A stretch of DNA of 64,000 nucleotides from Podarcis melisellensis (taxonomy: Eukaryota): NCBI GenBank assembly GCA_964234715.1, contig OZ174275.1. One strand, 5' to 3'. Below the pieces are notes generated by a model that ran no database searches, was not told where the DNA came from, and was given only the letters and a program-made list of their open reading frames with translations. Made by a program: the position numbers and the translations under genes. Numbering within the stretch: the stretch's first letter is position 1; each line of letters starts with the position of its first letter. Below are positions 1-64,000 of this stretch, piece by piece.

Positions 1-434
1 TTGTGGAGGAACATAGCAGATGACACAGCGATTTCTCCAGAGCAGCTCTTTATTTGTAAGCTGGACAGAACCAGGGGTGCCGACTTATAAAAAATATTGG
101 GGGGGCCCATACGACTTATAAAAAATATTGGGGGGGGGGCAAGACCTCCAAACCGCTGCTGCTGGGCGAACGAAAGGGGCGAGCCCCGGGCTGCCCCGAC
201 CTTAAGTGAACCTGTGAGGGCCCACCCTTTGCGGCAGCCGATTGGCTGCCGCCGTGGGCGGTGAATATTAATGATGTATCATTTTTGTGCTTCATGCTGT
301 GGCCACAGACATGTGATCTGATGGTGAATTTGGGGTGACCCAATGCAAAAATCCTGAGAATCCCTGTGGACCTGAGTGAAAACTATCTACAGTATCCCCC
401 TGCTGGGCCGGGGTGAGAACTTCAGTACATAACA
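1..434 (-). mobile_element. Probable solo-LTR fragment (same terminus family as 2338-2675), interrupted by a hAT-like insert
   Basis: Ends in CAGTACATAACA (423-434), identical to the end of the LTR at 2664-2675. GCTCTTTATT near 45-54 matches the minus-strand polyA region of that LTR. Left end and TSD are not resolvable at the window edge. Confidence 0.4.
72..262. mobile_element. hAT-like left end with duplicated sub-terminal motif and CpG-rich interior
   Basis: Starts CAGGGGTGCCGACTT. CGACTTATAAAAAATATTGGGGGGG occurs twice (about 81-105 and 111-138). GC/CpG-rich 140-262. No clear matching right TIR or TSD found. Confidence 0.35.
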
Positions 435-774
435 TACTGCTAGCTGACAGTGGGGAGGCCAGCATTAGGAAAACAAGCCATGCAGAGTCCAGTGCAGGTG
501 GTCATTGTCAGTTGCACTCTGTGACTTCTGTTTTTGAGACATGCTTGGGAATCTTCATGGGGGTCTTTCAGAGAACTCAAAGAGCATTAGTGATGCATCC
601 TATTGGGAAAGGTAAAGAGCAAGGGAATCTGGTTGCCTTCTCAGTCACTGCCTCAAGGTGCCTGGGGCATCTTAAAAGTGGTGGTTCCAATAGCTCCCCT
701 CATCCCCTGTCTTTCCCATCACAACAGGAAAGATAAGAGACCATAGAAGCTGGCTCTTTGCTTCTACTAATCAG

Positions 775-953
775 ATTTGGGTGGTTGTCCTCCCGGCCAC
801 CGCCTCTGCTCTCCTGCTGCAGTGGACAGGGATGTGTGGCGCCTGTGTTTGCGGCTTATTCTTGGGTATTGTCAGTGTACAGTTCTCTGAAGCATTTGTA
901 TTCAGGCTCAAACTGAATGCCCGTCATGAAGTGCTATGCATGGTGTTGCCAAG
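775..953 (+). other. Candidate exon, unknown gene
   Basis: Pyrimidine-rich acceptor ctctttgcttctactaatcAG and strong donor AAG|GTGAGT. One frame is open throughout (IWVVVLPATASALLLQWTGMCGAC...VLP). No homology recognised. Confidence 0.22.
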
Positions 954-1679
954 GTGAGTGAGTCTGTTGTCCCCCATTGGTTATGCGCAAATTGCTTTTT
1001 CTGTTACTGATAATTTGGACTGCATTTTACAAAAGACTTCACACATCCTGGGTTAGTTGGTAGTGAGAATGTAGCAAAGGAAAATTTGAAAGTGTTTTCT
1101 TAGCTGGAAAAAAAAAGGAAGAACTCATTCTGAACCAATGTCACTAGTATACAGTTGTGGTGGATTAGCAATATTACATTATGAATCTGTGAGTGAGTAA
1201 GTATGTGTGTGTGTGCGTGCGTGCGTGCATGTGTACATAATCTTTTTGGCCCCTATAGTGCCATTGAAATATGTAAATAGCGATCGGAGAGCTAGCAGAT
1301 TTCTGGGCTGTGCATTTCACAGCTAGCTGTACTTATAAGCATTGCACTTTCCAACATAAAAACAGTCAAGTACAATATTACTCATTCAAATAGTCTGGAG
1401 TGGGTGGGGGAAGAGTACAAACCATTTAGGCTTTGTACATATGAACAAAGGCAAAACAGCAGCACATCATTATAGACTATTTGGGCAGTGGTGGGAAAGC
1501 GGCTGCTGATTTGGGTAGCCAGACTTTGGAGCAAGCTGTACCTGCTTTTTCAGAAGCTGTAGGAAAAGCAACAAAGGAACTTGTGGCGCCTCAACAAGTA
1601 ACACATTTATTATGGCACAGTTTTTATGGTCTAGAGTTCACTGAATCAGATGCATGGTGTGTCACCTAAATTGGAAGGT

Positions 1680-1680
<1 letters not shown>

Positions 1681-1717
<37 letters not shown>
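1681..1717. repeat. (CA)n microsatellite
   Basis: Direct observation. Confidence 0.98.
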
Positions 1718-1719
<2 letters not shown>

Positions 1720-2242
1720 TTGAAGAGGGGTAATTTAGAGGAGTCGGGTTAAAGTAAAACAAAATGAAGAAACAAACAAAAAACCAGTCAGTAATAAAGA
1801 CATAGAACTTACTGAGGGTGGAGACGGGGAGGGTACGGGATGGTGAAAGTTTGGATACGATATTCCAGAGCATATATAGATTTGTGCCTGGGGAACAGTG
1901 TTAGGTGCTGTGAAGTTCCTGTCAGGGCCTTCTTAGCTATCTCCACCCCATCCTTTGGGCTGAACAGGGAAGGGTCAGTGAGTAAGCAAGAGGCTTTTCC
2001 TGACTGACAGATACAGGTCATGCGAAGTCAGGTAGGCAGAACTGCTTTCATCCCTCTACCCTGCTAATTTAGTCCTCTTACCTTGCACTATTCCCGTCCT
2101 AAGTCTCCATCCCAAATCCTGTTTATTAGGCAGCAGTGCAGTCAGTTAAAAGCCAGTTAAGCCCAACAAACATAAGGATGGGCCCCTCCCTTTCCTTTTC
2201 CCTTTGTACATGGATCCTACAGACCCTCCAACATTCCACATG

Positions 2243-2792
2243 ACACCCACACCATACAATTAAAGCACTCTTACACCACTCTAAGAGTCATGACTTCCCT
2301 CAAAGAATCCTGGGAACTGTAGTTTGTTAATGGTGCTTGAAATATACTCAGAGTCAACAGTGGATTTCATGCTCTTTATTCAGCTCATAGTGGTGAGGAG
2401 GAATGGAAGTTCCCCCAGAATGTCTGCTTTATATACATGATTTACACAATGGGCCCCACGTGATTGGCTAATTCTGGGGTTCTCCTGTAGGCCAATTAGG
2501 TTGCGGATTCACTTCCACCTGGAGCTGGATTGGGTGGCTACTGTGGATCAATCAGGCTGCTGCATTCTGGATCCTATTGTTCTGGGACCAATGAGACTGC
2601 TGCATTCTGAATCCTATTGTTCTAGGAACAATCAGACTGCTGCATTTTGGATCCTATTCAACTCAGTACATAACAGTGCTAATAGTTTAAAGGAGGTGCT
2701 TAACAAACTACAGTTCCCATGATTCATTGGAGAAAGCTTTGACTCTTCCTTAAGGTGGCATAAGAATGCTTTTAAATGTGTGGTGTGGGTGT
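2243..2792. mobile_element. Old palindromic MITE (possibly PIF/Harbinger-type) split by a solo LTR
   Basis: ACACCCACACCA at the left and TGGTGTGGGTGT at the right are inverted repeats. Inner GGGAACTGTAGTTTGTTAA / TTAACAAACTACAGTTCCC are also inverted. Related half-copies lie near 53960-54040 and 57510-57600. Confidence 0.7.
2338..2675 (-). mobile_element. Solo LTR (Gypsy/ERV-like), 338 bp
   Basis: TG...CA termini with 5-bp TSD GTGCT (2333-2337, 2676-2680). Minus-strand TATATAAAG (about 2427-2435) and AATAAA (about 2375-2380). Three ~39-bp tandem units CAAT(C/G)AG(A/G)CTGCTGCATT(C/T)TG(G/A)ATCCTATT. Confidence 0.85.
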
Positions 2793-3376
2793 GAAATTTA
2801 TTTGATCTGTCCTCATGTTGTTTTCTGGGCAGAAATAATAGCAATTAGGATGGTGAATAAGTAACATGCATTAATGAGGCATCTAATTATAAGCCTGCAT
2901 TTTTATCAAAGCTTATATATTTCAATCAAGGCTTGTATTTTAAAATGAGCTTTAAAAGGATTTTCAAATGTTTCAGGCAGAAAACCTTGGCTATCCTCCT
3001 AGATAAGGGCCCCCCTTGATTTATAGCAGGAAAAACAAATTCTCAAAGTCATAAAAAAAGGGAATTACATACACTGCCCTTGCAGGTTGAGAAAACACAA
3101 TTAGGAATGGGCAAATAGTAAAATGATACTATGGGCCTCTCTTAAACCTTGAGCTGTATTTTCAAAAGCCAGGAGCAAATGGGGAAAAACATCTAGCTGA
3201 CAGAAAAAAGAGAGCATTTTTGGGAAATCTTTAAAAGCTGTTTTCTACTGAGTTCCCTTTTACTTTACAAAGGTTTTATTCTTTTAAAAGGCTACCTATG
3301 ATAATGTATGAAATATATTAGCTTAAATATATTGGCTTAAATGTAATTATGCAAAGGATTTAAGAAATGCTAGATT

Positions 3377-3512
3377 CTTAGAGTCATATTGCAATAGGAG
3401 ACCAGAGGGGCAAATGAGCCTAGCCCCCCTTGCCAGACAGGAGACGCCATCGAACACTCCTGATATATAGTTGTCAGGCATTTGTTTAAAAGACCCTCAA
3501 ATGAAGGAGATC
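3377..3512 (-). mobile_element. CR1 LINE 3' fragment, degraded
   Basis: Similar to the better preserved CR1 3' ends at 24578, 46695 and 60505. Confidence 0.5.
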
Positions 3513-3625
3513 TTTCAATGATGATTAACTCAAGATCCTTGAAGATAAAAATTTAAGATTAACCATTTGTTTTAGAAGGCAATAGGGCAAGGAGGGCAAG
3601 AGGTGAGCTGGTAATTAAGATTCCA

Positions 3626-3971
3626 TGTAAGATATATTATTACTTATTTGTCATTTATATATAGCTCTTTGTCTCCCTTATAAGGATAGAAGGAAATGGG
3701 TGTATCTATTGTGATTGGTTCTAGCAAACAACCAATAGGAATTTCAACCAGGCTGATTGGACAGAGGCAGCCACAGGAGGAGCAAAGGGGGCTGGATTAA
3801 GGGAATATAAGTGCTGGCCAGAATGGCAGGAGGCAGGCCAGAGCTTGGTAACCATATACCACTGAGCCTCTCATTTATTTGTCTGACAAATAAATTATTA
3901 TTTTAATTTCTCTATTGCTGCGTTGAATATTTCATTCCAGCTAAGCGTTAACCACAAGCAGAGGTGCTACA
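3626..3971 (+). mobile_element. Solo LTR (ERV-like), 346 bp
   Basis: TGTA...TACA termini with near-TSD ATTCCA/TTTCCA. CCAAT/ATTGG boxes (3712-3762), AATATAAG TATA-like box (about 3804) and AATAAA (about 3889) occur in LTR order. Confidence 0.65.
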
Positions 3972-4329
3972 TTTCCAAGCTCTGGTTGTAATTAATTTGA
4001 AGGAGTGTTTATATAGGTAGACGATTGTGCACATTGTTCTCCATGTCAGACGCACACAGATTAATTAATTAAACAGTTTCTTAAAAAAAAATCTCTTTTG
4101 TTTGTGAGAGTTTGTCTGTATTTTGGTCCAGAACCTTTATACTTAAATTGGACAATTTTGCTTCTTTGCATTTTGTTTGGTAATTAGGAAGAGCATTGTA
4201 GCTTGAGCTTCTCAGTGACCTCTCTTTAAGATTCTGTTTGAATCATAGTTAATTTGTTAATCATAATTAGGGACGTGCTGGGATTAAGACATCAACGCTC
4301 CATGTATGTTTTTGCAAAATATACAGAAT

Positions 4330-4590
4330 GTATTAAGAGACATGCTTAGCACAGTTATTGGAGATGCATAAACAACCTTCTTATACCTTTGGTTCCAGTT
4401 CACAAGGTCACAAATATAGAATTTATGTATACTGTACATGGTGTAATCCTCCACTAGTGTAATCTGTGTATTGGATAGCATGCCGTCATCCACACATATC
4501 CTTGATCCTTGTGAACTTCCCACCTTTAAAGGGGGGGGGGGGTTACAATGGCAATATTGGCATCCTGAACAAATTAATGATGCAATTTCT
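4330..4590 (+). mobile_element. Possible Vingi/I-type LINE C-terminal relic
   Basis: Peptide ICVLDSMPSSTHILDPCELPTFKGGG resembles the C..G....T..HI...C....F.GG zinc-knuckle end of Vingi-like ORFs (from memory). Very degraded. Confidence 0.25.
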
Positions 4591-4656
4591 TCTGGTGGCA
4601 GCACAATTGGTAATCACAACAAAATTGGAAATCTGAGGAAGAGGGGTCTGGATGAA

Positions 4657-4794
4657 GAATCATAGAACTGAATCATAAAATCATAAAATTGGCAGGGACC
4701 CTAAGGGGCATCTAACCCAAACTCCTTTTGCCCAACGTGGGTCTTGAACCCACAACCTTGAGATTAAGAGTCTCAGGCTCTACTGACTGAGCTA
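4657..4794 (-). mobile_element. tRNA-Lys(CUU)-derived SINE with CR1 3' tail
   Basis: Reverse complement of 4730-4794 is TAGCTCAGTCAGTAGAGCCTGAGACTCTTAATCTCAAGGTTGTGGGTTCAAGACCCACGTTGGGC, nearly identical to vertebrate tRNA-Lys-CTT but lacking the 5' acceptor strand. It is followed by a CR1-type tail (TTAGATG...GGGTCCCT...ATGATTTTATGATTC). Confidence 0.8.
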
Positions 4795-6029
4795 TAAGAA
4801 GCCACCAAAGGTAAAACACACTGTTGCAAACAGCTCTACCTCAAGAAACTGTTGGAACAAATTCTAGCAATGAAATGCATGCCTGATTTATTATTTATTA
4901 TTAGAGATTTATTATGGCTGCATTCAGACAGCACCCTATTCTATTTTCCTGATGTTTCCTTGACTGTTAATTTCCACATTTTATGTGATCTTTCACACAA
5001 ATAAAAGCCACTTCTGGAAATCTAATAGAATCCAGTAGATGTTTAGCACTCATTGCCATGAATTGTTTCCAGTAAAATCCATTTCTAACCCCGTTAACTC
5101 AGAAAATCGTGAGAGTTTTGCATTGTAATCTCTTGTGAGAAAATTGGGAGTGATATCCTGGCATACAGTTCTTTTCCAACATTTGCAACATGGTAGTGTA
5201 TTGATTAGAAAGGCAATATTCCACGATGAAACAGGTACAGCAATGTAAAAGGACATCAGAAATGAATGCAACCTGTATGGTTGGAGTCTAACAACAACCT
5301 ACTCATTCTATCCTATTAGCATGGCTGTGAATAACAATGTAGGTTTTCAGTCCTTATTTAGAAAGCCTTGTCCTATCCAATTCCACACTAGTTCTCTATA
5401 TGGCATATTTCCAAGAACTAGCAACAGTAAACAAATTATGTGTTCCCATACTGTTTTACATGGCAGTTAAGAAGTCCAATGTCTTTCCATTACTGCTGCA
5501 ATATTTACCTGTTGGGACATTCAGGTGAAAAATATATTTTTGCTCTGTGCTTAAAATGGCACAATTGTAGAGTATCAACTTGCATTTTAAAGCCATAAAT
5601 CCACAAAATTACATTATGCTTATAGTTGTCATCAAAATATAAAAGGGAGCATTAATCTTCCAGAATTTAATTTTGCCTGAATTTTAATTCCTCTCTTTAT
5701 TACCAAGGGGATTTATAGATTTTCACAAAGTTTATGCTTGAGTAAATGGTATGCTACAGTACTAAAGTAATTTTCTAGCTGATAGTTTCAGCATTGTCCT
5801 CTTATTTTCTATTAATTTACATACAACTATTATGATACTGATTCATTTCTCAACTCAGCATAAGTGTTATGCTTGCAATATTTCCACACTTGGTTGATCT
5901 CTCCAACCAGACATGCCTTTGCCGAGGGAGAAGGTTGGATATTTCCTTCTGCACTTCTTCTTACTTTCTCCTTTTCCATCTTTGTTGGGTGTAATTTGCA
6001 TAGAGGCAGCTAGCCTTGTTCCAAGGGGG

Positions 6030-6950
6030 AAATGCTTGTGTTGTTTATTTAAAACTGTACAGGTTGCAGTTTTGCTCAATGGTGCATGGTGACTAACAGA
6101 TAAAATTACAACTAAAATGCAACAGTAGAAACAAACTAGCAGTACCAAAGCAAATCAAAGGCCAGTAAAAGAGATGCCCAAGCAACAATAATCACCTAAG
6201 CTCAAAAGCCTGGCAAAGCAGCAGCTTCCTAACAGCCAAACATGCAGTGCACAAGGACTAGGTAAACTTTCATGGGGAGAGAATTCCAAAATGTGGCCAC
6301 TTTGGAAAAGGCCTTGTCTTGAATCACAACCAGCTGCACCTCTAATGGTGGTAGTATCCAAAGCAAGGTCTCCTTAGAAGACCTCAACAGATGGACAGGT
6401 TCATGGAGGAGAAAGCAGCCCTTTAGGTCCTCAGGGACCACACCATATAGAGCAGAAGTGGACAACAGCTTTTTTCTGACTAGAGCTGCATTCTCTCAGG
6501 GTTTATTTGTCAGGGACAGCATGCCAGAAGTGTTTGGAAGCAGAGCTGATGATGGTTGGAGCCAGAACCAAATCTTTTATGGATTAACTCATCTAGAACA
6601 AATACCACCTTGCTTTTCATCCTGGCTACCTCAGCTTAGAATTCCAGTGCAGGTCTACTCAAAAATAATCCCTGCTGTGTTTGATAGGGTTACTCTCAAA
6701 TAAGTATACAGGACATTTTATTTTTTTAGTCCAACAGATCAATAAGCTTCAGTTGTGGAAAGGAAGTGAAAGTAATTCCTTCTGACTTAAGTATTCTCCA
6801 TGCACAGACCCTGAGCAATTTCTTTTTATCAGATAAAATACTATACATCCCAATTGTTCTGGAACTACATACATATAGGAGGGAAATGATTTAAAAGGCC
6901 ACTGGAAGCCAGTGCAGGTTAAGCAACAGTGGGATAGCATGATGCAAATA
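6030..6950 (-). mobile_element. L2 LINE fragments (old)
   Basis: Minus-strand peptides KAFSKVATFWNSLP and IPLLLNLHWLPV match L2 ORF2 C-terminal motifs (AFS..AP.LWN.LP; P.L..LHWLPV). Boundaries approximate. Confidence 0.6.
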
Positions 6951-7300
6951 ATGAGCAGGTGGCACTGTGGTCTAGACCACTGAGACTCGGGCTTGCTGAT
7001 TGGAAGGTTGGCAGTTCGAAACCACACAATGGTGGTGAGCTCCCGTTGCTGTGTCCCAGCTTCTGCCAACCAGCAGTTCGAAAGCATACCAGTGCAAGTA
7101 GATAAATAGGTACTGCTGTGGCAGGAAGGTAAACGGTGTTTCTGTGTACTCTGGCTTCCATCAGTGTTCCATTGCACCAGAAATGGAAAGCTGTCTGTGG
7201 ATAAATGGCAGCTTCCTCAGCCTGAAGAGAGATGAGTGCTGCACCCCATATTCCCCTTTGACTGGACGTAATCTTCCAGGGGTCCTTTACCTTTTTACCT
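6951..7300 (+). mobile_element. Sauria SINE (Squam1), older copy
   Basis: tRNA-like head GGTGGCACTGTGG...GTTCGAAACC, body GCAGTTCGAAAGCA...AGTAGATAAATAGGTAC, tail GGGGTCCTTTACCTTTTTACCT. Confidence 0.9.
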
Positions 7301-8555
7301 GATACTCATCCTGGGCAGGCTGAAGTGCTTTCCATGAGGCAGAGTGCTGAATATGAAAAGAGAACTCTTGTGGGGAAGTCAGTTTGCCTCAGAGCAAAAT
7401 CTGAACCTTTCAGAGCAAAATCTGAACCTGAAGGATCTGGTTTGTCTTGACTGGTCAGTTTCATCTTATATTCTTAGGTGGTGTATACATGGCACTATTC
7501 AGAAAGAGTGTGTCTATAGTTGTATGGCCTTTCCAAGACTTGTAACACTCCAGAATGCTGGTGGGAGAATCCACAAATGCCATCTGCATGCATAGAAGGC
7601 TAGACATCTACTTGATGTCCTGGGTTTCTCCAAGCAGAAGGTTTTTTGTCATGAGAAAGTCATACCTCCTTTTTGAAGTGGCACAGCCCCAGAGGGATTG
7701 TATCACATGCCTCTTCCAAACGCATGGACTATTTCTTTGGAAATGCAGGGCATTATCCAACCAACCAGATATGCTAGCACAAGAATCCTTAGCTGTGCAG
7801 TGGAACTTCCCCACCATCTCATCTACCCACACATGCACTGCCTGCAAGGTACACCTCCTCTGGAGGGTTGGAGGGGAAACCCCATAACAGATTTAGGGGT
7901 TCCATAGTTGTATTTGCAGAGTGATCAGGAGGCAGGGAAGTTGCATTGTGCAGTTAAAAGTCTACGCTAGCATAACTATTGGACACCACTCAAATGATGC
8001 AACCAGCACTCAAAACTGTCATAGTTGAATTTGGTTGGAAAAAATAATAGTGGTTTGTTGAGTGTCATCTTTTCTAAAACACAGATTCCTGATGGAAGAA
8101 GTATGGAAAGGTTTAAGCAAAGATATATTCATTTAGACTTCTCCTTTAACAGTCTTTGTTGGAAGGCAATGAATAACTTATAAATATTTAAATATAGAAA
8201 TATGACACAGCTATGTTAATTTAACTCATAAATATTCTATGGACTCCCTAAGATTGCATATTGTTTTGCTTTGCAGCTTCCTTACTTGTACAATCTATTT
8301 TTAGGATTCAATTATCATATCAGGAACAGCATCATTTTCACTCAACACACACATACACACGCAATTTCACCTATGATCAGAATTTAGCCAGGTGAGATTA
8401 TTTAACATCCCACCACCACCCACATTTCAGTTGTACTAATTAATAAATTGCTAAAAGTAAAAACATTGTGGTGCTTCATATGGAGCTGCCAGCTCATGGG
8501 AGCAGATATGTTAGCCTGAACCCATTACCTTAATTGTTATCAAACCATTTAAGTA

Positions 8556-8785
8556 CAGTGGTACCTCTGGTTACAAACTTAATTCGTTCTGGAGGTCCAT
8601 TCTTAACCTGAAGCCGTTCTAACCTGAGATACCACTTTAGCTAATGGAGCCTCCCGCTGCCGCTACACTGCCACCACACGATTTCGGTTCTTATCCTGAG
8701 GTAAAGTTCTTAACCCGAGGTACTACTTCTGGGCTAGTGGAGTCTGTAACCCAAGGTGTTTGTAACCCGAGGTACCACCGCACTG
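8556..8785 (-). mobile_element. Tc1/mariner (Tigger/pogo-like) MITE
   Basis: TA|CAGTGGTACCTC...GAGGTACCAC(CG)CACTG|TA. Same family as 33237, 52473 and 59330. Confidence 0.88.
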
Positions 8786-9038
8786 TATTTAGTTTTGAAT
8801 TATCTGACATTGTTTTTTAAATGTTTTGCAAAAACTCAGTGTAAGAAAATAATTTCATGAACAGCTGTAAAAAGAAAAAAAGCAGTGCTTAGAACCAGGT
8901 ACAAAGACAATTACGTGAACCAGGAAGTGGAAATGAACTTGAGCCCAAAACTGGCTTAGAGGGTTTATGACATACACCCCCCGCCCTAGGAACTGTAACT
9001 GAACCATGATTTAAATTCCCTGGCTTATCTTGAAAAGA

Positions 9039-9060
9039 ACACACACACACACACACACAC
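9039..9060. repeat. (AC)n microsatellite
   Basis: Direct observation. Confidence 0.97.
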
Positions 9061-9924
9061 CAGTCATGATGGATGTGTACTACCTCCAGTATTTGTGGCA
9101 GTATGCCTCATCCTACCACCTGCTGGAGAGGGTGTTGTTATAAGCTTCCTATAGGCATCTGGTGGACCTTTGGTCTGATACAGCATAGCCCTGCTTTGTT
9201 CAAAAGCAAAAGTTCAGGAGTTTCTTTTGTGAGTGATAAGGTAAGGGCCTCACTTCCTCTTCTGAGTAACCATAGAGAGGAAGGCAAAAGATAGTATTTT
9301 TGTAAGGTAAGTGTTGCAGGAGATGAGAGGAGTAGCAGGAATTTTCCTGGGATTGAGGGATCATTATTCTGTTTGCTGCAGGTATTTTGTACCACAAATA
9401 CGAAGTTCATATGAATACACAGATAAAGCTAAGCTAAAAGTTTGAAATTTCTAGAGGCTGTGCTATATCAACATGAGAACATGAGGAAGAATTCTCTGCA
9501 TCTATGCTATGATAAACTAAAAAGCCTAAAACACTTTACACCTCTATCGTGTGAAGATGCACTACCTGTCTTTGATCATTTTGTGCTGTGACGCTGTGCA
9601 GATTTAGTTAACGAAGTTGAAATTGCTTCTGAATAGACATGCTTATGATCCAGATGCAAGCTGGCCTAGAGGATATCCTTTCTGAGATGAAGAAAACACA
9701 GTATCAGTATTATACATGTGGCTAAAGCACACACACTGATACAATTCCATTTACACTTGCCAGAAATCAGAAATACCTGAAATGAAACTAAAATGATGTT
9801 TTCTTTTCCTGCCATGCTAGCTGATTTAGAAATAATATTGTAGGACTGAAATTCATTCCGGCTGCACAGCTGTCAAGGAATTCTTTTTATATATAATTAC
9901 AATGATACATACAAAGGAAGTAGC

Positions 9925-10012
9925 CACGTAATTCTATGCATGTCTACTCAGAAGTAACTCCAACTGAGTTCAGTAAGGCTTGCTTCAAGGTAAGTATCAT
10001 AGGTTTGCAACC
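9925..10012. repeat. Short interspersed hairpin element (related copies near 51240-51315 and 63885-63968)
   Basis: Shared motif CTACTCAGAAGTAA...CTGAGTTCAGT...; the 63910-63935 copy forms a perfect 12-bp stem AAATCTCACTGA-ac-TCAGTGAGATTT. Confidence 0.5.
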
Positions 10013-10439
10013 TAAATCATATTAATTCCAAAATAAAAATAAAATAAAAAGAAGAACCAATTATTGATATTAATGTATGTATGTGCAATAATAAAAAGAG
10101 GAGTAAAATCCAGGCAACACATTTCAAAGCAAATCTAACAATGGCTTTTGTTGCTTCCTTTCTTTTCTTTTTAACATGATGTCGATACAATACACTAACA
10201 ATTATTGAGGATGTTGCATCTGTGTTTAGAAATTGCTCCTTTAAAAATACATTTTTCTCAGATTATTTATAATAGTGTCATATTTCACACTGCAATTGTA
10301 AACTGTGCACACTAATCATTCTGTATAAAATGCATTTGGATATATAAAATCAGTTAGATTTTCACAGTTGTGTCTGGACTGGAACCAAACCAAATATGAA
10401 TGAACAGGAACTAAACCCATATTTCTAACGGGGCAGCTC

Positions 10440-11170
10440 TCTAAAGTGAATACAACAGTGCAACCTGATCTTGTTCACTGCACTTAGCAAAGAAATCAAA
10501 GAAGTCATGTTGATCCATAAAAACTTCAAACCATAATTGGATAATACCTTTAGGAGGACCAACAAAAAAGTTACAAAAATGTGGCAAGCTTTTGAGTTCT
10601 CCAGACCTCTTCATCATGCAAGATGTTACACAAATCAAGGAATGGTGGGAAAAGGATATGCAAAAAAAAAAAAAAGGGCAAATGTTGTAGTCAAGAAGTC
10701 AGATTGTAAGCTAAAGAAAGTATTTTTCAACTGTGGACTTTGAAAAATGGTGGCTTGTTCACACAGCCATAATTGCCAGATGTTTTGGTAGGATGTCCAA
10801 AACTCATAGGAGATACAGAAATAGATGGAAATGAGATTTGTTGGGGCGGGGGAATGGTTGTGGCTAATGCCATTATGGCTTCCATAGACCACCTAGTTCT
10901 CTTAAATTCCTTCCATGGATCATTCATGGTGGGTAACCTGAAACCCTCTAGATTTTGCTGGACTCTACTCTCTTCATTCCCCATCAAGCCCATATATACA
11001 TACCATTGGTGCAGTTTTGTTGCCTAGTGTAACAGGTGAAGAGAAATAGTCCTGAGTCAAAAAAAGAATAACCCAAGGAAAGCCTGTACCCCATATGTTG
11101 AAAAACTTTCCCCTTTGCTTGGAATAATTATTCCAAGACCTAGAGAGATTTCCAAAAAGCTTCTCCATCC
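10440..11170 (-). mobile_element. L1/Tx1-like ORF2 relic
   Basis: Degenerate minus-strand peptides (FFNIWGTG..., ATKLHQW..., GPPKGIIQLWFEVF) resemble the post-RT region of L1-clade ORF2. Many stops and frameshifts. Confidence 0.35.
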
Positions 11171-11942
11171 TTCATATTTTCTTCAGGCATGCTAAATAAA
11201 TAATAATCCATTGCAATTTGCTACTGCATTCATGTGGTGATCTTTCACCCAAATGCTTTACTGTCTAGAAACACATTGCACCTTCCATCCCATTCATGCT
11301 TTACTAATTTTTTGAAAAGGTTAATACAGGTGGGCTTTTTTTCCGCTTTAATAGCTACTTGATCATTGCTGAAGTCATGCTGTATGCATTAGTCATGCAG
11401 ACTAAAGAATATATCTAAATGTCGTATCCAATTATAAAGAGAGTTTATCTTAAACTGGGATATCTATATTAGCACAGCTGGGATTGAGCAGACATGTTTA
11501 TTAGGGGAAAGGGCACTGGGTTCAATGAGTTTTGGGTGTCTGCCAATCCTGAGGTAGTTGACTAGACGCTCGCCATCTGGTCAGTCAGTTATTTTGCCTG
11601 TATAACCCATCCCGATAATGCATGGTAGCGACACACCATTGCTATTTTTTCCTCTGAGCGTGGTGCTCTCACTAAATTACATTGCGTGCTGGGAAAACAC
11701 AAGCATGTCATGAACAAAGGCACTACGACTTCTAGTTTCCAGATAGAGCATCTTTCCTTCCCCTGAAGGTATCAATATGAACGGAGCTGTCCTGGCTTGG
11801 CAAATTTGTTGCGCAAATGCATGGAAACAAAAATACAATGTACGCAGGGCCAATGTCACGTCAATGTCATGACCTTATGAGTGGAAATACTAATGGAAGC
11901 CTGTCAGGTTGTAATTCACCATTTTCAAATTGCACAATAGAA

Positions 11943-12292
11943 CAGGCATGGGAAACCCTAGGCCCAGGAATGAATGAGGTTGTCCAAGTTTCTTTATCTG
12001 GTTTTCCTCAGGCCACAGCCCTCAGTGGGCCTTGCTTCACAACTTCTTGAGTATTTTCATGTGGCAGGAATGTATCATTGAACTCTGAGAATGCCCCTTG
12101 CTTGCCTGGATGTAAATGAGGGTGTGGATGTATGTAGAAAGTAGCTTAGCATGTGAAGATAAAATGTACATTGATTGTTCCACCCACTTTTACCATCCAC
12201 CAATGGCCCCATCCACCAATGGCGTGTAGCTGTCAGAAGGTTGCCCAGGACGGGATGAAGCCCTTAGGTTGAAAAGGTTCCCCCACTCCACT
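11943..12292 (+). mobile_element. Old hAT-like non-autonomous element (~350 bp)
   Basis: CAGGCATGGGAAACC...AAAGGTTCCCCC ends. Internal similarity to 24226-24572 (CCTTGCTTCAC, TGCTTGCCTGGATG, TATGTAGAA, GAAGGTTGC). Confidence 0.55.
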
Positions 12293-13174
12293 GGTAGAAT
12301 GTGGCACCCATCACTATGAGTTCACAGATTTTGATCCTGGGATTGGGTTTCCTAGAACGCATATTTCTGAATTGTAATAGTTTCCTCTCTTTGATGCCTC
12401 AAGCTCAACTTTCAATGGAAGATATAAGAAATATACAGTCCTTTTTTTCCTACTAGAAAGGGAACATCCCTAAAATAAACACTTCTGGTTTACATTCAGA
12501 AATAACACCATTTTTGAATATTATTCAGAGAACTTCTGAACATCCTCAAAGCAATAAAAAGCTTTAAAATGAGACCGAAAATTGGTAGTCTAGAAAATGG
12601 CATTTTAGAAATGGTAATGTCTATTGCACTCTTCCATTACTGGCAAAAAATGAGCTTGACATTTGGCGATATTGAAATATATTTAAACGTTCTTCTGAAT
12701 CAGGTATGGAGTTAAATAAATGATGTGCTTAACATCATACCCCACCCCCCAAAAAGAGTGCCGCTCCTGCCTCTGTTTTCCACTATGTTATGATTCTGAA
12801 ATTAGGTAATTTATATATAGATAGGTATTCAGTGAAGCAACATGCTAGCTTTGTGGTTATTTCCTAAACACTGAGGTTAAGCAGCATTCTGTATAGCTGC
12901 TCAAAGAATCAACATTTTCCCCACAATCTCCCACCCAATCCCTTTATCAAGCTGTTGTTTCTTCTATTTGTTGCTGATTTGTTGAGTTTTTTATCCTTTC
13001 TTGGTTACATGGCTGATCTAAGCCAAACAAGGTATGGTGTAAAAAGAATGATCTTACAATCCAATGTGTTAATGTCATTAAGGTTGACTGAGACCAAACA
13101 ATAATGAGGGCAATGTTCCTTGGATCAGTCACAAGGAATATCCCAACCATTGTACATCTAAAATACTCAATGTA

Positions 13175-13372
13175 TATGCCATTTTCCTTCCAAGGAGCTC
13201 AAGGTGGCATACATGGTTGTCCATCCTACCCATTTTTTTTCTTCACAACATTGTGAGTTTGGCTAGGTTGACCGACAGTGACTGGCCCAAGGTCACCCAG
13301 TGAACTTCACCACTGAGTGCTGATTGGAGATTTGAACTCTAGTCCCCCAGGTCTTCCCAGTCTGACTCTGCA
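13175..13372 (-). mobile_element. MIR/Ther1-type CORE SINE
   Basis: GTGACTGGCCCAAGGTCACCCAG core, GATTTGAACTC B-box on the minus strand, CCAAGGAGCTCAAGGTGGCATACATGG 3' region. Confidence 0.75.
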
Positions 13373-13486
13373 ATATTGCTTAGGTAACTATTCAAGCAAC
13401 AATAAAAGAAATGAGTTCTGGATTTGAATAAAATTGTGAAACATTAAATTCTGTACTAAGCGCCTCATTAAAATGTCTACATTTAC

Positions 13487-13798
13487 AGTCGAAACAAAAT
13501 AAAAAAAATCCTTCCAGTAGCACCTTAGAGAACAACTAAATTTGTAATTGGTATAGGCTTTTGTGTGCATGCACACTTCTTCAGATACACTGAAACAGAA
13601 GTCACCAGACCCTTATATATAGTGAGAGGGTGGGGAGGGGTGTTACTCAGAAGGGTGGTGGGAATGGGTGATTGGCTGATAAGTGTGGTAAACCTGTTGG
13701 CAACTGTTATCATGTATAATGAGATAAAGCTATTTTTAGCCATCTCACCCCTTGCTTTTTCCTGTAAGACCAATTGCAGTCATTAACAGTCATCAACA
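13487..13798 (-). mobile_element. Penelope-like element terminal (pLTR) fragment with promoter and mutated hammerhead motif
   Basis: Shares CCTTCCAGTAGCACCTTA...GTGTGCATGCACACTTCTTCAGATAC with the 57671 copy and, in part, the 13945 and 23953 copies. Minus-strand CCAAT (13671-13675) and TATATATAA (13613-13621). Internal inversion TGTTGGCAACTGTTA / TAACAGTCATCAACA. Confidence 0.8.
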
Positions 13799-13944
13799 TG
13801 AGTGGAGAGTGAAGAGCTGGACTCTAGTCTGATAATGCAGCAATATGTTACAATGGTGTTTTTGTTTGTTTGATTGATTGTTTGTTTGTTACTATTTATT
13901 ATCAGTGTCGTCATTAGACATAAAGCACTGTCAAAAAATTGACA

Positions 13945-14078
13945 GTTACAGATAGGTAGCCGTGTTGGTCTGCCATAGTCAAAACAAAAAAAATTCCTTC
14001 CAGTAGCACCTTAAAGACCAACAAAGAACTAACTTAGTTGGTCTTTAAGCTGCTACTGGAAGGAATTTTTTTTGTTTT
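13945..14078 (-). mobile_element. Penelope-like mini insertion folded as a hairpin, ribozyme absent
   Basis: 12-bp TSD AAAAAATTGACA (13933-13944, 14079-14090). Inverted arms 13981-14022 and 14037-14078 with one mismatch. Terminus GTTACAGATAGGTAGCCGTG. Confidence 0.88.
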
Positions 14079-14904
14079 AAAAAATTGACACTTTTTCCAG
14101 CATGCATAATAATGCATTGCAAACAAAATAAGCACCATAGTTACATAAATAACCAGTAAAAAGCTAACACTAGATGTTCCAGAAATGCATATTCTTATTA
14201 AAATATAATTGAACTTCCTCATTAGAAAAAACCCCTCTACAAATGTTAATACACTTAAAATATTGCTCAGGTAGCTATTGAAGCAAGAATAATAGAAATG
14301 TGGTTTGCATCTGAAAATAGCTGTGCTTAGCATATGGGAGCATATTTTTAAATGAGGTCAGAGAGATCCGTATCAAATAAAATTGTGAAACATGTAATTA
14401 TATACCAACTCCATCATTAAAATGTCTACATTTACTCAGTTTCTCAGGCAATGGTGTGGCACAAAGTACAATTAGATAGATATAATTGTGTTATGTTCAA
14501 AAGTGTCCCTTTAAGTATAACTGTAGCATGGTTTCCATTGTTATCTTTTCCCCCTTGTTAAACATTTAAATTATGTTTTAAGGCAGCACAGAAACAACCA
14601 ATAGGAAACAGATGGCCAGTCATGATATATTTTCTGTTAACCCAGTCCTACCCACCTGTAAATCCTGCATTAGCCAGTATCATTGGGTTGAATCCAAAGG
14701 GATTTCTACTCACATTTACACACTTGAGTAGATTATGAATTATTTCTGCTGATTCTTCCATTCAGTGGCAGCTTCCTGCAAATATATCCACTTTGCTACT
14801 GATGATCCCTCTACTTTCAGGGTAGAGTCTTCAAGAGGTCAGAGAAAGGGGGGAGAAAACTGATTTGTTGGTTCCAACTCTGCTGAGTAGAGACGAACAG
14901 CAGT

Positions 14905-15268
14905 AGAAATGTATGAATCTGTCAATTTCCATTTCTCATTTTTCCAGACTTGTCACATTTCCCCAGCATTGTTTTGTTTTTGTAAAAAAGGAAATTTGCA
15001 TAAAAATTATTCAGCATTTTCTGTGTGCATTATTTCCCATAATATAATGCATTTGAATAGTCTTTTTCACCAATGTAAGTGTCTTTATTCACACTTTCCC
15101 CAATATGTGTATTTTTGCACACTTTTTTGGGTTGAGAAACTGAGTTGCAAGATTCGCAGACGTGTGAATTTCAAAGGATAGCTAAATTTAACTTTATATT
15201 TTGTTTCGCAAAGTGTGAATTAGATAGGTTTGTATTAAAATGCAAACTGAAATTCTTCCCCGTCCCTA
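14905..15268. mobile_element. Old AT-rich DNA-transposon-like repeat (related copies about 20540-20905 and 10180-10430)
   Basis: Shared blocks GTCAATTTC..TTTCTCATT, GCATTTT, AGAAACTGA..TGCAA, GTGTGAATTT.AAAGGA. Confidence 0.5.
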
Positions 15269-15350
15269 ATTACCATATACTCCAATAGAGGTAAGACATA
15301 GCTTAACTGATAGAAAGGAAAGGGAGAAGGAAACGTGAAATATTGATAGC

Positions 15351-15503
15351 AGCCTGGACAACTCAGTTGGTTAGAGCTTGGTGCTAATGTTGCCAAGCCT
15401 GCAGGTTCAATCCCCATACAGTTGCATACTCTTGCACCCCTAGTCCAAGGGGGCTGGACTAGATGATCCTCAGGCCCCCTTCCAGCTCTACAATTCTATG
15501 ATG
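15351..15503 (+). mobile_element. tRNA-Ile(AAU)-like SINE with CR1 3' tail
   Basis: Head CTCAGTTGGTTAGAGCTTGGTGCTAAT...GGTTCAATCCCC resembles tRNA-Ile-AAT. Tail GGACTAGATGATCCTCAGG..CCTTCCAGCTCTACAATTCTATGAT is a CR1 3' end. Confidence 0.78.
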
Positions 15504-15758
15504 CCTAAGAATTGGTCAAAATTGCATAAGCCCCACCCCATTCCATATTTTAGGTCAACTCACATATAATATAGACTACACCTATTGCAACCATTCTTAG
15601 GCATTTTATTTAATCTATGAGAAGTAAGGTGCCACCAGAACATAAATCAATGTTGATTTTATTTGAAATTAACACAGCCAGATGATGCTGGACCTTTAGT
15701 TAAAATCTGAACCCAAATTGCTTTTGAAATACTTACATTAGTCATTTTTTACCAATGT

Positions 15759-16101
15759 AGCTTCCAACAAAATATTAAAATACAGTAATGCATCAAACAT
15801 TAAAAGCTTCCCTAAACAGGGCTGCCTTCAGATATCTTCTAAAAGTCTGGTAGTTGTTTTTCTCTTTCACATCTGGTGGGAGGGCATTCCACAGGGCGGG
15901 CGCCACTACCGAAAAGGCCCTCTGCCTGGTTCCCTATAACTTGGCTTCTCGCAGTGAAGGAACTGCCAGAAGGCCCTCGGTGCTGGACCTCAGTGTCCAG
16001 GTAGAACAATGGGGGTATATTGGACCTTCAGGTATACTGGACCGAGGCTGTTTAGGGCTTTAAAAATCAGCACCAACACTTTGAATTGTGCTCAGAAACA
16101 C
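15759..16101 (-). mobile_element. L2 LINE 3' region
   Basis: Reverse-complement match to the L2 copy at 20181-20420 (GGCCTTTTCGGTAGTGGCGCCCGCCCTGTGGAATGCCCTCCC; AFSVVAPALWNALP). Confidence 0.85.
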
Positions 16102-17223
16102 AATTGAACTATAATGAATAGAAATACCATTTGAACACTCCTTGTTGGCCTGGTGTTAATTAAGATTGTTTCAAATTTGGTCAAAGTGACCTTTGTTGCT
16201 CCCTTTTCTGGTAAAAGTTGAAACAATGCCTCTTAGTTGCAAATACTGGAACTATTTCGATTTATCATTATTCATTCAGTGTCTTTGCTCATCTAAAACT
16301 ATCAGTTTCCTCTCAATTATGTCCATGAATCTTCCTAACTCATGAATAATCCAAGTATATTTATTTCCAGACAAGGCAAAGCTTTGTTTAAATACAAAGT
16401 TGGCTAATGACGTTTCAAGATTCCCCCCCCCCCAATTTATCTTAGAAGATAATGTTGCTAATATATTCATGGATTACTGCATAGATTTAGGCTAGTTTTA
16501 AATGATCTTCTGTTGAATCAAGATGACTACGAACATTAATGCTAGGAAGAATTCTTGCTCCAACAGGCATCATGGTTACGTATTTCTTATGCATAATTTT
16601 AAGCAACTGGCATTCCATATCATTGGGGGCTCCTGTATTATTCAGTGTCGTGTTTGATTGGCCTCCACATACAAAATGTGAAAAGGTATCCAGTCCTTTG
16701 AAAAGACCTCCCCCACCCCCCCCAAAAGAAGCTAACTTCTAACCCTTGTGCTTGCAAAGACATACATGTGCAATGGTACTCTGACCTCTAAAGAGGGATG
16801 AAAGCATATCCTGCTCTTCCTTCAAGGAGCTCAGAACAACACAGTATCACTGGAGGGCAGGTCAGGTTGAAAGATAGCATCGTGCTCTGGGCCACTTAAA
16901 GAGCTTTATAGGTCAGTCTATGAAGTATTCACATCTAAACCCTGCACTTTATTGACTGTATCACGTTTATTATTTTTGCTGGATTTGATCCAGAGTGGAA
17001 CTCTGCTCAAAAGACACAGGACAGAAAAGGGGATGTGCTTTTTTTCTTATTCCTTTTTCCAACTGCAGCCTCCTGAAAGACTGATCTGGAAGGTTGGGAC
17101 CGTTGGAAAAACACTGGGACCTAATTTGAATAATAGAATGTCTGGCATCTGGTGGGCGGAGCTTTTGTGTTGTGCTCTGGAATCAGCCCCTCCCTTTGGG
17201 TGTTCAGTTAAGTTCAGTTAGAA

Positions 17224-17359
17224 CAGGCATCCCCAAACTCGGCCATCCAGATAATTTGGGACAACAACTCCCATCATCCCTTGCTAACAGGACCAGTGGT
17301 CAGGGATGATGGGAATTGTAGTCCCAAAACAGCTAGAGGGCCGAGTTTGGGGATGCCTG
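17224..17359. mobile_element. hAT-type palindromic MITE
   Basis: 21-bp TIR CAGGCATCCCCAAACTCGGCC / GGCCGAGTTTGGGGATGCCTG. Internal CCCATCATCCC / GGGATGATGGG. TSD not preserved. Confidence 0.85.
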
Positions 17360-18063
17360 AGAGACCAACTGTCATTCTTGCCTCATGAGGTTGCTTTAGT
17401 TTCTCTCAGACAGTATGTTATTGTGTTACAGTTTTCTTTGTTATTATAGCTTTGTTTGACACATACATGAGCCGCTTACATTGCTGAAAGAAAAGAAACT
17501 CTGCTGAAGAATGGTGGAATATCCTAAACTTGGGTGAGTGAGGGGATATTCCCAGTCTGACAGGAGAACTGAATTTTTTTTAAAATCACCTCCATCAACC
17601 ACAACAGGGACATCCTCCAAAAAAGCATGGAGGGAGGATCTGGGAATACTACCTTTCTCCTTCCTCCAGCAGGTGCCTCTATTGCATCCCAATCTCTTCC
17701 TTCTGTGTAAAGCAGCTGGAGGACAAGGAAGAGAAGAGCGAGAATGAAAAAAGAGCTGTGAGCGGAGGGAGGCTTTTCCCATCCTTTGGACACCCTGGGA
17801 AACTCAACAAACCTGCTGCACCTGGAACTGAGTGTGGAGGGTGCAGCTGAATGGGACACAGCTGTGGGCAGCCTGAGGAAATGCCATCCACCTGGGGCCT
17901 GCCCATAAACAGCAAGTCTAGAGGGAGAGACTAGAGTAATGTCTGCTGTTTCCAGGAGCTCCTCTCATGGTAAGATTCTTGTGAATGAGCTGAAAGTTTG
18001 TTGGACCCTGAGTGAACACCCAGAGGCTGTGAGGGAGGTTGTGTCAGAAGGAAAAGGATCTTG

Positions 18064-18540
18064 CTTTTTTAAAAAATTAGGTTTTATAAACATGAAAAAT
18101 ATTATACAAACAAGTATATCAAGCTTTCTCATGTCATTTGTGTATCACAAAAATAGCATAATAAATGTGGGAAAATATCTACAACATATGTTTCATTATT
18201 AGTGGTCAGTGTACAAGTTCTTGGTTCATGAATTGGTTTAAACAATTAGGAAGGGAAAGAGGGGGAAATGGTGTGTGGAGTGGTGTGGTTATGCTTTCAT
18301 TATTCTACTTAGTGTGTGAGAGGGGTTCTGTCGATGTTACTTGTATGGGTTCTCTTACTATTCTCTTGTTGTATTTCCCTGGTGGTGAGAGAGGTTGGGG
18401 GTGGTTTAGAGTGTGGTTGGTTGTCTTTGGTTAGCTGTAGGGCGAACTGTTTTCATGTGTGAGTGTGTATTTTTGAATCAGGTTAGCCAGATTGATTTGT
18501 ATGCTGTCGGCAGTTTCTTGTTGTGGTCATGTTGGGCTGA
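18064..18540 (-). mobile_element. L1/Tx1-like LINE 3' end
   Basis: Minus strand gives an ORF-like end AQHDHNKKLPTAYKSIWLT*, then an AC-rich 3' UTR and an A-rich tail at about 18064. Confidence 0.5.
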
Positions 18541-19362
18541 TTTTTATAATTAGTAACTTCGCACTGATGCAACATTTTTATATGTAACTGTGTATTTTTG
18601 TGATACTTGTTTAAGTTGTCTGTTGTTGCTTCTTGTTTGCACACCGCTTAAAGATACTTTTAATATATTAAGCGGTATAGCAATTAAATAATCAAATGAA
18701 AACCAAGGGCAAGCCTGAACTCAAAGCTTTGTTTTTACTGGTATCAGAGACCACTGCCACAAACATGCGATTAAGTAAACAAAAGCCCTTCCCACTAGGG
18801 TTTAGTAGGTTTGCATGGCTATAGATGTATTCTTTGGCTCAGTAACATGCAGATGAGGGCAATGGATTTCAGTGGAGTGTACACAAGTACAGCAGCATGA
18901 AGGATTGGAGTCTTACTTGGGTTTTTCATGCTATCTGAACTGATTTACATCTCCAGGGTAGTAATAGTCGTGTCCCAGCCAAAATTCTAAAGAACGGCAA
19001 TTACAAGATAAATAGTGCAGTGCCTGCTACCGTTCACCTCGCAGGGTCATTTATAATGAAGCACTGGAATCCTCAAGAGGGATTACCAGGGAGCTGAACC
19101 AGTATTTAATGTCTGGCATCTTGAAAAATATATTGTCCAAAAGACCATGTGATTGCCATTAAAACAATCCCTTTGGACTGTTTGATTTAAGAAGCTGGTG
19201 GCAGGAGGCAAATTCTAAGCAGATGCAACTAGAACGCAAGGTTAACAACAGAGTGCCTAGCCATAAAAAAATCCCTCTTTAACAAAATGTAAGCACACCA
19301 ACAGAGAGACACATCTTTATTGCTACTCCACAACATAACCAACTTTGGAAGCATGTATGCAT

Positions 19363-19363
<1 letters not shown>

Positions 19364-19398
<35 letters not shown>
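19364..19398. repeat. (CA)n microsatellite
   Basis: Direct observation. Confidence 0.98.
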
Positions 19399-19400
<2 letters not shown>

Positions 19401-20180
19401 CAAGGCAAAATCAGCTTACATGTGAAACATGGTGAAAGCAGTAACAACTCCTCCGCGACTAAGGTTACTTCATATGCCAAGTACTGTTGAGTACTTCAAG
19501 TGTCAGCGAAATGGCAAGTTCATTTGTCTTCTTGAATGCGGATCTTAAAATAGAGAAAGATCTTTGCTCTGTAAATGCAAAATGATAATTGAGCTGCAAA
19601 TCTCAATGGCCGATTAAAATACAGAGGAGGAAAGTGGTGGCAGAGGTGCTGGCTAATTAGTCACCCCAAATTTCAGAGAGTTACCAGTTATGACACTACT
19701 AGATCAGCCTACCATGAAATCATATGAGAAAGTGTTTTATTTCTAAGCAAGTGTTTTATTTCTAAGCTTGGTTGCAACAGCTTTGAGGACATATGGAGTC
19801 CACAGTAATTCAACCAGCTGTTGTGATTCTTTGAACATTTTCTAGTTGAGTGTCTCAATCTGGCCATCTTTTCTCAAGCCCAGAAACTCCTGTGTACAGA
19901 CTGAATTCACCTGCATCTATGGTGTCTGCATAAATTTTCATGAAGAAAGTTGATTTTTATGTCCCTTCCTTTTCACAACCCAATTTTCTCCCTCCGTTTT
20001 GAGTTATAGGGAGAGCCAGAGACACACAACCAAAGCAGGCCCATGTGTCTATATAAGTGCAAATAGGTTTCTGGGTTTGGACCCGGCAGTTTAATTGTTT
20101 GAGGCGGATTATCCAGAAATGGAAACAGTGCTCAATATGGATATACCTTCAGGTATACAGGTATATATACCTGTATACCT

Positions 20181-20420
20181 GAGGGCCTTCTCGGTAGTGG
20201 CGCCCACCCTGTGGAACGCCCTCCCATCAGATGTCAAAGAGATAAACAACTACCTGACATTCAGAAGACATCTTAAGGCAGCCCTGCTCAGGGAAGTTTT
20301 TAATATGTAACGCTGTACTGTTTTTAACACTTGATTGGGAGCCGCCCAGAGTGTCTGGGGAAACTCAGTCAGATGGGCGGGGTATAAATAATAAATTATT
20401 ATTATTATTATTATTATTAT
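20181..20420 (+). mobile_element. 5'-truncated L2 LINE with (TAT)n tail
   Basis: RAFSVVAPTLWNALPSDVKEINNYLTFRRHLKAALLREVF ORF2 end. 3' GATGGGCGGGGTATAAATAATAAA(TTA)n. Near-TSD TATGGATATA (20136-20145) / TATGGAGATA (20418-20427). Confidence 0.9.
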
Positions 20421-22659
20421 GGAGATAATATTACTTTGTTCTTTTTTAAACAATTTTTTTTCTCTTTAATTTTTAAGGTTTTCCATGATTTGCTTCTCCT
20501 TAGCATTCATTTTCTCCATTCCTCTGCCATTACTTTTATTTAGGAATGGATAAAATGGTCAATTTCAGTTTCTCATTCCCCCCCCCCATCTTAAATTCAC
20601 TTTGTCATCATCATCATCTTGCCATTTTTTTTAAAAGGGACTCCTAAAAATTGTCTGCATTTTAATGAACATTTCTCCCAATACGCACATTTTTGCAAAC
20701 GGCTCCCCCAAATAGAATGCATTTTTGTATGTCCTTTTCATGATACCATGGGTTTTTATGGGCACTCCCCCTAATACATGCATTCCTGAACACATTTTTT
20801 TTGGCTAGAAAACTGAACTGCAAAAATTGAAAAGTGTGAATTTTAAAGGAGAGCTTTGCTTTGGTTCACATACTATTTTGGAAAGTTTGAAATGAATAGG
20901 TGCACATCAGTGGTGTGCGGTGAATTTTTGTGTAGGGGAACAGTTAAAGGCAGAGGTGCCAGCTTGTGAAGGCAATGGAGGGGGGGGCGACTTCATGCAC
21001 ATGTCTTCCTGAAGCCGTTTGTGTGAACATCGTGCCTCCCTCTCTAAGCTGGACAGAAGTTTCCCAGGCTTTGGGAAGGAGGTGCTGGAGAACATTTAGG
21101 GGACTAGCCTGGTCCCCTTACTTTTACTGGTCCTGGAAATCCCTGTTTTGCTTTGTTTCAAAACTTTGCCAACATATCAGTCCCCTTTCCTTTTACTCTT
21201 TTCTGTTGACCCCACTTTCCTTTTCATGTCCACTATTCTTCTGTTTATATCTCAATTGAATTGCAAGCCAGGAAACTTGTCATTTCATGTGTGTGTGCAG
21301 TGGCTCATATATTTTAGACCCTCTAGTTAAATGGTAAAGAAAAAAAGGGAAGTTGTGAATCATTTATAATGTTTCTGACTAGTATATAGCCACAACAAAG
21401 CAAGGTCAAAGAAGCAAAAGGGAAAGCATATTTTAAAAGGCTTCATCAATTAAACCAGAACATTGCTATTTGTGCTAAAGAAGAAGGAATAAAACTGCAT
21501 AAGGTCATCATAATTACCAGGAAGCCTCCTTTTGTTTCATCAAATTCAAAGGCACAGTTTTGTTCCGGGTCATCTTCTTAATTTTACAGTGGCACAGAAC
21601 TATCTACAATTATTCCAAAATACCTTCCTTGATTAGCTAGTAGTAAGTAATTCAGTAGTCAGTGGGTTGCTCAAGATGTGTTCCTTTTTCGAAGTGGAAG
21701 TTCAGTATAACTTAACTGTTAAAGAAACTCAATGTTCCAAATAATATTGTCATGCATCTGTGGCCGAAGTACATGTGACACTAATTACGTATCTTAAGTT
21801 GTATGTTTGTCCAGATGCAAATCGATCGGGCTACTGAAGCTACAGAGGGTGGAGGAATTTAACCCCTTCATCCTCTATCACGGTCCAGATGAAAATTGCC
21901 CTTCCAAAATGGCTATTTGCATGAGAGGAAAGATTCCATTAGTGCAACACTGGAGGGGGAGGGATTTTTCTGTGTGTCACCTTTTCTCTTCCCACCACCT
22001 CCCCATCACTCCAGAACCTAATTGAGCTCTACTGAACCCGCTATTTGCATTTGAAAAAAGATCCACACAATATAACATTTAGTGTGTGCAGTTTGGCCCC
22101 GACAAATTCAAATGAAGACAGTAAAGGAGAAATATAGAAGCTGCCTTAGTTCTCTGGGAAGGAAGAGAGAAATGCACACATTATGGCACACACAGATGGA
22201 TGGTACTTCCCCGTACCCCTTTGCTTCACACCGAATAGATCCCTATAGTTTCAGATAGCAAATGTATTGTAAAAACAAGCACATGTCAAATTATTTTCAG
22301 CATCTTAGGGGCTGAAGAAGACTAACTTTTTACTAGTTAGGATGGGGTAGCTATAGAGATTTAATTTGAGTAAAAAGAACAAGGTTGATTTAACAAGAAT
22401 GAGGAATTCTATTGAAATACTCTCTGCAACTTCTAGCACCTCCCAGATTTATTTAAACCGTTTGGGCTTTGCAAGGCCATTTTAGTGGAAAGGGATGTGG
22501 GATAGCAACTATCTATCCATATGCTTCTTATTACCCCATGCAAGCTGTAAGTAGAGATGCCATTTTGGAGGGCATTTACTCAAATGCACAACTTCCCTCT
22601 TGCTACATTGAAGCTCTGCAACTTGCGCTTCCTTAAAAAATGCATAGTTGAAATTATTA

Positions 22660-22890
22660 TTGTACTGTACAGTGCTTATATCCCACCTTTCATCAAGAAC
22701 ATGAGGTGGCATACAAGGTTATCCTCCTCACCTTTTTATCCTCACAATAAATCCTTTGAGGTAGATTTAGGCAGAGAGAGAGTGACTAGCTCAAAATCAG
22801 CCAGAGAACCGAAGAAAGAATTGAATCCCTGACACCCAGCTCCTAGTTCAATCCACTAACTAACAGCTACACCTCACTGTCTCTCACACT
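22660..22890 (-). mobile_element. MIR/Ther1-type CORE SINE
   Basis: TTTTATCCTCACAA...GAGGTAG.TTTAGGCAGAGAGAGAGTGACTAGCTCAA core; same family as 13175 and 61420. Confidence 0.7.
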
Positions 22891-23952
22891 GAAGATAATT
22901 AAAGTAAAATATAATTACAGAGGAATAGAGGAGGTGATGATCTTGTAAATACGTTTGAACCAAGCTAATTTATAGGTCAAAATGTGCACTTTGAATTGTA
23001 CCCTGAAGGCTGCAAGATGCCACATAAGCAGGGAAGCATGAAGTTAAGACAAAATGCTCGCTATTGCATTCCATGAAAACAGAATATGAGGGGGGAAAAT
23101 GCTACTGGGAGCCTATCCTGAGCCATCACAACAAAATTGGATAGGAATAATAAGAAATGAATATTCAACCAAAATAATGAATGAAGAAAGCGACTGAATG
23201 GCTGATTTTCAAGTAATGAGCATAGTCAATTTCCTCACATTTTATACAGCACAAAACAAGTTTCCATCAGGAAAGTCACAAGGCATATCCCTTTCCAGAT
23301 GTTTTATTGAATTATTTAAATACATGAGTCTATTAGCACCAATTCATGTCAGCGCTACACTTCAGGTGTGAAACGATCTTAAACGAATATCAGATAAAGG
23401 ATGGACCTGTTGCAGCAATAGATTTACTGTTATGGATTTAAGAGGTCTCCACTGTATTCACATTACTTTATTGCCATTTAGTGCACTCTAATTAAAAATA
23501 AAAAGACTTCTCCTTGCCTTCCCCCCTCTTGTGCATTTCTGGAGTGATTTAGCTTTAAAGCGAAAGAGCAAATGACAGATCACAGGAAAATGTTAAACTA
23601 TAAATCACCTACTTCTCTGGACACACTGACTATTTATGAGGTTGGAGGGTGAATTCTAGTTAACTTTCCAGGCATTTGGATACATTAATTCACCTGCGTC
23701 ACTGTATCCACCATGCACCATACTTCTGTGGATGTTAGTTACTGCCATACTGAAAACCTGACAAACATTTAGCAGGTCCTTGCCGGTTCCAACTGAGCCA
23801 TGTTGCAGCCTGGCAGAATGACTGCAGTGGGACACTGAAACATGCAATGCATAGAGGTATCAGTTCAGGTTGCTAGCAATGACCTCTGGTCATTGTAAGG
23901 GAAGAACAGACAGGAGGACAAATCAAGTTTATCCATATTTTAGAGGTGTTTG

Positions 23953-24084
23953 AGTTACAAATAGGTAGCCATGTTGGTCTGCCATAGTCAAAACAAAAAA
24001 AATTCCTTCCAGTAGCACCTTAAAGACCAACTAAGTTAGTTCTTGGTATGAGCTTTCGTGTGCACGCACACTTCTTCACACTTC
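23953..24084 (-). mobile_element. Penelope-like mini insertion truncated inside the hammerhead motif
   Basis: 14-bp TSD TTTAGAGGTGTTTG (23939-23952, 24085-24098). Same terminus and body as the 13945 and 57671 copies. Stops at CTTCTTCA (24078), followed by a CACTTC filler. Confidence 0.9.
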
Positions 24085-24225
24085 TTTAGAGGTGTTTGGT
24101 TAGAGGTGGGCTCTAGCTTTTTCTAGGGGTGGGGGAACAAAAAGAAGCTGGCTGTAAAGCCAAGGGAGAATGAGAGAAATACTGCCAAGATTTCAGGGAG
24201 GGGTTTGTTTGGCTTACCTTCCATC

Positions 24226-24572
24226 AAGGGCAGAGAACCTCAGGCCTAGGGGCTGAATGTGACCCTTCAGGTCTCCACAGGATTCCCATCACACTTCTTC
24301 CCCAGGCCCACTGCCTGTTCCCAGCCACACCCATAAGCAGCCTTGCTTCACAATCTCCTTGACTGTTTATGCCTGACTAAAATATGTTCTTTAATTCCAA
24401 TAACTGCTTGCCTGGATGAAGAATAGTGAAGGGTGTGTGTGTGTATGTAGAAGCTAGCATAGCGTTGTTCTTCCCACTTTTGTCTCTGGTTCCACACACC
24501 CCTGCCATGGCTCCTGAAAGGTTGCTCAGAAGGTACTGCACCCCTCAGGCTGAAAAAAGTAAACCACCCCTG
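24226..24572 (+). mobile_element. Old hAT-like non-autonomous element
   Basis: Homologous to 11943-12292; ends ...CCACCCCTG. Confidence 0.55.
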
Positions 24573-24577
24573 CTTTA

Positions 24578-24912
24578 CATAGAGTCATAGAGTTGCAAAG
24601 TACCCTGAGAGTCGTCTAGTCCAACTTCCTGCAATGCAGGAATCCATAACTAAAACATCCATGACAGATGGCCATCCAACCTCTGCTTAAAAACCTCCAA
24701 GGAAGAAGAGTCCACAACCTCCTGAGGGAGTCCATTCCACTGTTGAACAGCTTTTACTGTCAGAAAGTTCTTCCTGATGTATAGTCCTGATGTAACTTGA
24801 ATGCATTGGTTCAAGTCCTACCTTCCAGAGCTTGCTCCATCTTCCACATGACAGCTCTTTAGATATCTGAAGAAGGCTATTATATCTCCCCTCAGTGTCC
24901 TCTTTTCCAAAT
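24578..24912 (-). mobile_element. CR1 LINE 3' fragment
   Basis: CATAGAGTCATAGAGTTG...GTCTAGTCCAAC...CCTGCAATGCAGG...GATGGCCATCCAACCTCTGCTTAAAAACCTCCAAGGAAG; near-identical to 60505-60796. Confidence 0.88.
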
Positions 24913-24978
24913 GTCTCAAATATTCCTCATTAAGTAGACGAAGGCACCATCCAATTGTTCTGATGCTGGTGTACCATG

Positions 24979-25062
24979 GCTCACCCGGTCACAGGGATTC
25001 GAACCACTGTCCTTCTAATTGGCAAGCCCTAGGCTCTGTGGTTTAACCCACAGTGCCACCCC
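24979..25062 (-). mobile_element. Sauria SINE 5' head fragment
   Basis: GGATTCGAACC...GGCAAGCCCTAGGCTCTGTGGTTTAACCCACAGTGCCACC. Confidence 0.8.
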
Positions 25063-25114
25063 GAAAACAAATCCCAGTAACCTCTGAAGCAGTTAGGTTT
25101 AGTAAATGTAAATA

Positions 25115-25408
25115 AGGTAAAGGTAAAGGTACCCCTGCCCGTTCGGGCCAGTCTTGCCAGACTCTAGGGTTGTGCGCTCATCTCACTCTATAGGCCGGGA
25201 GCCAGCGCTGTCCGCAGACACTTCCGGGTCACGTGGCCAGCGTGACAAGCTGCATCTGGAGAGCCAGCGCAGCACACGGAACGCTGTTTACCTTCCCGCT
25301 GGGACCGAACGACGGGAGCGCACCCCACCGTGGGGATTCAAACCGCTGACTTTTCGATCGGCAAGTCCTAGGCACTGAGGCTTTTACCCACAGCGCCACC
25401 CGCGTCCC
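25115..25408 (-). mobile_element. Sauria SINE, young copy with internal deletion
   Basis: (AAAGGT)n tail and head ...CAGCGCCACCCGCGTCCC. 12-bp TSD TAAATGTAAATA (25103-25114, 25411-25422). Lacks the central segment present in 46999-47359. Confidence 0.93.
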
Positions 25409-27966
25409 TATAAATGTAAATAGGCTTTAATAATAATTAATGAATAGGATCAAGATCCAACAATCAATGTTTATTTTGCTTAATAAGTGGGGTCACAGTC
25501 TTTTAATTCTACTTTCCCTTTCTACACTGCTATCTGTGCAGAGCTAGACATGTTTTTAAAAAAGTTAAAATAAGTGATCTCTCAAACGATGTGCAGAGCA
25601 GCATAATGTTCTGGACAACAGTTATTTTATCCTATGTTTATTATGTTAATTTGCTGCAGATTTTCAGTATATCTGTAGCAAAGTGGATCATTATAAGAGC
25701 CTCTGCTCATCATGGAAAACATTTCTGTTTGTTTTTCATTATCTCTTTCTTGTAGCAGCTGATTTTTCAATATTCATAAAAATAAAAGGTCCATTGTGCA
25801 GTGTATTATACACTCCTGCCAGAATCTGCTTAGTTTCCCCTCTGAAAGCTGAGCGAATCCTGCTTAGCATTATATGGCTGTCCTTAGCTCTCTTTTTAGC
25901 GGTGGCTGCCAAACCATTTGGAATTACTTGCTGTCTTTGTAACTTACACAAATGCCTGCTGGGGGCTGAGATTAATACCAATTCACAGTGTATAACCTTT
26001 CCCACCTGCTCTCACTTTTACTATTAGGATTGCCTTTTCCTGGGAGGAACAGTAAAAGAGGGTGATTTTCCTTGTTAAAGGTTGTCCTGGTTAAAGGATA
26101 TTCTTTCAGCACCATTCCATAGTTTCTTGTTTTCTTTCTCTCCTTTGTTGATCCAGCTGTCTTTACAAGTTCCAAGTGTTGCCTTGTTAGATTAAAGCAG
26201 ACTGAACTGAAGGGGGGGGGGAGAGAGAGACCTAAATGCAAGCATCCCTGCAAGTGTTGCCAGTTCTCATTCACTCTGACTTGAGCAAGCCTATGCCTAG
26301 AGATATCCACCATGAATTGGGCCGAAAAGGTGGCTTGAGAATAGCCTGTTTTCCGTGGAGTATAAAGAGAGGAATAATTTCCACTAGCCATTAATTGTCC
26401 CTTCTAAGATCTTGTGCACCACTCTTCAGCTCCTCCTATTCAGGAACTGTGACAGGTGTTTAATAATGAATAGTGAAGTGTTAAATTGTATGTATATGAA
26501 GTCATTTTTCCTGATCACCGAAATTCTCCCCCAAAAAACCCTTTAGCAGCTGCACGTTAAATTCTGCAGGTTATGCCGCCAGAAAAGAATAATTCCCATA
26601 GAGCCATTCATGTATCAATTTAAATGCATTTGTCTGTGTGATGGAATAAAGCAGCTACTCTGTGAATGAAAAGCAGAGGAAAAGAATAATTCATCTAACC
26701 TTCACAATGGAAGAAAGTGGATGAGAATATGGTAATTATCTCAATGAAGTTTGACTGGGGCTCTAGTTTCATTACTCATGGAGGAAGCTGTGATTTCTTT
26801 TATAAATATAATCGTTTAGAACCATTCTCTTCTTCTTTCGGTTAAGCAAATAATAAAGTGCTTCAAGGAACTTTATGACAGTTTTGTTTTCATAGATGAT
26901 GGGAGAGAATCAGGGAAGCATGTGCTTTCTTTCTAAGAAAATGTGGGGTCAAATCTAAAAACAACATTCCGTCCCCTAATCCGATAATGATTGGGTCTTT
27001 CCTAGGCCTGCTCGCAAGATATAGGTGTGGTTATTGAAATGCATGGAATGGAGGGCAGGATTGCATCCACACATCCTGCTCCCAACCTCTGTACATGCAG
27101 CTGCGGGTACAGACAGAGGCTGGATCTAAACACATCAAAGAAGTGCTTCAGTCAAACGCGTTGTCAACTTTGTATGAAAAATCAGATTGGCAAAAACGCA
27201 ACTCCACAGCACCATCTGGTGTCACAATGTTAGAATGCATATACAACACATATAAAGTGCTTTTTCTTTGCCAATGTAGATGAGTCCAGAGCCTGTGCAT
27301 GTATGAACATGCATGCAATTGGGAATGCTGTCATTTTTAGTATTCCCTTTTGCCTGCAGGCTGTGTTCACACTAGCTAGCGTGATCTTGCTGCAATCTCC
27401 TACTCCACACGCTCAGAAAACATATCTCTTGTGAGCAGGGCTTCTCTAGTTACACAGCAGCTGGTTTAATATGTTATCTGGTAAAATTTACACACCGCTT
27501 GAGTGTAAAAAAAAATTCTCAAAGCAGTTTATAAAAAGATAACAATGAAATAGAGAAAAATTAACAACCATACTGTAAACATACAACAATTAAAATGTTA
27601 AAACAGATTAAAATTAGCATAACTTTCTAAACATATGGGTAGATGTTATAGAGAAATAAGCTGAGTGTCACCAGCATACTGATGGCGCTCCAAAACTCCT
27701 AATGTCCACTCCCAACAGCTTCGTAGAAGAAGATGCCAAGGACCACTTTATTCTAATTCCATATTTTTTTCAGGGTTAAAATCACATGAGCAGAAATGAG
27801 CCTTGGTGACCTCTTGCACAAAGTACACATTGAAGGCTACATGTCAAGCAGATCCAGGGATGTTATGTGGCAGAGGCAGCTTGTCTTGTTTTGCCACCGA
27901 GGCAAAACAGGAAGGAGCTGTCATTTGCCTGCTCCCTCTTGCCACTGCCACTGCAGCCTCGCTTAC

Positions 27967-28103
27967 CACAATATCATGAGGCTTTCATGAGATCTCCCCC
28001 AAACCCAACAGAACCAATTCTCCTTGCTTCTCTGGCGGCAGCCAAAGGGCTTTGGTTTTTGCTTTGTTCCTGTTCCTTTTGTACAGAGGCTTAGATTTTC
28101 CAT
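27967..28103 (-). CDS. Candidate coding first exon (MENLSLCTKGTGTKQKPKPFGCRQRSKENWFCWVWGRSHESLMIL, phase-2 donor), gene not identified
   Basis: Strong Kozak AAAATGG, open frame to donor GTG|GTAAGC, TATA and GC boxes upstream. No homology recognised. Confidence 0.3.
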
Positions 28104-28146
28104 TTTCCCACTGAATCTTCATCTCTTCCCCCTCCCATTTGTAAAG

Positions 28147-28226
28147 CTTATCTAATCAGTTTTTATAATCGTGCCATCTGAACCAGGAGCGGGGGTGGTT
28201 ACAGCAATAAAATGGTGAGGCGGGGA
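28147..28226 (-). promoter_or_regulatory. Candidate TATA promoter
   Basis: Minus strand: GC-box-like CCCCGCCTC (about 28217-28225) and CCCCCGCTCC (about 28186-28195), TATAAAAA (28160-28167), AGATAAG GATA site (28147-28153). Confidence 0.35.
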
Positions 28227-28744
28227 GACCATGCCATTATTCCTATCCAGGCTGGGAATCCTTGTGGCTTCTTATTGTAAAAGCAAAAAAAGAGTTTCCC
28301 TCACAAAATTTTGATGTCACATCTAGCGTGACCCTTGACAATGCTGCTTTAAGTGCATATATTGAAGCTTGCTCCATTTTCTTTGTTCCTGCATAGATAG
28401 GTACCTTCCCTTTGTTCTTCACTTGGAAATAACACTGGACAAAAATGAAACGTACACTGAAGAAAGGCCTGAGGATAGCATGTCCTCAGCCCAGAACAAA
28501 TGGAGGAAATTTCTCAATAAAACTATCATAATTTGCTTTATAACAGAGTTTCCAGACTGGCTTTCTGGCTTGGCTTTTCTCTCATGCCTTTACCTTAACT
28601 TTCTTTCTCTTGGTTTAAAACAAACAAACAAACCCAAAACCAATCAATGTCTCAAATCTACTTACAGCTTGTTATCTGACTGGTTGAAGTCCTTACTCTA
28701 GGATAGTGCTATTACAGTTCCAATTTCATTAGACCACTCCCCTT

Positions 28745-29060
28745 CTCCAGTGGGTGGCACTGTGGACGTGCATCTGGGATCTCCCAGTGACCCGGCAGTG
28801 GGCAGAGGGAATGCTGCCCATGTCATTAGGACTCCCAGCTGAGTCACTCCCCCCAGCCAACCAATCAGGTTAGCCAGGGGGCATGGTCAATGCTGTTTAA
28901 ACTGGCTGAGGGCAACCTCCATTTGCCTTCTTGTTGCAGCTCTTTGCTGTAGTCATCGCCTTTGTTCACTGCTCTCAAGCAGCCACTTTGCCCAGGCTCC
29001 ATCAGCTACAAGGCAGCTATAATCCCCGCGCCCACGAGATCAACTGTGAAGCAGCTCCTC
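28745..29060 (+). mobile_element. Possible DIRS/Ngaro- or LTR-type terminal repeat relic
   Basis: CCAATCAG, TTTAAA TATA-like box, GCTCTTTG and CCCGCGCCCAC in terminal-repeat order; no termini or TSD found. Confidence 0.25.
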
Positions 29061-29437
29061 TGTCCTCGCATTTGTCTTATCGGAGAGCTTGTGTACTAGC
29101 AAAGCACAGCATGGTCAAGGGCTGGAGAGTGCCATTAAAGTTCCAATATCATTAACAGATTTTCTGCAGTTCTTCAATATAGTTCGTTCAAGCACTCTGC
29201 TTTAAGAATAGCTACCCAACTTTAAGCATTCACTTTATACATGAAAGAGAATGTGCCTTTTGCAATATTTGCACACATACATTTCCCACCACTCCAAAGC
29301 GGGGGGGGGGGGATGCATTTTCTATAATTTGAGTCAGTATCATTATTATAAAGACAAGATGGGGATACTGCAGTAGCCATAGCAACAGAATCAGGGGAAG
29401 GAAGAAGAGAATGGCTAAGATCTCTCTCTGTGTGTGT

Positions 29438-29572
29438 CAGGGCTTTTTTCAGCCAGAACTCACTGGAACTCAGTTCCAGCACCTCTCAGGTGGCCACCAT
29501 TACTATTATAAGACAACAAGGGGGATGTTCATGGTGAGTTCCAGCACTTCTTTTTCTAGAAAAATAGCACGT
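29438..29572. mobile_element. hAT-type MITE
   Basis: CAGGGCTTTTTTC ... GAAAAATAGCAC ends; near 8-bp TSD GTGTGTGT/GTATGTGT; duplicated internal AGTTCCAGCAC. Confidence 0.6.
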
Positions 29573-30793
29573 GTATGTGTGTGTAGACAGACAGAGGGGA
29601 AGAGAGAGAGATGTATGAGAGAGGATACGATATTAGAAAAGCCATCCAGACAATTCTAAAACAGCAAGTAATATAATCTGTTGGTCAATTATTGCTCATA
29701 TCTCATTTTTATAGTAATTTTGATCCAGAGTTGCACTAAGTGACATAACAAAGGCTGCCCCCTATAGGCAGAGGCACGGAGGCAATTTTCACCAATTCCT
29801 TATTCTTGCTGGATTCCCCTATGCTCCCCTGTCTGCTCCCAGAAATTGAATGACCCTCAGAACACCACAGGTGAGTATACTAGGCAGGGTCAGTCCACCC
29901 ATGAGACAAGGTGAGGCGCTCACTTCAGGAGGCAGGATCCATAGTGGCAGCAAATCTGGCCTACAAAGGAATGCATCACCAGCTGCTGTTGCCACAGTGG
30001 CAGTAATGGGGACCAGATCTGCTGCCTCCTCAGCAGCCCCCTGCCCAATGCTGCCTCTACAGCAGCCTCTTGGTGAATAGGAGGCACTGCTGGTACCCTC
30101 CTAGGGAAGAAATAGTGGAGGCTGCCCTCTGGGATCTCTCTTCAAGTATCCCTGCTGCTAAGGAAACATTTCTAGAATTGTGCTGTTGTTAAGCATGTCA
30201 CAGCAAAAGAAACAGAGCAGTATGAAGTTGTGATGACATCAGGTTTGTGTACCACATTCAAAAAAGTAAAAACGCTAATTAATTCAAGCTATCTGCTTTG
30301 TGTATATAAAGCCTTTAAAAAGGCCAGGCATGGGACCCTAATTAAAATCTATTAAAAACAGTAAAAAATATAGGAGACAATTATGACAACATACTAATAT
30401 ATTTTCAAGAGAGCTGAAACTAACAGAAGCTTTAGGTGCATAATACTTCTTTGTCTATCGGTGAAAACCACCCTCTGTTAACGCCTTTTGTTTTAAGAAC
30501 AACTAGAATGAAAATGCTAGACTTCCATGCAGCACATTCTGATCAATGAGCCAAATAATGAAATTCTATTAGCCTTATATAGTAGCAATAACAGAGGGGC
30601 CGAGCAATCTAAAACCTGGCTGGGCAGTGGCAGGGACAGTCCCATCATTTGTACCAGCCAGAGAATCAGAGGGTAGAAAAAAGACTGTTTAGATTTGCCA
30701 AATTCGTGGCCTAAAATTTTGTTGTATATTAAAGCTTTCAAACAACCAGTTCCCAAAGGTTTTCAGTAAAGGAAATTGGAGAAAAACGTTTAC

Positions 30794-30842
30794 CTTGTGG
30801 TAGGTCACAAGAGACGGTTGAACAAATTCCAACTGGACTCAT
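30794..30842 (-). other. Candidate 3' end of another first exon (MSPVGICSTVSCDLPQ, phase-1 donor)
   Basis: ACTATGA start with an upstream in-frame stop and donor AAG|GTAAAC. No good acceptor upstream, consistent with a first exon. Lies in a repeat-free block. Confidence 0.22.
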
Positions 30843-31894
30843 AGTTTCACTGGAACCAAGTGTTAAAAAACTTCAACAAGTTAAAAGTTTATCTACAGTA
30901 GTCTTTATTTTAAGTGGTTTGGTCCTTTGGGTTTTGAAAAAGAAATCTCCGTATGTAATACAATCACCAAATGTTGCTCTTAAGAAAATAGCAATTGGTT
31001 CAATTTAGCAGTAGGAAGTGTGGCTAATGTGCACCTCACCTTCTGCTACAGTCGAAGCAAACAGGGCAGTGATTCCAAATGGCTCTTTGATTAATGAGCG
31101 CTAAAACTTCATGATTCCTTTACTTGGGTGAACAGCTTTAGTGAAAACAGCAGTCTGCAGGACCTCAAAAGCAGCTGGATTTCATTGATTAAGAATGAAA
31201 TAATAAAGTATTAATTTTACTAAACACAAATCCATCAAATAGCAGATCCCTAATGATGGGGGCAGGGGATGTTGGGAATCTGCACCTGGTTTTTCAACTG
31301 CTAACATAATTTACAGCTGCATAATTTATATTAGAAAAATGATATTCAGAGTAGCTATCAAAGATAAACATATATTGCAGAAGGGTTCTTCCTTCTATTT
31401 TGGAAGGTTTGACTATTATTTGGGTAATGAAACGACGACAGAATGGTCATCAGTGTTTCGGAAGGTGGACATGAAAGACCAGCAAAGAAGACCAGAAGGG
31501 AAATAACATTTGTCTCGATATGTCTGATTATTGCATTCAGTGGAAAAATTAAGCCACATTTATGATGAGGTAAATGTTTTCCTGTAACTTCAGATAAATA
31601 AGTTTGTCTTATTGGATAAGTGTTAGCCAAATTTATGGACAACTGTAAAAAAAACCATATTTTAGATTCCAGGTGAAGAGGCAGTCCTGATATTTCACAC
31701 TTTAATCCAACCTCTTAAATGTACACTTGACTAACGAGGCTCAGTATATCAACCGAATGGGCATGGGGGGGGGCGGGGAGAGAGAGAGACTCATACATCA
31801 GAAATTGCCATGAGTTTTCCTATTCAATATGTATATACATTTTCAAAATACAAAGAGCAAAGAAAGCCATATTTGTCAGGGGCAGTGGGGTGGG

Positions 31895-32040
31895 AGATGA
31901 GCTATTTATAAAGCAAGAATCTGAACACAGGACAGGAAAACTAACGAGTGTTTGTTTACGTGAAGGTTCAAGCAGCTTCAGTTGGGTTCTCAGCTCCAAA
32001 GTAGAGGATATACAAATACAGTATGTCTCTGGCAACTCAA
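31895..32040. promoter_or_regulatory. MEF2/TATA plus forkhead motif cluster
   Basis: CTATTTATAA (31902-31911) fits the MEF2 consensus YTAWWWWTAR. TGTTTAC (31953-31959) is a FOX site. CTGGCAAC near 32030 is an RFX/NFI half site. Confidence 0.35.
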
Positions 32041-32273
32041 TTCCTAACTGCAAACAACAGGGAAGAATAAGGACCCACCCTCTGCCTGCGTAAAAACTCT
32101 CTCTCTTGGCTCTCCTCCTCCCAGGCCCACCCCAGCCTCTACCTGCATCCCATGATAACTCTTGCTCTCCCTCTCGGCTCTCCTCCTCCCACTGAGTCCA
32201 CCCTCTGCCTGCACATTTTTGAGAAGGAGCGCAAATATGTGAAAAAAGGTGCCCTGTTTAAAGTCCACACAGG

Positions 32274-32401
32274 NNNNNNNNNNNNNNNNNNNNNNNNNNN
32301 NNNNNNNNNNNNNNNNNNNNNNNNNNNNNNNNNNNNNNNNNNNNNNNNNNNNNNNNNNNNNNNNNNNNNNNNNNNNNNNNNNNNNNNNNNNNNNNNNNNN
32401 N
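32274..32401. other. Assembly gap (128 N)
   Basis: Run of N. Confidence 1.
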
Positions 32402-33236
32402 NTAGGGATAAGTGGCAACCCTAGCTATGGATCATCTACTTAGAATAATTCAGACCCTTAATCAGCATTTATACTTGGTTTTAACATTTCAGGCCTTAAA
32501 TGGTCTTAAATAAATGATAGGAGGTGACTATAGTGCCGGATTATGAACCTGTCATTTCCCACATTTATATTTATGCTAGAAGCTAGAATGGTTTTTTCTT
32601 TTTATCTAGACCGATGCCCAAGTGACGCTGTCATTACCTTTTGTCCTGGTATAAAAATGCTGCATATTTATCAAAAGCAGGCACCACAAGGAATATGGAT
32701 AGATACACACATACAGATAGACAGAGATACACAGACAAACAAAATCAGAGGGTGAAATAGAGCAAAGTTTCTTTAAAAACACTCCCTCCCCCAGCAGCAG
32801 TTTGTTCTTTTTAAGAGCAAATGAAACTGCAGACATTAAAATTAAATCAGAGCAATTTCATGAAAGGAACAAAAAATGTCAAGACCAGTGAAACACATGC
32901 ATAACTACATAATGAAGAATCCAAAAGGAAAATTGGCTAGGAAAAAAAGAACATATGTGAGAAAAGACTATTCTTGAAGTCTACTGTGCAGTAACTATCT
33001 CAAAGCCTTAAAAATATATGAAATGAATTATCACCCTCTACTCACTTCATACCACTTATAATGAACATCAGGGAAGGGCTTTTTCTAATGCAAGAAAATT
33101 CTATCCATCCATCCCTATTATGAGGCTCATTCATCTGAGGTACAAATCATTTTCATTTCTGATTTTGAGAGCTTCATAGGGGAGGATTGCTTATTCATTT
33201 AAAGCAGATTCAAAGAATATCCCATATGTTATAGTA

Positions 33237-33462
33237 CAGTGGTACCTCGGGTTACATACGCTTCAGGTTACAGACTCTGCTAACCCAGAAATAGTGCTTC
33301 AGGTTAAGAACTTTGCTTCAGGATGAGAACAGAAATCGTGCTCCGGTGGCATGGCAGCAGCAGGAGGCCCCATTACCTAAAGTGGTGCTTCAGGTTAAGA
33401 ACAGTTTCAGGTTAAGAACGGACCTCCGGAATGAATTAAGTACTTAACCCAAGGTACCACTG
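33237..33462 (+). mobile_element. Tc1/mariner (Tigger/pogo-like) MITE
   Basis: TA|CAGTGGTACCTCGGGTTA...TAACCCAAGGTACCACTG|TA with repeated CTTCAGGTTA sub-terminal motifs. Confidence 0.93.
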
Positions 33463-33886
33463 TAGTTCATGACAAATTTTAGAACTGGGGCAGTTTCAAA
33501 ATCACAGGTACAATATGAGTGCCCCTAAACCACAGTTGGGCCAGGTTAGTCAAGACGTTGTCACTAGGCAGCTGTTCCTACAACTGCCCGGCCTTTTCAA
33601 ACAAACCTAACTTTTGAAGGGCAGGGAGATGGCCAGCAGAAAGGAACTTGTAGGCCTCATTCCTAAGGCCTGTGTACTCCCGAGGGTTTTGTTTTGTTTT
33701 GTTTGTTACTGGGATACATGGAAATGTAGTTAAGTCACATCCCTATCCACTGCACAGACTTTAAGAATGAAACATACAAGGCCAATAAATGTCATGAGCC
33801 AGCCTTGTCCACCACCAGTCCCCCGCTCCCTGGCCAAGATCAGTCTCCTTGGGAAGGCTGAGACTGGATGAGGGCAACCGCCCTTG

Positions 33887-34567
33887 CAGACCCTCCAAGT
33901 GTCACTATTTTCCAGAACATGGCTGGATCTACAGAAGCCATCCCAGTTTCTGATTTGATATTGGATTTGATATTGGAATGTCTCGCTTTTCCTTTGGACG
34001 TCCCTATTATCGGAGAAATGTTGGAGGGTAATTGAGTTATGCGACCCTGAGCCAAGAAGATAAGTAACTATACAAGCTTTAAAGGTAAAGGGACCCCTGA
34101 CAATTAAGTCCAGCCGCGAACGACTCTGGAGTTGCAGTGCTCATCTTGCTCTATAGGCTGAGGGAGCCAGTGTCTGCTTTCCGGGTCACGAGCAGTGCAC
34201 GGAAATGCCGTTTACCTTCCCGCTGGAGTGGTACCTATTTATCTACTTGAATTGCGTGCTATCGAACTGCTAGGTTGGCAGGAACAGGGACCGAACAACG
34301 GGAACTCACCCCGTCATGGGGATTCAAACCGCCAACCTTTTGATTGGCAAGCCCAAGCTGCACAGTAGTTTAACCCACAGCGCCACCTGCCAACCTTTGG
34401 AAGACATCTAAAGGCAGTTTTTTAAATGTTTTATTATGCTTTTATATATGTCGGAAGTCACCCAGAGTGGCTGGGGTAACCAAGTCAGATGGGCAGGGTA
34501 TAAATAATAAAAATTATTATGAAATAGGATGTCCCTATTTTCATTGGAAAAAATGTTGGAACGTATG
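33887..34567. mobile_element. hAT(Blackjack)-like element with two right ends enclosing an L2 3' tail
   Basis: Left CAGACCCTCCAA. Right end GGA(C/T)GTCCCTATT...AATGTTGGA(GG/AC)GTA at 33996-34030 and 34527-34567. The sequence between them (34051-34520) matches the L2 tail at 20231-20420. TSD not found. Confidence 0.6.
34081..34390 (-). mobile_element. Sauria SINE nested in the L2 tail
   Basis: AAAGGTAAAGGGACCCC tail, head ...CACAGCGCCACCTGC, near-TSD CAAGCTTT/CAACCTTT. Confidence 0.9.
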
Positions 34568-37003
34568 TGATGATGAATCACAGTAAATCATAATAATGCC
34601 CTCACCCCTGTGTGAATTTCAGTGCCAAAAGCTGAACATTTCCTCCCCCCCCCCCCCGTCCCCCCGGATTCATAGACATTATGCACAAGACATCTCTAGT
34701 CAATGAATCTTCAGTCAGATCTAGTTCAACCAAGATGTAGCATGAATATTAAGACAAGAGATGGATGAGGTTTGCCTTCCTCATGGAATTGCTGAGTTTA
34801 TTTGCCCCCATCCACGCATGCACCCCCCAAAAAAACTCCCACTGCAGTAGCCTTTGGAAAATACGCAACTCTCGGTGACTACCAGCTCTTTTTGCACACT
34901 TAAAGAGGAAGGGATGGGGGAGGTCTCTTCTTCCCTTTTTAATGCCACCGCTGCTGTGGTCCAAGTCCAATAAGCAGGTGTTTTCAAGAGAAGGACCAGT
35001 TCCAGACACACCATGTATTCTGTCTCTTCTGATGCCCCAACCCCATAATGCATATCAACTAGATAGATCCACACATTTGGGGAAATGGGGCATCTGAAAA
35101 CAACTCCAGCCTCAGATTACTCTGGCAGAGGATGAGTAAATCACAGATTATTCAGAATGTGATCTTATACAGATTCCCTATAGAAAAGAATTCTTGATGG
35201 TGTGGGCTTATTGACGCTGCTGTGCTGTTCTTATAAATTAGACCAGGTGAAAAACATTGGGGCTATTTCACCTCTGAGGCAAGTTGACATGATTCAGTGG
35301 AGCTCCAAATTACAGCAATGAAAAGTGATTCCACATGTGTAACTTTCAGGTTAAATTTACAATGCTATAAAGGAGATTTTTAATAATATAAATAAACTTA
35401 AATCCCTCAACCTGCTGTTTTTTGGCCAGGGGGAATGAAGCCCAATTCATTTTCAATGCCATCCAGAGTACATAGCCCCTCAGCAAAGGCACTCTGGGTA
35501 ACTTTAAACTTTTTTTATCTTTTGAAGTATTTGAGTCTGTTACTAAAATGTTTAGATAATTTATCACCATCTTCACTTGGGAGAGATACTGCCTAAGAAA
35601 AACTGAGGAGAAGCCAAGAGGGATTGTTGAATCTCACAAAACTAGCATTTAGCAGAGAACTGCTAAAGAATTTACAGTCAAGATGGATTGGCAAAAACTT
35701 TCCTCCATTCAGGCAGGCATGAGTTGAATTGGTTCCATGTGCTTATTTTTTGGTAACTGCATTTCTAGATACCATGTCAGTGAGAAGCACCTGCTTGTCT
35801 TGACCACCCAGAGCAACCCAGAAGAAATCCAATATCATCTAATTTGTCCAGTAATCTAGATCAGATGGGGGAAATAGCTGCAAATTACTGATAAGGAGGG
35901 ACTTACTTTGCATTGTTCAATATCAGTTACCTCTCTACACAACAGCAAGTATACTACTCTCCCCCCTCTCTATATATAATTTACAGGGGTAGCCGATGTG
36001 GTATCATGCCTGTGTTGTTGGACTACATATCCCATTATTCCTGATCAACGGCCATGGGGACTGGGGCTGCCAGGAGTTGGAGGAAGATTCCCTACCCCTT
36101 CTATTTAGCAATTATGTAAGGGAAGAGGAAGAGACTCCTACTAACAATAGAAGAAGAATGACCGCCATGTCCTATGGAGGAAGGAGAAAACCATATCCTT
36201 TAAGTATAGATGGGATGGGGAGAGCACAAAAAATACAAGCATTGAATTTAAATGACAGATAAACCCATAGCATGCTCCCAAGGTGGTTGGAATGGCATGG
36301 AGGTTTCTGTTCATGTATATGACGGAAAGCAAGGTATCTATTAGTATTCTAAGTAGATGAGTGTTAGAAATGTGGCCAAATTCTTAGGAGTGTCCTGGAT
36401 ACAGGCTGTTTGTACAAAGTGCTCTTTTCTGTGCAAAGTACCCTTTCACCTTGTTTATCATTACTAGAATTCCTCATCCTGAGCGCTAAGTTTGCATGGC
36501 ATAGGGACAGAGAGCTATAGATGTATGCTACAAACCCCATCAACTTAGTATTGGTCTTCTTGTGTGAGGTTCATATAGTGGTGGTGCTGTACTGTGACTG
36601 GATCTCAACGTACACCGTGTTCCATGCTCTCTAGTGACAATGTGGGCAGTTGAAGGAAAGCAAAGGAAATTACTTGGAGCAGGGCCAGTGTAAAGTTGTG
36701 CTATCAGAGAGAGCATGACACAACTCTGTCCTGTTTTAACGGAGTGTTGTGTCAGAGGATCAGTTCTTCTGGAATTCTATCAGTGAGACATCCGTCAAAT
36801 CTTTTATCTCATCAGCTGACAGAACCTGATCATAGTATTCTGTCCTTAGAACAAAATCCTAAATACAACCCTCAGAATGAAGCTTATTATGAGTAAAGAT
36901 GTATAGGATTCTGCTGTACCAGAAGGATGTTTCATAGGCCACAGTATGCTAGATCAATGGAAAAAGAAATGTGTGCTATTAAAGCACTTTTCTTATCATT
37001 CAG

Positions 37004-37126
37004 CCATTATCTCACTGATGTGTCATGGAGCTGGATGAGAATTTAGATTCAGCTCCTACCTTTTAGTAAAACCTGCAGTTTCAGTAACTTTACCATTATC
37101 TTTGTTAAAGCTCTGGCATCTTCCAG
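37004..37126 (+). other. Candidate exon (probably non-coding)
   Basis: ttttcttatcattcAG acceptor; consensus donor CAG|GTAAGT. Confidence 0.25.
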
Positions 37127-37308
37127 GTAAGTATTTCCTATTGCAACCATTTCCCTTTCCAGTAAATCTATATACAGTTCAAAATGGCTGATGAATTTGC
37201 AGTTTTATAGAGGTCTTTCTAATTATCTAATTTTTCTCTTGTCGTTTCTCACCCCTGGTAACACTTCTGAGGTTTATCTGTTCAATTTCATGATTTCTTT
37301 TTTCACAG

Positions 37309-37376
37309 AAAAGAAATTAAGGCCTGAGCTTGCCTTTAATGAGGGCAATGAAGACAAATGGATGGCAAATAATATG
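37309..37376 (+). other. Candidate exon
   Basis: tttcttttttcacAG acceptor; donor ATG|GTAAGA; 68 nt. Confidence 0.3.
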
Positions 37377-38747
37377 GTAAGAACAATTTCCTAATAAATA
37401 TAATTTATAGATAGAAAGGATGGAGTCGCCTCCTTAAAAAATACACCTTCATTGTGTTACTTCTATTTTAAGACTTCACGGGGAAAGAATATTGTAAATC
37501 CATGTGCTAGGAGGCCTTGGATAATCATTTATTTTCTTTGGATAAGAGAAATCTTAACTGCAGTAGAACTGAGTAATCCTCCTCCTCCCTAAACCTTTTA
37601 TTGTAGTATACTTCTGTAGTATTCAGTGGGGGCTACCCTGGGTCAAGTGACCTAAGAATTGCAGAACAATGTTTTACTCATTGAAAATTGTTTTTAGATT
37701 GGTAAGAGAGCTCCTGCTTTATCCACTCTGCAATCTCTGGACGTTAGAAGGAATGGGAGATGGCATAGGGGAGAAACACAGTGCTTGGCCCTGTTTTCTT
37801 GGCTTAATAGCAAACTGCCAATAGAAAATAGAGCGTACAGAGTTACCTAGACCTATGGCATGGCATGGGACGAGTTGCAGATTAAAATAGATGGATGCCT
37901 CACTGCCCACCATCTCTTAATAGTTGGCATTCTTCTTGCTCAGGCCAGACCATTAGGTGGTAATATGGGAGGAACTTGAAACTTCTCAAACCTTTTAACC
38001 AATGTACCAGAGACTTTTCATTTTTAGTTAAACATCCCCATGTGTAGTTTAGTTAGTACTTTAGTACTTCAGTTAACCCAGGGATAGGGACTCCCCTCCC
38101 CATTGGTCACACTGCCTAGGGCTGATGCAAGCTAAAGTCCAATACCTGGAGGTCCCCAGATTCTCCTCCTCTGATATAGACATTGATGACCCTATGGAGT
38201 CAACTTGAATCTCCAATGGACACTTGCATGGTGACTTTAGTTTTCAGCTGTCACAATTTCACAAACGTTAATTAGGAAGCATTACTTTAGCACAGGTTTT
38301 GAAACAGTCCTGGTCTCTGCTTGCTCTGTTCTCTGAATAACTCACATTTTGAAAAGTACCTAAATACTTTATGCAAGGAAACAAATGCAGAACGCAGAAG
38401 CTAAAATGCATAACTAAAGGATTTGCTTTGCGGTAGGATTTCCAAAAGCAGGAAATGCTTATAGACCACCAGAAAGCTCTGCTAAAAGTGTCCTTTAAAG
38501 CATACATGGCTTAAGAAAATATAAAATTGGGAGTGGGAAGCTCTTGCAAGCATTAAGAGCATTTTTCGTCACAGATTTCTGGATAGCACACAAATCTAAG
38601 TTCCTAGTTTCAGAATAAGCATGAGCATGCACTGCATTAGTTGTGACCGCCCTGAAATCAAAGCATTAGTTTTGACCTGCTCGTTAATTATAAATGCGGG
38701 TCATGCCACATATTGTTTATTGACCTCCTCAGAATCAATGTAACGTA

Positions 38748-39108
38748 AAGGTAAAGGTACCCCTGCTCATACGGGCCAGTCTTGACAGACTCTAGGGTTG
38801 TGCGCTCATCTCATTCTAGAGGCCGGGAGCCAGCGCTGTCCGCAGACACTTCCGGGTCACGTGGCCAGCGTAACGAAGCTGCTCCGGCGAACCGGCACCA
38901 GAGCAGCACATGGAAACGCCATTTACCTTCCCACTAGAAAGCGGTACCCATTTATCTACTTGCATTTGACATGCTTTCGAACTGCTAGGTGGGCAGGAGC
39001 TGGGACCGAACGACAGGAACGCATCCCGCTGCGGGGATTCAAACCGCCAACCATGCGATCGGCAAGTCCTAGGCACTGAGGTTTTACCCACAGCACCACC
39101 CGCGTCCC
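38748..39108 (-). mobile_element. Sauria SINE, full length
   Basis: Complete head/body/(AAAGGT)n tail; 11-bp TSD AATGTA(A/G)CGTA (38737-38747, 39109-39119). Confidence 0.95.
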
Positions 39109-39268
39109 AATGTAGCGTAGATCATACTAATTCAAGGAATCCAGATGGATGCAGCATGTGTGCCCATTGTCTTACCCAGGTGGAGGGTTGCTATGTGTAT
39201 TATTTTCTTTTGTGAAATGCTTGCCTGTTCTTATTACTGTAAAATATTGCTTTCGTCTTTTTCTTTAG

Positions 39269-39320
39269 AAGCCCTCTCCCCAGGGCCATGAGATCTAAGA
39301 AGATACTTGATGTGAGGGAG
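39269..39320 (+). other. Candidate exon (contains GCCATG, MRSKKILDVRE)
   Basis: ttgctttcgtctttttctttAG acceptor; donor GAG|GTAAGT; 52 nt. Confidence 0.33.
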
Positions 39321-39973
39321 GTAAGTGTGGGTTTTATTTTTCCTCAGAGCAATGCTCATTTAGAATTCACAGGAAGAACTCAAGGAGATATTTGCAACTT
39401 TTCCCCATCACACAAAGTTAATTTAATTTACTAGGAGTTTGATTTTCATGGCAAGGTACTGAGACACCTGGCATGGTTCTTTCTGTGATTTAAATTGTAT
39501 CCACCGGTTCAGATGCTATTATTTGCTTTGCTAGTCGTCTTGGTTCACCTACCATATCATGCAACAAAGGGCAATACCTTCCATGCCTTAAAAAATACCC
39601 AGGAATAATTAACCTCCCAAGTAGTCCTGTATGCTCGTCGTTAAACAAATGCAGAAACAAAGGAGGCCTATAATTAAACTTCACTGAAGGACATTCCTGA
39701 TATGTTCTGAGCTTCTCTGGGTGCTTTTTGTCAGGCTTTGTCTGTTGCTTTCAGGTTTAGGCAGAACGGAACGGAACATTCACATTGCCTTCCAAGCTGT
39801 CCCCATTGTCAGGGCTTCGCAAAAAAAATCTACATGAACTGTATTCAACCCACTCAACCTTTCTCTCTGCTCCACGCAGCCGCCATATGGTGTGACACTT
39901 CAGCATAGCTGCAAAGCTTGTTGTTCCAGGGCAAAAGCCGGGAAAACTTGTTTAGGGAATAATACAACGTTAT

Positions 39974-41100
39974 GAGAGCCAGTGTAGTGTAGTGGTTAAG
40001 AGCAGTGGACTTGTAATCTGGTGAACCGGGTTCGCGTCTCCGCTCCTCCACATGCAGCTGCTGGGTGACCTTGGGCTAGTCACACTTCCCTGAAGTCTCT
40101 CAGCCTCACTCACCTCACAGAGTGTTTGTTGTGGGGGAGGAAGGGAAAGGAGAATGTTAGCCGCTTTGAGACTCCTTAGCAGTGGCGTAGCGTGGGTTGT
40201 CAGCACCCGGGGCAAGGCAAGTAATTTGCGCCCCCTAACCCCTGGATTTTAGCACTCGAGTGCGAGCGCGCCCCCCAGATGTTGCGGCCGGCCCCCCTGC
40301 ACCCCCCACGCTACGCCACTGGGGCTGGGGGCGAGCGAAGGAGCCAAGGACCCCCCCTTAAGGCTCAGCAGGAATTTATTAAATTTATTATTTGCGGCGC
40401 CCCCGCGGGCCGAGGCAGCCAAAGCCCCCTCCCCTCGGGCGCCTCCCCGCCCCCTCCTCTCCTTGGGCTGTAGGTGGAGCCCGCGCTCCGAGGCGCTGCA
40501 GATCGGGGCTTGGCGAGCGCCTCTCCTCCCCCCGGCCTGGACCGGGGGCTTCCAGCCGCGCTCCGTCCTCGCCCGACCCCCCCTCCCCCCGCAGCTGAGA
40601 GTTGCTCTGAGAGCCGGAGCCAGCGGCGCCCCCTTCCGCCGGGAGATCATCGCCCGCCCGCCGGCCTCCTCTCGGAGGGTGTTGGGGAGCGCAGGGCGCG
40701 GCGAGGCCCCTCGGAGCTCTCCTCCCCCCCAGTCGGCAGAAGCAGCCGCCGCCTGTGGCTGGGCTGAGGGGATGGCGGCGGCGGCGGGGTGCGGAGGCTG
40801 CCCGTGCCGGCCAGGCGTTGGTGGTGGCGGCGGCGCTGCTGCAGCGGCTGCTCCTCCTGCGAGCAGTGAGTGGAGCGCAGCCGCAGCAGCGGCGGCGGGG
40901 GGCGCGCGCGCACTAGGGCGCAAGGCTGGCGGTGGCGGCGGGGAGCCCGGCGGAGGAAGGAACTTGTCCCTTCCCTCTGGACTCGCGCCCCCCCCAGAAG
41001 TTGCGCCCGGTGCGGCCGGCACCCCTGGCACCCCCCACACTACGCCACTGCTCCTTAGGGTAGTGATAAAGTGGGATATCAAATCCAAACTCCTCCTCTT
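39974..41100 (+). mobile_element. Squam3-type (MIR/Ther1-derived) SINE split by a hAT insertion (39974-40179 + 41059-41100)
   Basis: A box GTGTAGTGGTTAAGAGC, B box GGTTCGCGTCTC, core GGGTGACCTTGGGCTAGTCAC. The 3' end AGCCGCTTTGAGACTCCTTAG|GGTAGTGATAAAGTGGGATATCAAATCC and CT-rich tail rejoin cleanly when the insert is removed. Confidence 0.9.
40180..41050. mobile_element. Compound non-autonomous hAT (Tip100-like TIR) element carrying GC-rich captured DNA
   Basis: Perfect 8-bp TSD CTCCTTAG (40172-40179, 41051-41058). TIR CAGTGGCGTAGCGTGGG / CCCACACTACGCCACTG. An extra internal right end finishes at 40321. Interior is very GC- and CpG-rich. Confidence 0.92.
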
Positions 41101-41214
41101 ATTACTGGTTGGATATTATAGCCCTAAAGTCAGACTGTGATTGTTCATACTGATAGATTATACTATTCTATTGATTATACTATTCTACTGGATTTCTCCC
41201 TGATTTGGATATTA

Positions 41215-41880
41215 TTATTATTTATTAGATTTGTATACCATTCTTCATTCGACAGTGACAAAATACGTACGGTAATAAAACAGAAAGAAATTAACCCCCC
41301 CTCCCCACAAACACATTTAAAATGCCATAGGACATTTTAAATGGCCAAACCTGGCCCTCCTGCTGTTTTTGGATTACAGCTCCCACCATCCCTAGCTAAC
41401 AGGTCAGGGATGATGGGGATTGTAGTCCAAAAACGGCGGGAGGGCCAGGTTTGGCCACCACTGCCATAGGATGTTAATCAGCCAAAGGCCTAGTTATAGG
41501 GAAATGTTTTCACCTGGTGCCTAAACTTATTTAATGAAGGCAACAAATGCGTTCTCATGTTGCCACCCTTTGGACCTCTTCTGGAGGAGGCACACAAAGA
41601 AGGTCCACAGATGATGGTTGCAGGGTCCAAGCTGGTTCATATGGGGAGAGGCGGTCCTTGAGGTATTGTAGTCCTGAGCCGTTTAAGTATTAATAGGTTA
41701 AAACCAGCACTTTGAATTGGGCCTGGAAACTAATTGGTAGGCAATGCAGTCCAGCCAGAACTGATGTAATATGCTGTCTTGCAATCTGGCCACTGAATTC
41801 TGTACCAACCAGCTTATGTTTATGAAGTATCTTCAGAGGCAGCCCTACATATAATGTGCTGCAATGATCTATGCTCGAGT
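41215..41880 (-). mobile_element. L2 LINE 3' region, interrupted by a hAT MITE
   Basis: TTTATT tail; GGGGAGAGGCGGTCCTTGAGGTA...AAAACCAGCACTTTGAATTGGGCCTGGAAACTAATTGG (LHCLPISFQAQFKVLVLTY on the minus strand). Confidence 0.75.
41333..41463. mobile_element. hAT-type palindromic MITE
   Basis: 8-bp TSD CCATAGGA (41325-41332, 41464-41471); TGGCCAAACCTGGCCCTCC / GGAGGGCCAGGTTTGGCCA inverted arms. Confidence 0.88.
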
Positions 41881-43134
41881 CAATGAGTTATAGATCTGAG
41901 TTACCGGTAGTTATACCCACTGACTATGATTCAAGAAGATTTTTGTGCTACCAGATTTCTTTTCAGTTGACTAGGCTCACCACAGCAAGTGCTAAGAATT
42001 GGTGGAGAATTTTGGATCTAGAATTACAAAATTCTAAGATACGATATTTAAGAAAATGCATTCACCTGAAGAATCAGGTAGAATGTTATCCAAGATGTAC
42101 ATAAATCCTTAAGGTTATAACACATGATCTAGAGGGGGGGGTTAGAGCAAGGGCCATGCTCCCTTAATGGAAACTTTCTGGGGTTAGCACACCTGTGGTG
42201 CTGGGTACCAAAAGCAAAATTTGGTGATGTGACAGGTGTGATTCTTACCTTTGTACATTCCAGTCAGTCAAAATTCAAGGGTTTCTACACACATACACAC
42301 CACATACAAATTTTCCATATTTCATCCAGGCAAGGAAGAAGCATGACCGTACTTCAGTGACGCATTCCAGCCATGCAAAAGCACCTGAGGAAGGCTGATG
42401 AGGGTTGAGGCTTGGAAAGAGTCTCTGGTGGCATATAGAGAGATCAAGTTATTGCCTGTGGGCTGGGGGTTCCATACCCCTGAATTGAGGAAACCTCAGG
42501 GGTTTTGACTGTGACATTAACAGAGAGCTGATAACACTGGCATATGAACTAAATTCAGGTGTAGGTGACTGTATTACATTTAAGCCACTGTTTTATTTTT
42601 CTCCCAACACAGCTTTTGGAGGGGGGGGGTTGCATGAATATTTGCTTATTTTCCTGTATGGTGCTTTCTAGCACACAAAGATGTGTTCATATAAGAGAAG
42701 GCGGATGCATCTCTTTTTAGTATAACACTTCTTGCACGCCAAGTCAGCCAAAAACACCTCCTTGGCTGTTTTTCACAGGTGTTCTAAAAGGAGATGTTTT
42801 ACTAAAAATATACATCATCATCGCCCTGGGCATGTATGCCTCTCCGTATGAGATAGAAAGTAAGCTATGCATGAGTGAAGCTTTCGGGAAAGAAGGGCAG
42901 TATCAGAAAATCACTTTTCATGAGATTGAGGTTGATGCTATGTTTGAGAGGAATAAGGTAATTTGTACTGGGACAATCATGTATATTTCTCAAGATGAGG
43001 TTTGCATAATTGATTCATGTTGAGAAAATAGACATAATCATAATTGCCTAACCAGTTCTTGTTGGTAGTTGTATGGAGAGCAGTAGCAACAATGACTATA
43101 GAGAATTACCAAATCCTATGACGGGGGGGGGGGG

Positions 43135-43510
43135 GCATGACAGAGATGTTTAAGATTATTCATGGTGTGGATAGAAAGGAGCTTCTCCCTTCACTCTCAT
43201 AATACTAGAACCTTGGCCCAATCAATGTACCCAAATATTGGAAGATTCAGGACAGACCAAAGAGAGTACGCTTTTCACACAGTGCTTAGTCCAACTATGG
43301 AACTCACTCACACAGAAGTAATGATGGCTGCCAATATAATGGCTTTAAAAGAGGATTAGACAAATTCATGCAGTCTAAGGCTATCAATGACTACCAATGA
43401 TTGTCAGAGGCAGTATGCCTCTGTATACCAGCTGCTGGGAATGGCAAGAAGGGAGAATGCTGTTTTTCCCCAGGTCCTGCTTATAGGCTTCCCTTAGGCA
43501 TCCAGTTGTC
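43135..43510 (+). mobile_element. CR1 LINE 3' region
   Basis: HNTRT...GRFRTDQR..F..V...W motif region of CR1 ORF2; TTTAAAAGAGGATTAGACAAATTCATG end. Confidence 0.75.
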
Positions 43511-46500
43511 TTCTTATGTTCAGAATTGTATTTGGATTTTTATTTGCAGAAAGAAAGAGGTGACTGAGAAGGAGAGATCATTCTGGAAATTTGGGAACAG
43601 GGGTCTTTTATAAAGAATGGAGAAGTGAAGGGTTGCAGCTTTCTGTTTGATACTGTTGTGGGCATATTTTGATCAGCGAAACAAGAATGGGCACTTATGC
43701 CTGGATGCAAGACGCTGAGGAAATAGAGAACAGTCAAAATTGTACAGGAGACTCTGATAGATATATCATCTTTCCCTCTGGGCCATTGGAGAGATAAATC
43801 TGAAATTTATTCATAATCAAAGCAATTCTGTAAGGAAATAAATGGGTACGAAAAGAAATAGCCCTAACAACAACAACGAGTCAGTAAACACAGAAATTAA
43901 GGAAATAACAGATTGTACATTTTATTCATTTATATTAAAGGCCAATCTTAAAAGGAATACCTAACAAGACCATTAACGATGCAGAGCCCTCATTCTGTGA
44001 TTTTATAGACCCCAAATCATTGCAGTCACTTTTGCTCCATACAGACAGACTTTAATTTCCAAGCATTCAGAGTGTACTGCTTGTACATTTTCAAGTGTTT
44101 ATATGTTAGGAAACCTCATTGTGTTCTAAATTGTACACATGTATGGAACCCAGGTGTGCTTGTTGTGATTTTATAAATATGTGTGTGGGGGGGGGAGAAG
44201 TACTGGGAGAAGTTGCAGTTCTAGATCCAAAATAACTAGCACACCTGGGGTCTATACATATGTGAACAATTGGGAGATTGCCACTAACGTTGTGATGCAT
44301 CTTTAAAAATGCACATATAAAAATATATAAAATCCAACTCATAAGTTTTCCTTAGTGGTAAAATGTACAGTGCTAATGCATAGCCTCTCCAATGAACTAT
44401 TTTAGTGACAGTCTATAATAAAATAATAAAATCATATATGAAAAATTCACACATGCAACCATTACTGCACCTCACCTTTTTCATTCAGAAGCTGGACACA
44501 AAATCTGCCCCCCCCCCAAAAAAAATGTTTTGTGAGGGAGGAGGATAAAAACTACAGTTTTGGTGGCCTAAAACACAGGGATAGCATCACTTGAATAAAG
44601 CATGGATTGGGAAGGTTGTGGGACTTTCTAATCCTAATTAAGGCTGATACAACTAGATAAATGGAACCTCTTGTGTACCAAACCGAAGAACTTGCGGTGC
44701 AAACACTTCCTTTACTATCCCAGGGATGGCCTTATTACATGTTGTCCCTGTTGCAAAGACAGAAAATAGTAACTCTGTAGAAACCACAAAATTAATGTAT
44801 CATCATTGTTTCCATTTACAAGCTCCTTCATTTTTTTCCCTTCAAGACCATAATTTTAGCACTTAAATCTTTGGCTACTTTCCTTTAGAGAAATCCCTGG
44901 ACATACACACTGAAAATGTAATCCTAAGCATTTGTATTGCAGCCAAGAGAACAGGTCATTTTACTTAAGCCTAAAAATTCATCCTTTAGTCTCCTGGTGT
45001 GCATGGATTTTGCAGCACATTAGTTAAAGTCACATATTTTTCAGAGACAAAAAAATAACAGCTTGTTCTTAAACCTCAGCACATTATGGGTTCTTTTAAA
45101 CAGCAAGAAATATGTGGTTTGATTCATACACAGTTATTTTTTGCAGCTTTGCCAGCATAAAACACTTGAGCATGCATCTGCTAGCAAACATTTTGATCTG
45201 TTGTAAAAGACAATCAATGAAATGAGTGTCAGAACATTGTTTCCATATTGCTCCCTAGATTACCATACCCACTGGCCAAATATTACAGCCCAAGCGTGGG
45301 TGTAATTTTATTTTATTTTATTTTAAATGCATGTCACAAAGGTGCAGAAAGTTTGGCTCTTTAATGATCTTGCAAAAGTTGTGACATTTCCAAACTGGCT
45401 GGTTTTATGAGCAACTACTGTATTGAGGTATTTAGTGTGTGGCAGCCCCGCCCCGCAAAAACCCCACCTTTCTTGGGCCAATAATTACCGTACATTATTA
45501 GGTACATGAATGAAACAAGTTGTATCTGTTGGGGGAACTGTGCCCATGATTTCACACTCTGCCTGAGTTGTTGCCCCTTTCTAACCTCTCAGGAATGGGG
45601 TAACTGAAACCAGTCCTTTTTTTTCCTTTAAAAAAATGTTTAAGGGTACTCTCATTTTCCTACTCACATTGAAATACTGCCCCAAACTTAGATTCACAAA
45701 ATGTTTATGGGTATGCATACCCCTGAGTTTCCCCCACTTGTTGGTAGCACTTGTTGGAAATCATTTTGCTGCATTGTAAAATATCCACTTCAGGATCCCA
45801 CCACTTCAACTTGCAGCACTGAATTGCAACAGTTCCATGATTGGGTATGAACTATGTGGAATTATGTCTTTGTCTTATTGGTCTCTTCTGAGTACGGTGC
45901 AGGAACATTCCTACCTCTGCAGCTCTAATGGGCCAGAATGGGCAGGGGATCAGGTACAGCATTTTGTTGATACTGGTACCCTGAAAACCTGGTAAACACT
46001 TTTCTTAGTTGCTGTTCCAGTACTGGATTTCATAGGACTGGCCTGTAAGCCAGACTAACAGTAAATTGCATTGTTTTACAATCTGCTTTCCAGTATCATC
46101 ACTGCTTCATGAATCTTCAGTACTCGTTTCTTTTTCACCCCCAATCATAAGAGATCCAGCTGTCCCTGGAATTTTTCCATTGAAATTGAGTCAGATCCTT
46201 GCCATTGTCAATATGTACTTTTGTGAAGGTTTGGAAGAGATTCCTTAAGTGGAATTGGAGGTTTCTAATTTGTATTTTATATGGCTCATTGTTATGCTAA
46301 TGAAATCACAATGAAACAGCACCAGATGCAGTTTTACTGCCATGTACATGGTTCCTATTTCAAGAATATCCCATTGTGCTGAGTGGCTAATTGACTTACA
46401 ATATGACTGATGAGTGCAGTATGCTTTAGACTCATTTCCAGCAGTTTCAGCTGTTATCACACCATATTTATAGATATTCTGGAAATATATAGGAAGAAAT

Positions 46501-46556
46501 GCCTGCTGAATTATTAGTAGTCTCCTGCCTATTGTGGTAGTCAATAGAGAGTATAG

Positions 46557-46692
46557 GGACATAGGAGGTTGCCTTATAGCAAGTCAGACCATTGGCCCAT
46601 CCAGATCAGTATTGTCTACTCTGACTGTCAGCAGCCCTCTAGCATTTCAGACAGGAGGCATTCCCAATCCTACATTGAGATTCTGGGGATTA
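46557..46692 (-). mobile_element. SINE fragment of the same family as 59824-60058
   Basis: ACATAGGA.G.TGCCTT...TCAGACC.TTG...CATC.AG.TCAGTATTGTCTAC.CTGACTG shared between the two copies. Confidence 0.7.
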
Positions 46693-46694
46693 AA

Positions 46695-46890
46695 CATAGA
46701 ATCATAGACTTGTAGAGTTGGACCCTGATCGTCATCTAATCGAACCCCCAGAAATCTCAAGCATGCAAAACTGGTGGCCATCCAATTTCAACTTGGAAAA
46801 CCACCAATGAAAGAGAGTCCTCCACCACCTGAGGGAGTCTGTTCCACTGTTGAACAGCTGTTACCATCAGAAAGTTTCCTAAATCAGTGT
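46695..46890 (-). mobile_element. CR1 LINE 3' fragment
   Basis: CATAGAATCATAGA...TGGCCATCCAA...GAGTCCTCCACCACCTGAGGGAGTCTGTTCCACTGTTGAACAGC. Confidence 0.8.
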
Positions 46891-46998
46891 GAGGAATGAG
46901 GGTGTGTTGTTGAGTGTTGTGCATAGAGTGGGGGGAAAGTACTTTCAGTCTCACATGTATTTCCACATTGTTGATCACTATTCCTTTGAAAGGGGGGG

Positions 46999-47359
46999 TA
47001 AAGGTAAAGGTACCCCTGCCCGTACGGGCCAGTCTTGACAGACTCTGGGGTTGTGCGCCCATCTCACTTAAGAGGCCAGGGGCCAGCGCTGTCCGAAGAT
47101 ACTTCCAGGTCACGTGGCCAGCGTGACATCGCTGCTCTGGTGAGCCAGAGCCGCACACGGAAACGCCGTTTACCTTCCCGCTGGTAAGCGGTCCGTATTT
47201 ATCTACTTGCACCCGGAGGTGCTTTCGAACTGCTAGGTTGGCAGGTGCTGGGACCGAGCAGCGGGAGCGCACCCCGCCGCAGGGATTCGAACCGCCGACC
47301 TTTCGATCGGCAAGTCCTAGGCGCTGAGGCTTTAACCCACAGCGCCACCTACGTCCCCC
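46999..47359 (-). mobile_element. Sauria SINE, young full-length CpG-rich copy
   Basis: Intact A/B boxes (minus GTGGCGCTGTGG; GGTTCGAATCC); near-TSD GAAAG(G/A)GGGGG (46988-46998, 47360-47370). Confidence 0.95.
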
Positions 47360-50300
47360 GAAAGAGGGGGGAACAGTAAGTAAAAGGAAGCAAGTGAGCA
47401 TGATCCTCATATTGTCTTTTATATGAGGAAAAGAAAATCCATACAGTCCCTTTGATTACTCCCTAATAAACCATTGCTCACTTCCATTCCTTCTCCTGCT
47501 AGCATGTTAAAACTACAGCAAATCACTGATCTTGCAAGACAAACAATGTGCCATCCATTTTAGAAACTATTATCCTTTGCTGTTGACGAAAGAGTGCCTT
47601 TTGTGTCTGGCTTTTGGAAACCAAGCTACATTGATATGCAATTCATAGAAGTTCAATTATGCCTCTGATGAAAACAATTACAGCTGGAATTTAAAAGTAC
47701 AGATTAAAAGGTTTGAATACTTGGCAAAAGTGATTTTAAGAAATATTAAAAGTAAATGGCTTTTTAATTCTATGAATTCATCAATTTGTAAGTTAATGAA
47801 ATTAATGAAGCAAGAAATGAAATGGAAATTCTAGAAGTTTGCAGGCCTGTACTTAGTTTTCTGTCTATGCAAAGTCCTAGAATAGGCATTTACCACCACT
47901 AAGAGCTAAAGGTAATGAATAGCTTCATTTGAACACTAATTCAATTATACAACTCTCTTCCCTCCCCTTTCCCATCCACCAAATAATTTACAAATGTCTG
48001 AAGCCGACGATGGTTGGACTTTCTTTTCTGACCAGCAGAAATCTGGGAACAAACACAATGGCCCTGATCCAGCAAAAGTTAGTCCCACTGAAGTCCCACT
48101 GAAAGCAATGGAGAAAAGGGAGTTTAGACTAACTTCTATTCTAGTGGTTTTAGTTAAGTTTAGTTGAATTGGCACAGTTAAGTTTAGTTGAATTGGCACA
48201 ACCGTAAATATAAAGGCTGTAATACATAGGTTGAAACTAGAGAACTATTGCTAAGGCTTCTGTACAGGTCCACACATTCCCTCCTTACTCTGAATAACAA
48301 TATTAACTAAGTTTTGTGCTTTTTCCTTTATATTGCAATGACTCTACTGAGAGGTGACACTTTCTACATTATGGAGTGTGAACAGTAACACAATACCCAG
48401 AGAAAAGATTTCTTGCCGCATTTTTATTAGGAAGTGGGGAGTGATGAAGAGAGGTCCAAAGGCATTTGCTATAATTTCTTATTCTTTTCAACTTAGTTGC
48501 CAAAGGGAAATTTCAAGAAAGAACAAGAAATAAACTACAAACAGAACTTCAGATTCATAAAGCCTTGAAGTTGGGGCTTTATTTTTTTTAAATTTTGTTC
48601 TGATACACAATGTATCCATTTTATGAATCTAGCCATCATCCACCACTCACAACCACCCTAACCCTAACCCTGCTGAGTAATAAAATTAAACTTTATATGA
48701 GGGGACAACTTTTCAAGTTTGCAGTGGGCTTACTGTACATGGGCCTATGTATGATGCAGCCAGTAGTACTTTCCGTTTTTCATTGCCGTACCTAGATCCT
48801 AGCCCTGACGAGATTTAGATTTCTAAAACTGGGTAAAATTGCTACTTTGCCCAAAACAAAACACTATTCTAGTTTCAAAGAATATTTCTGTGATGATCTT
48901 TCAGATTTTCACATTAAAGGAATGTGTTGATCTTTGATGTCTTTGACCATGTTCAGTTTGAAGCAGTCTTCATCCATTTCAAATAATTACAAAAACTGTA
49001 ATATCTCTTTGTGATATTTTCTTTTTTTTATTTAAACATTGAAGTCATACATTGTGTCTGACTAGTGCGTGACCTAATCTGTGTCTTGCATCTCTGGTTC
49101 TCATGTTATTGTTGTTGCTATTATAACTGTATCTCTCTCTATAGCTTTTCATTCGTATGCCGCATTATCTTGGCAGCAGCAAAGTAATCTCTGTTTTAAT
49201 CATATAATTAAACTACAAGAAAATGTTGTTCTGCATCATCAAAAACTGATAAATATGTATTATAAAAGGGTGTGAGCCGTGGTGTTAAAGTAAATGGAAC
49301 CTGCACACAATAACTTGATTAATCATTTTTCTCTCTTTGGTGAATCTTAAAATCGAGTTACTTTTGAAAGAATTTAACCTTGATAGAGAAAATTCTTCTG
49401 TAATATTAGTTAAAATGCTGTAATAAATGTATTCTATGAGGTTGGATCAAGGGTTCCATAGGATTTTGGTGGGACACTCTGGAACTGGGTAAAGGCTTGC
49501 AAGATGAAAACAATTACAACCGTAGTCATAAGGAATAAATAGAACATCAGAAAATACACAACCAAACTGAACAATTTCCACATAAATCATAATAAGATTG
49601 AAAATAAAGATACAAAAAATAATATAAAAAGCACCAACAACAACCTCCTCCCCCACAACCAAAAACACTAATAAGCATCTGATTAGTAGTCAGAGAATGA
49701 GCAGTCTATTTAATATTTTTAAAGTAATTTTTGTTGTGGTAATTAGGAACTTAAGAAGCCAAGATATAACGATACAGTACAGAAAATATTTTTCCGAATC
49801 TTAAATCAAAGATATTTTTAAACTGTAATTATTATCACTACCAGCTTTTTTGACATGCACTTGCATTTCTCAACCCCATACAAGTTTTCTTTAAGTATTG
49901 CAATTAGCTAAGCTTGAATATAAAACTAATTGTGCTGAACTGATAAAGAATTTCGTGTTTAACTTCCACTTGATTTTTTAAAAAAATAAAATAAAAAATG
50001 TTTTAAAACAATTTATGGAGTTTTCAAGAAAATATTACATCATTCCAAGTAATTTGGTATATGTATAGCATACGTTTCATGCTTTGTTCCCTCATATAAA
50101 ATTATTCTTTAAAATGTGCAGGTAGTATTAGACAGCTGAAGTCAACTCATTTTCACGTTAACCAAAAATGACTCTATAAATTGCTGAAACCAAACAAACT
50201 TTTTCTGGTTTGTTGTGAGAGCAATAGGAAAGGGGATTGCCACTATGACAGGGAAATAAGGAGATAAGACAGAAATTTGAGTGAAAGTGGGTTGGGTTTA

Positions 50301-51045
50301 TTTAATGAAAGATATTCAGTGAGGTGCGGCTAGTGTAGGAAGTGGTGAAGAGAGTGGAGATGACAGTGCAGGATGCTTAAAAAATGTATAACTGTGGTGA
50401 GCCGACCCTCTAAGGGAGGGGGTGGTATTGTTTATCTGCCCCTCCCCTTAAACCCCACCTTCTTAGATGAGCAGGAAGGCATCCCTGATTAACTTTTGCA
50501 AGAGTCCCACAACACTGGACAGGCTGATACAAGTTGACCTCAAAAGTGCAGCCTGCCTTGCTAGGGAGTCTCTCAGTCCTGAAGGCAAATCTTGAGATTA
50601 TTAGACACTTTTAAGGTAGAAAAGGTAAATTACTACACCCTACCTCCTAAATGTGACCAAATTAATTTAACAGCTCCCACTCATCAACCTATTAATTCAA
50701 CAGCTCCCACTCACCAATCTATATTTATCAAGATAGAGGACTTAAAACAAAACATGGACTAGGCAGAACACACACAATTTGTCAGCTGAGCCAACATGAT
50801 AACACGCCAGGAACTCCTACTCATCCCCACATGATGCCAAGCAGAGGAGCTTTTTACTCAAAGAGCTTGCACCTCTTAACAGCTATCCTGTTTGAATCTG
50901 AATATAGATAGATATAAAAAGATACAAGCTCCCTAAGGAATATTAGTTGCAAAATCTTTTGTCCGCTTCTAATCCTCTTTCTAGGAAGCTTCCCGAAACC
51001 TTTTTCACTAGTGAAGTGATGCTCAGAAATCTGAATTGCAACTTA

Positions 51046-51206
51046 CTGTATATTTCCATCTATAAGTCACCCCCATGTATAATACTATTTTGGGGGACTC
51101 AGATTTAAGAAAATGGGGTGAGGCACTATCCATGTATAAGACGCCCCCTAATTTTTTACATCATTTTTTAGGGGAAAAACCTAGTCTAATACACAGAAAA
51201 ATACGG
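51046..51206. mobile_element. Tc1/mariner (Tc2/pogo-like) MITE
   Basis: TA|CTGTATATTTCC...GAAAAATACGG|TA; internal CCATGTATAAGAC repeats. Confidence 0.7.
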
Positions 51207-52472
51207 TAATTGTCTCTGTTCAGTAAGTCTCAACATTTAAGATTGCATTCCTGTAGCCAGTTACCTGACTGTAAGTAAGCCCCAGTGAACTCAATGGGAC
51301 TTAACTCTTCAGTAGGCACAAATAGCACGTTTAGCCTTCCACAGAAGAGTCATATATTGTTTCCAGCTCCTTCAAAAAATCAGTATGGAACCAGCCTGAA
51401 ATATTTCATGCAGTCTTATCAAGAAACATTTTTTCTTCCTTCACTGAAGGTTTTGCCCACTTAGAAGACTTTGCACTCATCTTTATTATTATTTTTTCTA
51501 AATTCAATGAAAATACTATAGTTAAAATGTGTAACATGTGTAGCTTTAAGTCAGTCCTCAAGGAAGCTAGCATTCCCTTTCCAATTAAAATACGGCTCTG
51601 GAAGTGAGAAGAGCATATTGAAGTGAATTTTAGTTCCATATAATGAAAGCTATAATAATCTTTGTTTCTGAAAAGGAAGCCACAGTGATTAAATATGTAA
51701 TCATTATAACAGCATGATCTTAAACACTGAATAAAATACCAACTGGACCCACCTCAGGTGCCTAATTCTTGTGGAGAACGAGAGCCCAGTGAACAATTTA
51801 ATTTCAAAATTAATAGGTGGTTAGTAAGAAGCTAGGGACGAGAGCATATAAAGCATTGAACATCAACGAAAAGATAGGGGGGAGATGCCCCAAGTTTGAG
51901 TCCATAATCTACGTAATTTAGGTATGAATGGATTTGTTCACACATAACAAAATGCAGATTACGGTATTCATAAGACTGTGGTAAAATAGGAATATAAACA
52001 AAAAATTGGGTAAGACAAGGTTAGTTTTGCTTAATTAGACCAAATTCTTTTTTGAAAAAAGTAAAGCATTTCCCAAAGTGATGGTATTATAACTCACATT
52101 ACTGACAGCAAAAACAGATGTAGTTTTTGTTTCATAATGACTTAATAGAATAATAGAAAGCAAACTTACAGTCATTCCCTTTTAAAAGGGCAGACAGCTT
52201 AGTAAAATATTTGGAAATATTTTGTTATTAATTGGTGCTTCATAAGGCAGTATAGAATCAGGACAGCATGGGGAAGTGTTTGAAGACCCCAGACTGTATT
52301 TGGACCTGAAAGACCAAAGAAAAGTGTGGGTGCATAGAGAGGAAGTTTTAAGCAAGCATAATTTGTGGTGTTGCACAGCACCATAAATGATCATGGGGCA
52401 CATCTGTAAAGGCATCAACCTTTAGCCTCGTTCAGGGAGCTTGATGCAACATAAAATAGCTTTTTAACTGTA

Positions 52473-52702
52473 CAGTGGTACCTCAGGTTACAGATGCCTC
52501 GAGTTACAAACACTTCTGGTTACATACACTTCAGGTTACAGACGCTGCTAACCAAGAAATAGTACCTCGGGTTAAGAACTTTGCTTCAGGGTGAGAACAG
52601 AAATCATGCAGCGGCAGTGGGAGGCCCCATTAGCTAAAGTGGTACCTCAGATTAAGAACGGACCTCCAGAACGGATTAAGTTCTTAACCCGAGGTACCAC
52701 TG
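52473..52702 (+). mobile_element. Tc1/mariner (Tigger/pogo-like) MITE
   Basis: TA|CAGTGGTACCTCAGGTTA...TAACCCGAGGTACCACTG|TA. Confidence 0.93.
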
Positions 52703-52810
52703 TAGTCTTACTGGCAGGTTTTTTGATCGTTGGAATTTTCTGGCTTTCGAAAAGGAAATATATTAAGGTGCTATAGTCTTCAAACACAGGTGTTTCTGCA
52801 TCTCAGACCA

Positions 52811-52875
<65 letters not shown>
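52811..52875. repeat. Compound (GT)n(GA)n microsatellite
   Basis: Direct observation. Confidence 0.98.
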
Positions 52876-52876
<1 letters not shown>

Positions 52877-53104
52877 AGTAGTGGTTGGCAGGGGGCGGAG
52901 GAAGGGTAGAGGAATTGCACAGCTGGCTTCCCAACACAGAACTCGCAGCCCTTTGCTCTTCCCCTCTCAGTAAGCAGCAGCTGTGCTCACCTTGGGAAGC
53001 CACATGGACAACACCACCCTACTTGTACTACCCTGCAAACAACTACTGTGTTGCAGGATGTGTTTGTGTCAGGGTATGGAGGTGCATTCCCTTCATGCAG
53101 CTAC

Positions 53105-53885
53105 AAATGCACTTCGAGACCCCCAACTACCCCCAAAAAATGAAGACACAGTGACACAGGATTTTAGTTTAAGTTACTGGGCAAAATTTAGGCCACAGCT
53201 TTATTGAATACAGAATGTGAGTGGTATTGGCTTAGGCACTGGAATCATCCAAACTATATCAGACTCCCACCCACACCGTGGGGAATCTGATAAAAGGGTG
53301 AAACACCGCCAGAGGGAGCCCCACCAATGTGAACCAACTTGATTTCATCCCTGGTGCCCCCGTGGAGTCCTGGTATGGCCCTAGCCCTCTACCACTGGGT
53401 TTCGGACAAGACCCACCCCTGATTCCTTTAACAGAATACCCTTGAGCTTGGAGGGGTAGGTGATGGCTGCACCTCCCCTCCCCACACATTGCTGATTGAA
53501 TGCCTAACCGCCAAACCTTACAACGTTGTGACGATTGTTACGCGGTAGGCGAAAACCAAATGGCTCTGCCAATCTGCCAGATGGAAAAATTCCTACCAGG
53601 CCCCAATTGCAAAACTGGTGACCAACAACGTCTATAGCAAGGCCAATGCACCAGATAAAGGGGGGGGGTGATCCACTGTGCAAAGGCAAAGAGGTCCAGC
53701 AAACATCGCACAGGGATTAAATATTGTTTCATGACCACCCCCCAAGCCAAGCCATTGGCTTTAGAGACCAAGTGACCATGAAACGACAAACCAGAGTGGT
53801 GCAGGGCATAGCCCTGCCCATACCAGGAGGTGGGAGATGCCTGGGGGCCTGAGCCCTCCTTGAAGAGGATCTGATTTCCCATACT
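53105..53885 (-). mobile_element. Probable DIRS/Ngaro-type retroelement 3' portion
   Basis: Minus strand AATAAAGCTGTGGCC...TGTGTCACTGTGTC...GGGGTCTCGA resembles reptile DIRS/Ngaro 3' termini (from memory). GC-richer than flanks. No coding motif confirmed. Confidence 0.4.
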
Positions 53886-55298
53886 GGTTTAACATTCTAT
53901 ACCTCTTAACAAGGCACTCTGGCACCTGTAGCTGTGAGGGGTCACTTAACTCTCATGACTCTTAACAAACTGCAGGTCCCACAGCTCTTTGTGGAAAGCC
54001 ATGACTGTTAAAATGGAATTATAATGCTTTAAATCTGTGTATGTCCCCGTCCCCCACCCAACTCTTCTCAGGCTAGAAGCAGCAGGAAGCTTGCTCTTTG
54101 TTGTTTGCTATTACCTCTCAGGAAGCATAACCCACTGAGACTGTATCTACTAATAGTTTTGTTTCCATATTATGATATCCATTCTCTTTTAATGGAATGA
54201 AACTGAACATTACACAATCTTTAGGGTATTCAGGCCTTCTAATAACTTGCCCGCTTCAACTGTGTGGGGGTTCAGTGATGGCATCCCTCAACTGCCATTC
54301 TTTGGTCTCTCTCCTTCCCTGTCCAACAATCTGCCATGGATAGGACAGATTGCTGTTGCCACAGGTCTGAGCTGATTGCTTGAGGAGGGCTTCTGAAATT
54401 AGGCCAAGAGCCATTTGAAATTAGGCTGAGGGCTGCATGTGGCCCACCTCTGATCTAGGCCAATAAAAAATAAGTTGTCCCTTAAAGCTCTGGCAATACC
54501 ATTTCACAGAATAATTCCATACACCACAGTAAAGGGAAGTGTGTAACAAACTAGAAGCATGAATTCTTCAGTTTCTCACAGCGAAATAAATACCCAGTTG
54601 TCCAGTTTATATTATATTTATCTGAAAGTTTTCTGTAGTTAATAGTTGTCGTTTTGTGGTAGTGATTGTTTTTTTTAGTAGCTTGGTTAAATTCTAAGCT
54701 TCATTGACCTATCTGATTCTTTCCATTTTTCAGAAATTATTTCTTCTGGGCATATTCTTTTCTGAACATGGTTTACTGCCTGCTCAGACACACACTCCAT
54801 TGCTTCTAATCAATTCTGACTATCCTTGTATGATATTTGTATGGAGCGCTGTCAGCTAAAAAGTAGCTGAAGCAGAAGACCTATTTCTTCACAATGGAAT
54901 GCTAGAAAACTCATCCCTTTGACTCCCCAAATGCATTTGAAGGTAGACAAATACAGTACTGTACAATGGATTTCCAGTGATGCCTGCTACAGCATGCATA
55001 CCTATCTGGTATATCAAAAGATGTTTAGCTGAAAATCTTCACCAAACTGAGTGGTGTGTCTGCAGGACATGCACACATTAATTCACTCACACTGTAAACT
55101 GTTTTTCCTTCAGGGGGGGGAAATGGTCTGAGATTATGTTAGGTGAGTAAACATGTTTAGCTCTAGGTCAGGCATTGTAACAATAATAACATCAGTAAAT
55201 TATTTCTAGCCCAGTCTCTGTCACGTATTCTCGCTAAGAAACTTGTTGGCAAACATGACCCTTTCTTACGCTTCAAGAAACTGAACTCTGTTTGGCTA

Positions 55299-55378
55299 AT
55301 TTGCATTGTGTTGTCACGTGTTTCCCGCTTTCCTGTGTGGTGAGTAATTTACAGAGTTGTTGCTGTTTGAATTTGGCG
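55299..55378. promoter_or_regulatory. Dense TF motif cluster (octamer, E-box, E2F, ETS, CHR-like)
   Basis: ATTTGCAT 55299-55306, GTCACGTG 55313-55320, TTTCCCGC 55321-55328, TTCCTG 55330-55335, TTTGAA 55366-55371, TTTGGCG 55372-55378. Confidence 0.3.
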
Positions 55379-55761
55379 TCCTAACCTTTGGATGAGAATA
55401 GAGACGGACTGATAATTTCTACTGTTGACCCACTTTTGAACCCTTTGGGGGGGAGGCAAAAGGGGGTTCAAATCTACTCACTGTGGCCCCCATTTCCACA
55501 TCTAGGCTATTCTTAATGCTTGCTCTGGTGGCAGCTGCTGGTTGATCGACATCATTTGCTACTCTAAATTGCCTCTGTAAGTGACAGTACATTATGATAC
55601 GGCTTCAGTCCCAAGGCTATTCTGGGGATAGTGGAGGGGGGGGCAAGAACCCACCTGGAATGCTGTTCTGAACAAGACTTGGTGCTGATGTAGCTGTCAA
55701 GAATTCTGCTCAATATTGATCCAGAGCAGATTCCAATGTATAGTTAGCAGAGTAAAATAAA

Positions 55762-56240
55762 TGTAGCACGTTGCAGGATTAAAAAAAAAATAGACCAGAG
55801 GCAATTAATATTTCATCCAGCAGAGCTTTACTGCCACTGAAGGTAAATGAGCATTAACGGTCACAAATCCATACCTTCAGGATTGGCAATGTCCATAAGA
55901 AATCCAGTTGCAGCAGTCTTAACTTAAACTTACAATAACTTACAATAGGACTAAAACCTTAACACTAAGCATACCATGTACAGAACACACTACAAGGAAA
56001 GAGAGAGAGAAACTGAAACTCAGGCTGCTTCTGACCTATTATTGTAGTCAGCATGACTTTGAGTGAAAGAGATAACAGAACCAGCTTAAACCAGCTGTTC
56101 AGCTTCTCTGAAGGAATAACCCAAACATCAGGAACCTTCTGCCTGTTTCTAGACAGAATAGAAACTTGCTTGTCTGTAGAAACTTCCAGCTTGCACTAGC
56201 TTGTATCACACAGAGAAGCTTCCAGAACCCTCTTGAATCA
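55762..56240 (-). mobile_element. Probable solo LTR
   Basis: TG...CA termini with 5-bp ATAAA flanks (55757-55761, 56241-56245) and LTR-like composition. The AT-rich TSD could be chance. Confidence 0.45.
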
Positions 56241-57724
56241 ATAAAATAGGAAAGATCCTATTCTATTCTAAATAGGAGAGCTACATTTCAGCTAAGCCCT
56301 AGATAGGACAGCAATAGAGACTTGTCATTTCAAAAATATTTATGCTCTCTCTTTGTAGAGATCCAGTGGAATAGTGACACTTTCTTCAAGATCTGATGCA
56401 TCTCATTTCAGATTCCTTGCTATTCCCTAATTATTGGCAGCCATCAGCCAGCCATTGTGGGCTGTTAACTAGCATTCTGTCTCATAAAGGAATTGTAAGG
56501 CAGAAACCACAATAGCACAGTTTGCCAGTAAAGTTTAAAACTCTGCTGCTATATTATCTCTTCTCCCTGAAGACATAACCCAAGATAAACAACTTTACCT
56601 TCACTACTAGCCAGCCTAAGGATTTTATTTCTCCAGTTACTTTTATCCCTTTCTCTCTGTTTTGTTTTCTTTGCACATTTGCATGTGAAATGAGAAAATT
56701 TTGCATTAGCTTGGCGAACTAGCTCCTTGGGACATTTATACCTTGTACTTGGCACTGTGCTGTTGAAGCCTATAGACCATCCACATGATGAGCTATTCAA
56801 TGCATGTCTACCAATTTTAAGATTGCTTCTTAACATCTGTTCAGAATTTGTTCATCCTGATGGCCCAGACATCCTTTGTGCTTGGCTGAACATGGTAACT
56901 TATGATTACTCCATTTATGCCAGTTAAAAATCTAAACAAGTGCATCAGTGTGCACTCTGGTTTGTTTGCCTTTATGAATATATTGAGTTTAACTTTTTGG
57001 TGCCTTTGGGGGTTTCATTCTGAAATGCAAGAAACTCTTTTAGACAACAGCTACAGCATTATCATATGGGAAGCAAACAAGTGTTCTCCCAAGTCTGTCA
57101 ACCTCCCCTTCAACTTTCTGTTATTACATTATTATCTATCACTTCAAGTTAACGCTGGTGCTACATGTAAAAAGGCACTTTATTGCTAGATTAGATTAGG
57201 GTGCCCATATGTACTACTTTCCAGAGGTCAGTTGAAGGGCTTTCCAGTCCGAATCCAGTTTAAAACTTTAAATTATAGTCACTGCCCCACAAACACTGCG
57301 TGTCTCTGCCTTATGGATGGGCTCAATATGCTCCCAACTCACCAGAGTCCCCAAGGGAGCAGCACAAAACAGATTGTGGCACCGCACAAACACCCCACTT
57401 GTTAAATTTCCTCAGTCCTTCCCCTTTCCTGCTGGTCTAGTAGGGGAGATGGTGGCTTAACAATCAGCCCCTCTCCCCATGGAGCTCTGAGAATTATAGG
57501 GGCTTTCCTAACAGCTAACTACAGCTCCCAGGATGCTCTGGGGGCAGCCATGATTGTTTAAAGTGGGATGATACTGCTTTAAATGTGTACTGCAGATGGG
57601 GGGGGTCTTACTAGGCTGGCTCTGTCAGCTGTGATAGAAAGAGCAGCACTATATGAAAAGACAGAAGTGGAAACAAAAAAATGCCTTCCAGTAGCACCTT
57701 AAAGACCAACTAAGTTAGTTCTTG

Positions 57725-57762
57725 GTATGAGCTTTCGTGTGCATGCACACTTCTTCAGATAC
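57725..57762 (-). ncRNA. Minimal type-I hammerhead ribozyme motif, intact core
   Basis: Minus strand GUAU CUGAAGA A GUGUG-CAUG-CACAC GAAA GC UC^AUAC: CUGANGA and GAAA core, 5-bp stem II, stem I GUAU/AUAC, loop-less palindromic stem III (AGCU). Predicted cleavage between 57729 and 57728. Confidence 0.8.
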
Positions 57763-57768
57763 TTCTTC

Positions 57769-57806
57769 GTATCTGAAGAAGTGTGCATGCACACAAAAGC
57801 TCATAC
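57769..57806 (+). ncRNA. Hammerhead motif with G12A core mutation (predicted inactive)
   Basis: GUAU CUGAAGA A GUGUGCAUGCACAC AAAA GCUC AUAC; GAAA is changed to AAAA at 57795. Confidence 0.65.
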
Positions 57807-58506
57807 CAAGAACTAACTTAGTTGGTCTTTAAGGTGCTACTGGAAGGCATTTTTTTTGTTTTGACTATGGCAGACCAACACGGCTACCTATCTGTAGACA
57901 GAAGTGGGTGACTGTATACTTGAGAGAAAGGATATATACATTAAGATTGATGTGTTGATGCTTATTATATTCAATCTTAATATGAGATTATGGTGTTTTT
58001 TCTCCTTTATGTGTCTTTCCCTTTTCTTTTATTCTTTCTTTCTCTGTTAAATATGTTATAAAATTAAAAATAATTTTCAAAAAATAATCATCAACCCAAA
58101 CAAAAGACCTCTGAGCTGATGTTGGGAGGAAGCCATCGATGCAATGCAATGCATTCCTTCCAAGGCAAACAGCAGCATCTGAAGAATGATTTTTCACCAG
58201 GATTGCAATTGTGGAGAGGCAGATTAAAGGTTTGTTCCCCTTCCCACTTGATTTGCTCCCAGTGGCTGCTGTCTTCATTTTTTTTAACAACACTATGAAC
58301 ATTATATACAAATACATATTTAATGTCATGTCCAGCTTGGCTGTCAGTTTGTAGCGAAGGTCTATCTAATCAAACTACCCCATTCAATCCCTGCCCAGTC
58401 TAAAGCCAGAATTGCTTTGAGAAATTGCTTAATTGAACTCACTTGTGTGAAAATGCAAATTATGCAATGCATTTTTTAGCCTTCCAAAGTTGTAAACTGA
58501 AAAGTT

Positions 58507-58639
58507 NNNNNNNNNNNNNNNNNNNNNNNNNNNNNNNNNNNNNNNNNNNNNNNNNNNNNNNNNNNNNNNNNNNNNNNNNNNNNNNNNNNNNNNNNNNNNN
58601 NNNNNNNNNNNNNNNNNNNNNNNNNNNNNNNNNNNNNNN
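58507..58639. other. Assembly gap (133 N)
   Basis: Run of N. Confidence 1.
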
Positions 58640-59329
58640 TCTCTGCTTCAATCATACCCCTTCTTTATTTTTCAATAGCAGCAGTGCTTTATGACACAGT
58701 GATTCATGCCATCCTCACTACTGAGTTCAAGCTGCTTCACAGCAGTTTTCAGCAATGCAAAATGAAATATAAGTGGTAATTTCAGACAGTAGGGAATGGT
58801 TCATTCAGGATCTTGGGTAAGCAGGTGTGACCTAGGCAGACCTACATGATAAACTAAACATTTTGTCTGGGAGTAGTCTTAAGCCTTTGCTCTGAATCTT
58901 CAGACAGTTTGTACCAAACAATTATATCCTAATTAAACACTGAAATGCTTCTTTCTTACCAGCAAACCCTTACACAAATTCTTCCTGTACCCTATTAAGG
59001 TCTTTTCCTAGTGCCAGAGCAGCACTGCCAAAAGCTGCTTCTGCCTTGGCAAGGGGATGGGTGAGGTCTGGCTCCCAGCAGTAGAAGCTGAATCTAGGAT
59101 CCCAGCATTTGGTTTTATATTTTGATGGTGCTGTGCAGAGGGGCATAGAATTAGACTCCTACTTTCATAGACTTCAATGGGAAAGGGGCAACTTAAATGT
59201 AAGGATGTCACTTTTAGTGATTCATGGCTCTCATTGTACATTCTCAGCTGCCGTCTCATCAGAGATGCTTTCCTCTAAAGAGATTTAGCCGCTTACATGC
59301 TTTGCTTTATATACAGACCTTGAACATCA

Positions 59330-59567
59330 GGTACCTCAGGTTAAGTACTTAATTTGTTCCAGAGGTCCGTTCTTAACCTGAAACTGTTCTTAACCTGAAG
59401 CACCACTTTAGCTAATGGGGTCTCCTGCTGCTGCTGGGCCGTTGGAGCACAATTTCTGTTCTCATCCTGAAGCAAAGTTCTAAACCTGAAGCACTATTTC
59501 TGGGTTAGCAGAGTCTGTAACCTGAAGCGTATGTAACCTGAAGCGTATGTAACCCGAGGTACCACTG
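59330..59567 (-). mobile_element. Tc1/mariner (Tigger/pogo-like) MITE, left TIR disrupted
   Basis: Reverse-complement match to 33237-33462; right end GAGGTACCACTG|TA. Confidence 0.9.
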
Positions 59568-59823
59568 TAATGCAATCTGATGGTGAATTTTACCAAATAT
59601 TGTTATAATGATAAAAGTCACAAAGTTGTATATCCAAATTGCATATAATGCAGTGCACTAATACAGTGGATAATGCCTTGACCTATGAAGCAATATGTGT
59701 TCACAGAGCCAGACTTTCATGCACACTTTCATCTCTATGATTCAGACTGGATATTGAAGAGCTATGTATCAACATTGCAAAGTATGACAAGTCATCCAGT
59801 GGGAGTGTATAAGTCCCATCTAC

Positions 59824-60058
59824 AAGAACATAGGAAGCTGCCTTTTATTGAATCAGACCCTTGATTCATCTAGCTCATAAGAATAATAATTTATTATTTA
59901 TACCCCGCCCATCTGGCTGGGCTTCCCCAGCCACTCTGGGTGGCTCAGTATTGTCTACACTGACTGGTAGCGACTTTCCAGGCTTTGGAGACAGAAGTAT
60001 TTTCCAGATCTTCCTGGAGATATCTGCAGAAGCTCTTCTACTGAGCTAAGGCCCTTCC
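59824..60058 (-). mobile_element. tRNA-headed SINE with a nested short L2 3' end (59878-59942)
   Basis: Head (minus) GGAAGGGCCTTAGCTCAGTAG. The insert TTATTATTTATACCCCGCCCATCTGG...CTCTGGGTG is the reverse complement of the L2 tail and is flanked by GCTCA (59873-59877, 59943-59947). Confidence 0.75.
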
Positions 60059-60504
60059 ATATTGAAATGTGGATAGGATGGATAAGAATGCACATTGCTG
60101 CCTATGACTTGGACCACTAATCATGCACAACACCTTGTTTTGTGTAAGTACAGCTGGACTGGAGCCAGTAAATATATTCTAATACCACAGCACTTGAAAA
60201 AAGACATTTAAGACAACATAAAGGAAAGGGGGAAATTGATATAAAAGATGTAGATTTCAGCATCTTACAAGTGTATAGTGCTTGTGCTTTTATACTTCTT
60301 TATCATCTGCAGGATGATTGTTAACAAAGGCTTTCCCCAGTAGCTTGTAAGCAAAATGAAAGAGAAGATTTAATATGGATAATATGAAGCTCTTACCTAT
60401 GTGCCAGAAAGCAGCTGATAAGGTTTTTCTTTGTGAAGTGCCGTTTATATTCACAGGTGAGAGAGTACAGGCCATTTCCTCTAAGGACAGATTCATCTTT
60501 GTGG

Positions 60505-60796
60505 ATAGAATCACAGAATTGTAGAGTTAAAAGGCACCCCCCAAGGGTCTTCTAGTCCAACCTCCTGCAATGCAGGATCTCAGCTAAACCATTCATGAAA
60601 GATGGCCATCCAACCTCTGCTTACAAACCTCCAAGGAAGGAGAGTCCACCACCTCCCAAGGGAGTCTGTTCCATTGGTGAACTGCTCTAACTTCAGAAAG
60701 TTCTTCTGCTGTCACTTGAATCCATTGGTTCAGACCCTATCCTCCAGAGCAGGAGAAAACAAGCTTGCTCCATCTTACATGTGACAGCCCTTTAGA
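60505..60796 (-). mobile_element. CR1 LINE 3' fragment
   Basis: ATAGAATCACAGAATTGTAGAGTT...CTAGTCCAACCTCCTGCAATGCAGG; matches 24578-24912. Confidence 0.88.
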
Positions 60797-61114
60797 AATG
60801 TGCTAATTTTTTTATTTTACTTTGGATGCCAAACACTGACAAAGATCCAAAGGGGACCCCCCCCCCCAGAAGTTAGCTTCTACAGGTAAACCACTCCTGA
60901 AGCTTTAATTCTGAAGTGGCTTGCTGGACATCATGGGTGAAAAGGACAGCCTTGGAAAGAGAGTCTTCAAGAGTCCAAGGTCCCCCATTCCCATTATGGT
61001 TAGGAAATCCTTTTTCTATGAATCTTAGCATAAAACAATTGCTAACTTTTAGTTGGACCCAGCATCCCAGAGAAGCAGTAGAATATAGGAGCAGCTCATC
61101 GTTGTTGCTGCAGA

Positions 61115-61242
61115 GGCAAACTCAGCCCTCCAGATGTTTTGGGACTACAACTCCTGTCATCCCTAGCTAACAGGACCAGTGGTCAGGGATGATGGGGGTT
61201 GTAGTCCCAAAACATCTGGAGGTCCGAGTTTGCCAATGCCTG
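61115..61242. mobile_element. hAT-type palindromic MITE (family of 17224-17359)
   Basis: GGCAAACTC.G.CCTCCAGATGTTTTGGGACTACAAC / GTTGTAGTCCCAAAACATCTGGAGG.CCGAGTTTGCC inverted arms. Confidence 0.85.
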
Positions 61243-61419
61243 TCTAGCCTGACACAGGATGGAGGAGAGTAGTCGTAGTCATCACTCAAACACTTCATGT
61301 CTCAATGAGCCATCAAAGAGCAGAATATTCACATCATTGGACATCACCGCAACAAACACAATATTTTTCAACTGAGTTAACATTTTCAGCTGTAAGTCAT
61401 AAAATGATGACAAATCCTG

Positions 61420-61628
61420 ATGTAGTGATTAGAGTCTCTGACTAAGGCTGATTGAAATCCCCACTCAGCTGTGAAATTTGCTGGGTGATTGGGCCAGTCA
61501 TTGTCTGTCAGCCTAACCTACCTCATAGGGTTGTTGTGGGGATAAAATAAAGGATAGGAAAGCCATATATTATTATAAGCTACCCTGAGTTTCTTTGAGG
61601 AAATGTGGGATAAAGATGTAATCTAAAA
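61420..61628 (+). mobile_element. MIR/Ther1-type CORE SINE
   Basis: TGTAGTGATTAGAGT A box, TTGAAATCCCC B box, GGGTGATTGGGCCAGTCA core, CCTACCTCATAGGGTTGTTGTGGGGATAAAA. Confidence 0.75.
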
Positions 61629-63051
61629 ATAAGTACATGCAGTGTATTTCCCCCCCCCCCCAGCAGTATGCTGTGATATGGAGTACTAGCACCTTGTGGG
61701 TGGGGGTGGTATCTTTTAAGATATGAGTACTAACACCTCATTTTAAAAATGTATAAATCAGCCTATCACCATTTTGTATCTTTTAAGCACCTCTACATAT
61801 CACAATTAATTATCACACACAAAAAAAGCAGGTGTAAAGACGTATATATTTTCCAAGCTCCAAAACCTGAGATAAAGCAACGGCCAAACAGTAGTCAAAT
61901 AAAACCATTCACGTGTAATGTATCTGCCAAGCGGTAGTTGTCAAAAACTCAAAAAGAGAAATTTGAACTGCCTTGTGGTAAGTTTTGTTTACCAAACACA
62001 GCACCCAGCCCCATAGCCTCCAAAATAATATTATTCTTTTCTATAATTGTCATTTATTCTGTCTACTCTGATTGCAAAATCTTTTAAAGTACGTTAGTAA
62101 ACTGAAACATTGAAAGCAGACACAAAATCTAATTATCCATTGTTTCAAAATACCATATGTTTCTTTTAACATCAAACAATGAAGTAGAACACATGCATAT
62201 TTCAAAGAAGTCTTTGATAGTAATGGATAAGGAGAAAAGGCATTATCTTGGCCTATATACGGCATGTATGTTAAAATTTTTATTGAATGTTTTTATCTTG
62301 GCCAAATGTTTTACTTTTCCTCATACAGAAGGGTAAAAGAAAGCAGGCAATGTGGCTTGTCACTTCTATGGTAGACATAATTTTGGATCCAGTTATGATC
62401 CTGGAGACTATTTTTGGCATGTTGATCCTTCTTACAAAATTGCCAGGTGTTCTTACCGACAGTATGAAGGAGCAAGGGAGACATTGAAATAAAACATATA
62501 TCGATAGCATCAGGAATAACCCAATTCTTTCTGAGTAGCGTAATCATTCCAAAATGCAAATGAAAGCAATTGCTTTTAATGCTGGAAGAAAAACTTATCT
62601 GCTGGTTGTGTGTGTTTTTTTTTAGCCAGCTGGAAAAAGGAATAATTCTAATCACAGCATACAACCAAAGTATACCCTTTCTTCACATTCAAGTAAATGG
62701 ATCTTGAATAAGAATTTAAATGTCAGTAAGAGGGGTCTAAAGAATCCTTTGCCAAAATAAGCCAAAAGATTGCCCATGTGGTTCTGGGAAAAAAATAACT
62801 GCACAGGAGAGAGGAGAGGTAACGTGTACACTCACTCCAGCCCTGCCTTTGTCAACCATGTTGTCCCTTCCCAAAGGCTGTTGAGAGGTTGAGAGCACAT
62901 CAACAGTAGAGCTGCCTACTGAACCCACAGAAGCTGTCCCTGTGAGCTGGAGCCCTGAACAGCGGTGGGGATAAACATGCACGTCTCCTCTATCACTCAG
63001 TTTCTCCTCTATCGCACCATTGTAGCACTTACGTTTGACTAATGTCAGCTT

Positions 63052-63449
63052 ATGGAAGTGAGAACTGGACTATAAAGAAGGCTGATCGCCGAAGACTTGA
63101 TGGTTTTGAATATGGTGCTGGAGGAGACCCATGGACTGCAAGAAGATCAAACCTATCCATTCTTAAGGAAATCAGCCCTGAGTGCTCACTGGAAGGACAG
63201 ATCCTGAAGCTGAGGCTCCAATACTTTGGCCACATCATGAGAAGACTCCCTGGAAAAGATCCTGATGTTGGGAAAGATGGAGGGCACAAGGAGAAGGGGA
63301 CGACGGAGGACGAGATGGTTGGATAGTGTTCTCAAAGGTACCAGCATGAGTTTGACCAAACTGCGGGAGGCAGTGGAAGACAGGAGTGCCTGGCGTGCTC
63401 TGGTCCATGGGGTCACGAAGAGTCGGACACGACTAAACGACTAAACAAC
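63052..63449 (+). mobile_element. BovB (RTE clade) LINE, 5'-truncated 3' end
   Basis: YGSENWTIKKADRRRLDGFE...PWTARRSNLSILKEISPECSLEGQILKLRLQYFGHIMRR is the BovB RT C-terminus. Tail GGGGTCACGAAGAGTCGGACACGACTAAACGACTAAACAAC. 11-bp TSD AATGTCAGCTT (63041-63051, 63450-63460). Confidence 0.96.
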
Positions 63450-64000
63450 AATGTCAGCTTCTGGTGCTCTTTGGCTACTTGTTGTTCCTAAGAACATCAC
63501 ACCAGCTGCATCACTAACATGTCATTCTGTGTGGGATAAAAGCGAGAGAGGATTTTGCAGTTTCCAAACTCTTTTCTTTTCTTCTACTTCCTCTGTTGTT
63601 GTTATTCTTTGTAGATTTGTTCATTCTTTTTATTGCATTGTGAAAAATTTCAATAAACCTTTTTTAAAACAAAAAATATGCCATTGGGTCTCTTCCAAGC
63701 ATGCTGGGATTTTACAATGTAACAGAGCATAGTTTTTTGTACGCTACTTCTCCAACCACACTGAACAATCAAAACTGGAGCCATTTAACAGTATTGTAGG
63801 ATACTCATGAAATGAAATATAACTCAATTTGTACTACTGGTGCAGTAATCCTCCAGTTTATAGTGTTTGCACATTGTAGGTTCAGTGTTATACACAGTTA
63901 CCTGGGAGTAAATCTCACTGAACTCAGTGAGATTTGCCTCTGAGTAGGCATGCTAAGGCTTGCACTGCAAAATACCCCAGGACATCATGGTAATTATGTG

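Follow-up and report, generated by a model that had tools for sequence, protein, structure and literature searches.

The 225-bp insertion at positions 57671-57895 of the 64-kb stretch of DNA analysed here (hereafter the window), a palindrome with two hammerhead motifs on opposite strands, is most probably the product of a single, dead-on-arrival integration of the RNA of a Penelope-like element (PLE), of which only the last ~95-125 nt were copied. A layout of this kind has already been described for PLEs and is an ordinary by-product of their integration. Both motifs were carried along with the terminal repeat of the parent element and are no function of this locus.

PLE insertions are heavily 5'-truncated and often adjoin an inverted, likewise 5'-truncated copy, with a tail of 30-40 bp that is often present at one end only (Craig et al. 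2021, PMC8557442). In rotifer Penelope, inverted pLTRs are enclosed by target-site duplications (TSDs) of 8-10 bp and one pLTR bears a 31-bp tail; a TATA box lies 20 bp before an initiator-like site, and palindromes at the inverted junctions were interpreted as self-priming (Arkhipova et al. 2013, PMC3846280). In the definition of the minimal hammerhead ribozymes (min-HHRs) of PLEs, helix I has 4-5 bp and helix II is long, positions 9 and 10.1 are separated by an unpaired base, there is a G10.1-C11.1 pair, and 15.2-16.2 is palindromic; dual min-HHRs on opposite strands, at a distance of 100-700 bp, were also recorded, and the majority of motifs stand alone as relics of PLEs that were truncated (Cervera & de la Pena 2014, PMC4209133). 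For Poseidon of Anolis (Poseidon_Ac), the element's protein was reported to cleave and extend both DNA strands in vitro, reverse transcription to start at two internal sites, both within AC-rich sequence at 111-118 nt of the ORF, the tail to be the sequence between these two start sites, and the hammerhead to cleave only with the protein present (2024, PMC11167929). Overall, the min-HHRs reported from PLEs cleave poorly in vitro or depend on the element's protein (PMC4209133, PMC11167929). Retrozymes are tandem direct repeats with a same-strand hammerhead in each unit, which can be excised and circularised (Cervera & de la Pena 2020, PMC7229834; Li et al. 2026 preprint), and a recent preprint derives those of animals from PLE pLTRs (Li et al. 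2026).

Results

Anatomy of the insert

All features are compiled in Table 1. The insert is bracketed by a perfect 12-bp direct repeat, detected by repeat search and evident in the sequence, and consists of two inverted arms (57675-57762 and 57769-57856), each of 88 nt and 99% complementary to one another, on either side of the spacer TTCTTC, which is either templated upstream sequence or junction filler. If one T/A homopolymer indel is allowed, arm pairing reaches 57671 and 57861; apart from this indel, the resulting arms of ~92 nt show a single substitution (~1%). Repeat search, sequence and folding thus bear out the earlier note, which had described a 225-bp insertion with a 12-bp TSD that folds into a hairpin with arms of ~92 bp. 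With its perfect TSD and arms ~1% apart the insert is young.

Table 1. Position and properties of the insert, its hammerhead motifs and the further copies of the PLE 3' end in the window.
Feature	Position	Strand	Remarks
Left target-site duplication AGACAGAAGTGG	57659-57670		Exact 12-nt repeat; homology to other copies stops exactly here
Inverted 5'-truncated copy of PLE 3' end	57671-57762	-	Without tail; outer end ...GTTT; blastn and alignment
Intact minimal type-I hammerhead motif	57725-57762	-	Only descriptor match in the window; predicted cut 57729/57728
Central spacer TTCTTC at head-to-head junction	57763-57768		6 nt
Sense 5'-truncated copy of PLE 3' end	57769-57866	+	To proximal end point ...GTTTTGACT
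Hammerhead copy with G12A	57769-57806	+	A at 57795; sequence and arm comparison
One-sided tail ATGGCAGACCAACACGGCTACCTATCTGT	57867-57895	+	29-30 nt, AC-rich, ATG at start
Right target-site duplication AGACAGAAGTGG	57896-57907		Repeat search
Copy A	13944-14078	-	135-bp fold-back; 11-bp TSD GTCAATTTTTT (13933-13943, 14079-14089)
Copy B	23953-24084	-	Plain single-orientation 132-bp 5'-truncated insertion; 14-bp TSD CAAACACCTCTAAA (23939-23952, 24085-24098)
Copy C	13487-13680	-	Older, other subfamily, ~89% identical; keeps upstream pLTR; hammerhead decayed

The left arm is an inverted copy that matches the right unit with 97.8% identity over 93 nt (blastn). The sense copy shows 97.5% identity to copy A and 95.9% to copy B (blastn, within the window) and, together with its tail (57769-57895), runs from the hammerhead start to the distal end point. 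Inverted and sense copy have the same inner start position. Neither an ORF nor the CCAAT/TATA promoter of the pLTR, which is present in copy C, was found in the insert, so that it cannot transcribe itself. The window contains two runs of N, at 32274-32402 and 58507-58639.

Both arms were acquired together, since they lie within one and the same 12-bp TSD. This shared TSD speaks against a simple 5'-truncated insertion that was duplicated in inverted orientation afterwards, as well as against a fold-back produced during assembly. Replication errors can indeed make palindromes and long-read chimeras can make fold-backs, but the arms differ at a CpG and at a homopolymer, which is unexpected from a simple artefact, and copy A independently obeys the rule of the one-sided tail, so that we regard this origin as very unlikely.

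Further copies of the 3' end

The sense unit of the insert recurs in the window in three further copies (A, B and C) of the ~130-nt 3' end of a retroelement. Copy A resembles the insert in being folded back, with a junction that lies ~45 nt further downstream, within the AAGAACUAACUUAGUUGG hairpin; a hammerhead is absent from copy A, and of its two arms only the sense arm bears the tail. Copy B begins 4 nt inside the hammerhead, with GAAA intact and C3 and the 5' strand of helix I missing, and terminates with ...CTATTTGTAACT. In copy C the promoter consists of CCAAT (13675-13671) and TATATATAA (13621-13613), with TCAGT as an initiator-like site 19 nt downstream; its 3' end at 13487, ...GTTTCGACT (GACT), is without tail, its 5' border is undefined, and no TSD was found within the scanned range, which stopped short of the true flank. 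TCAGT in copy C is located 3 nt upstream of the position of the shared inner end of the insert's arms; that this end represents the transcription start is not claimed, as the inner end of copy A differs.

The insert, copy A and copy B are three insertions, each with its own TSD (12, 11 and 14 bp, respectively) and its own 5' junction, and the exact junction of the insert has no second occurrence in the window. Since the other copies are joined differently or not inverted at all, each palindrome has formed in its own integration event.

The tail ATGGCAGACCAACACGGCTACCTATCTGT(AACT), which comprises 29-33 nt (33 nt in copies A and B) and in the insert contains GACCAACAC, is present in alignments on the sense arm of the insert and in copies A and B; it is missing from the inverted arms of the insert and copy A and from copy C. 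The two inverted arms terminate with GTTT or GTTTT, their end points differing by no more than 1 nt, and copy C continues for another 4-5 nt to GACT. The PLE family found here therefore possesses two alternative 3' end regions ~30 nt apart.

A direct duplication around long and almost perfect inverted repeats would also be expected of a DNA transposon of the fold-back or MITE type that by chance has terminal inverted repeats derived from a PLE end. Such an element is, however, extremely unlikely, considering that the ends are asymmetric, with an extra stretch of 34 nt at the right only, that the single-orientation copies have the same 3' end as well as TSDs, and that the arm junction is not constant between copies; furthermore, TSD lengths of 11, 12 and 14 bp are as in target-primed reverse transcription and unlike the footprint of a transposase. 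Head-to-head, 5'-truncated copies within one TSD (insert and copy A), a tail at one end, which corresponds to the optional PLE tail of 30-40 bp (PMC8557442, PMC3846280, PMC11167929), and short TSDs of variable length (11, 12, 14 bp) are all in agreement with PLE membership.

Hammerhead motifs

Read from 57762 to 57725, the minus-strand motif is GUAU-CUGAAGA-A-GUGUGCAUGCACAC-GAA-AGCU-C^AUAC (^, predicted cut), that is, a helix I of 4 bp (GUAU/AUAC), the core CUGAAGA from C3 to A9, one unpaired A, helix II GUGUGCAUGCACAC from G10.1 to C11.1, GAA from G12 to A14, the palindromic AGCU from A15.1 to U16.1 and finally C17. Helix II is a perfect palindrome of 14 nt, and its ATG opens a frame of only nine codons. 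All features listed for the min-HHRs of PLEs (PMC4209133) are present in this motif, and its counterpart on the plus strand departs from them at G12. CG is retained at 57736-57737 in the partner arm, as is CGAAAG in copy B, which identifies the G12A exchange as a CpG transition that took place after insertion. An intact minus-strand core with its predicted cut and a plus-strand core with G12A had been proposed in the earlier note, and both are confirmed in the sequence.

A descriptor written for this analysis from the published min-HHR features had one match in the 64-kb window versus none in 200 first-order-Markov random 64-kb sequences searched on both strands. Within the window the hammerhead sequence occurs only in the insert and the copies listed in Table 1; helices I and II are nearly identical across the four window copies, a number too small to show covariation. 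The check with Rfam Hammerhead_1, which the earlier note had put forward, turned out negative: no hammerhead family of Rfam was matched at gathering score, nor with E<=10 on 351 nt, nor with E<=10 on 53 nt. Matches of the insert below threshold were to miRNA and leader models on both strands alike, among them MIR1222, mir-559, mir-466 and others, with scores under gathering (64.1 vs 90, 59.9 vs 95, etc.); as any long perfect hairpin gives such matches on both strands, they are explained by the palindrome.

Folding of the insert

As RNA the insert folds into one hairpin with -163.5 kcal/mol for the plus strand (z = -26.5 against shuffles, shuffled mean -48.7 kcal/mol) and -174.3 kcal/mol for the minus strand. 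The isolated 38-mer adopts the hammerhead-type pairing of helix I and helix II as its minimum free energy structure (-6.8 kcal/mol), and this pairing is retained in the minimum free energy structures of the 92-nt and 127-nt units. Helix III would be able to form only between molecules, through AGCU, which agrees with the published dimer model. The transcript of each strand comprises one hammerhead and its own perfect antisense, never two hammerheads; with the two motifs on opposite strands, a dimer in cis and excision of the unit are ruled out. By the calculated energies (-163 to -174 vs ~-7 kcal/mol), the full hairpin would outcompete the ribozyme fold by more than 150 kcal/mol.

Search for the parent element

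No ORF for RT or GIY-YIG linked to this terminus was detected in the window (10 longest ORFs, Pfam), nor was a coding remnant seen in translations around or upstream of copy C. The 19-nt conserved core yielded no further copies in metagenome contigs, the two bacterial coding regions found being chance matches, and the full-text literature search returned no paper with the sequence strings of the unit. Presumably the 3'-end unit resembles squamate repeats, which is taken as a lead only.

Discussion

A single integration or a propagating unit

The Penelope origin assumed in the earlier note is corroborated by the min-HHR architecture, the one-sided tail, the short TSD and the inverted 5'-truncated copy. 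A different question is whether the palindrome with its two hammerheads is a unit that propagates as such, a mini-Penelope or retrozyme-like element with the hairpin as an evolved off switch, as had also been suggested. The insert is in fact short, ORF-less, TSD-flanked and young, it carries hammerhead motifs, and animal retrozymes derive from PLE pLTRs according to the preprint of Li et al. (2026). In contrast, retrozymes are same-strand tandem repeats, and here the motifs lie on opposite strands and no tandem repeat was found. Moreover, copies A and B inserted with another junction or with none, the tail is on one arm only, the junction is not repeated in the window and the TATA/CCAAT promoter of copy C is missing; in addition, an RNA folded into so stable a hairpin (-163 to -174 kcal/mol) would be a poor template. 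Hence, a propagating unit of this kind appears quite improbable. Of the young, non-autonomous, retrozyme-like unit, youth and the missing ORF are upheld, but not its status as a distinct unit, given variable junctions and no tandem repeat; likewise, a mini-Penelope as an element of its own is not supported, as the palindrome is re-made per integration and the pLTR promoter is missing.

The proposed off switch fares similarly. That the long hairpin would swamp the ribozyme fold is borne out by the energies, but nothing points to selection, and the masking of the ribozyme is a physical by-product of insertion geometry.

How the palindrome may have been formed

In the dead-on-arrival integration favoured here, the GIY-YIG endonuclease of the PLE ribonucleoprotein would make staggered cuts 12 bp apart, from which the TSD would result. 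Reverse transcription would begin within the RNA, and a choice between two closely spaced start sites would account for the optional tail; cDNA synthesis from the distal site on one strand would yield the tailed sense arm. For the second arm two origins are conceivable: extension of the other DNA strand from the proximal site, as by Poseidon of Anolis in vitro, or fold-back and self-priming of the first cDNA. Two-strand priming is slightly favoured, at little better than even chances, because the inverted arms of the insert and copy A, which are independent of one another, have outer ends that differ by no more than 1 nt and so point to a defined start site. For the inner end that both arms of the insert share, self-priming is at least as good an explanation as two-strand priming, and the junction of copy A fits self-priming too, as the 3'-terminal CTT of the cDNA can pair with AAG 6 nt upstream. 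Under either sub-mechanism, the piece is inert DNA after insertion and the palindrome a scar of integration.

Comparison with known elements

With described PLE insertions (Evgen'ev & Arkhipova 2005; PMC3846280; PMC8557442) the insert has in common head-to-head terminal copies in one short TSD, a tail at one end, a hammerhead in the terminal repeat and heavy 5' truncation, as well as, in the longer copy C, a TATA promoter just upstream of the hammerhead. It differs in comprising only the last ~95-125 nt, with no ORF or full pLTR between the inverted ends.

The consensus of Poseidon_Ac (PMC11167929), which was compared with the insert by eye on short motifs, follows the same plan: a TATA box, then CUGAGGA, U and a helix II with ATG-GAAACGUC. 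In both, helix I measures 3-4 bp, a single base is bulged out after CUGANGA, an ATG is contained in a helix II of ~7 bp, and GAA leads into a 4-nt palindrome and then C. The distance from cut site to RT start in Poseidon_Ac is ~85-92 nt, counted from the positions given in the paper, versus 93 nt from the predicted cut site to the 3' end in the insert. Two alternative 3' end points ~30 nt apart exist in both, and the tail motif GACCAACAC is close to GACAACACA of Poseidon_Ac, with an AC-rich distal site. However, the sequences are unrelated outside the core motifs, and the proximal end point is T-rich here and not AC-rich. Judged by sequence, the family of the insert is thus another PLE family and not Poseidon_Ac itself.

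With regard to min-HHRs (PMC4209133; Lunse et al. 2017, cited in PMC6765202), all features are shared, including the palindromic 15.1-16.1 AGCU, which would need a second molecule for helix III, except that G12 is replaced by A in one of the two predicted motifs. Animal non-LTR retrozymes (PMC7229834; Li et al. 2026) are likewise PLE-derived, without ORF and equipped with a type-I hammerhead, but the insert is an inverted pair, which can be neither excised nor circularised as a unit.

Significance

It is conceivable, though very unlikely, that PLE integration regularly creates near-perfect hairpin loci from the RT-recognition end and the hammerhead of the element, and that these loci, where they are read through in host introns, would give rise to dsRNA and in consequence to siRNA/piRNA silencing of the active family, and would act as a self-generated brake. 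A second and smaller possibility concerns dimers of element RNA. The fully palindromic helix II GUGUGCAUGCACAC may, together with AGCU, pair two element RNAs in a domain-swapped manner, and it could be such a dimer that is actually cleaved or used by the dimeric RT.

For annotation the insert is a warning, inasmuch as Rfam hammerhead models miss the motif and miRNA models give spurious sub-threshold matches on palindromes. The single locus is of little weight, being a textbook case of the way in which PLEs strew non-mammalian vertebrate genomes with fold-back fragments and solo min-HHRs. Its modest value is that of a clean, young and base-resolved case, with one TSD and two arms, one with a proximal and one with a distal outer end. 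These arm ends fit the in vitro picture of two RT start sites and the extension of both DNA strands, and a genome-wide tally of junctions could turn this picture into an in vivo test.

Fold-back insertions and an older copy

The end of the Penelope-like element (PLE) that forms the main insertion (57671-57895) was also encountered in a shorter fold-back, copy A, the junction of which lies inside the small hairpin of the PLE itself. The hammerhead is absent from copy A, and the tail, the one-sided stretch at the distal 3' end of the sense arms, is present in one arm only. An AAG located 6 nt upstream can pair with the 3'-terminal CTT of the cDNA, as self-priming would predict. Copy C has retained the promoter layout of the pLTR, consisting of CCAAT, TATATATAA and, 19 nt downstream of the latter and immediately ahead of the hammerhead, an initiator-like site TCAGT. 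Its 3' end carries no tail, and neither a TSD nor a 5' border was found in the range scanned.

Features of the PLE copies and of hammerhead helix II
Feature	Position	Strand	Description
Copy A	13944-14078	-	135-bp fold-back mini-insertion, same PLE end as main insertion
Copy A TSDs	13933-13943 and 14079-14089		11 bp
Copy C	13487-13680	-	older copy, related subfamily
Helix II palindrome	57737-57750 / 57781-57794		main insertion; corresponding site in copies B and C

Other features of the window

Of the Rfam matches in the window, just one exceeds the gathering score: a tRNA-like sequence at 4737-4794 (-), which scored 44.3 bits, covers model positions 8-63 of 71 and may represent a tRNA-derived SINE head, a tRNA gene or a tRNA pseudogene. 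At 40249-41140, in a GC-richer stretch, the two longest ORFs of the window overlap, one of 279 aa on the minus strand and the other of 225 aa on the plus strand; neither matched Pfam. Two N runs are present, 32274-32402 (129 bases) and 58507-58639 (133 bases), the second about 600 bp downstream of the main insertion.

Helix II and reading frames

In this PLE family helix II of the hammerhead consists of 14 nt, GUGUGCAUGCACAC, that are perfectly palindromic and have an ATG in the middle. The RNAcofold prediction has two units paired via this palindrome (dimer -30.6 kcal/mol versus 2 x -6.8), which hints at RNA dimerisation by way of helix II in addition to AGCU, a further part of the hammerhead. 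The tail at 57867-57895 opens with ATG, as do those of copies A and B (the latter another minus-strand copy). Since the frame from the tail ATG runs without a stop through 11 codons (MADQHGYLSVT) as far as the end of the insertion, and that from the helix II ATG through only 9, the ORF of the parent PLE may start in the tail, a candidate start by which this family would differ from Poseidon_Ac, a PLE of Anolis carolinensis.
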